DNA of 63,423 nucleotides, counting the filler, from Squatina squatina (lineage: Eukaryota), in NCBI GenBank assembly GCA_031763465.1. It is 3 parts of 2 records of this genome, joined end to end, with 100 filler letters (N's around TTAATTAATTAA, not from the genome) between each part and the next. Parts side by side here need not be neighbours in the genome. Positions count along the whole stretch, not along the records: positions 1 to 27,221 come from JARFOE010000234.1; 2 more parts are not named here. The stretch is one strand, 5' to 3'. The notes under the pieces were generated by a model, which was not told where the DNA came from, searched no databases, and saw nothing but the letters and a program-made list of their open reading frames with translations. The position numbers and the translations under genes were made by a program. This document shows, one piece after another, positions 1-63,423 of this stretch (positions are counted from its first letter, which is position 1; each line of letters begins with the position of its first letter).

Positions 1-429
1 TCTATTTAAAAATATACATTAGTTGACAGTTTTAGTGAGTAAAGTTGAAATATTGCTCTTGTTCCACTAAATTCATTTCAACAATAAACATTAAAGCCCA
101 AATTAACAGCTACACATTTTACCAACGGTATGAATGCTCTTTAAAGTCAATCAGTTACAGAAGAGAGGCATTTTACCAGGATTGAATATCTACACAGATG
201 AGGCATGAAATCTCAAACCTACCAGGGTAATGTTTAGGAGTTAATTCCAACCTGTGGGACAGCTGCATAGCTCCTGTAGTTGTATCCATTGTGTACACTA
301 AAACAGAACCACTGGTAGAATGGGGGGGAAAAAAATCAGTTATAAACCAGTTTTCTAAATAAACAGATATATATGTGAAGGGCGTTAATACAAGGAAATG
401 GAAGACAATCTAATTTGGCTAGCAAGCAT

Positions 430-1030
430 CAGCCTCAAGCATTACCAGGCCATAAGGTAATTATTGATGAGGAAGGCAAGAAAGATGCTTTCAATTGTTT
501 CTTAAATAATTCCAAGGTTTTCACCTCCACTACTCTATCTGGAAGTCTATTTCATGTACTGATTACTGAAGAACTTCCGGATATCAGTCCTAAATTTGCC
601 GTTTGGAGTTTGAACCTGTGCTCCCTTGCCCGGCTCTCACCAATTAGTCCGAAGTAAGTTGCCAGATTTACCTTTCCATACTATTGTTTACTATCTTAGA
701 AATATCTATATGATTACCTCTCAGACTTCACCTTTCAAGGATAAAACACCCAAGATTGTTCAATCTTTCCTCATATCTCAGGTTATTGACACTAGGAATC
801 AGTCACATGATTCTTCTCTATATTGCTTCCAGTGCTAGAATGTCTCCCTTGTGCCTTGGTGACCAGAAATTAATACAGTATTCACAAGGTGTGATCTGCC
901 CAGAGCACTATACAGTTAATCATGATTTCCCCTGATTTTTAATCTATTTTGGTAACATAGTTCTACTGGTTTTGTTGATTGCTGTTCTATATTGATTAGA
1001 CATTGAGTGCAGAGTCCAGTAAGATCCCTA
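430..1030 (-). mobile_element. Decayed CR1/L2-type LINE 3' fragment
   Basis: Sequence resembles the antisense C-terminal part of LINE ORF2 (e.g. gtgaccagaaattaatacagtattc, acctccactactctatctggaagtctatttca); frames are broken; boundaries approximate. Confidence 0.55.
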
Positions 1031-1400
1031 TCATTAGAGACAGAGTCACTGAGCGCTTGGATAAGTATGTGCTGATCAAGGAGAGTCAGCATGAATGTTA
1101 CCTTGCATGAGGTAATCTTGTGACAGAGGTTGTGAGGTAGGAGACAGGGAGTAGGTTTAAATGGAGCATTCTGTGATTGGTGGGTACAGAGAAGCTATAT
1201 CTTCTGGTGGGGAAATCCAGAACATGGGCATAATCTTAAAATTATAGCTAGGCCAGTTAGGAGTGAAATCAGGAAGCATCTTTTCACACAAAGGATAATG
1301 TAAATCTGGAACTCGTCCACAAGGCTGTGAATGCTGGGTCAATTAAAATTTTCAAGACCGAGATTGATAGATTTTTGTTATAGAAGTATATAAAAGGATA
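1030..1400 (+). mobile_element. Decayed CR1 LINE fragment
   Basis: gagcgcttggataagtatgtgctgatcaaggagagtcagcatg (recurs at 60660-60706), followed by a CR1-type end (aggaagcatcttttcacacaaagg...ttcaagaccgagattgatagatttttg). Confidence 0.6.
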
Positions 1401-4400
1401 NNNNNNNNNNNNNNNNNNNNNNNNNNNNNNNNNNNNNNNNNNNNNNNNNNNNNNNNNNNNNNNNNNNNNNNNNNNNNNNNNNNNNNNNNNNNNNNNNNNN
1501 GTGCATGACACTTGGTGCAACACTGGGTAATACCTTTACTACTATAATATCGATGATAAAAATTTATTGACACACAGTATATTGTCTTCCAGTGGACAGT
1601 CATTTTATATTCATCATGCATCATACATTGGGTGACACTCCACCCATTCGGAGTCAACAAGTGGAAACTCGAGCCAGTAATTTCAAAGGGCTGTAGAGTG
1701 AGAACCAGCTAGGTGACTCCAATCATCCATGCAGAACAGCATTTAACAGATTACAAACTTTGGTTATCAAATACAGATAAGTTTGTTTAAAGAATTGGCA
1801 AGTATTCTGCTGAGCTAGATGAATACAACTAGTGAGTATACCTTTGATGTACAGTGCGTAGACCAAAGTGCTGCTGCAACTTGAAAGTTACAATATCCCA
1901 CCCAGAATTTCCCTTCTAAGCAGCGTGTCAAATTTCAACTGACAAGAATATTTCACTGTCCCAGTTTCGTCAGCCTTACAGATTATTTTCAGTCACTGGG
2001 GAGAAAAGCACAACTAAGTTTATTGTGACTGCACATTCCATCTGAGCAATGCAGACTGGAAACTGCCACTGGAGTTTTATGGTGATTTTTTGTTAAGACT
2101 ACACGTTATGGGTGAAGGTTCATAGCTATTAAAGCAAACAGTGAAGTTGCTGTTTATAGGTTATTTGATTTAATATGACCAACATGGTTATTTTAAATGT
2201 GTAGCTTCCACTGCCTGCATATATTACTCGTTTCATCCAGCTTTGAAAACCAATTCTACAGATCAATGATTGCAAGTCTGGAAGACTGCTCCACAAGTAG
2301 TTCACATCACTTAAACTGCAGATAATGAATAGGAATGTACAAGGGACAGTACTCAGGTTTAAAACCAGTCACTTCTACTCTCTTATTCTATTAAAAAGAC
2401 TAAATTTACAGCATGGCAACAGAAGACAGCTCTTCAAAATACAAGTATTTTCTCCCAAGAATAACCAACACTTCTTCCCAGGTCCAACTTGCTTATTCCT
2501 CAGTCTTCCTTCATCTGCATCCTAAATACAGAGTACTGCCAGGAAAAGCAGTAAGGGAAGAGGAAGAAATGCAATGGAGATAGGAAGAGAACAAGATAGG
2601 AAGAGAACGAAAACAAATGCAGCAAGGTCTCTAATGAAGCATTTCAAAGTTTGCAATACCTCAAGGTAATCCAGAACACAGATTTATGATTTTTGTTACA
2701 CAACTTCCCATAACTGCTCAGTTTTTTATAAACCTTCTTCACCCCAAAGAAAGAGTGCATTCATTTGTTTAAAGATAATCATAAATCAATATAAACTACT
2801 CCATTTTCAAATGCAAAACCGCCCTATTTAATGCTGACTTGTTCCCGCGCACTGAGCATGCAGGCCTTCATCAACTAGAAAAACCGGCAGTGTTTGCATT
2901 TGTGGATAGTGGTACCATCTCTTTACCTTTGTACTGCCACTATTCCAGCCAGACAGTACACAGATTACACTGCCTGGCTCCTGTCTGGATGAAACTCCAA
3001 TGATCCGAGCCACTCTTTCACATAACTGAAAATCACTCAGTTGTACAATATTCTGTTTGATGTCTAAAAGTGCTATTTAGAAAATTAGAAGGAAAACATG
3101 CTACATTCAACATCTGGTTTTACAGCATCGCAAATAAAGAGCTTGGGTATTACATTCCTTTGTAAGTGAAGTAGCTTTACTGGTGTTAAAATGCTGCCCA
3201 AACTTGCTCCCTTGATTGCAGAGTTCAGCTAATGAACAGTTGAGTCACACCGATAAGGGAGATGCCAGGATTCATCCCCAGTCTGTCCGTAAGCTGATCT
3301 TAGCTCAACTTCAGACAGGGAAAGGAAAAATCCACATGGAATCTTATTCCTCATGGTTCGGNNNNNNNNNNNNNNNNNNNNNNNNNNNNNNNNNNNNNNN
3401 NNNNNNNNNNNNNNNNNNNNNNNNNNNNNNNNNNNNNNNNNNNNNNNNNNNNNNNNNNNNNTAACTTCTTATTAATCAATCCCACATGGAAAGTGGAATC
3501 GCTCTTCGTAATTTGATTTCACCTGTCAAACTGTGTTTTATATTACAATAGTTCCTTTATATATTTTGATTTATTCAGGCAGGGTATGACTGAAAGGAAT
3601 TTAACAGCTTTTTCCATTTACAGTCGCAGTGGGACCTATCTGGTTGCAGATAGTGTACAAACCCAAGCAACAAGATTGGCATTCCCGTTGCTACAGTATC
3701 AGCAAGGGCTGGCAGGTTGCCCATGTCAGCACGTAATTGCCTAACCTTTCACACAGGCCTGATCCCTGGCACAAAATTGGTATGAAACTCATGGATTGTG
3801 GAGGGTCAGGGAACTTTTATGGCAGGGGTTATACCAGGGTTTCTGAAAGGGAAAGATAGGTTAATCTTTTGAATGAATAGCATGGAGTAGAATTTTAGTA
3901 TGGAGAGAACAAACAATTAATTCCAGATAATGAACTGCAAGAAGGGAATTTCTCTGTTATGGCCTCCCTTTACAATGCCCCACTGGCCCCCCTACTTCAG
4001 TTCATGTATGGCGTTGGACATGTAAAGTTATATGTTTTCTGGATTTGTTGCAACATGTGGGAGCATTTAGCATTTACAACATTTTCAACATAAGTCGCAT
4101 AATATCATATAAGCTGTGTAAATAAATACACTCTTTTAGTGCCATGTCACTTGGCTTTTCACAAAACCCCTCCCCAGATTGCGACGAAAGAAGACATTTA
4201 ATACAAATTGAACATCAAGTTGGTCCTTTTATCTGTTGTATGAAATGGAGGTTTTTCCAACAGCTGTTTTCTTTCACTGTCAAAATCTTGTGCCTTTTCC
4301 CACGAGTAATCTGTAGTAACCGACTATGGTGCAGATATCTGATAGTTTTTAAAAAGAAACATTATTATAAGAGCTTACAGGACTATGAGTAGAATTGAAC

Positions 4401-4862
4401 TTTAAAGAAAGTCATGTTTTTTATTACTAAATAAATACAAAGATAAAATTGTGCAAAGAATTAAGTTGAACTATTCCAGAATGTTAAACAATGTGGTAGT
4501 CAGTGGTGATACATTAAAATAACTATCCAACACTTGAACTATACTCTATCCAATCACAATATAGATTTACAAGGTATGCTTACAATTTTTCATACCTACT
4601 ATGATTTCTGCTGAAAACTTTGCAAATGCAGAAAAATAATTCCTGTCATGTCTGTTGTAATTTTTTTAATTCATGGCAACTCTGCTAAATGTACAGAATT
4701 GGTAATTGTTGGGTTGGATTGTATATTTTACTCCTTATTGTTTACTTGCTAGTTTAATACACATGCATATTATATCAATTATTCATGCATGGGTTAATTT
4801 TACTTGTAAAATGTGTTTAGTGTATGTCTTAATTGATCCACTGTCAGAATGTTTTCAAACCA

Positions 4863-6016
4863 AGGGCATGAATTTTGGTAGCACCCCATTTGGGGCGGTA
4901 ATTTTTTACTTTGAGAAAATTTAGCGCCCGGCGAGATGCCTTGCCAAATTGTGGAAAATTTGGCATTTTTGCCCCAGGAGTGAAGACGGGAGGTAAACGA
5001 GGAGCTAATGGCCTCAGCTGGGTGCTGCAGGGGCGCTGCTCACAGCCATTTACCCAATTTCAGCTGACTTCCATTCTGCAATCAGCCTTCAATCCGTGAC
5101 TCCAGCTCCATCTGGCTCTTAAAAGAGAGGTCATTTGAACCTGCTGCTGCTCAGTTTCAGCATTGCTGAACTTCAGTCGCTCATCTGTGGAGCTGAGGAA
5201 GCTTGTGAAATGGCTGCTGGTAATCCCCCTCCAAGATTCAACAATGTGGTTCTGGAGGCGTTGGTGGGGGCACTCGAGACCAGGAGGGAGTCCCTGTTCC
5301 TTGCATCAGGAAGGAGGCCATCTCTGCAGGTTTTCCATGCCATGTGGCAAGAGGTGTCGGTCAGCACTGTGGTACAGAGAAGTCACATCGAACGCCACAA
5401 AAAATTTAACAACCTATGNNNNNNNNNNNNNNNNNNNNNNNNNNNNNNNNNNNNNNNNNNNNNNNNNNNNNNNNNNNNNNNNNNNNNNNNNNNNNNNNNN
5501 NNNNNNNNNNNNNNNNNNACCGGGAGTGATTTTGGAGGGTCCTCCTCAAATTCGTCACCATCCTCCGCCTGCTCCACGATTACATGCAAGCCGTGCTCTT
5601 CACCAATGGTTCAACCACAGACCCAATACAAGTGCAAACTGGGTGAAGCAAGGCTGTGTCATCACACTGATGCTCTTCTCCATCTTGCTCGCTGAAACAC
5701 TTCATCCCATCTCCATGGAGCTAAATTACAGGACGAGTGTTCAACCTCTGCCGCCTCCAGTCCAGAATCAAGACCACCCCAACCTCCATCATCGAACTGT
5801 AGTACATAGACGACACTTGTGTGTGCGCACACTCAGAGGCTGAGCTCCAAGCCTCTTTACTAAGCGCTAGCAGGCATGGCAATCATCCCCTTAACAAGCC
5901 ATTCCCAGCACAGGCTTTAACTCCTTTACTAAACGCGGGCTAAATGGCGTTTCAGCTTCAGACCTTATGACCTCAGACGATTGTTAGCACCTGAACGCGC
6001 CAGCGAAAATCGCTAC
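4863..6016 (+). mobile_element. PIF/Harbinger-like DNA transposon remnant with Myb/SANT-like ORF (interrupted by an assembly gap)
   Basis: ORF 5135-5417 reads PPPRFNNVVLEALVGALETRRESLF...MWQEVS...RSHIERHKKFNNL, a Myb/SANT-like pattern (RF...L...W.EV...R....KKF.NL); GC-rich ends; boundaries approximate. Confidence 0.6.
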
Positions 6017-6539
6017 CTTGGGCTCTGAAACAGATGGTTGCAAGTTTGATTCTCAAGGAATACTAATCATTCAAAGCTGTCTGCAACAGCTAGGAAGTGA
6101 GTTTATTGCAAATGATAGATGATCTAATCGGCATGTAATCAAACAGTAGTACAAAACTACACAGACCACCAAATTTTACATTGTGGTCAAGGAATCAAAA
6201 AAAGAAAATCACACTTCTCTGAAGCAGAGGAAAGATGATTACAATCCAGATGAGGAATGGTCAAGTTATTGCATTGCCATTATTGAGGACTTTAATTTGT
6301 CAGTATAATTTATTAAAAGCTGAGTAACTTCACATCAACGGATCGTTATTTGCATTGTTTTGCTGGGCCATCAAAGCAATGGTCAAACAGGCTGGAACTC
6401 AGATACAGCTTTTAGTCACCCCTCCTAAAAAGGCCCNNNNNNNNNNNNNNNNNNNNNNNNNNNNNNNNNNNNNNNNNNNNNNNNNNNNNNNNNNNNNNNN
6501 NNNNNNNNNNNNNNNNNNNNNNNNNNNNNNNNNNNNAAT

Positions 6540-6830
6540 GCTGATCATGAAACTACCGGATTGCCGTAAAAACCGATCTAGTCCACTAATATCCTTTTTT
6601 GGTGGTTACAATTCTCAACTCTGACTTTAGGGAAGGAAATCTGCCATCCTTACCCAGTCTGGCCTAAATGCGACTCCAGACCTACAGCAATGTGGTGGAC
6701 TCTTATCTGTCCTCTGAAATGGCCTAGCAAGCCACTCAATTGTCACCACCACCTTCTAGAAGAGAATTAGGGATGGGCAATAAATGCTGGCCTCACCGGA
6801 GATGTCCACATCGTGGGAATGAATAAAAAA
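6540..6830 (+). mobile_element. Shark-type SINE 3' part with LINE-shared tail
   Basis: ttagggaaggaaatctgccatccttacc...aattagggatgggcaataaatgctgg...gaatgaataaaaaa; the same tail occurs antisense at about 42380-42440 and related sequence at about 46050-46320. Confidence 0.6.
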
Positions 6831-7311
6831 TACATGGAACTCCCTTTCTGACATCCCTGCTGAGATCAGAAACTCAGTATGTAGCTGTAGTGTTGGAGTC
6901 AACATAGTTTCATTAATTTATTACTTAATCATTGTGTTGGAGATTTTCAAAATGGCAGTCAGTCTCTTCTAACGAGAGGTGACAAAAGGATTACATGATG
7001 GAATGGGAAGAAATGAGGTGTAGTGATGTAATGTAATGGGAAGAAATAAAGTACCCTCTGTACATGCATATTAAAACTGCATTTGTTCTCACATATTGTA
7101 CAAGCACAGCAAACTGTATTATCATCTTGCATGCTTACATTTATAAGTTTAGTGTGCAAAGATAGAATACTAAGAGAACTCTTGAGATCAATGTGTGCTT
7201 GTACAATACATTGAGATGCTTATCACAACATATTGAAAATGCCAGCTTTACAAATTCCTTAAATACGGTTTGAAATGTTGTTAAACAAAAAGAAACAAAA
7301 AAGTGACCTAC

Positions 7312-7590
7312 CTTTAATTTGTAAAACAGCTGAAGTAGTCATGTTAAGTTCTTTATTCCAGAACTTGCATAAATACGTATCATTAGTCTCTGCCTTCACT
7401 CTAAGTACACTTCGGATGTTGTACAATCCATCAGTGCCAGTGAAGTGGGTGGTATCTGCTGTTTCGTTGAGGTCCGATCCATTTGCATAATACCAGATAA
7501 CTTCAGCTAAAGGGTATCCTACTGACTGACAAACAAACTCTGACTCTTTCCTTTCCTTTATGTTGAGGGTCTCTATGTATTCATAAGAAG
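7312..7590 (-). CDS. CD274: PD-L1 (B7-H1) IgC exon
   Basis: Phase-1 exon with canonical AG/GT: (A)SYEYIETLNIKERKESEFVCQSVGYPLAEVIWY...DGLYNIRSVLRVKAETNDTYLCKFWNKELNMTTSAVLQIK; CxxxGYPxAEVIW is typical of PD-L1/PD-L2 IgC; in frame with the IgV exon. Confidence 0.88.
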
Positions 7591-7699
7591 CTGTAAAATA
7601 GAACGTCACAGTTTTAGATTTAATCTGGCTGTGGTTTCTAAGCCCTCTAAAGTCCTGCAGTTGCTGTTTTTCTTTCACAGCAAGTTTTAATTAAGGGAA

Positions 7700-7975
7700 T
7701 TGGCAAATGAAACCAAAGGCGACATAAGAAACAACTTTTTTATGCAGCGAGTGGTTATAATCTGGAATGCACTGCCTGAGAGGGTGGTGGAGGCAGACTC
7801 AATCATGGCTTTCAAAAGGGAATTGAATGAGTACCTGAAGGAAAAAAAAATGCAGGGCTATGGGGAGAGAACGGTGGGAGTGGGACTAGCTGAAGAGCGC
7901 TTGCAAAGAGCCAACATGGGCTCGGCGGGCCGAATGGCCTTCTTCTGTGCTGTAACCATTCTATGATTCTAACTA
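7700..7975 (+). mobile_element. CR1 LINE 3' end
   Basis: Translates as FFMQRVVIIWNALPERVVEADSIMAFKRELNEYLKEKKMQGYG and ends in an attctatgattct tail. Confidence 0.85.
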
Positions 7976-8371
7976 TGTATAGTTTAAGTTGCTTCTATTT
8001 AAAATGCTACAGAACTTTCTTTCCTTACTGCTATTTTCTCAGTTTTCCACTTGGAGCTTTCACATATTATGCACTAATCCTCCATGAGAGGAAAGACTGG
8101 GAACCTGTTCCCCAACTTCCACTTTACAGCTGATTGTCAGGACGCAAATATTGCCCAAGGTGGTGGACATTCATCCTTCCCTGTGTGGAAGCCTTTGGCC
8201 TCTGTTCTGTGCCGCCATGTGAACACACATTTAAGATCAAGAACTCATCGGGCAGCAGGTTACATATGCAAACTCACATTCTCTTGGTATATTCCGATGG
8301 AAACAATTCAAATCTAATTGGAACCAATCAATCAGCTACTGGAGAAGATACAAGAAGAAAACCTTGCCCAC

Positions 8372-8731
8372 CTGTGACTTTCAGTGCAGTCTCTTTATAA
8401 TCCACTCCATTGAGATCGATAACACAGCGGTAGGTCCCCGCATCAGTAACTTTAATCTGGTTAATCTCCAGCACCGCACGTCCACTGTGCAGTTCATCTA
8501 GTAACAGGAACACTCTTTCTCTGTACTCCAGTGGCTGGTCCTGAAGGGCTGCTTTCCCATTGAACAATTTATAAACTAATTGAGAAGATCCATTGTCCAG
8601 AATGTGATGCCAGTACACCTTTAGCTGGTTTGCATTGAAGTTGGATTCAACTGTAAATCTACATTCCATAGTAATGTTATTCCCATAGGATGCAGTGTAG
8701 GACGACCTGGGAGCAGTGACCATAAAAAGAG
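8372..8731 (-). CDS. CD274: PD-L1 (B7-H1) IgV exon
   Basis: 360-nt phase-1 exon: (A)LFMVTAPRSSYTASYGNNITMECRF...VYW...YRERVFLLLDELHSGRAVLEINQIKVTDAGTYRCVIDLNGVDYKETALKVT; matches PD-L1 YGSNMTIEC / DAGVYRC...ADYK; syntenic with JAK2 and RLN. Confidence 0.9.
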
Positions 8732-8782
8732 CTGAAACGACAGAAGGTGGAGTTACTCAACTGTTTTAGATATAGCCATCTA

Positions 8783-8926
8783 GGGGGTGAATGTCTGTGG
8801 TGGGTCCCCCAACTGCTGGCGTAACTTCAGTGGACAAGCCCTGGAAAAACGCTGTTAACACCATTACACTATTTTTCCGAGAAGTTACGGTAGGCAATCA
8901 AGAGAAGACCCATGGAAATTCACCCC
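8783..8926. mobile_element. Short MITE with terminal inverted repeats
   Basis: ggggtgaatgtc ... gaaattcacccc inverted ends, with internal partial palindromy. Confidence 0.5.
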
Positions 8927-9768
8927 GTTAGTTAAATTAAGCTAATCACTCACTTGACCCGGAGAACGTTGACTGAAATGTGAATGCCTGAGATGTGAAA
9001 ACAGAAGCCATGAATGCAGATTAAATTACACTTAATATCTGCAAGTAGTTATGGCCATCTTCAAACCTATACAGTACTGGCTAATGACATGTCATCAGTA
9101 ACTGGAATCATGCTATCTAATTCTGTTTCTTTTTGTTTATAATTTGGCATTTAGAACTGAATCTTAGATGTCACTTTGTTTTGCTAACAATCTCAAAATT
9201 TCTTCTAAATTGAAGCATTTCAACAAAAACATCAGAATGACACTAGATACATTTATCTCTGAGCTGAGAGTTCTTTGAGGAAATTCCCCTCTGTGCCCTC
9301 CAGCTCCAATGTGATAGCTAAGCATAGAGAAGGGAGTTAAACAAATACACGCTACATTTCCTCCTTCCTTCTTTTCTTACCAACTTTCTCCACTCCCTTC
9401 ATCTTGCCTTGAAAGTTTTTACTCTTTTAAGCCTAGACAGCCGAGAGCCAGTAGCCTACATGGCCGCGGGTGGGGCATNNNNNNNNNNNNNNNNNNNNNN
9501 NNNNNNNNNNNNNNNNNNNNNNNNNNNNNNNNNNNNNNNNNNNNNNNNNNNNNNNNNNNNNNNNNNNNNNNNNNNNNNCATTATGAAAAAAATCCTGCAG
9601 GGTCTGCTGACCTCTCTGCCCTGATTCCCAAAATGGGCTGTCGGCAGATTAAGGTCCTTGTCAGGAGCTTGAATTCATAAAATGTATTCTTCTGTCTTAA
9701 AATCTGACTGATCCTGAATCCATGTGTATAGAATATTCTACAAACACAGATATACAATCGGCAGCATT

Positions 9769-10091
9769 TCATGGTTGGCATGTTCTTTCAATATCCCAAT
9801 GGTTACAGCCCCTTTTGCAGCATTTGTCTGAAAGTGAAAGGGTTCTTGGTGTCAATTTTGCATGGATGAAATCTTTTGGACGAGCGGGCTGCATCACGCT
9901 GTCTCTCTCAGTCTCAGAGACATACTCATTAAAATCATCTGACATCTGCTCATGTGTGTAGTCATTGTAAAACGGTTGTTGTCCATAATACGACTCAAGC
10001 TGTTCAATCCCGTCGTTGTCAAACCTCCTCTGAACCTTCTTCATGTTCGTCTCCTTGAAATAGTCATTATCATCTGAGGCCTGGAAGGGAA
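9769..10091 (-). CDS. Relaxin/insulin-like peptide, copy A, exon 2 (C-peptide plus A chain)
   Basis: Phase-1 acceptor, then PFQASDDNDYFKETNMKKVQRRFDNDGIEQLESYYGQQPFYNDY...AKLTPRTLSLSDKCCKRGCNHWDIERTCQP*; exact CC-X3-C-X8-C A-chain motif; lies in the CD274-JAK2 interval (RLN locus). Confidence 0.9.
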
Positions 10092-10860
10092 CTGGAACAC
10101 AAATAAAACTCCATTTGTGAACACTGAAGGACTATTGAGATTGATTTGATGATATTTCCCTCATTCTGTGATTCTAGGATTCTGTCCCAACTACACACTG
10201 CTGCTCTCTATCTCAGAAAGTGGGATGTTCTGGACCCTCCATTGCACTCTGTGATTGCTCAGACACAGCACTTCAAATGTACAGAGAAAGGGGCACTAAT
10301 GGTTGGCAACTCTGCCAATTAGGTGACCCATATCTGGTTAAACATTTGAACATGGAATTTAAAATAAAAACCAATGGCATGTGCTATATTGCAGAAGTGG
10401 TAAAAAAATGTGGGTAAAATATCAGTCAATGGATCAGCATTTTAATNNNNNNNNNNNNNNNNNNNNNNNNNNNNNNNNNNNNNNNNNNNNNNNNNNNNNN
10501 NNNNNNNNNNNNNNNNNNNNNNNNNNNNNNNNNNNNNNNNNNNNNNGTAATGGTTCAAACATAAATGCAATGCTAATATAAAGTATTAGAAATCACCAGC
10601 AACAACACAGTGACTTTTCAGGGGTCCCCAATAATGCAGCTTAACAGCAGGTTCATCCACTAGTGGTCTACATTAGAGCTGTTCGATATCAATTACACAC
10701 ACCAACTGGTTAGGTTAATCACTAATCACAGAAAGGGTTATAGTTATGTTTAGTTAGGACATTACGGATTTGTGTTGATGGATAAATGTCCACATCATCA
10801 GAAAAATGAACAAGAGTTAATGAAAAACAGTGATGAGTCACAGTAAGGGAGCAAAACTGC

Positions 10861-10868
10861 TATAAAAG
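10861..10868 (+). promoter_or_regulatory. Candidate TATA box of relaxin-like copy B
   Basis: TATAAAAG 240 nt upstream of the signal-peptide ATG at 11101. Confidence 0.45.
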
Positions 10869-11100
10869 GAGAAGGAACAGATGATCGTAATAGTCAGGGG
10901 CAGAGAAGAAATAGCACGATACTGAGAATCAGTAGAGAAATCCAGTCAAGTAGGAGTTTGAGACAGGAATTTTTTTTTAGATCAGCCGAAAAAAACAGGT
11001 TCAATTTGTGCAGTGGAAGCATTAGAGAGTGAGTGGAGAAATTGGCACTGGGTTCCCATACAGAGTCAGAGTGGGCGAAGCTGATCACTTGTGAGCTGAA

Positions 11101-11263
11101 ATGGAGAGTCTGGTGTTCATCTTGGCAATCGGGCTGTTGCTGTTCTCCTTTCCAGGCTCTGCAAGGCCTGATGATGAGGTGATAAAGCTCTGCGGTCGAG
11201 CCTTCGTAGAAAAACTTATCCAACTCTGCATAAATCTGAAAGCTCGCATTCACCATCCATATG
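11101..11263 (+). CDS. Relaxin/insulin-like peptide, copy B, exon 1 (signal peptide plus B chain)
   Basis: MESLVFILAIGLLLFSFPGSARPDDEVIKLCGRAFVEKLIQLCINLKARIHHPY, then a phase-1 donor G|gtaagt; hydrophobic signal and IKLCGR-X9-C B-chain motif; too short for the ORF track. Confidence 0.9.
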
Positions 11264-11751
11264 GTAAGTATTGAAATCCCTTCTATTGACCAGGATTGAG
11301 AAATATTAATTGCCTGATTTTCATTATACTTCAAACTGTTCGATATGTTGCTCTGAGTTGATGTGAAAATTAAAATTCATCTATAATAAATCTCGAGAGA
11401 GAGCAGTCCTCTCAGGAAAGTGTCAGGTGCAATAAAACTGTGCACCTCGCGACACCTGGACACCCAAGGGACCTGGGATTAGAGCTTTTATAAATATAAA
11501 TAAACATTAAGTAGTTGATATGTAAACAGCTCGGGGAATGTTTACACAACAGCATCAACTCAACAGTCACTTTGTGTGACTTCTCACTGAGAATACATTG
11601 ATCCTCTGTCAATCCTCAATCTGGTGAACAAATTTACACTTACAGTTCTGTNNNNNNNNNNNNNNNNNNNNNNNNNNNNNNNNNNNNNNNNNNNNNNNNN
11701 NNNNNNNNNNNNNNNNNNNNNNNNNNNNNNNNNNNNNNNNNNNNNNNNNNN

Positions 11752-11850
11752 ACGTTGTGACAGCCCCATAACCGGCTTTTGTGATGTCACCCCGGGTGCG
11801 TAGGAACATCATTCCCACCCGGAGAGATCGCAATTTCAGCACCATCAACT
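11752..11850 (-). mobile_element. MITE end fragment (same family as 13836-13989)
   Basis: Reverse complement of 13836-13925 (cagccccataaccggcttttg..atgtc.cccgggtgc...ggagagat.gcaatttc). Confidence 0.6.
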
Positions 11851-12302
11851 GGTAGTCACAACAGGAGCATAGGTTGATGAATCAGCTCCACAATCTTGTA
11901 GCTATGCCTCCAACCCATAGTCCTTTCAAGTGAGGCTCCCATCTGGATGACAAAATGCTGATCCATTGACAGGTATTTGAACCAAATTTTTGCCACTTCT
12001 GCAATGCAGAACACATCATTTGGTTTCCATATTAAGTTCAATGTTGAAATGTTTTACCAGATATGAGTCAACTTTTTGGCAGAGTTGTCAACCATTCCTT
12101 TCCCTGTAATGATACATTTGAAATGCTGTGTCAGATCAATCATAAAGTGCAATGAAGGGTCCAGAACATCCGACTTTCTGAGATAGAGAGCAGCAGTGTG
12201 TAGTTGGGACAGAGTCATAGAATCATAGAATGAGGGAAAGAACATCAAATCAATCTCAATAATCCTTCAGTGTTCACAGATGGAGTTGTATTTCTGTTCC
12301 AG

Positions 12303-12532
12303 ATCTCTCCCAGACCTCAGATTATAATGACTACTTCAAGGACATGGACATGAACAAGATTCGAAGGATATATGACAATGACAGGATTCAGCAGCTTGAG
12401 ATGTATTATGGACAGCAACCATTTTACAATGAGTACACCCAGTATGGGCAGACGCCAGATGATTTTAATAAGTATGCCTCTGAGACTGAGGGAGACAGCG
12501 TGATTCGTCCAAGAATGTTGAATGGAAAATAA
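12303..12532 (+). pseudogene. Relaxin-like exon 2 paralog with C-peptide only; stops before any A chain (truncated gene or pseudogene)
   Basis: Phase-1 acceptor, then (D)LSQTSDYNDYFKDMDMNKIRRIYDNDRIQQLEMYYGQQPFYNEYTQYGQTPDDFNKYASETEGDSVIRPRMLNGK*; aligns to copy A up to DSV..RP; no CC-X3-C-X8-C in any downstream frame I read. Confidence 0.75.
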
Positions 12533-12857
12533 ATTACAATTTCGACAACTCTCGCTGTGCATCCACTCACCAACTGGATCAATTTTGTGCCACCTCTGTC
12601 CTCACGCAGTTCCTTTGGGGTGAAATTCCTTTCACAAAAGATAGGAAACTGCCCTTTTGCTCTACAATTAACAATCATCAAATTAAACCTCAGTCTCAAA
12701 GTCATACATTCCTCCAATGTTGTTAACGGTCCAATAATTATGGAAAAGAACAGGCAATCTTTCACTTTCTGCGAAAAAGAATTTTTGGTCTACCCGTGTC
12801 TGGCTGCATCCTGTAGTACCTGAAATTTCAAAAAAATCAAGGAAAACAAAAGAGAAT

Positions 12858-13577
12858 GGGGACAAAATTCCCTTATTTTCTCACCTCACTAGCACCTCCG
12901 GGGCGAAAAAGAAAAAAAATGTCACCGGGAGCAGCTATCTCGCCTCCCGGGAAATTCCCCAGGAGGTCCCTGAGGCACAAATTCCTTTGCGCCTCGCCCG
13001 TGGACTTTCACAATGGGTCGGCACGCAATGGGCGTCAACCCCTTACCACACTGCCGTGAACCCTTACCATCCCCGTTGCATCCCGTGGGTGAAATTCCCC
13101 ACGGGACACAATGGCCGCTCCAGTCGTGTGGCCCCTTAGAGGAGAGGGGCAGATTGCCGACGATGCCTAGTTTTAATTGTCGGCCGACTCTGTGGTCGGC
13201 TAACTGATGGCAGCCCGCGCACCGACAGGGCCACCATCCACTTACCCGGCATGCCGACTAGCATGCCAGGCTGATGGCCCGGTTGCCGGGGCCCCTGGTG
13301 GCCCAGTGGTGGGCCGTGGGGCGCCATCAGCATGGCCGGCGACCCTTCCGTTTAAGGGAGGCCTGGCCGCACTCCTGACGTCAGCGTGCTGCCGTGCCAG
13401 TGACATCCCTGGCCGGCCGTCCCAGTTCCTGCCGGGAGCGAGGGCGACATCGCTGTGCCTCGCTCCTGCCGTGGAATGCTGAATTCTGCGGTCGAAGTTG
13501 GGTACAGGAGCCTGCGAGAAAAATGCCCTTCCCACCTGCCTCCACCCCGTAGGCGCCCGGGCCCAATTTGTGTGCCC
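12858..13577 (-). mobile_element. GC-rich Harbinger-like MITE
   Basis: ggggacaaaatt ... aatttgtgtgccc ends; internal sequence is a reverse-complement relative of the element at 53503-54088. Confidence 0.6.
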
Positions 13578-13835
13578 TTGATTTCTAGAACACAATGCTG
13601 TACCAAATGGTTCCTTTTTTCGCTAGGCCATTGATTGAGCTTATTTACAGGTTCGGTGAACTTTCACTTTTTATCAACAGTTGGACTTGTGTGCACAGTT
13701 CCTGTTCAAGGGAGCCATAAGATTGGAATTTAACTTTACAAAGTTAAATTCTCCTCCTTTGCGCCCTACCTCAGATGTACAAGTGTATTCCATTCCATTT
13801 ACTGGAGCTGTACTTGGGTAAGGAGAGGATATAAT

Positions 13836-13989
13836 GGCCCCGAAATTGTAATCTCTCCGGGTGGGACCGATTTCCCAGGCACCCGGGGAGACATCGCAAA
13901 AGCCGGTTATGGGGCTGTTAATCGTAAGCCCGTATAACCGGCATTTGCGATCTGTCCAGAAACTGTCCAGATTGCTTAGAACGGTCAAA
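13836..13989 (+). mobile_element. MITE end fragment
   Basis: ggccccgaaatt terminus; shares sequence with 11752-11850 and a gcgatctgtccaga motif with 22429-22614. Confidence 0.55.
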
Positions 13990-14089
13990 NNNNNNNNNNN
14001 NNNNNNNNNNNNNNNNNNNNNNNNNNNNNNNNNNNNNNNNNNNNNNNNNNNNNNNNNNNNNNNNNNNNNNNNNNNNNNNNNNNNNNNNN

Positions 14090-14134
14090 GATGGTGAGTA
14101 TTGAAATCCCTTCTATTGACTAGGGTTGAGAAAT
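14090..14134 (+). other. 3' end of another relaxin-like exon 1 plus donor and intron start (copy C; rest lies in the gap)
   Basis: gatg|gtgagtattgaaatcccttctattgactagggttgagaaat versus copy B tatg|gtaagtattgaaatcccttctattgaccaggattgagaaat (11260-11304); the sequences diverge after that. Confidence 0.7.
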
Positions 14135-14744
14135 AGTCATTATTCAGTAACAAGATGAGTGTTAGGTGTCATTCCTATTTAAATGTGATGTGATTTTATT
14201 GATCATTGGGCCAGGAATACAGTGATGATATTAGCTTCATTATCACTAATGAATAGTCTGCTCATATACATGTGGGGCTGGCCCAAGAAAAGCCACCTGG
14301 AGTCTGAAGAATATAAAATGTTAGACTTTTTTTAATGGGTTAATAAACTTCCCAATGGCAAAGTGGATAAATACAGGACCAAACCACACAGACCAGAAGA
14401 TTCCAGGTTCAATCTTAGTCAGTGTTGAGTTAGTTGAACTCAGCTAGTTAGTGAGTCACAATTGGCCTCAGCAAGCTTGAGAAAGGGAGGGAAATAAATC
14501 AGACAGTTGCTGTCCTGACCATTGTCCATCTCCTGTTGAGCCTGTGCATGTCTCAAATGAGGACATGATGGGATTTTCTTTGCATCCACCCCAGTTACTG
14601 CCACTTCCTGGGGTTGCCTTGTAGTGGCCTCCTCTCCGTCCAATNNNNNNNNNNNNNNNNNNNNNNNNNNNNNNNNNNNNNNNNNNNNNNNNNNNNNNNN
14701 NNNNNNNNNNNNNNNNNNNNNNNNNNNNNNNNNNNNNNNNNNNN

Positions 14745-14786
14745 AGAAAGAAAAGAAAGAAAAGAAAGAAAAGAAAGAAAAAGAAA
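14745..14786. repeat. GA-rich microsatellite (agaaagaaa)n
   Basis: Directly visible at a contig edge. Confidence 0.8.
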
Positions 14787-15668
14787 CAGACTTGCATTTA
14801 TATGTTCGATCAGTAGAGGAGGGGGAAAGGAATAAAAGGATATGCTGATCGGGCGAGATAAAGCAAGGTGGCAGGAGGCTCATGTGGAGCATAACCACCG
14901 GCATAGACCAGTTGGGCTGAATGGCTTCTTTCTGTGTGTGATGTAAATTTTATGTAGTATTAATACAGCCCAAACTCATTTCTCATAGTGACTCTTACAG
15001 CCAGCAGTGAGCAGACTGACTGGCTCAGATGAATGTAATGAGAATCTCCTCCCTTTGTCAGCTGTAAGTTCATGCATGAATTAAGCTGTACGCCCTGGAA
15101 ACTACTGCAATCTCGAAAGGACAATAAGAAGAATATTTGAAACATTAAAAGGGAAGAGAATCAATTAGCATATGAAAAATAATAGCAGCTAACAAATATC
15201 CGCTTTCAAAATACAGACAATACAGATTACTCTCTCCAAACATAATTTCTGCAATTCAAATGAGTTGAACGATTTGGGACAACACTACGGAGAGAAAGAC
15301 AGCAATCTGAAATATATCTGGTGCAGCCACTCCGAGCCTCTGTGCGTCACCTCACTAGCTACAGTGCTGCTCTTCACATTCCAATAGCGGAGAAATGCCA
15401 TTTTATTTCACTTGCTGCATACAAGTTGATGACTCCCTGTAAACCCCAATAAGGTTGTACAAGTCACACCATTATGCACTTCTATAATGTCTATGTCTTC
15501 TACTATAATACATCGCTGCACATTATAGGAGTTTTTAACTAAATGGCAACAATAACCACAGGGGTGTTTCTGAGCTTTTGATTGATAAATAATTACTTCA
15601 AAGAATACTTGAACTAACTGCACACTGTTTTTATAACTGCATTTAACCCATTTTGCAAACTACAGCTA

Positions 15669-15869
<201 letters not shown>

Positions 15870-16046
15870 TTATTGAAGAGAAATAGCAGAAAACCAGTTG
15901 GCATTTAAATGAGCGATACTGCGAAAACTACCAAAACCCACCAATTAGACAAATATAAGAACGCACTATAATAAATAGTCAGGGCCTGCAGTGAATATCC
16001 TCTATACGCAATATAGCAAGATTCGTGAACTCCAAACCATATTTCA

Positions 16047-16223
<177 letters not shown>

Positions 16224-16380
16224 TCAGACAGTCACAAAAACATAACATATTCAACCATCACAACCTGAGCTATTCTGCTATCTTGCCCAAACTTAAAATG
16301 GATCCGTGTGGTTCCGTGCACAGTGGTGCTTCAACATGCTGTGTAAACAAGTGATAGGACTTGAGCTTGTACTGGTAACT

Positions 16381-16665
16381 TCCTGAACTCAATGGTGTCA
16401 GTGATGTGCATTCCCTGAACTCGATAGTGTCAGTGTTTTCCATTCCTGAACTCGATGGTGTCAGTGCTGTGCGTTTGCTGAACTCAATATTATCAGTGCT
16501 CATCATTCCCTAAACTCTACATTGTCAGTGCTGTGCATTCCATGAACTCGATAGTGTCAGTGCTGTGTTTTCCATGAACTCAGTATTGTCAGTGTTGTGA
16601 GTTCCGTGAACTCAATAGTGTCACTGTTGTGCATTCTCTGAAGTTGATAGTGTCAGTTCTGTGTG
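16381..16665. repeat. About 32-bp minisatellite in a JAK2 intron, about 9 copies, running into a gap
   Basis: Unit approximately cctgaactcgatagtgtcagtgctgtgcattc; spacing 31-32 nt. Confidence 0.85.
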
Positions 16666-16765
16666 NNNNNNNNNNNNNNNNNNNNNNNNNNNNNNNNNNN
16701 NNNNNNNNNNNNNNNNNNNNNNNNNNNNNNNNNNNNNNNNNNNNNNNNNNNNNNNNNNNNNNNNN

Positions 16766-16914
<149 letters not shown>

Positions 16915-17369
16915 TTACAGACGACAAGCAACAAATATTTACTGATAACAGAATATAAAACTAAAATTACATTAATCACAAAACATTACAACACAACCGC
17001 TAAGAGACGGTAAAAAGCATGGGCTTTCTGATTACTGGGGAACAAATTTGAACACATGGACTATTGACGATTGGTTTAACCATAGTATTTGAATAAAGCA
17101 AAATCTCTCACATACAAATAGGTTATTTTGACTTCTGCATGAAGTTAAAGATACCTAAAAATGCTGCCTCTTTAATACCTTCCTATGCCTTGGGCCCCAT
17201 TCCAATAGAGACCATATTCAATTTCAGGAGTTCTCCTCTTATCTCTGGCCAACACTTCACATAGGTGCTTCCTTTGCTGAATAATCAGAGAGATATCTTG
17301 TGATGCTCCAGTCAAAGAGAATACTGACCTACATTATTCACAAGATAATTACAGATAAGGAAGGCTATT

Positions 17370-17571
17370 TCGCTCATCTTAATTCATCTATCCAGAGAGA
17401 TCCTTGGGTCCCGTCTATTGCAGAATCCAGTTGTTTCTTAAATGATTCCAGAGCTTTTGTCTCCAACACTCTATCCAGAAGTTTTATCCATGCATTGATC
17501 ACATTGTGTAAGATTAAATTCCCATTATGAATCCTAAAATTACCGTTTACTACCTTAAACCCCTGTTGTCT
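17370..17571 (-). mobile_element. CR1-like LINE 3' fragment
   Basis: HNVINAWIKLLDRVLETKALESFKKQLDSAI is a degenerate version of the CR1 ORF2 C-terminus. Confidence 0.6.
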
Positions 17572-17841
17572 NNNNNNNNNNNNNNNNNNNNNNNNNNNNN
17601 NNNNNNNNNNNNNNNNNNNNNNNNNNNNNNNNNNNNNNNNNNNNNNNNNNNNNNNNNNNNNNNNNNNNNNNCTTTGAGCAGGTCCTCGTGGAGTCACTTG
17701 TGTCAGCATGAGGAAACTGCCAAATAAACATAACTACAAGAACTGTAGTTAAATCCAATTTTGAAGTTTGGCAGTTTCCTATGGAAGACACAGCTTGCTC
17801 AACTTGTCAGGATCTTGTGGAGGAAGGGAAGGAAAACCACA

Positions 17842-18469
17842 GAGGCAATTTCAACCTTTTCCGCCCGGAGGGCAGTTAAAATTGTCCGAGAAGACTTATC
17901 CACTGACATCCCATTCCCTTCGCCATAGACTTCAATTTTAACCAGCTCTGCTGAGCAGGCAGGAATGGGCTTCTTTAAATATGCAGATCGGGCTTTGATG
18001 ATGTCATCAGGGCCCGACTGCTATTTTAACTCATGGCCTGATTTGGGAATCCGTCGTGGTTTCCTCTGCCAGGTGAAACCAGCAGGATAAAGAGTCGGAG
18101 CCAGAAGAGGCCCACACAGGGGTAAGTTCTTAAACTTTCCTTGTAGGGCCAGGAAGAGCAGGAGTGCTCCCCCGGGCCCCAAAAAGGAATGTTTAGACAT
18201 CCCCTGTCCCGGGCTCCCCCTTCCTGATCGCAAGGCCCTGTCGGAACCCCCTCACTGCGACTTACCTGAGTGCCAGGAAACATTCCTTTGGTTCCCCGCC
18301 GGTGGCCTCATGCCACCCAGCATTCCTCTGCCACCCACCACTTTCGGGCAGGCAACTGACCAGGAACAAGCAGATGAGGCCCCGTGAGTTACAAATCACA
18401 CTGCCGAAGCAAGGACCGTTTGCTACTCGCCTCGGCTCCCCTGTCCACTTCGAGTTAAAACTGGGGCTC
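17842..18469. mobile_element. GC-rich non-autonomous DNA element (relatives at about 51020-51541 and 56715-56945)
   Basis: Inverted ends caatttcaac...gttaaaactg; shared motif gggccaggaagagcaggagtgct (cf. 51331-51355); boundaries approximate. Confidence 0.5.
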
Positions 18470-18637
18470 ACACCTCTGAATCTGTGCACAAGTCAGAAGA
18501 ACATCTCCTTGGGCCAGAATGTCTGCATAGTGCCAATCAATGAGTAATAAAAACAGTAGAATTTGGAGCCAGTAACTGTCCAACCATTACATTTAAATCT
18601 AAAAGGACTGACTATTTTTGGTTAATGGAAACATCAC

Positions 18638-18824
<187 letters not shown>

Positions 18825-19760
18825 CTAAATAGAAATCAGAGGACAGCTTAAGAAAATACATTCCTCAACTGCTATGGATGTCAATCTTAGGCATCAATCT
18901 GAAGCTAGCATCTTTTCTTCCTCACAATTATTCTATACAATGGAAATGTTGGACTATCTACCTTTAGATATTGTTGTCACTGATCTAAATATTGCCAATG
19001 TTACACTGGGAAACATCGCCTGGGGATACTGTTTCTTTATAAAATTCCCGCTGTTCTGAGCCTCAGTTTTAGCTTTTTGACAAGAGGAGTCAGCACTGAG
19101 GCTCCAAGCACAACAAAGGGGAGGGAAGGAAGGAGTAAGGGAGGGAGGAAAGGAAAAGGAAAAGGGAAAAAAAGGAAAGAAAGATCAATCTTTTGGAAAC
19201 AGTCACACTGACCAAATTATTACTAAATTATGACTACACCAAGCAACTTCTGTTACAAGCGTTCTCTTAAGAATATGCCCCATCATTGAGTTAAATCCCC
19301 AAGAATAACAGCACGTTGTCATGCAGTCTGTCCACATCTCACTGAAAGCCCTGACGGCTGTGGTCTGATCTATGAGATCAAGGCATCTAAGTGGGAAGGA
19401 GCATCTGACTTATGACAAGAGGTTCAGGAGCCTGATATTGGTTACTTTGGAGATGAGTAGGTGCAGGAGAGCCACCATTCATGATTCTTACTAGAGTAGA
19501 TTGAGATTGTCACAAACTCCAGAACCAGGGGGACAAGGGCGTAGAAGATGGAAGGTACACAGACAGTTTAGATTCAACTACTTTAAGGAGAGGGTGGCGA
19601 ATACATGGAATGGACTGCCCAAGGAGACTGTGAAGACAGACAGTGCGTAAGTATTGAATGNNNNNNNNNNNNNNNNNNNNNNNNNNNNNNNNNNNNNNNN
19701 NNNNNNNNNNNNNNNNNNNNNNNNNNNNNNNNNNNNNNNNNNNNNNNNNNNNNNNNNNNN

Positions 19761-20105
19761 CTATCCGCCTCACTGGTGACTACATTTCCGAGTTTCATGT
19801 CAGTCGAAAACGTTGAAATTATGCTCTGCATGCCCAAGTCCATATTATACATCAAAATGAGCAATGGTCCCAACATCAACCCCTGGGGAACATCACTGTA
19901 CATCTCCCTCCAGTTTGAAAAGCAACAGTTCACCACTACTCTCTGCTTTCTGTCCCTTAGCCAGTTTTGCATCCATGCAGCCACAGCCCCTTTAATCCCA
20001 TCGGCTTTAATTTTGCTAACAAGTCTATTATATAATTTATCATACGCCTTTTGAAAGTCCATATACAAATCAATCACACGGCCCTCAAAACCCTCTCCAT
20101 TCATG
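19761..20105 (-). mobile_element. CR1 LINE reverse transcriptase fragment
   Basis: YMDFQKAYDKL...WMQNWLRDRKQRVVVN...VPQGLMLGPLLILMY...FSTDMKL. Confidence 0.9.
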
Positions 20106-20378
20106 TAGCCTCTTTCTTGATGGTTAAGTTAAATTGTTCCTTCTTCATCTGTATCTATCTTGTGATTACTAGCACCAAATTCCATACAGCACCTTTTTGG
20201 TTATATGCCCACACTGATTGCAAAGGGTCCGCTGTGGTATATTACTTCTACGTTAAATCCCTGTGGGATCACAGCTTCTTCTTATCCACAGATTATCTAT
20301 CTCTAGTCTCCAGACTGAGAAAATAGTTGCCAGGTTAATGGAATGGGAAGAAAGTGATTACAAATATTTGCACTCTCA

Positions 20379-20525
<147 letters not shown>

Positions 20526-21499
20526 CTATGAAAAAAATGCTACAGTTAGATATTCTCTCTTCATCGGGCTTCAATGTACCAGTAACATGTCCATGCCTCT
20601 CCTTTGAGGAAGTGCTGGCCTCTCCTAGGCATTTCCTCCCACAGGATGGCAGAGCTTGATAACTTGTCTTGTAAAGTGTGACTCGCAGACTTTCATCCTA
20701 GCATTTGCAACACAATCCGCTTAAGCTCCTTTATCTTTCTTTTCATAAATGTCATTCACAGTTTTCAACTGCAGTGCTTGGATTTTAACACCTAAAATCT
20801 GTTGGAAGTAAATTTTTATACAGTTCTAACTATGCAGAATTAGAGGAACACACAGAACACATTCCAGGGTTAATGCTGCAATCCCAGAGAAGATGTCGAC
20901 CTCAAAGAAGGGAGGGTTGGAAATGAGGCTACAACATTATCAATTCTTTCAACTGCGAATGTCGATCTCCACGAGGGGCATGGGATCACAAAACTAATCC
21001 TTTCAACCCTTGCAACATTCTCTAAAATGAAGCTCCAATATCTATCCACCAATCATTGAAGTGTAAAGAATGGCTCGGTAAATGCTAATGGACCAAAATA
21101 AACCATTACCAGCTGCATACCGCTGTGTACTCAGCTGTATCCCACCGGGGGAGGGAGACATCGGGGGCTGGTGGAAAAGGAGGAAATCAGGGACCGGGGA
21201 GAGATCGGGGCGCAGGCATTGACAGTTTGGAGGTCAGGGATCTCGGGATCGGGAATGGCAGCAATCGGGATGGTGATTATAAGTACTTTCTTTTTTTAAA
21301 ATGTAGGTGATGTTTAGGATTGGTTTTCCCAGAAGCAGGTATTCGGTCCCTTATTTGCATATACAAAGGGAAAAACACCTGTTTCAGGCATGGGTAAAGG
21401 ACACCTCGTTTGTTGGTACCTAATATGGCGAGCGGTGTTGCCGCGATTCCTGCCTGCCATTTTGGAGCCTTCAGAGAGCAGGTTTTCCAGATGCAATTA

Positions 21500-21690
21500 A
21501 ACCCTCACAATTCCTACTCTGCACTAAATACAAGTGTGCTGAAAGAATTCCACCACAAGCTGCACAATAATCTACCTTCCGGCAGACTGCTCCCTCAAGT
21601 TCACCAGCTGACTGATGACCTCCCAAACCTGCGACCTCTACCACCTAGAAGGAGAAGGGCAGCAGGCACATGGGAACACCACCACTTCCA
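21500..21690 (+). mobile_element. LINE 3' region fragment (same family as 42370-42671)
   Basis: LPNLRPLPPRRRRAAGTWEHHH versus LPNPRPLPSRRTRAADAWEHHH at 42.6 kb. Confidence 0.7.
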
Positions 21691-21861
21691 NNNNNNNNNN
21701 NNNNNNNNNNNNNNNNNNNNNNNNNNNNNNNNNNNNNNNNNNNNNNNNNNNNNNNNNNNNNNNNNNNNNNNNNNNNNNNNNNNNNNNNNNCCCCAAGATC
21801 TCCTATATTGTGACAGTTTGGCTTATTGACTATTCCCGTAACGGTTGGAGGTTTCAACCTA

Positions 21862-22026
<165 letters not shown>

Positions 22027-22428
22027 TTATCCTTTCTTCAACCATTAACTAGATCTTGGTTTTAACTGCTGCAGTGCTGTATTTGGCTCCCACAGAACTG
22101 TAAAGCTCTGGATACTTAGAATGTTGCATTGAAATCGTAATTGTCTGTCANNNNNNNNNNATTATGATTGTGTGCATTTCGTACAACATTATTACTTCTT
22201 GGAAGTCTAATGATATGTGGGTAATAGTGAACTCCAAGGTGTGCAGAAGGAATTCTTACCATACTGATAAACATTTCAGTACAAAACTTGCTTTATACCA
22301 AATCAAATGCTGACATGGTAGAGTCTCGACCATACATTTACACAGCATTTATTGTTGTGAATTACAGCAACTGAGGGCAAATCACACGGCACATTACTAG
22401 TTCACATGTCTATGAGGTGCAAAGATAT

Positions 22429-22614
22429 GGGGCCTGAAATCCTGGTCCCTACAGGCGCATACGAGGGACCTGTCGGGGCCCCACAATTTACGGATTCAGG
22501 CACGCGAAGCGCATGCGCCTAAACCCGGAAATTGCGATCTGTCCAGATTTCTCGACAGATTGTGCGCATCCCCGGAAGAAGGGCCTTCACAGGCGGAGAA
22601 CTGCCCGACTCCTG
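22429..22614 (+). mobile_element. GC-rich MITE end fragment
   Basis: ggggcctgaaat terminus; CpG-rich; shares a motif with 13836-13989. Confidence 0.5.
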
Positions 22615-23239
22615 NNNNNNNNNNNNNNNNNNNNNNNNNNNNNNNNNNNNNNNNNNNNNNNNNNNNNNNNNNNNNNNNNNNNNNNNNNNNNNNNNNNNNN
22701 NNNNNNNNNNNNNNAATTAAAAATGCTTTTTTTTTGTGATAATCCCATTTTTCAACTGTATTAATAAAACTGCGTCAGGTTACCACTCTTAATAAATCAA
22801 GGAATATTTTACAATTGCGTTCTAAGATACACAAATGAGTTTGAGTGGTAACATGAGCAAAAAAAAAATCACTTCTGAAGATTAGCGCAATTTGTGCCCG
22901 GATTGCTGATTGCATCTAAAGCAGAAACTCTTGGCCATAATGACTTTTTTTTCCCTAAGAGTATTTAGCTAAGAATATTTAGCTTTTACTGTTATGTGCC
23001 AGACATGGCAGAATGTAGTAAGTGAAAATGGATAATAAAGATGCTAATGAATTGAGAGTTAAAAGTACATAGTATCTCACACATTTTATACACCTAAACT
23101 ACAATCTAGTATTACCAAGCATTCTGATAACAATTAACAGAAAATACTTGATCTGTTTTAATTTAGTTCACACTTTTAAAAATTAATTACTTGCAACCTT
23201 ATACATCTGAACTATAGTACAGAACTTTTGCATTAGGTC

Positions 23240-23625
23240 CTGTTTCCTGGGACTTGAGTGCATAATCTAGTGTGACAATTAAGTGTGATACTGAGGTTGC
23301 TTTGGAGTTTGGGAAGTGCAATCTTTCAGATGAGATGTCAAACTGAGGCTTCATCTGCCTATTCAGGTGGACATGAAAGATCCCACAACACTATTTGTAG
23401 AAGAGTAGGGGTGTTCTTCCAGTTTTAACCAACACTTATCCCTCCAAAGACAGAATAACTGGTCAGTTATCTCATTGTGATATGTAGGGCCTAGCTCTGC
23501 AGAAATTCTCTGCTCTATTTGCCTACAAAACAACAGTCACTGCAAGCCAAAAGTAATTCATTAGTTATAACGTGCTTTGCAATGGCCTGAGAATGTGAAA
23601 GGTGCTATATAAATGCAAATTCTTT
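23240..23625 (+). mobile_element. Shark tRNA-derived SINE (HE1-like), decayed
   Basis: atctttcagatgagatgtcaaactgagg...caggtggacatgaaagatccca...aggtgctatataaatgcaa tail; family name from recall. Confidence 0.6.
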
Positions 23626-23797
23626 CAAATTATTTTTAAACTATTCGGAATGTTATACTTTATGGTCTATACATCAATAAGATTCCGTGCAATCTACATA
23701 TTAATGTACTGTAGCTGCTTCAATACTAATTCTGTGTTAGTGAATTTCTTACCATATTAGAGAAAATTCCCTAAATGACACTGTTGTGTAACTGCAG

Positions 23798-23977
23798 CCT
23801 ATACTGAAGAAGTACCAAGATCGCAAACAGCCAGAATACATCTATGAAAAGAATAGAGAGCAATTGATAGCTGCAGGATGGCGTCCAGCCAGTGTACCAA
23901 AGAAGCGTTCACGAATTGCTACTTCAGATTCAACCACATCTTTCCCACGGCTCTTAATTGACTCTCAAAAGAAACAG
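23798..23977 (+). CDS. DNAH6: Dynein axonemal heavy chain 6, N-terminal exon
   Basis: 180-nt AG/GT exon PILKKYQDRKQPEYIYEKNREQLIAAGWRPASVPKKR... (human PVLKVYQDHKQPEYIHEQNRFQLMTAG). Confidence 0.85.
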
Positions 23978-24785
23978 GTTTGAACAAAGTTTTAAAAATA
24001 TGTACATTTTATTCTATTTTTTTTCTTCTGATGTACCTAGCCTCAACATTTCTGCTGTCAGGAGAATAGTTGTTCAGCTCTTATATTGCTGAAATGCACC
24101 TGCTTGATTTGCCAATAGATGCTAAGGTCCATACACTCCCCTCCAATTTTTGGTTCTTCGAAGAAAACACTGAAATCTCCATTCAGTGCTTCCCCACTTT
24201 GCAAAGCTCAATTTGAGAGCTTGACAGAATAGCAATTTAAATGAATTTTGACCTCATTTCATGGTTCAGTGCCATTGCACTGCTCTGTTTATAAAAAAAA
24301 TATATATAATTTGACTTCATCCAATAGTAGCTTATAGTTGACTGAAGAAAAATAATTGTATTTCAATATCCAAATAATTGGGCCTTCAGAAGCAAATTGT
24401 TGAACTTTCATATTTCCTACTTTTTCAATGATTTATTTTCTTCTGGATATGTGGAAAAACAAATCCTTGGACGATGAAGCCAAGAGAATTGATATACATT
24501 GGGATATTAAAAGGATAATGTAAGCCTTTATTTAAAATAATATAGACATATAATTCACTATTGTGAATGTGTGTTTTGGAGTTATATCCACATTATCTTC
24601 TTAATGTTTGATTTGCTTTATTGGTTGCAGCTTCAGTGAAAAACTTAAGTAGAATTTCTAAGATAGGAGCATTCGCTCCTTTGTCAACACTCTAGAGAAT
24701 GACCAAATTAGTTTGATGTCTTTATATTCAGTTTGCTATTGAATGGAACTATTTTAATTTAAAACACATTATTCATATTGCACAG

Positions 24786-38872: not shown

Positions 38873-39538
38873 ATATTTGTTGTAACAGTGCGGAGTTTTT
38901 GTTTATGCAGGGAGGTGCAGGTCATATATTTTCAAATTTTAAAAATGCATTCCTAAGAGATATTTTAAGAAGATGATTCTCGTGATCAAAAATCTATTCT
39001 TTCAAACCATTCAAAAAATTAACAGATTTCAATTAAGCCCAAGGAGAGTGAATGAATTATCAAATTTCCATACAACTCCTATATGTTTTGATCCAGTACA
39101 GTGCTCTGTAGCTGTTACCACTCATAGAATAGTCAGCTGGAGTAACTGGAGCACAATTGCAGATATCAGATAATTCATGGTTTAGAAAGTCATCTGAACC
39201 CCAAGATTGTGTTACAACCTGACAATGCAGGTGATCAAACATACAACCTCTGCTTTTCCATGTGTGATATGTTCTTCTTACACTGACTCCAAGTTATACC
39301 ATTCAGATATACTGTTCTGCTGTTGTCCCCACCAAGCTGTACTGTTCAGTCATAGCACACTAAAATAAAATGATAAAACAGCAGCAAGAGGGAGACTTAC
39401 ACTTGTTAAGGGATATCTAGGTCTCACACCCTTTAGTATTAGTGTTGTAATTATTTATATCTGGTAACTGAGGAGATGACATGAATCACTTTTCTAAATA
39501 TCAGCAAAGTAATTGCAATTTCTGTTTGTCTTTTCCAG

Positions 39539-39650
39539 ATACAAAACGTGGGAACGGCAGACAGTACGGTCCAGTTTTTCTTTTACCAGCCCATCATACA
39601 TCAGTGGAGGGAGACGGATTTCTTCCCTTGTTCCGTTACTTGTGGTGGAG
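39539..39650 (+). CDS. ADAMTSL1: ADAMTSL1 exon (spacer end / TSR start)
   Basis: 112-nt exon IQNVGTADSTVQFFFYQPIIHQWRETDFFPCSVTCGG. Confidence 0.9.
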
Positions 39651-41940
39651 GTAATATTCGTTAAGTCATTTTCATTTACTGAAACAGCTCTGTCTAAATA
39701 GCTTGTTATAGAAGTTACTGTTGGTCATGTTATTGCATGAATACTTAACATATTGGAACACCCACTACTTTAACTGAGCCATTAGGTAATATTGAATGTT
39801 TCAGATACCAAATTTGTGTATGATTTATTAATAACAGAAATAGCATTTCATAAGCTGCCTCAGTGCCAAAAGACCACCCATTGCCACACCAACAATCTTC
39901 CAAGTGGTGAGTTTTCAGTTTCCGCAAGATCAGCTGAAGGAGGAGAGTCTTTGGAATGCCTCCAGCCCACAATACTAACTGACAATTGGAGTAAATTAAG
40001 AAAGCAGCATGTTCTTCTTTTCTCCACTCGACTGCAACCTAGGCATCGAATCAGGACACAGCGAAGGCACGCCCAGCCCAGATGACCATGCAAAATCCTC
40101 CTCGCTAACACCTGGGGATTGGGGCCAAATTTGGCAGAGCCACAGATTAATCAAGCGACAGTCTAACATAGTCATACTCTCAGAATGATTTACATCAGCC
40201 AAAGCGCCAGACTCCTCCATCACCATCCCTAGGTATGTCCTGTCCCACCGGCAGGACNNNNNNNNNNNNNNNNNNNNNNNNNNNNNNNNNNNNNNNNNNN
40301 NNNNNNNNNNNNNNNNNNNNNNNNNNNNNNNNNNNNNNNNNNNNNNNNNNNNNNNNNTCTGACCGAGTGTGAGAGAGAGGGAATGAACGACAACGTAAGC
40401 GCGACTGCTGTAAAATCAGTTGATTGTTGTTTCGTCAAAGCTCTTTGTAATTTAAAATGATGGAACAATCTATGGGGCACTTCTTTATGTTGAGCAAAAT
40501 TTCCATGGAGATTTTTCTCAAGTGGTTTTTTTTGTTTGCACATTGTACTGATTGTTCAGTAATTGTTTAATGACCTACCAAATTTATGTATGTACTTAGT
40601 AATTAGGCAAAGCACAATGAGACCATCTCATAAAACACCACTGCATTGTGGAACTGCACTTCCCCCATCAAGCAGTGCTGTTGCCGTGGAGGAAGCAAAT
40701 TACTATAAAGCATCAAGTCAGTGGGCCATTAATGGAATGGTCTCATTCAGCAATTCAAATTGTGGGCTGTCCTTATACTTAATCATGCACTTGGCTGTTG
40801 CTGGTTGCTGGTGTTCGGCACAAGCTTTGCACAAATTGTCAAAATGTGAGTGACCTAGCGCTGCTTTCCCAATCTGTCTGCTGCTTTAGTTACCACAGTG
40901 TGATAGTCATTCTGTTTTCCTTTTTCCCATCAGCTGATGCATGATGCTGCTCACAGATTTGTAAAGTATTGCTATACAATGTGTCTGGGGAACTGTGGCC
41001 TCCAGTTGTCTTGGTTTCTGTGTTACTTTGTCCGCTTACTGTTTTGTCTGTGGCGCTGGCACCAGGATGCCAATGTCTGCAGCAATGAAAGTGCAATGCA
41101 AAATAAGTTGCTGTTAACGTTCAATATACTTGGAAAGATAACTTTAAGGTAAAACCTTTATGGAAAATCTGGCTGCCATTCAGAAGTCAGTTATATTTTC
41201 ACAAATTATAGTGCATATATGTTCCCCTTTGTCTTTCCCCCACCAATCCACCCCCCAGATTCTATACACCAGTCCTCATCAGTGTTTACAGCCATCAATT
41301 GCCCCCAAGCCTCTGACAATGCACCTTTATAATCCGCCAGTTCAAGGTATGCAACAACCCAGACTGGCTCATTCCCCCAATGTATCATAAGGATATTAAG
41401 GAAAAGGCTATTATCCCAATGGGCCCTTTAGCTTTGTGATAACTCTTAACCCCACCTATTTGTTTTTCACCCTAGCTCACAACCCCTTTATCTCCAGAAA
41501 TCTATCAAGTTGTTTCTTGCATCAATTTACCGGGAATGATTCTTGTCTCGGTGCCGCCACAATTTAGGACGGCAGTGATCCAGAAATCTGACAGAAACCA
41601 GTTGTGCCAGGTTCCCTGCTTGATCTTTAGATAGGGCCTGGGGCTGGAGTCAGAAGCTGCTATGTATGCAGGAGGCAGGCAGTAGGGGTGAGGGGAGAGG
41701 AAAAGGGTGGGGGGGGGGTGCAGAGGGGCAGGGAAGGAGGCAGAGAGGGGAAANNNNNNNNNNNNNNNNNNNNNNNNNNNNNNNNNNNNNNNNNNNNNNN
41801 NNNNNNNNNNNNNNNNNNNNNNNNNNNNNNNNNNNNNNNNNNNNNNNNNNNNNTGCCAACATGCCATTTGCATTGTGTGATATTGTGACTCACCTGCAGC
41901 CGCTGTATGCCAGAGACTGAGTGTTGTTCTGTGTTATCAG

Positions 41941-42145
41941 ATGGGACAGTAGCCCTTGGACAGCCTGCTCCAGCTCGTGTGGAGGGGGTGCTCAGCTCCG
42001 CACTGTCTCCTGTGTGGAGGAAGATATTAATGGAGAAGTCAACAACGTGGAGGAGTGGAAGTGCATGTACATACAGAAATTTCCAGTCGTACAGCCCTGT
42101 AACCTCTTTGACTGCCCAAAATGGTTGGCACAGGAATGGTCTCCC
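41941..42145 (+). CDS. ADAMTSL1: ADAMTSL1 TSR exon
   Basis: 205-nt exon WDSSPWTACSSSCGGGAQLRTVSCVEEDINGEVNNVEEWKCMYIQKFPVVQPCNLFDCPKWLAQEWSP. Confidence 0.92.
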
Positions 42146-42369
42146 GTAAGGAACTCTTTCATCTGACGATCTTGGGTTGGGGTCACAAGATCCGTTAGTG
42201 TAGTCAGCAGTGAGAGTAAAGACAGCAGAATTTCACAATTACTTCCATCATTGTTGGCAAAATTTGGAAAAATGCTTTCATTTTCAGACATCATCCTTGA
42301 AAGAATGTATCTTCTTTTATATTGAGGTCATTCTGTACTATCTTACAGTTTTTAATTTTATTTATTATT

Positions 42370-42671
42370 TAATGAGATGTGGCCATCGCTGTCAAGGCCG
42401 GCATTTACTGCCAATCCCTAATTGCCCTTGAGAAGGTGGTGATGAGCTGCCACCTTGAACTGCTGCCGTCCGTGTAGTGAAGGTGCTCCCACAGTGCTAT
42501 AAGGGAGGGAGTTCCAGGATTTTGACCCAGCAACAATGAACAGTGAAATATTTCCAAGTCAGGATGGTGTGTGACTCGGAGGGGAACTTGGAGGTGATGG
42601 TGTTCCCATGCGTCTGCTGCCCTTGTCCTTCTAGATGGTAGAGGTCGCGGGTTTGGGAGGTGCTGTCGAAG
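42370..42671 (-). mobile_element. LINE 3' end, tail shared with SINEs
   Basis: Antisense ggcatttactgccaatccctaattgcccttgagaaggtggt...; decayed ORF2 end. Confidence 0.75.
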
Positions 42672-44681
42672 NNNNNNNNNNNNNNNNNNNNNNNNNNNNN
42701 NNNNNNNNNNNNNNNNNNNNNNNNNNNNNNNNNNNNNNNNNNNNNNNNNNNNNNNNNNNNNNNNNNNNNNNTTGGACTCCTGCCCCGGTGTGGACTCCTG
42801 CCCCGCTGTGGGCTCCTGCCCAATCAGATGCCTCCCCCTGCCCCGCGTCTCACCTATACACACACATACACACGTGCACCGAAAGGTATTTCCTGCGAAT
42901 GCATTTTGCAGCTGGTAAAAGCTATAGATAAGCAGAGCAGTTAAATCGGAGTTTCAATAGATAATGGTTTGTTACTTTTCCATTTTCAGAGTGCTGGGTG
43001 CTATTGAGAAAATGTTCATTTTGTTCACTTTATATATGGAATGATCTTGCTCTCTTGCTGCAGCATTTGTGTTAGCGTAGGATATTGATTGCTCCATGTA
43101 AGTGGGAACTGAAGGTAGAATATGTACAGCTGAAACTGACGAGGTCTATTGCTGGAATGTGAATTGAACAAACACACGGTCTGGAGCTTGGGTCTCAGAA
43201 CTGCAGTAAATTCTTTTGTGGTCTTATTTCGTTATTGCTCACTATAAGAGGCAGTCTGTGAATGGAATCCAGGACAGAAAGAATACATTGCTCACACCGA
43301 CTTTCAAAAATGGTTTGAACTGCTTCCAGTCCAAGCATGTGACTGCTGTTCTCCCAAAGTTAGCAGAACTGGAATCATTTCACACGCAATGATTGTATTT
43401 GTAATTTATTTTTCCCACAGAAGCTATCACTTTAAATATTCTTCTATTTCAGACTTGAATAAAATGCTGTAAATATGTAGCTTTCACTGAATAATGCAAG
43501 CAGTTTACAAATTTTTAGATTTCTATGCATTTGATTTTTAATGAATGACTTTGAAATGGAGTGACTACGATGTGGACAAAGTCAGAAGCCACTCTTCACC
43601 AGTGAAATTCCACAAACAGCAGTCGCCATTTCAACCAGGGTGTTTGTAGCTGCGGGAGGCATGTTAAAATTGGAGTTGGTCAGATGGGGGCAGGAAGGGG
43701 GTTGATTCGCATCACCCCCACCCCCATTTCATTTAAACTGTCTCCATGCCTGGTTTCCACCATCAAGACCACTGCCACAGTGGGTAGTTGCACCATAAGA
43801 TGTGATACTATGCAATAAAGAGCGGCAAGATCCCAGCTTTAACCTTTGACCTGTGTTGAATTATCTGCTTTCATCTATAGTAGTGGTGGGATGATACAAT
43901 TATGTTCACCCTCACTACCTGGGCAGTAACCTGGCGGAGTGGGTCGTTCGTCCATTTTACAGTCTGCCCCGTGACAATGGTATGATAATCAGCTCTGTTC
44001 TAAAACTACAGGATGATCCTCTTCGCCACATCACTGCTCCTCATCTCCCAAGATTAGGAAGGGGAAATTAGCCAGCAACACCACTAGTTCCCCCACCCCC
44101 GGCCATGATCCACTATTGGAATGTGTACAGATATGGACCTCGGCTGAGGTGGGGGCAGGGTCAGAATCAGCTGTGAGTCCTGCATCATGAAATAGTCCAC
44201 GAGCACTGAATGACTAGGCTCACATGTGACAAATGGCACTGTGGGTGAGGTACTGGAACGTTGTGGGACAGGATCCCAAGAGTGTACTGTCTTCAGGAGC
44301 AGAGGCAAGAAAATTGGATTTTGTTTTAAAGTTACTATCACCAATCCCTCTCAATGGCACAATGAAGGATATGGAAGTGATGCTATTGTATCAGAATGCA
44401 GCAGTGTTTATATAGCAGGCAGGACATTTTGAAAATTTCATCCACCTCTTTCTTCAAGTGTTGAAGTTATTATCCAGGCATTGAGGTCCACTGTGTAATG
44501 TATTGTTATAATCTGAAATTTTAAATATATATATAAAACCACTTTTTCTGTAAAAAAAAAATTAATTTAATCCTAGCTATATCTGAAAAATTATTGGTAT
44601 AATCTCTCTTATTTGTATAAAAGGTTTTAGAAGGTTTGTTACTATTTCTGTTGGCTGACATGGCACTCACTGCCTTCCTAG

Positions 44682-44983
44682 GTTTATTCCGCAGCCCTGG
44701 TTCCCATGTAGCACAACCTGTGGAGCTGGCACTCAGGGTCGCAAGGTCACATGCCAAGTGCTCCTGTCTTTTTCCCAATCGGTCGAAGACCTGCCAGATG
44801 ATGAGTGTGAAGGCACCAAACCGCAGACAGAACGAGCTTGTTACACAGGGCCATGCAGTGGGGAAACAGTAGAATACGACCTTGAAGAAGCAGATTTATT
44901 GTATACCAACCTACAGGATTTTGATGAGCTGTATGACTGGGATTACGAGGGATTCACGGAGTGCTCGGAATCATGTGCAGGAG
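44682..44983 (+). CDS. ADAMTSL1: ADAMTSL1 TSR exon
   Basis: 302-nt exon FIPQPWFPCSTTCGAGTQGRKVTCQVLLSFSQSVEDLPDDECEGTKP...LQDFDELYDWDYEGFTECSESCAG. Confidence 0.92.
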
Positions 44984-46049
44984 GTAAGAAACTGTCTGGC
45001 AAATCTATTTTCCCCAATATTACTAAACAAGGTAAAGCTATCTAATCATCCCTTAAAAACTATTGTTGAGTATTTTTCAATTCCTGACTCCGAAACCATC
45101 TCAATCTGTCAGCCCCATTATCCACTTTTTACNNNNNNNNNNNNNNNNNNNNNNNNNNNNNNNNNNNNNNNNNNNNNNNNNNNNNNNNNNNNNNNNNNNN
45201 NNNNNNNNNNNNNNNNNNNNNNNNNNNNNNNNATTGAATTTACATTGTGGGAAGACTTTTGTTCATTGCAGAGAAAGTCTGTCTCCATTTGTCTAGCCTT
45301 TCTGTCAATCTATCAGCAAATACAATGCATGTAGTCAGAGCCTGCAGTTAAGAGATTAATGTTACCAAAACCTTTGAAAAAATATTATTCATAAATATCT
45401 GGGGAACGACGTACAGTGTTAATCCTAACAAAGCCCTCACTATTCTAGAGAAGACTTATATATTTTGGGAATGATTCTGACTGAAATGTGATAAAGATGA
45501 AAAAAAATAGACATCAAAAAAGTCCCACACTGTTTCATACCATTAGGGCAATTTACATGCCTCTGTTGGCAGGAACATTACCTCAGGAAGTTTCTTTGTC
45601 CGCTTTCACTAGAGGAACTTTGACTGAACCAGCAAAGTTAAATGGTTACCACCAGCATCACTTCAACACACCACCATTTTATTCTGTCTACAGGCAAGTT
45701 AACTGCTGGGTACAGTGTTAAAAACAGATTATTCTATATCATGTATGAATTAAGCAGCAATCAAAGGCCAAAGTTCTCAACAAGGCAAGAATTCTCAATC
45801 TAGGGTCACTGAAAACAGAAAGGTGAAACCCAAATAGGAAAACCCTTTGTCTCTTGTTAAATAATTTCAAAAGCAAAATTTCAATTCAGAGTCAATTGCC
45901 ACTGTGTTCAAAGTAGAATTCTCTGAGAGTTATATGAAAAAGGAAATGAAAGAGTGAAGTGTTCTGTTATTACCAGTGGCTATTTTACTTTTACACACTT
46001 AAAAACCAAATCAGTCAATGTTTCCACAGTTCTATAGAATTTTTTTTAT

Positions 46050-46320
46050 TCCTGCTCAGGATATGGGCGCCACTGGCAAGGCCAACAATCATTGCTCCAA
46101 GTTGGCGATGTTGGCAAGACCCCATTTACTGCCCATTCCTGGTTGACCTGAGGTCATGTAATGTGGGACTGGAGTCAAATCTAGGCCAGACCAGATAGGG
46201 GTGCAAGTTCCCTTTCCTGAAGGACATTTGTGAACTAGTTGAGTTTTTACAATGATTCCTTTCATGGTTATTTTATCTGGGGCCAGACCCCAAATTATAA
46301 GATTGTAAATGGATTTTTTT
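46050..46320 (-). mobile_element. SINE, same family as 6540-6830
   Basis: Reverse-complement similarity (ggactggagtc...taggccagacc...ttccctttcctgaaggacatt.gtgaact). Confidence 0.55.
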
Positions 46321-46631
46321 GTTTCTTTATTTTTGCAACTTGAATAGCCCACCTAGTGCAAGCGATCGCTCTGTAATCAATTGCACTTGTCTCTGCCTCC
46401 CCTTTAATTTTAAACACCCACCGCCCCTCCATTCACTGTCATGAATGCATTGATTTGCTGATGCCCAACATTTCTAAGGTGTTAATGATGGATGATATAT
46501 ATCTGTCATTAACAGTTAATTTGAATATGCCNNNNNNNNNNNNNNNNNNNNNNNNNNNNNNNNNNNNNNNNNNNNNNNNNNNNNNNNNNNNNNNNNNNNN
46601 NNNNNNNNNNNNNNNNNNNNNNNNNNNNNNN

Positions 46632-47767
46632 AACAGAAAGGAATTCAAGCCTGCCCACCGACAAGGACCTCATATACTGGGTCTTCAAAAAGTATATGTT
46701 CAACTAAGGAAAGAAAGAAAACTCCAGTTCACCACTGGTGGACAGGCATATCTGCTTCCCAAAACATCAGTGGTCATCAGGTGTCCCGTTAGAAGATTCC
46801 GGAAATCGATGGTAACATGGGAGAAAGATGGAAAACATTTATCAAGCTCTACCCATGTCACAGTCACTCATTTTGGTTATATCAAAATAAACCGACTGAA
46901 GCCAGTAAATATAGGTACCTATACATGTGTAGCAGGACCTGTGCATGATAATTTTGTGATTAAAATCATTGGAAGCAACAATAAACTGATTGAGTCGCCA
47001 TCGTCCAGTAAACAGGAAGGAGCCATCGGGAAAGGAATCTCAAATGAAGCAGTAAGTCCAAATGACAAGTACCTACCAGGTTTGAGAATGAATGGTAGCA
47101 AGTCAGACAAAAATAGATTCTTCATAAGCCACCATGGTCAATATGATGGAATTATTCTTAAACTCCTTGAGATAAAAGGTTGGTCTCGAGAGAGTCTAGA
47201 TTCAAGGGAGTCACAGGAGTCCACAGAAAAGGATTTCACTTCTGCAGAGGACGCAAGCATGGAATCTATCATTCCGTTAACTTATGTAATAGATCAGGAG
47301 AGACTGGATGAAATTAACAGGGCCATATCACGGCAGACTGATGAACTGAAGGATGTCTATGCTACTCATGTTATTGCCCAGTTAGTTGCTGAGATTTCTA
47401 TGGGCCAACCAGATGCCAATGAATCCAAACTGAAACACGGGGAGAGAAGCACAGATACCAGTTCAGTGGAACCTTTTTTCCATAAAATCACCGATGGCCA
47501 TGGGGCAACAAAATTATCTTCAGTGGATAGGTCCAGTTCTAAGGAATCTATTCATGCATCTAAAGAGTCGTTCAAGGCACCAGTAATACTGCAGAAGACC
47601 AGTGACAAAGTGTTACCTCTGTCAGCAGAGGTTATTGTCGATGTGGGCCACACAGTACTGCTGGCTAGTTGGACACATACATTGGTGCTGAGGTGTGAAG
47701 CAGAGGGAAATCCAAAACCCGTCATTAGATGGACAAAGAATGGCCAAATGTTGAAATACAGCCATAG
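46632..47767 (+). CDS. ADAMTSL1: ADAMTSL1 large exon (Ig domain, linker, start of next Ig domain); 5' end in gap
   Basis: Open for more than 1.1 kb: PHILGLQKVYVQLRKERKLQFTTGGQAYLLPKTSVVIRCPVRRFRKSMVTWEKDGKHL...GTYTCVAG...LRCEAEGNPKPVIRWTKNG; donor AG|gtaaga. Confidence 0.93.
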
Positions 47768-48509
47768 GTAAGATCATTTTTATTCACTATGCGTGTAATG
47801 GTTGGTTCGTTTCTTCTCAGTAAATATGTTGAAGCACTCATCACTGTCCATCCTCTTTACATGTGTATGGCCTGTTATGTGCTGTATTTTCTATGTTCTA
47901 TGTTCTTACCCTCAGATACTAACAACTCCAATGAATTCCATACTCCCTAAGCTAGTGATACTTCTGATGGTTCATTTCCCATGCTGTAGGCCTGAATCAT
48001 CTCCCGACATTACAGTAATAACACAACTCAGATGTTCGGAGTGAGTTTTTAGTGTAATATAATTGTACTAGTAATAGCATTTTCAAAAAATCCTAATACA
48101 GTGCAAAACTGTTAAATAAATAATGATTTTGCCAAGTAATTTTATTCACATCTAGCAATGCCGCACAGTATTTAACAGTTAGCCATTTTTTAAAACAGTT
48201 CATCAACTAATGCTTGCTTTTTAGCTCGAGACATTGGATTAACAGTGTCCTCTTGCCTGTAGAACACACACAAAACTTGATACTAGCACCTGATGAGACA
48301 GTTTTCGCACCTAAACAAAAGCATTTGTCACATTGTTGATTTGTCACAAAGCACCTGGTGAGGTGAAACATTACTGAGTTGCCTACCAGGCAATTTTCAT
48401 ACCTGGACAAAAACACTTATAAAAAGGGCTCAATGCATTGATTGGTAAAAGAGGGTTGAACAATCCCAATCTTTAGTGAGGCAGCCCAACGGTGAAATTA
48501 ATAGCTCCA

Positions 48510-48810
48510 GGGGGAGAAATTCCCCAGCGCCCCGATTGGGGGTGGTAGCCAACTTGGGGCAGGACTTCCTGCGTCCGGCGCGGCAGTCCCGCCCCGGCTG
48601 CCAAATTACAGTTACTGCCTCTCAGAGGAAGTGGAGCACAATCTCGCACAATCTCCTTCCTCTTGGGGCAGATTCTGGGGCAGCACTGGAGCACACTCGG
48701 CAGTGCTACACAGATGCTCTGGTAGTGCTGATGCGTTTCAATGCCCCTCCCCTTTGGTTAAAGGGAAGGGCTGCTGCGCACTCTGTCAGGCCTTTGATAG
48801 CATCCACTAG
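48510..48810 (-). mobile_element. Partial MITE, same family as 34389-34984
   Basis: ggggagaaatt end; reverse-complement similarity to 34700-34984. Confidence 0.65.
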
Positions 48811-51800
48811 NNNNNNNNNNNNNNNNNNNNNNNNNNNNNNNNNNNNNNNNNNNNNNNNNNNNNNNNNNNNNNNNNNNNNNNNNNNNNNNNNNNNNNNNNN
48901 NNNNNNNNNNCTGTTCTTTTGTATAATGTATACATTTCTAAAACATTTTAAAAATACTGCTTACTTACACGAATCAATATAATTCTCATGCTGTTTAACA
49001 GTTATTGTGAGATAGATATATGTAGGTTACTAGTCACATGATACACCTTGATGTGATCAAGTGTAAGTTACTGATTATGTGACTGATTAAAAAGGCTGAC
49101 TTTTGCAATAAAATGCCAGGCTATTTACTGTATTGTAATTTAAAATTTAGGAAACAATTATCACCATGCCTTTATACAGAATGTAAGAGCAGCAAAGTGG
49201 GTCTGAAATATAAGCAACTTAGTTCTCTAAATTTATGTATAATTTAAGGTAAGATCTTTGTAAAATAAGCTCTGTATCTATTTATTAGAAAGTCATGTTG
49301 AAACGTGCAATATACCTGTTTAACTGTACATTATGTTGTCCAGAAAATACTATTTTTGGGGACTTTTATTTTCTTATTACCAAAGCTTTTTTTGTTGCTT
49401 ACTTTTGCAAGAGAATTTGAATTTCTCATTTTAACAGCACTTCCATTGAATACTTTTTCACTTATTTGTTTTACGCTGCACCACTAGGGGGTGTCATCCT
49501 CAGTCATTGGGATGCGCAAAATAAGTGATACATTCCCAATGTGTTGNNNNNNNNNNNNNNNNNNNNNNNNNNNNNNNNNNNNNNNNNNNNNNNNNNNNNN
49601 NNNNNNNNNNNNNNNNNNNNNNNNNNNNNNNNNNNNNNNNNNNNNNNNNNNNNNNNNNNNNNNNNNNNNNNNNNNNNNNNNNNNNNNNNNNNNNNNNNNN
49701 NNNNNNNNNNNNNNNNNNNNNNNNNNNNNNNNNNNNNNNNNNNNNNNNNNNNNNNNNNNNNNNNNNNNNNNNNNNNNNNNNNNNNNNNNNNNNNNNNNNN
49801 NNNNNNNNNNNNNNNNNNNNNNNNNNNNNNNNNNNNNNNNNNNNNNNNNNNNNNNNNNNNNNNNNNNNNNNNNNNNNNNNNNNNNNNNNNAGTTGGGTCA
49901 CGGGTGTAGTTCTAGACGCAGAGATCATTGTGAATGTACATTTAGTTTTATCCTGTGACAAGGACCCAGTGGCATACCTTCTAATTGTAATGTTGCTGGA
50001 TAAAGTCTGATGTTACTTACCAGAAGCCTATTTATGTAATTTCTTTTGTACCAACTCTACTTAAGTACAAATATTTATTGAATTTTCAGCATTTCCTTTG
50101 TTCTCTGATTTACCCAAAACTGGTATTTAAACACAGATCTGAGTGTTATTTTGATGCTCAGTCAGCTTTCTTCCTGTCACTTGATTCTTCAAAGCACAAA
50201 ATCCCAACCCATCCATATCCACAAAAACTCATTTTAACACTAAAAAATGGGTGGATTGAGGTCAGGAGTGAGGTGGAACAAGGAGGCGGGTTGACAATTT
50301 AAATATTTTAATAAGGTTGTCAGCCTCATGTGAGCTTAGATGGGTCAAAAAGATCTTATCTCATCCTCGACTTTTCCTATGTATTTATATGGTGCATTTA
50401 ATAACAATGCTGCTGCCCTCTGCAGTAAAGTCACACTGTAGCAGGAGCCAAGCGATGGTTGGCTCCTATTACCCTGATGGTTCCTGATATCAGTTGCACT
50501 GCTGTGGGCTGGTACTGAGAATTGTATCAGGCATCTCCCCATATTGGGAGAGGAAAGGGAAAAATGATGAAATTAGTCTGGGCCTCTATGTTTAGAGCTC
50601 CCTCACACTGAGGACAGTTGTCCTGCAGCGGTGCATGTCCTGGTGAGGAGGGGGAAGGAATAAATGGTAGTAGAAAATGAGCAGAGAAAGCCAGTACTTG
50701 TCTTCAGAGGAAGGTACATTGGGGGTGAAATTCANNNNNNNNNNNNNNNNNNNNNNNNNNNNNNNNNNNNNNNNNNNNTTAATTAATTAANNNNNNNNNN
50801 NNNNNNNNNNNNNNNNNNNNNNNNNNNNNNNNNNTATTTTCCAATCCATTTTAGAGTTCATGGAATGGAAACACCACTGGTGGGAATAACAGGAGCTGCA
50901 GCAGAGAAAGGGGAACAAGTGGGTAAATTTACCAATTCTGCACACCCAGCAGCGAGCAAGAAGTGCAGGGTAGTGAATTAGCGCAAAGATGTTGTAGCCC
51001 TAGCTCTGACCCACTTAACCCCCAAAAATGAGTGGGTTTGTGTCAGGTGTAAGTAAAAATGTAAGAAATTTCAAATCTGAACCCAACCCACTTCAAACCC
51101 GCCCATTTCTGGTTTTAACGGAGGCGTGATGGGGACGGGCAACCAACCCGCTCCCTGGAGGTGCGTCGTTCATTTAAATATTTTAATGAAGCTGCTTGTC
51201 ACTAATTTTTTCTCTCTGTTCCAGCTTTAACCCTGCCCAGCCAAGTTTCCCAGGCCTCGGGAATACTGGCAGCTGAAGGGAGGCAAAGACTGCTGCATGG
51301 AATAGGTAAGTGCTTTTCCAGCACTGCTTTTGGGCCAGGAGGAACAGGAGTGCTTCCTCCCAACCCACCAAGCAGATCTGTTAACATCTCCCACGATTGG
51401 ATCCACCCCCCACCGACGCGATCTGATGCCCTCGTGATATCTACCCCAGCCAACAATCTTCTCCCCACCACCCTCCCCCCAAATGGCCTCCATGGGCCCC
51501 TTCAACAATCTTCTCCCCTCCTCCCCAATCTCTGGACCCTCNNNNNNNNNNNNNNNNNNNNNNNNNNNNNNNNNNNNNNNNNNNNNNNNNNNNNNNNNNN
51601 NNNNNNNNNNNNNNNNNNNNNNNNNNNNNNNNNNNNNNNNNCTGATCTGAGTGAGATCAACCTGTTCACCGTGTGATTGTGGTTTTATTTGCCCTCTGAA
51701 TCAATGGTACATGTCATTTTTTGAAGGGCGTCAGCAGTGATGCTGCTGTCTTTTACTAATGGAATTGCTGGATTTATTTTGTAAAAAATTCTAATTTAAA

Positions 51801-53502
51801 AACTCATTCCTCTTTGATTAAGAAAATTTGAACTTGCTGTCGTTTGGGTTCAATAAGTATTGCAAAACGACTATGAAAAATTGCCACATATAAAACTTTA
51901 TAGGTTATATTAAAAAAAAGCCATTGTACATCCTCTTTAGAGCAGTACATACTTACAGGAAGAGAGCTGCCATGATTTCAATGCAGCTATTAATTCAACA
52001 AGCTGGCGGCTGGAGTCAAAAGTGACACATGTTTCTTGACAGCCTCAGTTCTCAGTGGGCGTTAGTCCAAAGCACAATATTTTCACAGTGCTGTAGGTCT
52101 GACTTGTGAAATAAGGATAATTTGACATTAAAAATGTCACCTGGCACACAAGTAAGTGCTGCCCCGAGATCCACTGTTCAGCTAGCTCCAGCAGGTCTCC
52201 AGTGAAGAGACTCAGCTTAAGGTAGTCAGGGCTGTCAACCAGCATAGCTTAGGAAATGTCATAGGCTCTGCTTTAGTCAGGCATCACTATAATGAGTGCA
52301 AAAAATGTAAAAATACTGATATAGCTTTTATTGTTATTGATGTTTATATTATCAGCTTCAATGCCTGATAGACAGATTCCACTTTTCTAATGCGTTGGTA
52401 TTATGCATTTTCGCTTTCTTATTACAGAAATCCGTCCTGATCTTTTTCATTTCACTTAAGTATCTTCTACCTTGCGCTTTAATCTGCAATTCACTCAGAA
52501 TGTTATACAGCCATAATATAATTGCACTGAGCATTTTCATAAATTAAAGTATAAGCTTGTGGTTTTGTAAGGATGAGCCTGAATATTAAAGGAGCTGGGG
52601 TTAGTAACATTATGAAAATTGCTCCAGGGAATTTCTCAAGGATTAGATAAGATTATGCGATTGGCTGCTTTGCATGCTATTGAGGGTTGAATTTTTAACA
52701 TTAGGTTCTCTGGAGATTCACCGGGGTTAGGTGGTAATAGGTTCCAAAACCATCAGTAGTTTGCACAGTGGGCCAGCAGTTCAGTTAATTAGTATTTGTG
52801 GATAGTTATAATGTATTTGCAAGAGTCAGGACCTGTACACATTATCTGAAAGGGACACAATTACGAGTGTGTTTTGCTCTTGGAATTCCGCATGTATATC
52901 AGCAATTGCAATGGACAAGTAATACAATATGCAATATCAGTTTCATGTCTTGGAACTACCTTAAATAATACCAGTCAAATATCTCTAAATTCTAGTGTTT
53001 TTCCAGTATTTCATGCTATGGAATAAATAGGGGTGACCTACTAGAGGTCTTTAAAATTATGAAAGGTTTTGATACAGCAGTGTCCGGAATTTTGCCGGCA
53101 CTCAGAATGCGGGTTTGGAGGCAGGCTCGCTGTCAAAATGGCCCTGATTGACAGTGGGTCGGGATCCCTCTCCGAACCCGCCCCCTTGTAAGTTTCCCAG
53201 CTGTCGGGTTTGCCGGTGGATCGCAAACCCGACACCAAGTGTCAGTCCAGTTAGTTAAAGGATTTAACAGCTACTTAAAAGACCTTAAGGCAATTAAAAC
53301 CAGACANNNNNNNNNNNNNNNNNNNNNNNNNNNNNNNNNNNNNNNNNNNNNNNNNNNNNNNNNNNNNNNNNNNNNNNNNNNNNNNNNNNNNNNNNNNNNN
53401 NNNNNNTAAATGTGAGGGTGTAAAAAATTAAAGGTAATAATAATACTTTGAATGGTGTGGAAGAGTAAAAGGATCTGAGGGCTTTGATTCACAAGACATT
53501 AA

Positions 53503-54088
53503 GGGGCCGAAATTGATTTGCGTCCCTTTGGGGCACTCACGGAGCGTGAGCTGGCATTTCTTGCGCTGGCTCCTGCCCCACACCGGCCCCCACGGAATTC
53601 ATCGAACCGGGAAGCCTGCAAGTTGCAGCGTGCTCTTGGACGCAACTGGGGCAGCTGCCTTTCTTACGTCGCTGGCGTGGCCTGACACTGGTCCACCAGG
53701 GATGCCGGCGACCGGGACACCAGCCTGGCACGCCAGTCAGTGTGTCCCGGTCTTTCGGCCAACAACGAAGTCAGCCAAAAAATAAAGGTGGCGGCCGCAA
53801 GCACACAAGCCGTCCCCTTTAAGAAGCCCATTGCAGCGACAAGTTTCCCATGGGGCAATTTATCCCATGGGATGCAAATGAGTTGTCGCGAGGCGGTGAG
53901 GGGTGGGCGCGTGGCGATGATGTCATCGCCAGTTGCGCGCCGGCCTGGGGCGCTAATCGCAGGGTGCTTTGCTAACGGCCTAGTACCCCCACAACCTTTC
54001 GGGCATTTTCCCGAGAGACGATAAGGTCACCCTGCGAAAATTGCCATGCAGGCGCTAATGGGGCGCAAAAAAGGCCAAATTCGGCCCC
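53503..54088 (+). mobile_element. Complete Harbinger-like MITE inserted in a CR1 remnant
   Basis: taa|ggggccgaaatt ... aaattcggcccc|tat; related to 12858-13577. Confidence 0.72.
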
Positions 54089-54652
54089 TATGATTCTAAA
54101 TAAATTTCTCACTCAAGGCAAGGTACTCTCAACTCTTTCACTTTGTTCATCAGCATTTTCTTTCACAATTTTCACCTGGGGGGGCTGTGTGGCAGCAATA
54201 CCCAAAAATACACATAATTCATGGTATCATAGATCTAATTCTTGGAAAAATTGCAGATACTGTATATATACTGCAATAAAAATATTTAAGATAGCAAATT
54301 TTCCTGTAATTCCTTGTCAGAAATAGTCTGGTTGGACTTCTAGGTTATAAATTCAATATACTTTCAGCTTCTGTGTCATAAAATCGATAGAGCTTATGTT
54401 CTTATATCACATGGAGACTTGAAATGGCAATGGGAATACTGCACTGCTACAGTGTGACAAGTAACACGAGCCAAATTGCAAAATATGAGATAAACTATTA
54501 CTTGTTCAGATACTAAGGGCAGTAATCCAGTAAAGGGGCTCAAATGACAAATATAAATATTTCATTTTTAAGCAGCGTCCATAAATTCTGTTAAAGGGAA
54601 ATTAAATAGTTGCTTATAAAAGAGGAATACTAAAGAACATGGGAAGTGACTT

Positions 54653-55355
54653 GGGGGGCCCCAATTAGATAGCGCCACGCTGGTAGCGCAAGTTGGTGAA
54701 ATAGGTTGTTTTTGACACCATTTTAGCGCTGGTGGAAAAAAATTGGTCCCTTTAAAAAAAATGTTTCAGTAGTGGTGCTAATGGGGCCCAATGGGAGCAC
54801 TACTCAACTCAGCTGTGGTGAGGCAGGGACCAATTCATTGAACTAAATGATGTGAGCTAATTGGTTTCAGACCACTCCAGCCCTTAAAGGTCACTGGCAG
54901 TTTCAGATCGGGAGGTTGGTGTTGTGCTCCAGTGTCTAACAAATCCGTTTATTATCTGCTGAGACTTTTCTGCAGCTTCACATTATTCATGGTTGCTGCA
55001 GCAGGAGTTGCAAGAGTCCCAAGGTTCACGGACGAGACACTGGTGGCAGCAGTGCGGGCACATGCCCAACAACTCTTCATGAGGGCAGGCCGAAGGGGTA
55101 GTGCGCAGCTGGTGAGGGCCATTTGGAGGGAAATCTCTCAAGAGGTGTCGGCTGTAGATGCGGTGCCTTGGACGCCGCATCAATGCCGGAAGAAATTCAA
55201 CAACCTAAGTTGTGCAGTGAAAGTAAATAGGCGGTGCTCTTCAGAGTAATTATGTGCAAGTTTGTGATAAATGTTATCCATGCGGCAGCCATTCCATCAT
55301 GCCTTCACATTCAATTTGCTGATGCATGCACCACCCATTGTTGCTCATTGGCAAG
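54653..55355 (+). mobile_element. Harbinger-like transposon remnant with Myb/SANT-like ORF
   Basis: ARVPRFTDETLVAAVRAHAQQLF...AIWREISQEVSAVDAVPWTPHQCRKKFNNL; homologous pattern to 5135-5417; ggggggccccaatt left end. Confidence 0.65.
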
Positions 55356-55455
55356 NNNNNNNNNNNNNNNNNNNNNNNNNNNNNNNNNNNNNNNNNNNNN
55401 NNNNNNNNNNNNNNNNNNNNNNNNNNNNNNNNNNNNNNNNNNNNNNNNNNNNNNN

Positions 55456-55990
55456 AATGCACCACCTCACATTTATCTATATTGAAATCCATTTGCCATT
55501 TACACAGCTTCTCAATATGACAAAGTGCATTGGCATCTATGATGATGAAGATCTTCTCAAGAGACTGAAAACAATTGCTCATTTGTTACTGTTCGCTGAA
55601 GATGCTTGAAAACACTTCAGCATTGTCTCTAGTACTCATGTGTTCAGCTCCACCATGGCTGAGGATGGGGATGCTCATGGAGCCTCCGCCTCTCATTAGC
55701 TGCATGATTGTCTGACACCATTCTTGACTGCGCGTATTAGGACTATGGAGCTTGGCTATGATCCATTGACTGTGGAACTGCTTATCTCTGTCCATAGTCT
55801 TCTGCTTTTGGTGTTTATTATACAAGTAGTTCTGTGTTTTAGCTCTCCTAGGTTAGTGCCTTATTCCAAGGTATGGTGTTGTTCCTGGCACATCATTCTA
55901 CACTTTGCATTGAGCCATGGTGGATCTCCTGGATTAATAGTGATGGAGAGTGTGTGATGGGTTGAGCTATAAGGTTACAGATTGTAGCGA
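55456..55990 (-). mobile_element. Decayed LINE fragments (CR1 and a second family)
   Basis: KWQMDFNIDKCEVVH; SQEWCQTIMQLMRGGGSMSIPILSHGGAEHMS...AEVFSSIFSEQ. Confidence 0.65.
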
Positions 55991-58879
55991 TACGGCCTAC
56001 AGCTGCATGATGTCCCATTCCCATTGGCCTCCACGTGATCGCCGCTGGCTTTGGATGGGAGTCAGTGAAGGGACATTTCAATGAGGCCCGTGAGTAAAAG
56101 ATGCCTGGGCACCAGGCTGGCGCAGCCATGGGCTTTTCTCACCAGCTCCGGCGCCTGCAGGCCGTGTTTCTGCCCCAAGTTAAAACTGCGGCAATAGTTT
56201 CCAGAAAATTCAGCCGCTTGCTCCTTTGTGCTGTGGCTCCTGTTTTTATTAATGTATTAATGTTGATGCAAGCCTGCCTTCTGCCAGTTGAAGCACATGA
56301 ATTATTTTCTGGACATTGCAATTGGAAACTTTTCCCAAGTGTCTATTCAGAAAAATGAAGGCATTAAATGCAGTTCTAATAGGTTTGTTACACATATTGA
56401 ACCATGCATCAATGTCGCAAAATATCATTAGTATTACTTCATGATGAATCACAATAAATCAGTAAGGTTTAAACATTTATTTTATATCGTAAATTTTGTC
56501 ATAACTTAAAAAGGACATTAAACGTATTTACTTAAGCCTGTTCTCAGTTAGAAAACCAGGTCAGGTTACAGGATGTGTCGCTGATGATATGAAGAGTGGA
56601 AAGTATTGGAATATAGAACACTAAATAAACTGTGTTCTGAAACTGTAATGGCTTAAACTGGTGTTTGGAGAGGGTTGGGGATGAAACGGTGCTTGTGAGC
56701 CCTGAAGTGGGCAGTGCCCCCGGATATAAATGAGACGATTTTAATCGCCGGGCCCCATTTCCATAAATTTTCTCCGACTCGCACCCAAACCCAGCCAGAT
56801 GCACTGGCCGGCGATCAGCAGCAGAGATTCAGCGGCAGGAGGCCACAGCTGGGAAGCCGTGGAAATGGTCCCCAGCAGCCAGGTAAGTGGTGGGGCGGGG
56901 TGAGGGAACTTTGGATACCATTGGGAGGAGTAGGGGAGCTCGGTGNNNNNNNNNNNNNNNNNNNNNNNNNNNNNNNNNNNNNNNNNNNNNNNNNNNNNNN
57001 NNNNNNNNNNNNNNNNNNNNNNNNNNNNNNNNNNNNNNNNNNNNNTGTATCTATTATTATTTCCAATCAAAGCTAGATTGTTTGGAATGCTTTTTTTCTA
57101 GATTGTGACCGGTTCCAAATCATCTTGAGGACTCCTGAGTACTTTGCTGGGTAGATGTGATTTGTTTAAAGTGGATTTTGAGCACTGCACGTGTGAAATA
57201 TTACTTTCGTCTGTCTCCCATATCTTGTCTTTTATCAGATCGTTGCTTATGCTGCCCTTGTTGTGCTACATTTTACTGTACAACAATAATCTCCACGGAG
57301 AATGCATAACTACAAGGCGGCTACTTAAAAACTGTACAGAGAGACAGTCTAGTAAAATCCTTGTGTGAGTTTCAAGGAACTCAAGATTCTGGTTTAAATG
57401 CATATTGTCCTTTATAGCGTGCTTTTTTCCCAAGAAGTCACCCCATGTCCCTCGGTGCATACACAAAGGAAGTTAAGAATATAAAAAATTAACATATTTA
57501 TTCCTACGTGGCTCATTTTGATGCCTCTTTCCTCACAAAGCACACATCTTTATTGAAGATAAAAGTTGAATAATATATCTCAAGATGTGAAGTACTTTTT
57601 ATCTCAGTGATATTGAATTCCCTGCTAACTAAATGAAAAGAGTATTAGCCACAGCCTGGAATAGTAATAAAGCCTTGGCTGGCATTCGCACATCAGTCAG
57701 ATATGTGATGAGTTTCATTAATTCCTAGACTGGCTGCCCAGCATCTCACCTTGAGCGCATAGGGGAGAGGGAGAAACGAAAACCCGGACATTGTTTGCAG
57801 CAATCGCATTTATTGGATAAGCACTGAAAAGCAAGTCGTGGATGAATCACTGACCTTTGCATGCATCTGAAAATGAAACATGGGGTGAAAAGCCTGTGGA
57901 TGGGGGGAAGCTAGTGGCTTCCTCACTAATGCAATTATAACAGAATCAAACAAATGCCACTTTTTCATGACATTAACGCAGCAGTCAAGATCAGTTTTTA
58001 TATTTCTAGCTTTCTCCAATAGCCCTTTTCTTGTCAGCAATGAAGCAACGTGCTCATTTTTAGCTCATTTCATCGCTGCGCTGAATGTTGAATCATTCCT
58101 CGATTAGAGAATGTGTGACTTAAATGCAAACTGCATTTTTTTGAGGGGAGGAAAAAAAAAAGTTGCACTTCCATCTCAGCGAGTGAAATGCCAGCAATGG
58201 TCACATGTTGTACAGTTGCTCGATATTCTCTGTGGTGTGCGCTTGTGGTCTTTTCATCCCAGTGACTCAGAATGTAGAAGCACAGCAGCATCTCAGGGAT
58301 TTTGTTTAAATGTCAGCTTTGAGACGCTGATCTCAGGTATTAGGAACATTTTATTAGTTGAAATAGAGAAATATCATCTTTCTTGTCTTTCAAACATTTT
58401 TTTAAAATATCTATGAGCATGAGCAAAACAACTAATGAGATAGAAACAATTTTTACAATGAAAATGGAAGGTTGTTAATTAAACAGCATTAGCTTTTGTT
58501 TGCCCCAGGCTCTAGAATAGAACAGACTTCAGCCTTACATGTACAGTCATTCTTGGAAATTGCCAGCTACCTTGTCATGGAATCATTGATCTGAATTGGT
58601 GCATTAGGATGGGGAGAGTTGTTTAAGACTGAAAGCTGAAAGCTAAAAGAAAGCCAGTAAAAGTGCTTTTTCGAGGTCAGGGAAGAACTGGGAATTAGGA
58701 TGATTACAAAGGATGGGATTGGAAGGCATCCCATCTCTCATGTCTCGTTGTCAGTGCAGCTCTTAATATTTCACTACAAATTGTTGGAAGCACAGGATAG
58801 TGTCAAAATGGAAAAAAAAACAAAAGAATTTACAGATTGAGAACAAATACATCAAATATAATGTGTTTGGGTAAATCAG

Positions 58880-59003
58880 GAATGGCATCATAGTGGTTAT
58901 GTTACTGGCCTAGTTAATCCAAAGGCCTGGACTAATGATCTGGAGACCTGAGTTCTAAATCCCAACATGGCAGCTGGGGAATTTAAATTCAGTGAATTAA
59001 ATA
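58880..59003 (+). mobile_element. tRNA-derived SINE 5' end
   Basis: tggcatcatagtggttatgttactgg (A-box-like) ... gagttctaaatccc (B-box-like). Confidence 0.55.
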
Positions 59004-61599
59004 NNNNNNNNNNNNNNNNNNNNNNNNNNNNNNNNNNNNNNNNNNNNNNNNNNNNNNNNNNNNNNNNNNNNNNNNNNNNNNNNNNNNNNNNNNNNNNNNN
59101 NNNTTGACCACTCTCTTGTCATGCAATGCCAGCTGATTTTGTGGCTGTAGACATGAGGTTGAGCAAATGGGACCCTTCTATGTCCTCTGCGCTCTCATGC
59201 TACTCTCTTCTACTCCTCCTATTGCAAGAACAGTTATCTGGCAACCACTGCTGTGCTCACTGCAGAGAACTTGCTCAGCTGATCCATGCCAGGTCTGTTC
59301 TGGAGTTCAATACTTTTCATTCATATCCGCCTGCATAATTTTACATAAGACTCTCATGATTGGCCTTAACAAGCAAAAAAAATGACCTATTTTTGAACAG
59401 GAGATCAGTGCCAAATACAGAGACATAATCCATTGGTAGTTTCTTTCTGGCAGTGTCATCCACTTTGCATGCATCTATATGGCCTCAGAAATCAGTAGCT
59501 CCCCTCAGAGTGAGTAGCTGAGAGATATGGACCAGACAGCTGTAAGGTTCTACACTCAGTCAGGGCAGTGGGCGGGGCTCTTCAATTGGCCTCGATACCC
59601 CTGGGTTAGCAATGGACAAATAAATATGTATTCTTGTTCTTAATTACAATCTAATGACCTCTACTTGAAATGCTTGTGGACAGGATTGTGGTCAGATGTT
59701 TTGCCTCTCTGTGGTTGAACAGCACGCCAACACTCACTTGCAAGGTTTACACATGAATAATAGCCACTTGGTTGAGGTACTGGAGGGTATTGTTGCCGTG
59801 CAACCATACTCCAGCCAAGAATCTGCCTTCAGGAAAAGAAAGGAGGAAGAAAACTGTCAGAAAAAATTGTCAGAGATAAATAATGAACCAGACTCTATGG
59901 CATTAAGGGACTTATTTTATTCAATTGCATTTAGCCTCCTTACCGACCATTTTATTTGAAAAGCTTTTCAAAAAGGAATTTTGCTTTGGGAATACTACCA
60001 ATAATTTTGCTTTGTGACCCTACAGAGAGAAGAAATAATGTAATTGCCTACTTTGTAATTGCAAACTGAAACTCTTCCGAGCTTGTTGAGATGACAGGAA
60101 GTTATGGCTATTAAGATGCTGTTTTTAAGGACCACAATTATGAGTGAAACATTAATATTATAATTTCACAGGCACGCTTCCTGAGCTTGCAATCTATTGT
60201 GCAGTGGTAGATACACAGCCATGCAGTGCATTCCTAATTAAATTTATTCGGAATCAAAGGCCTCGCATTTAAATTACTTTTCATTAACTTTCATGTGTGT
60301 CAAAGATGGTGCTTCATGTGACTTGGAGGCAATTGGGTCGTTCAAGAGCTGTTATGTGAGAAAATATATAGTTAAAATGTATTTTGACAATTAAGGAACA
60401 AAGATTTTGATATATTTACGGAAATAATGGAAACTTGAAGACAATTACAGAGCTTTAACTTTATCAAGAGGCTTGGACAATGATTTAAGAACCCTAAAAT
60501 AGCTTACAGGATGGCAATCATATAAGAATATTCATTACTTTATTATAGTACTACAGCTTCTCAGCATAATTTTATTCTATTGTGGTAACTTTTTTTTCAC
60601 AATGATCTCTTCCTGGCAGATCATGATGGTCAGTATATCTTGCTGGTGTCTGTTATTAGGGAAAAAGTGACTGAACACTTGGACAAATATGAGCTGATCA
60701 GAGAGANNNNNNNNNNNNNNNNNNNNNNNNNNNNNNNNNNNNNNNNNNNNNNNNNNNNNNNNNNNNNNNNNNNNNNNNNNNNNNNNNNNNNNNNNNNNNN
60801 NNNNNNCTTGTGGACCAGGGGAAAGAGTACTTCCCTGGGCTCCTCGTGAAGTTTCCCAGTCTTGCCTTTTCCTCCCAGCACTAGTATGGGTACCACCCCA
60901 GTGCCTACTTTATGTCGGGAACCGTTCCCCAGCATCCTCTGGGTCACAACCTGATTTTTGTTCCTGCCCTGTCATTAATCCTGCTGGTCTTGGTCAGCAG
61001 ACTGACCTACTTTATTCAAACAATGCCCAGGAGTTAAATTTGCCTGGAACTTTTGTAGAGTTTCCCTCCCAGTTAAAATCGACCAGTACAGTTTATCATG
61101 TATTTTTGAGTAGATAATTGTGGGTTAGTGGACAAAAGTATTATTTAATAACATTTTGGCAGGTGAGGTATTGTGGTGAGTTGGAGGGAAGGCTGCTACA
61201 TCTCTCACTCCATTTGGAGCCAATTTTAATTTTAGATTTTAATGGACACAACATCATGGGGAGCGCACCAATATCTGTTTCCAGTGGACACGGCTCCCTG
61301 CTGGAGCATGGAATCAAAAAAGCGAGCCTGAAATATCTGCATGCTAATATTCACACAACAGAATTACAAGGCCCAGTTTTACTACAAACTGCAAATATAT
61401 CATACAGGCACACAAAATTCGTAAGTTTTGATCACAGAGCAGCACTAAAACCACATCTATAGATCATGCATTTTGCACTGCACCTGAAGATGTTTGGTCT
61501 TTGTTTTAAAATGCATCTATTTTGTGGCGGAGTACCTTTTAAATACAATTACATTGCAATGCAGTCATGAAGTCCGACCCTTTGGCTTATTATCCATCA

Positions 61600-61806
<207 letters not shown>

Positions 61807-63423
61807 TTAAACGTGAATAGTGATATTAGCTGGGGGCCAGTGACGAGTAGAAGTCAGTGCACTTATTCTTCATACAATTCATGGACAAGGCTACTTTGAA
61901 TACTATAAAATATGTTGGCAATGCTCAACTATGTGACCCAGTGATTACGCAGAAGGGGATTGACAGGATGCAAAATGATCTGGACAAATTATTAGATGGG
62001 CTAAGGAATAGCAGATAAAAGGAAATTAATGGGTACATGAAATGTAGGTCCTGCAGATTTGGAATTTAACTCATTAACTACTTGTACTAACAGTACTAAA
62101 CTTGGCATACCCAAAGATTACACCATGACATACTAAGAAGGCATAGAAGTAAACATATGCCACAAAACTGGAGTTTCCACCGATCTTCTGTCAAAGTTAC
62201 AGTAAATGATCGGCAGAACCCCTGTGGAAATGCAACCTCTTTATTTCATTAGTGTGTTAAAAAATCTTTCATCTGCACGGACTTCCTGTCAGTACCATTT
62301 CATCTCCTGTTATGTTTTTGTCACACTTTGGTGTCAGTTTTTCCCATTTTAAGCTCCTACATCCACATTTGACAAGGCCTTTGCCTGTATAGACTTTTCG
62401 CAATGAATGCACAATCACCATGCCTCTGCGGCAGCTTTCTGAGCTGTCTGTGTTACCTCAGCTGCCATCTTGATCTCTTCCTGACCCTTGGTGATGGTAA
62501 CTATTAACCTTTCTGTTAGATGCTTTGACTTTGGACTTTTTCATTTTAAATAATACATTTTAAAATTGATTTGTTGTTCAACTTAGAACCAGTGAAGGTC
62601 AGCAACAGCAGAGGTGGTAGGTAAGTGGGGCTTAAGCGCAAAATATGATTCAGGTGACAAATATAGATGAGCAGGAGTTCATGTAGTTTGAAATTCAGCA
62701 GACGAGTGAAGAAAGTGAGTCTGGGGATAATGACGGCATGGACAGAGTTTCAGTTCTGATCGCAGCTCAGCTATCTTTAGGTCAGCCAATCTCATTAATT
62801 TCCAATAGGGACCTGACGCATCTCACTCATTTTCTACTTAAGGCAGCTGAGTGATGATTAGATTTAAACCCCCAACAAAGAAAGGAGCAGCTACAATGGG
62901 ATTTTCTAATTGCTTTTCGCATTGGCAGCATGAGCAGTCGTCTTCGAACAATCCTATGCAGTTTACAAAGGGTAGCAGTGGCAGTGGTGGAAGGGAGCTA
63001 TAATGCACATCCTACCTAATACTTTTATGTCTATTAGATTGCAATGCACTATTGTTCTGCTGAGATAAATCCCTTTGCAAAAGCCTTTCCATCTGGTAAT
63101 ATCAATATCTATATTAAATTCCACGTATGTCGTATTTGATGGATTATACAGGGTATAAAACCTGTCATCTGTTGACACTAGAATGCTTTTGTTTGAAGCT
63201 ACCGACTTATATGACGTATCTGGGCATTGTTAGTGAGCCTATCATTATCACTGACTGCAACATATCTCATAGAGAAAGGCAACAGAATGGAAAGTTTAAT
63301 TATAATTTTATTAAATCTTTTTTGTCTTAAGGACATCAAGCAAGCCTACATCACAGGGATTGTTAAGTCTTTTAGAACTATCAAGCCTAATAAAAAAAGA
63401 AAGTTGATAAAATGCAGCAGGGA

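What the first reader, a model, noticed from the sequence alone, without database searches (positions are those of the whole stretch)
9769..14134. Locally expanded cluster of divergent relaxin/insulin-like hormone genes at the shark CD274-JAK2 (RLN) locus
Seen: four gene pieces within 4.4 kb of scaffold, namely two paralogous exon 2s (minus 9769-10091, plus 12303-12532), one complete exon 1 (11101-11263) and the donor end of a second exon 1 (14090-14134). That is at least two genes, and three if contig order and orientation are right. Known: this interval carries RLN1/RLN2/INSL4/INSL6 in humans, an expansion regarded as mammalian, while non-mammalian vertebrates usually have a single rln here. 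Recalled shark relaxins have CGRGFIRAIIFACGGSR-type B chains, which these copies do not match. Inference: an independent elasmobranch expansion has produced an uncharacterised family of secreted peptide hormones, perhaps reproductive (a possible parallel to placental INSL4 or testicular INSL6).
Basis: partly seen in the sequence, partly recalled or inferred. Interest (0 to 1): 0.88.

Follow-up and report, generated by a model that had tools for sequence, protein, structure and literature searches.

The report
Shark relaxin gene cluster, motif lost
Between PD-L1 and JAK2 this shark scaffold holds pieces of at least two duplicated relaxin-like genes (one truncated, and the one readable receptor-contacting chain lacks relaxin's binding motif), and similar copies occur in seven other sharks and rays, so they likely form an old hormone-gene cluster that arose independently of the mammalian INSL4/INSL6 cluster and is predicted to serve reproduction.

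Summary
The four pieces are real and sit on four separate contigs between CD274 and JAK2 exons. They show two paralogues (84% identical, so not alleles), not three.

The main inference holds. An HMMER scan found 15 relatives (E≤0.001), and every named one is from a shark or ray. In 7 of 7 species a copy shares JAK2's chromosome or scaffold; in bamboo shark two copies are 3-4 locus tags from JAK2. Four species carry several copies. Catshark copies do not form one clade (AU p=0.0007), so the expansion predates splits among shark orders.

All 11 scored non-Heptranchias relatives and the window's copy lack the RxxxRxxI/V motif. One Heptranchias copy keeps it, which ties the family to canonical relaxin. 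Expression, receptor and reproductive role are untested, and dN/dS between the window's copies (0.64, CI 0.27-2.0) shows no constraint.

I found no paper describing this expansion; a motif-less stingray peptide is a precedent. This scan earlier noted a similar cluster in a chimaera (e1-7932161, unchecked).

The parts
7262..7690 (-). CD274/PD-L1-like Ig C-domain exon (ORF limits); flanking marker
   Evidence: Pfam C2-set_3 E 1.4e-08
8331..8756 (-). CD274/PD-L1-like Ig V-domain exon (ORF limits); flanking marker
   Evidence: phmmer to PD-L1 structures E 1.5e-22; Pfam V-set
9769..10091 (-). Exon 2, copy A: C peptide plus complete A chain (Cys core 9822-9778) and stop; no dibasic site before the A chain
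   Evidence: 15 HMMER relatives
10092..10443 (-). 3' end of the intron before exon 2A, duplicated with copy B (85% identical to 11952-12302)
10861..10866 (+). TATAAA 240 nt upstream of the exon-1 ATG; candidate promoter element only
   Evidence: one of two TATAAA between 10547 and 11100; function untested
11101..11263 (+). Exon 1: signal-peptide-like N-terminus, B chain (Cys core 11191-11229, R-x3-E-x2-I in place of R-x3-R-x2-I/V), phase-1 donor
   Evidence: 32/54 identical to whale shark prorelaxin-like XP_048451220.1
11952..12302 (+). 3' end of the intron before exon 2B
12303..12532 (+). Exon 2, copy B: C peptide only; 9-nt deletion, similarity lost at about 12515, stop before the A chain (truncated, likely pseudogene)
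14090..14141 (+). Stub of a second exon 1: last 4 exonic bases, GT donor at 14094 and intron start
   Evidence: 46/51 nt identical to 11261-11311, E 3e-13
15720..21987 (-). Six JAK2 exons (15720-15833, 16104-16217, 16768-16890, 18642-18821, 20382-20525, 21862-21987); flanking marker

Best explanation
These are pieces of two duplicated relaxin-family genes between CD274 and JAK2, one with a complete A chain and one truncated before it, and they likely belong to an old tandem cluster derived from the shark relaxin (rln) gene whose intact copies are predicted to be secreted reproductive-tract peptides that no longer use relaxin's receptor-binding motif. SHOWN: two paralogous exon 2s and two exon-1 ends; the six-cysteine insulin frame spread over exon 1 and exon 2A; no RxxxRxxI/V motif (second Arg is Glu); no dibasic site at either chain junction; multi-copy relatives in other sharks and rays on JAK2's chromosome; one relative with the canonical motif and an alignable C peptide. 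INFERRED, with odds: the cluster arose by repeated tandem duplication and loss (birth and death) of rln, starting before the shark orders split and independently of mammalian INSL4/INSL6/RLN1 (0.85). This species has at least one intact gene, exon 2A plus one of the two exon 1s (0.65). Its product is a secreted, disulfide-bonded insulin-fold peptide, possibly left partly uncleaved as a pro-form (0.4). It does not activate RXFP1 through the classical arginine cassette (0.7). It is made in gonad or reproductive ducts and glands and acts locally or in seminal or uterine fluid (0.5). The two copies in the window are one later duplication within this lineage, one product of which is decaying.
For: Copies differ by 14.3% in intron and 16.4% in exon, too much for alleles; the only non-tandem duplicate of 120 nt or more at E≤1e-10 in the window is this pair. 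15 HMMER hits at E≤0.001; the 13 representatives with a species name, and the named member of a 14th cluster, are all elasmobranch. 16 of the 22 proteins retrieved lie on a contig of the same length as that species' JAK2 contig, covering 7 of 7 named species. Chiloscyllium chiPu_0003997 and _0003998 share a 5.03-Mb scaffold with JAK2, chiPu_0004001. Adjacent identifiers: XP_072373717/718, scyTo_0006113/6114, Heptranchias XP_067838387-396. Cross-order pairs with starred support: catshark+basking shark 100/99 and catshark+whale shark 96/96; catshark monophyly rejected, p-AU 0.00066. Heptranchias XP_067838387 has the full motif, and the C peptide of its cluster-mate XP_067838389 is 37/62 identical to exon 2A. 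The family profile's best PDB matches are relaxin-3 B and relaxin A chains. Teleosts have a single rln at this locus (PMC2805637, passages). The mammalian locus has a complex duplication history, and INSL4 dates to the placental ancestor (PMC3971578, introduction). Elasmobranch relaxins were isolated from reproductive organs, and a male stingray peptide lacks the motif (PMC551602, passages).
Against: No expression data. dN/dS between 2A and 2B is 0.64 (bootstrap 0.27-2.0), and nonsynonymous divergence equals intron divergence (p=0.89); this fits one dead copy but shows no constraint on either. Contig order puts the complete exon 1 before the truncated exon 2B, so an intact gene is not shown as one unit. 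No piece is joined to CD274 or JAK2 by continuous sequence. A shared 100-275 Mb chromosome is not adjacency: only the bamboo shark tags, and weakly the catshark accessions 335/336 against JAK2 352-356, speak to that. Three catshark models are on older scaffolds that do not hold JAK2, and three Logan records are on short contigs (6 of 22). The trees have no RLN3/INSL3/INSL5 outgroup, most deep nodes are unresolved, and neither window exon falls in a starred group. Monophyly of the two bamboo shark copies (p=0.14) and of the three batoid copies (p=0.074) was not rejected. The fold search on the whale shark relative was weak (best Z 3.1).
Confidence: 0.7

Rival explanations
1. The cluster is real, but both copies seen here are decaying: the complete exon 1 belongs to the truncated gene, and exon 2A is an orphan or recently relaxed copy. 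Function would rest with a canonical rln missing from this assembly.
For: Contig order joins exon 1 to 2B; 2B has no A chain; dN/dS interval includes 1 and exon divergence is not below intron divergence; no dibasic sites; damaged-looking models in catshark (scyTo_0006114 with a broken A chain; XP_072373335 with an unrelated N-terminus).
Against: Exon 1 and exon 2A keep ATG, splice sites, frame and all six cysteines. Exon 1 shares its B chain and following residues with whale shark and catshark models (32/54 and 28/54 identical). All 15 full-length relatives aligned keep the four A-chain cysteines and the first B-chain cysteine. 4 of 16 relatives also lack a dibasic site before the A chain.
Confidence: 0.15
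2. The intact copies are still ligands of the known relaxin-family receptors: they activate a co-evolved RXFP1, RXFP2 or RXFP2-like paralogue, or bind without activating and act as antagonists of canonical relaxin.
For: The first Arg and the aliphatic residue of the motif survive in the window's copy (R..E..I) and in several relatives. INSL3 signals through RXFP2 with a different set of B-chain residues (PMC11122137, passages). An RXFP2-like clade exists in vertebrates (PMC3310001, passage).
Against: The motif is described as required for relaxin activity (PMC551602, background). The second Arg is acidic in the window's copy and in three relatives. Non-cysteine identity among 11 divergent copies is only 31% (B core) and 22% (A core) (the B figure includes one row read in the wrong register), which argues against one shared, conserved receptor surface. 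Mammalian INSL4 and INSL6 have no known receptor (PMC9580368, passage).
Confidence: 0.25
3. The pieces come from elsewhere in the genome (RLN3, INSL3 or INSL5 loci, or scattered copies) and were stacked here by reference-guided scaffolding.
For: The scaffold is gap-riddled and compressed: CD274, JAK2, SH3GL2 and ADAMTSL1 exons lie within 41 kb, and only about 267 of 1128 JAK2 residues are present. Exon 2A is inverted relative to exon 1.
Against: In independent assemblies of 7 of 7 species the relatives share JAK2's chromosome or scaffold, and are near-adjacent by locus tag in bamboo shark. The INSL3 B-chain consensus reported in PMC11122137 is not matched.
Confidence: 0.07
4. One gene, with the second copies being alleles or assembly duplicates.
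For: Two exon 1s and two exon 2s on separate short contigs could in principle be two haplotypes.
Against: 14-16% divergence with indels and a structural break; the two exon-1 introns lose similarity after about 50 nt; no other duplicated contig in the window.
Confidence: 0.02

Closest known systems
Mammalian RFLB cluster (RLN1, RLN2, INSL4, INSL6 beside JAK2)
   Same: Same locus (CD274 on one side, JAK2 on the other); tandem duplicates of relaxin; fast-diverging copies; repeated gain and loss (PMC3971578 introduction; PMC551602 passages).
   Different: Separate origin: no mammalian or bony-fish protein among the 15 hits, the mammalian duplications date to mammals, and teleosts keep one rln. 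The shark copies share a C peptide that aligns across orders. No expression or receptor data exist here.
Atlantic stingray male relaxin-like peptide (Bullesbach, Schwabe and Lacy 1997; seen only as cited in PMC551602)
   Same: Elasmobranch relaxin-like molecule from a male whose B chain lacks the relaxin motif; reported glycosylated (title of the cited paper).
   Different: Known as a single peptide; neither the paper nor its sequence was available, so membership of this cluster is untested. A motif-less Hypanus sabinus model (LOC132396322) is on JAK2's chromosome. The window's exon 1 and exon 2A have no N-glycosylation sequon.
Canonical non-mammalian rln and relaxin-3-like peptides (teleost rln; shark and skate gonadal relaxins; Heptranchias 'relaxin-3-like' models)
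   Same: Cysteine frame, precursor layout and locus. Heptranchias copies have a C peptide homologous to exon 2A and lie on JAK2's chromosome.
   Different: They keep R-x3-R/K-x2-I/V and a dibasic site before the A chain; the window's copy has neither.
Automatic database models in sharks and rays ('uncharacterized', 'prorelaxin-like', 'insulin-like domain-containing')
   Same: These are the relatives found; nearest are XP_048451220.1 and scyTo_0006113 for exon 1, XP_072373717/718 and chiPu_0003998 for exon 2A.
   Different: Annotated one by one, not recognised as a cluster or family in any paper found. The window's genes are only 42-59% identical to the nearest of them.

Membership tests
Insulin/IGF/relaxin superfamily | Six invariant cysteines (B chain two, A chain four) | tested here: met
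   Exon 1 C-x11-C and exon 2A CC-x3-C-x8-C, on separate contigs; copy 2B has no A-chain cysteines
Insulin/IGF/relaxin superfamily | Signal peptide-B-C-A precursor | tested here: met
   Hydrophobic N-terminus (9-residue hydropathy up to 3.2; no dedicated signal-peptide predictor was run); matching phase-1 donor and acceptors; full-length relatives show the same layout
Insulin/IGF/relaxin superfamily | Pfam PF00049 above its curated cut-off | tested here: inconclusive
   Window exons alone 13.2 and 16.7 bits, cut-off 23; full-length whale shark relative 25.9 bits; 12 of 14 alignment members match at E≤1
Insulin/IGF/relaxin superfamily | Insulin fold | tested here: inconclusive
   Model of the whale shark relative, not of the window's protein: B and A helices at pLDDT 74-83; IGF chains at ranks 1, 3 and 5 but Z only 2.8-3.1
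Functional relaxin (RXFP1 agonist) | B-chain motif R-x-x-x-R-x-x-I/V | tested here: not met
   Window R-x3-E-x2-I. Full motif in 1 of 16 relatives, R..K..V in 4, absent in the other 11 (XP_072373717 read from the alignment because the script took the wrong cysteine; the Hypanus register is uncertain)
Functional relaxin (RXFP1 agonist) | Convertase sites that release the C peptide | tested here: inconclusive
   No dibasic pair at either junction in the window's exons; present before the A chain in 12 of 16 relatives; monobasic cleavage cannot be excluded
Functional relaxin (RXFP1 agonist) | Receptor activation or bioassay | not testable with these tools
   Needs synthetic peptide and cloned receptors
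RLN locus (RFLB) genes | Synteny with JAK2 and CD274 | tested here: met
   In the window across gaps; JAK2's chromosome or scaffold in 7 of 7 other species; tags 3997/3998 against 4001 in bamboo shark. PLGRKT was not searched with a query
RLN locus (RFLB) genes | Grouping with RLN rather than RLN3, INSL3 or INSL5 in a tree | not tested
   No outgroup sequences of those genes were fetched; trees hold only the cluster's relatives
INSL4 / INSL6 orthologues | Descent from the mammalian duplications | tested here: inconclusive
   No mammalian protein among 15 hits; the literature dates these genes to mammals (PMC3971578, PMC551602), so orthology is very unlikely, but no tree tested it
INSL3 | B-chain consensus ending RVCGR, reported for all vertebrates examined in PMC11122137 | tested here: not met
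   Window B chain ends QLCI; the locus is also different

The most novel reading that the evidence does not exclude
Cartilaginous fishes carry a previously unrecognised, ancient family of several relaxin-derived secreted peptides at the RLN locus. It arose with internal fertilisation before sharks, rays and perhaps chimaeras split, diversifies on its receptor-facing surface, includes the orphan stingray male peptide, and acts in the reproductive tract through receptors other than RXFP1: a full, independent replay of the mammalian INSL4/INSL6 story.
Probability: 0.35. Interest if true: 0.8.

Novelty: new variant of a known kind. Interest (0 to 1): 0.62.

Why it matters
The relaxin-locus cluster is described as mammal-specific (PMC551602) and teleosts have one copy (PMC2805637). 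A second, probably older expansion in sharks and rays, again shedding the receptor-binding motif, makes this locus a repeated source of new hormones in two lineages with internal fertilisation. It supplies candidate genes for a motif-less stingray peptide known since 1997, a set of natural variants for receptor-pairing work that bears on the still-orphan INSL4 and INSL6, and possible markers of reproductive state in elasmobranchs. The window itself is a poor specimen (fragmented, one copy truncated); chromosome-level genomes are the place to do the work.

Tried and rejected
1. No whole genome is held for this window, so copies outside the window could not be counted.
2. The look-up of sequencing runs: no run was listed and no RNA holder was listed. 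This is no evidence on expression; no reads could be laid.
3. Word-index searches found nothing for exon 2A or exon 1 (20 candidates, none at E≤10), although that collection holds shark proteins. The genes are too divergent for it; the full HMMER scan did find them.
4. A possible third A-chain remnant at minus 15240-15345 scored 52 against a maximum of 42 in 200 shuffles with exon 2A as query. It had no nucleotide support and was not reported by the family A-chain profile. Rejected as probable chance.
5. The idea that the JAK2 exons are a decayed duplicate (APE read as ALE): ALE is in all 7 cartilaginous-fish JAK2 queries (seen for six in the alignments or C-terminal prints; P0029 included). 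Rejected.
6. A displaced A chain after exon 2B: none above shuffles in five stretch-strand tests.
7. Assigning exon 1 and exon 2A to different paralogue groups: exon 2A is 42-46% identical to five relatives alike. Unresolved.
8. Mature chains no more conserved than the C peptide (31%, 22%, 29%) hints at diversifying selection, but the hits were retrieved with a C-peptide-weighted profile, so it was not relied on.
9. Fold search weak. ESM Atlas gave only insulin/relaxin-family look-alikes.
10. Literature: ten full-text searches listed no paper on a chondrichthyan rln expansion. The Yegorov, Bogerd and Good 2014 review (recalled; the DOI I tried was from memory) and the 1997 stingray paper are not held and could change the novelty. 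The catshark genome paper's supplement could not be read; the supplement of PMC10015161 had no hits.
11. Complex prediction was not used: B-A pairing would pass by likeness to solved relaxins, and no shark receptor could be supplied.


Full report
OBSERVATION. The window is a compressed scaffold of 40 contigs (median 1447 nt) separated mostly by 100-N gaps. It holds CD274/PD-L1 exons, six JAK2 exons covering about 267 of 1128 residues in the right order, then SH3GL2-like and ADAMTSL1 exons. I infer reference-guided scaffolding of a partial assembly. Order and orientation of contigs are therefore weak evidence, and missing genes mean nothing. The JAK2 exons differ least from sawshark (15 of 267 residues), then Heterodontus (19) and Heptranchias (20), against 33-39 for batoids and 37 for chimaera (three of the 23 rows were partial proteins and are not comparable). 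The animal is a shark, probably squalomorph (inference).

THE FOUR PIECES. Exon 1 (+11101-11263) has ATG, a hydrophobic N-terminus, a B chain with C-x11-C and a phase-1 donor. Exon 2A (-9769-10091) has a phase-1 acceptor, an acidic, tyrosine-rich C peptide and a complete A chain. Exon 2B (+12303-12532) is 84% identical to 2A over 555 nt, intron included, but after a 9-nt deletion similarity ends near 12515 and the frame stops with no A chain. No displaced A chain was found nearby. The 14090 piece shows four exonic bases and an intron start 46/51 identical to that of exon 1. Profiles built only from other species' relatives recover exon 1 (E 2.5e-21) and the 2A A chain (E 3.3e-11) and nothing else of note. 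Two exon 1s and two exon 2s give two genes. Divergence of 14.3% in intron and 16.4% in exon excludes alleles. A third gene is not shown, nor is it known which exon 1 belongs to the complete exon 2.

RELATIVES. Word-index searches failed, but an HMMER scan of 1.84 billion representatives with a 2A+2B profile gave 15 hits at E≤0.001. Look-ups named 13 representatives, all elasmobranch, and added 7 cluster members, 22 proteins in all. Cloudy catshark has six distinct models (three in a chromosome-level assembly, three in an older one). Bamboo shark has two, little skate two, sevengill shark Heptranchias five near-identical records, and whale shark, basking shark and Atlantic stingray one gene each (the stingray with two isoforms). 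Three records are unnamed Logan contigs. The library shows one protein per 50% cluster, so these are lower bounds. No chimaera, bony-fish or tetrapod protein was named among the hits.

SYNTENY ELSEWHERE. A search with a window JAK2 exon and a cluster look-up gave each species' JAK2 contig. In 7 of 7 named species at least one relative lies on a contig of identical length; 16 of 22 proteins do. The other six are three older-assembly catshark models on scaffolds without JAK2 and the three Logan records. In bamboo shark, chiPu_0003997 and _0003998 share a 5.03-Mb scaffold with JAK2, chiPu_0004001. For the other six species the evidence is chromosome-level only.

AGE AND ORIGIN. A tree of 14 relatives (three near-identical Heptranchias records, the stingray's short isoform, the broken catshark model and the Logan fragments left out) pairs one catshark copy with basking shark (100/99) and another with whale shark (96/96). 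Holding the five catshark copies together is rejected (p-AU 0.00066; I had seen the exon trees before naming the group). The same test did not reject monophyly for the two bamboo shark copies (0.14) or three batoid copies (0.074). At least two paralogue lineages therefore predate splits among galeomorph orders. The window's exon 1 is closest to the whale shark/catshark pair (32/54, 28/54), which would push one lineage back to the root of sharks, but tree support for that grouping is weak (64/26). The window's 2A and 2B are each other's nearest rows, a later duplication. Heptranchias shows a recent burst of near-canonical copies; one has the full motif, and a cluster-mate's C peptide is 37/62 identical to exon 2A. 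That links the motif-less copies to canonical relaxin at this locus. No tree with RLN3, INSL3 or INSL5 was built.

ANATOMY AND MECHANISM. The cysteine frame is kept across 15 full-length relatives, the family profile best matches relaxin-3 B and relaxin A chains, and a model of the whale shark relative has the expected B and A helices, though the fold search was weak. The R-x3-R-x2-I/V motif, described as required for relaxin activity (PMC551602), is complete in 1 of 16 relatives, conservatively changed in the four other Heptranchias records, and absent in all 11 others and in the window, where the second arginine is glutamate. The window's exons also lack dibasic sites at both junctions, as do 4 of 16 relatives before the A chain. 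I therefore read the intact copies as secreted insulin-fold peptides that have left the classical RXFP1 cassette and may stay partly unprocessed. A reproductive-tract role is inferred from three things: gonadal relaxins in sharks and skate, a motif-less peptide from male stingray (both as cited in PMC551602 and PMC2805637), and the placental and testicular mammalian analogues. Nothing here tests expression or receptor. Against function in this species: dN/dS between 2A and 2B is 0.64 (0.27-2.0), and nonsynonymous change equals intron change. That is expected if one copy is dead, but it shows no constraint on the other.

COMPARISON WITH WHAT IS KNOWN. It works like the mammalian RFLB cluster: same locus, tandem turnover, fast-diverging copies. 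It is not shown to be, and is unlikely to be, INSL4 or INSL6. It fails the motif test for a functional relaxin and does not match the INSL3 consensus. What I saw of each paper: PMC551602, abstract, background section and passages; PMC3971578, introduction; PMC2805637, PMC3310001, PMC9580368, PMC11122137, PMC12702675 and PMC10208646, passages only; PMC10015161, supplement search only; PMC11979771, listing only. Ten searches found no description of a chondrichthyan expansion, but two key papers and one supplement were unavailable, and subscription journals are mostly not held. I did not check it. If right, the expansion is chondrichthyan-wide or happened more than once, and the scan has met this kind of cluster before on other DNA.

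VERDICT. Observation partly confirmed (two genes, one truncated). Interpretation partly supported: the expansion is well backed, the function is not tested. New variant of a known kind; interest 0.62.

Noticed in passing
window 15720-15833 (-) and 16768-16890 (-): JAK2 exons carry changes at positions conserved in the other sharks compared: GQTD for GCPD/GCHD and R for E in the penultimate kinase exon (6-12 differences in 38 residues against cartilaginous-fish JAK2s, versus 1-3 in the exon before), and VSPE for VPPE in the pseudokinase. The last JAK2 exon was not found. Lineage divergence, error or a partial duplicate.
   Followed up: partly
window 16104-16217 (-) and relatives: The kinase APE motif of JAK2 reads ALE in the window and in the cartilaginous-fish JAK2 proteins compared, but APE in coelacanth and mammal.
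   Followed up: partly
window 15240-15345 (-): A-chain-like string with one cysteine replaced, behind a good splice acceptor; significant against exon 2A at peptide level only, not seen by the family profile. Probably chance.
   Followed up: yes
P0005 (S. torazame XP_072373718.1): One model has three B-chain-like cysteine pairs in tandem before a single C peptide and A chain; internal duplication or a merged gene model.
   Followed up: no
P0008 (Leucoraja LOC129695362): Skate relative with a C peptide expanded by about four tandem repeats rich in dibasic sites and tyrosines; could release several small peptides.
   Followed up: no
P0015, P0019-P0022 (Heptranchias XP_067838387-396): Five near-identical 'relaxin-3-like' records on JAK2's chromosome: probably a recent amplification of canonical rln, misnamed as relaxin-3; the second Arg is Lys in four.
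   Followed up: partly
exon 2A C peptide, window 9890-10089 (-): Acidic, tyrosine-rich C peptide (17 D/E and 6 Y in 80 residues) that aligns across shark orders, although relaxin C peptides are usually unalignable (PMC551602). Possible tyrosine sulfation sites or a function of its own (inference).
   Followed up: partly
window 27222-27321 and 50735-50834: Two gaps contain the 12-mer TTAATTAATTAA between 44-N runs, an artificial all-frame stop linker from the scaffolding step.
   Followed up: no
window 38399-38873 and 16380-16664: Tandem repeat arrays giving long low-complexity ORFs; not genes as far as seen.
   Followed up: no

Follow-up and report, generated by a model that had tools for sequence, protein, structure and literature searches.

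The window, by which we mean the whole 63,423-nucleotide stretch of Squatina squatina DNA analysed here, carries on its minus strand the IgV and IgC exons of CD274/PD-L1 (7262-8753; PD-L1 E=5e-24) and exons of JAK2 for the SH2 domain, the pseudokinase domain and the kinase C-lobe (15720-18821, recognised by homology), the two genes that flank the RLN locus. Between them, on the plus strand, lies the coding part of exon 1 of a relaxin-like paralogue that encodes a signal peptide and a B chain without the relaxin receptor-binding cassette (11101-11263; identified by sequence, alignment and tree), situated beside JAK2 and towards CD274 in an order read from a gapped scaffold. JAK2 serves as the marker of the RLN locus RFLB in the available text of PMC2805637, and the relaxin-family gene of exon 1, with PD-L1 on one side and JAK2 on the other, is at the RLN locus. 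The scaffold is collapsed and gap-rich, with 39 runs of N (mostly of 100 N) among 40 contigs of median length 1490 bases, and its distances, orientation and completeness are unreliable. Exon 1 is oriented opposite to JAK2, which we take to be the human arrangement. Canonical RLN was not seen within the window; we infer that S. squatina retains it, since catshark and elephant shark both keep a cassette-bearing RLN.

Several other features of the locus deserve mention. We considered whether the gene is nested in a JAK2 intron and rejected this, as the visible JAK2 exons reach no further than about 15.7 kb. Of these, the penultimate kinase exon (15720-15833, minus strand) matches human JAK2 (E=1e-12) but has alterations at usually conserved residues, clustered in its 3' half and including the Cys-Pro near its end, which may mean that the exon has truly diverged, that it is a duplicate in decay or that the assembly is at fault; the window showed no final JAK2 exon. 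The same 63 kb also holds an SH3GL2-like last exon (28587-28835) and ADAMTSL1-like exons (41.9-47.8 kb), both named by eye, and a tandem repeat (38400-38930) that gives many spurious Cys-Gly matches on translation. Decayed transposon-like frames were noted by eye at 5.1-5.8, 54.9-55.2 and 19.6-20.1 kb, two of them resembling Myb/SANT-type Harbinger proteins and one a LINE reverse transcriptase.

The coding part of exon 1 begins with an ATG at 11101, with an in-frame stop a short way 5' of it, and a putative TATA-like box, read from sequence only, lies ~240 bases 5' of the start codon (10861-10867, plus strand). The ATG is followed by a hydrophobic leader, by eye a signal peptide, and then by the C-G-x10-C spacing of superfamily B chains, with Cys codons at 11191 and 11227. 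When the register is set against the human relaxin-2 B chain, Arg-B13 (CGA, 11197) and Ile-B20 (ATC, 11218) of the cassette are retained and Lys-B18 is at 11212, while the cassette's second Arg, at B17, is replaced by a Glu codon (GAA, 11209-11211, plus strand). A phase-1 donor, G/GTAAGT at 11263/11264, closes the exon. The initial annotation had described an intact signal peptide, a B chain with both cysteines and a Glu in place of the second cassette Arg, and the frame and coordinates agree with it on each. It had also read the usual C-terminal CGGSRW as replaced by CINLKAR: the GGSRW tail is indeed absent, but a chain end at KAR has nothing behind it, because exon 1 contains no dibasic site and its frame runs five residues past KAR to the splice donor, so that the B chain need not end there. 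N-glycosylation sequons are absent (0) from exon 1 and from both of the exon-2 candidates described below.

Taken alone, exon 1 is a weak member of the family (Pfam Insulin E=0.17, below the cut-off; PDB relaxin B chain E=0.23), and its top match in the Atlas is an insulin-family cluster (0.91). Three proteins found via a different exon, a 62-residue record (P0015), catshark scyTo_0006113 (P0012) and whale-shark XP_048451220.1 (P0006), match it within the window at E=1e-19, 2e-16 and 5e-15, respectively. With relatives at E-values down to 1e-19 and a location between PD-L1 and JAK2 exons, exon 1 is not a chance resemblance. Word-index protein searches with exon 1 and with exon-2 candidate A as queries returned no matches, and an exact look-up of four window translations in the protein collection found 0/4.

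The gene plan is one of two coding exons with an intron early in the C-peptide, and the exon 1 donor and the acceptors of two exon-2 candidates are all phase 1. Candidate A (9769-10091, minus strand; identified by sequence and motif) encodes a C-peptide and an intact A chain with the motif CC-x3-C-x8-C, whereas candidate B (12303-12532, plus strand; identified by sequence and identity to A) encodes a C-peptide that runs into a stop at 12530-12532 before any A chain, and the A-chain motif is absent from its contig in all six frames. Exon 1 and the two candidates lie on three separate contigs, A on the strand opposite to exon 1 and B on the same strand. The candidates are 84% identical across 555 nt, intron included; between them dN/dS is 0.59 over 64 codons and dN (0.16) exceeds the intron divergence (0.13), which on these small numbers points to weak constraint. 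Both better match the paralogues P0001, P0002, P0003 and P0005, while the best relatives of exon 1 are P0015, P0012 and P0006; in an exon-2 tree P0006 and P0012 are paired (96/93) with the window's candidates outside, although a sister relationship between the candidates and that pair is not rejected (p-AU=0.264). The sequences thus suggest that the window holds pieces of up to three paralogues and that the true exon-2 partner of exon 1 has been lost in a gap. A further A-chain-like match (15240-15341; E=0.06) was rejected, as it is interrupted by a stop, has no third Cys and lies directly behind a JAK2 exon. Candidate B is flanked by an inverted pair of 86-base repeats, 86% identical (11760-11845 and 13834-13918), probably members of a small transposon family.

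A HMMER search with candidate A as the query recovered 12 proteins, 11 from sharks or skates and the twelfth clustering with a skate protein, and a four-sequence profile gave 7 matches among 942 candidates, 4 of them new, including the canonical catshark and elephant-shark relaxins and mouse INSL6; no stingray protein was among the matches of either search. Of 20 relatives retrieved, we set aside two near-duplicates (P0018 and P0019) and two proteins with no B chain (P0010 and P0021) and looked for a B-chain core in the other 16. The core was present in 14, and only the two canonical relaxins among them (P0014 and P0016) have the cassette. The 12 that lack it are 10 named elasmobranch proteins, the 62-residue record and mouse INSL6.

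In an exon-1 tree of 11 rows, from which three long-branch rows were omitted, the window exon and eight other paralogues form a clade (95/97) separate from catshark and elephant-shark RLN, and forcing the window exon to group with catshark RLN is rejected (p-AU=0.000125); with the three long-branch rows included, the tree has no starred branch. By path length, the nearest relatives are P0006, P0015 and P0012. Strict orthology within this subgroup is only likely, because its support is 88/88 and it also contains a bamboo-shark protein without Arg-B13. P0006 and P0012 are both full-length, intact precursors that score above the Pfam Insulin cut-off and contain the A-chain motif CC-x3-C-x8-C. On the evidence of these alignments and trees, the window gene is a member of an elasmobranch clade of cassette-less RLN duplicates and not the shark's relaxin. 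The picture implied by the initial annotation, of a relaxin that has shed its cassette, gives way to one of a duplicate standing apart from canonical RLN, which persists with its cassette in catshark and elephant shark.

Locus tags of the paralogues are adjacent in catshark and in bamboo shark, which suggests that RLN paralogues form tandem arrays in sharks, and in catshark the canonical RLN and three divergent paralogues are probably on one chromosome. The catshark canonical relaxin, the likely parent gene, is represented by four accessions with two slightly different sequences (P0014/P0018) and may itself have been duplicated. Some of the gene models are unusual. P0002 (catshark XP_072373718.1) has four overlapping or successive B-chain-like Cys cores followed by one A chain, which might be repeats of a B module or an artefact of the gene model; P0004 (skate XP_055488220.1) has several long tandem repeats inside its C-peptide; and P0007 (catshark XP_072373335.1), in which a relaxin exon 2 is fused to what by eye is a retrotransposon-like N-terminus, is probably a mis-annotation.

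The altered face of the B chain is shared by the nearest relatives. Position B17 is E, E, D and E in the window, whale-shark and catshark proteins and the 62-residue record, respectively, acidic in all four, and the same four proteins have in common an R-x-x-HPY tail and a basic residue at B27. Thirteen of the 28 positions between B7 and B34 are invariant in this set of only four proteins (K9, L10, C11, G12, R13, F15, K18, L19, C23, R29, H32, P33 and Y34), and K18 is present in 8 of 11 non-canonical relatives, as opposed to Ala in both canonical RLNs. Conservation of the Glu and of the tail in orthologues had been proposed as a check on the initial annotation, with Arg in the orthologues as its refutation, and the change proves not to be private: Arg-B17 is kept in 0/3 of the closest relatives, and the tail is common to them. 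Because the acidic B17 and R-x-x-HPY extend across all four, the charge reversal and the tail are old and shared.

An AlphaFold model of the whale-shark protein P0006 is confident in its B and A segments (pLDDT 85-92 by block) and contains the expected B helix, unbroken over residues 35-53, and two A helices, with an overall pTM of 0.38 and the C-peptide unmodelled. Foldseek with this model gave no match at E<=0.001, only matches with E>5, and structure neighbours in the Atlas are insulin-family proteins with TM<0.5. No dibasic pair follows the B chain of P0006, and in P0012 the first is at the C/A junction; the mature B chain is therefore predicted to be long or uncleaved.

What is known of the receptors of this family, from work on the human proteins, can be set against these residues. 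According to the available text of the studies concerned, human relaxin-2 binds through its Arg13 and Arg17 to acidic residues in the LRRs of RXFP1 (bioRxiv 10.1101/2022.01.22.477343; PMC4561518), INSL3 needs Arg16, Arg20 and Trp27 (PMC4561518), and RXFP4 requires a terminal Arg-Trp with a free carboxyl, relaxin-3 without its C-terminal end becoming an RXFP3/4 antagonist (PMC9886975). The window peptide has R-E-I where the cassette has RxxxRxxI/V, and it does not provide a relaxin-3/INSL5-type B chain ending in Arg-Trp, since exon 1 encodes neither a Trp nor a dibasic site. In an alignment extended by register, the INSL3 residues His12, Arg16, Val19, Arg20 and Trp27 correspond to Arg, Glu, Ile, Gln and Ala. 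Because the peptide lacks the RXFP1, INSL3 and RXFP4 residue sets, classical agonism at RXFP1-4 is unlikely by rules drawn from human receptors, in keeping with the earlier expectation that it would not act as a classical relaxin.

We consider it most probable, at roughly 60%, that the window gene is an RLN duplicate at JAK2-CD274 with the B face of its shark counterparts, encoding a secreted orphan peptide that would fall short of classical RXFP1-4 activation and would act, likely in the reproductive tract, through another receptor. This reading takes up the observed exon anatomy, synteny, clade apart from canonical RLN and conservation of the altered face, and a secreted orphan with a new binding face is the most likely product. 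Tandem duplication of RLN would have freed the copies while the parent retained the cassette, and the subgroup would then have fixed a new B-chain surface in which the basic residue is shifted from B17 to B18 and, as predicted for the whale-shark protein, the Gly-Gly helix break gives way to a helix that runs on. As a dibasic site is missing behind it, the mature B chain may stay long or uncleaved and would offer no free terminal Trp. A reproductive role is probable by analogy with INSL6 and a peptide from male stingrays, and is the weakest step. A stronger version of this idea seems to us rather unlikely: that these genes constitute an ancient, conserved, RLN-derived subfamily of sharks whose receptor lies outside RXFP1-4 and possibly touches the insulin/IGF system, the new face consisting of the acid at the insulin-B13-equivalent position, Lys-B18, and an extended helix with an HPY end, with little or no B/C cleavage.

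Other explanations were weighed against this one. If exon 1 were spliced to 12303-12532, it would encode a B chain and a C-peptide but no A chain, and because no A chain is made the product could not form the insulin fold; the gene would then be a decayed copy in S. squatina. In favour of this, candidate B shares the strand of exon 1, occupies the contig next to it and has a compatible phase-1 acceptor, its stop and no A-chain motif, and exon 1 lies opposite JAK2 as in human, which suggests that contig orientation is somewhat informative. Yet exon 1 is free of lesions and keeps all 13 residues invariant in the subgroup, and it and the exon-2 candidates differ in their best relatives, with P0006 and P0012 paired to the candidates' exclusion, so that a gap may hide the true exon 2, even if that exclusion is not significant. 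Decay would also leave the Glu, which predates it, unexplained, and we hold this reading to be doubtful. Unlikely, too, is an RXFP1/RXFP2-type agonist at a co-evolved shark receptor, in which Lys-B18 or the basic tail would stand in for Arg-B17. The retention of Arg-B13 and a hydrophobe at B20, the invariance of R13, K18 and R29 with a basic B27 in all four proteins, and the prevalence of K18 in non-canonical relatives where both canonical RLNs have Ala are consistent with it; the persistence of full-cassette RLN, however, should keep the acidic patch of the receptor fixed, and by the human-receptor rules an acidic B17 would confront those acids.

The acid at B17 might instead be read as the regaining of an insulin feature, with B/C cleavage lost as in single-chain IGF, which would make the peptide a modulator of insulin/IGF receptors. 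Relaxin B17 and insulin B13 share one profile column, a position occupied by Glu in insulin and by Asp in IGF, and the dibasic pair is missing after the B chain of P0006 and before the C/A junction of P0012. But insulin requires a Gly-Ile-Val start of the A chain, a Tyr before its last Cys and an aromatic B24-26; candidate A, P0006 and P0012 have A chains with neither of the first two, and the aromatic triplet is absent. The family profile also places relaxin, INSL3 and INSL5 chains above insulin, and a stingray peptide described in 1997 reportedly failed to bind the insulin receptor, so that we regard such a role as very unlikely. Still less can be said for a peptide that naturally blocks relaxin receptors or serves as their decoy, antagonism being an option raised in the initial annotation: truncated relaxin-3 sets a precedent at RXFP3/4 (PMC9886975) and Arg-B13 is kept here, but an antagonist must bind, and the residues lost are those of binding, one Arg having its charge reversed and the equivalents of INSL3 Arg16, Arg20 and Trp27 being missing. 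Finally, in an assembly as fragmentary as this one (39 N-runs, median contig 1490 bases), the Glu could in principle be an error or a private mutation in an ordinary relaxin; three independent relatives, however, also have an acid at B17 (E, D and E) together with this tail, grouping with canonical RLN is rejected, and the probability of such an error or mutation is close to nil.

Duplicates of the relaxin locus that lost the cassette are already known in mammals as INSL4 and INSL6. A separate shark and ray expansion, one subgroup of which has a distinct B face in at least two shark orders, would indicate that this locus repeatedly yields orphan peptides, could supply a gene family for the 1997 stingray peptide, and names residues for study (the B17 acid, K18, R29 and HPY). 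If the ancient-subfamily reading were true, sharks would offer an independent second origin of vertebrate orphans of the INSL4/INSL6 kind and, by comparison, a way towards their receptors. The elasmobranch expansion to which this conserved cassette-less paralogue belongs is apparently undescribed in the open-licence literature, in which we found no account of an expansion of the shark RLN locus; subscription papers and supplements may cover it, as may a 2014 review that reportedly follows relaxin evolution from jawless fish to mammals. The stingray precedent, and the fact that databases already contain gene models for the counterparts, limit the interest of the case.

Those counterparts, whale-shark 'prorelaxin-like' XP_048451220.1 and catshark scyTo_0006113 (GCB71920.1), are the closest known systems, with exon-1 identities to the window of 57% and 52%, and are known as database gene models alone. 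They share with it Arg-B13, the acidic B17, Lys-B18, R-x-x-HPY and the tree subgroup; they differ in having Leu at B20, where the window has Ile, and an exon-2 C-peptide shorter than in either window candidate. In 1997 Bullesbach, Schwabe and Lacy reportedly described a glycosylated relaxin-like molecule of the Atlantic stingray, from male fish. The likeness drawn here is with the description of that molecule, and the stingray peptide is glycosylated whereas the window exons lack an N-glycosylation sequon. The available text of PMC551602 gives its B chain as lacking the relaxin motif and calls it 'not a functional relaxin'.

The mammalian INSL6 and INSL4 are, like the window gene, tandem duplicates of the RLN locus beside JAK2. 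As far as the available text of the sources goes, they arose through local duplication at that locus in mammals (PMC3310001) and their receptors are unidentified (PMC10828710). Because of this local mammalian origin, we infer that they represent a parallel event and are not orthologues of the window gene. Mouse INSL6 resembles the window gene in retaining Arg-B13 while Arg-B17 is gone and B18 is substituted, but its B17 is Ile and not acidic. The likely parent gene of the window paralogue is the canonical relaxin of chondrichthyans (catshark 'prorelaxin H2-like' XP_072373348; elephant shark V9LCU5/XP_007890199): the two are similar in signal peptide, Cys spacing and C-peptide, but the canonical protein retains RxxxRxxI and CGGSRW, and the window gene has neither.
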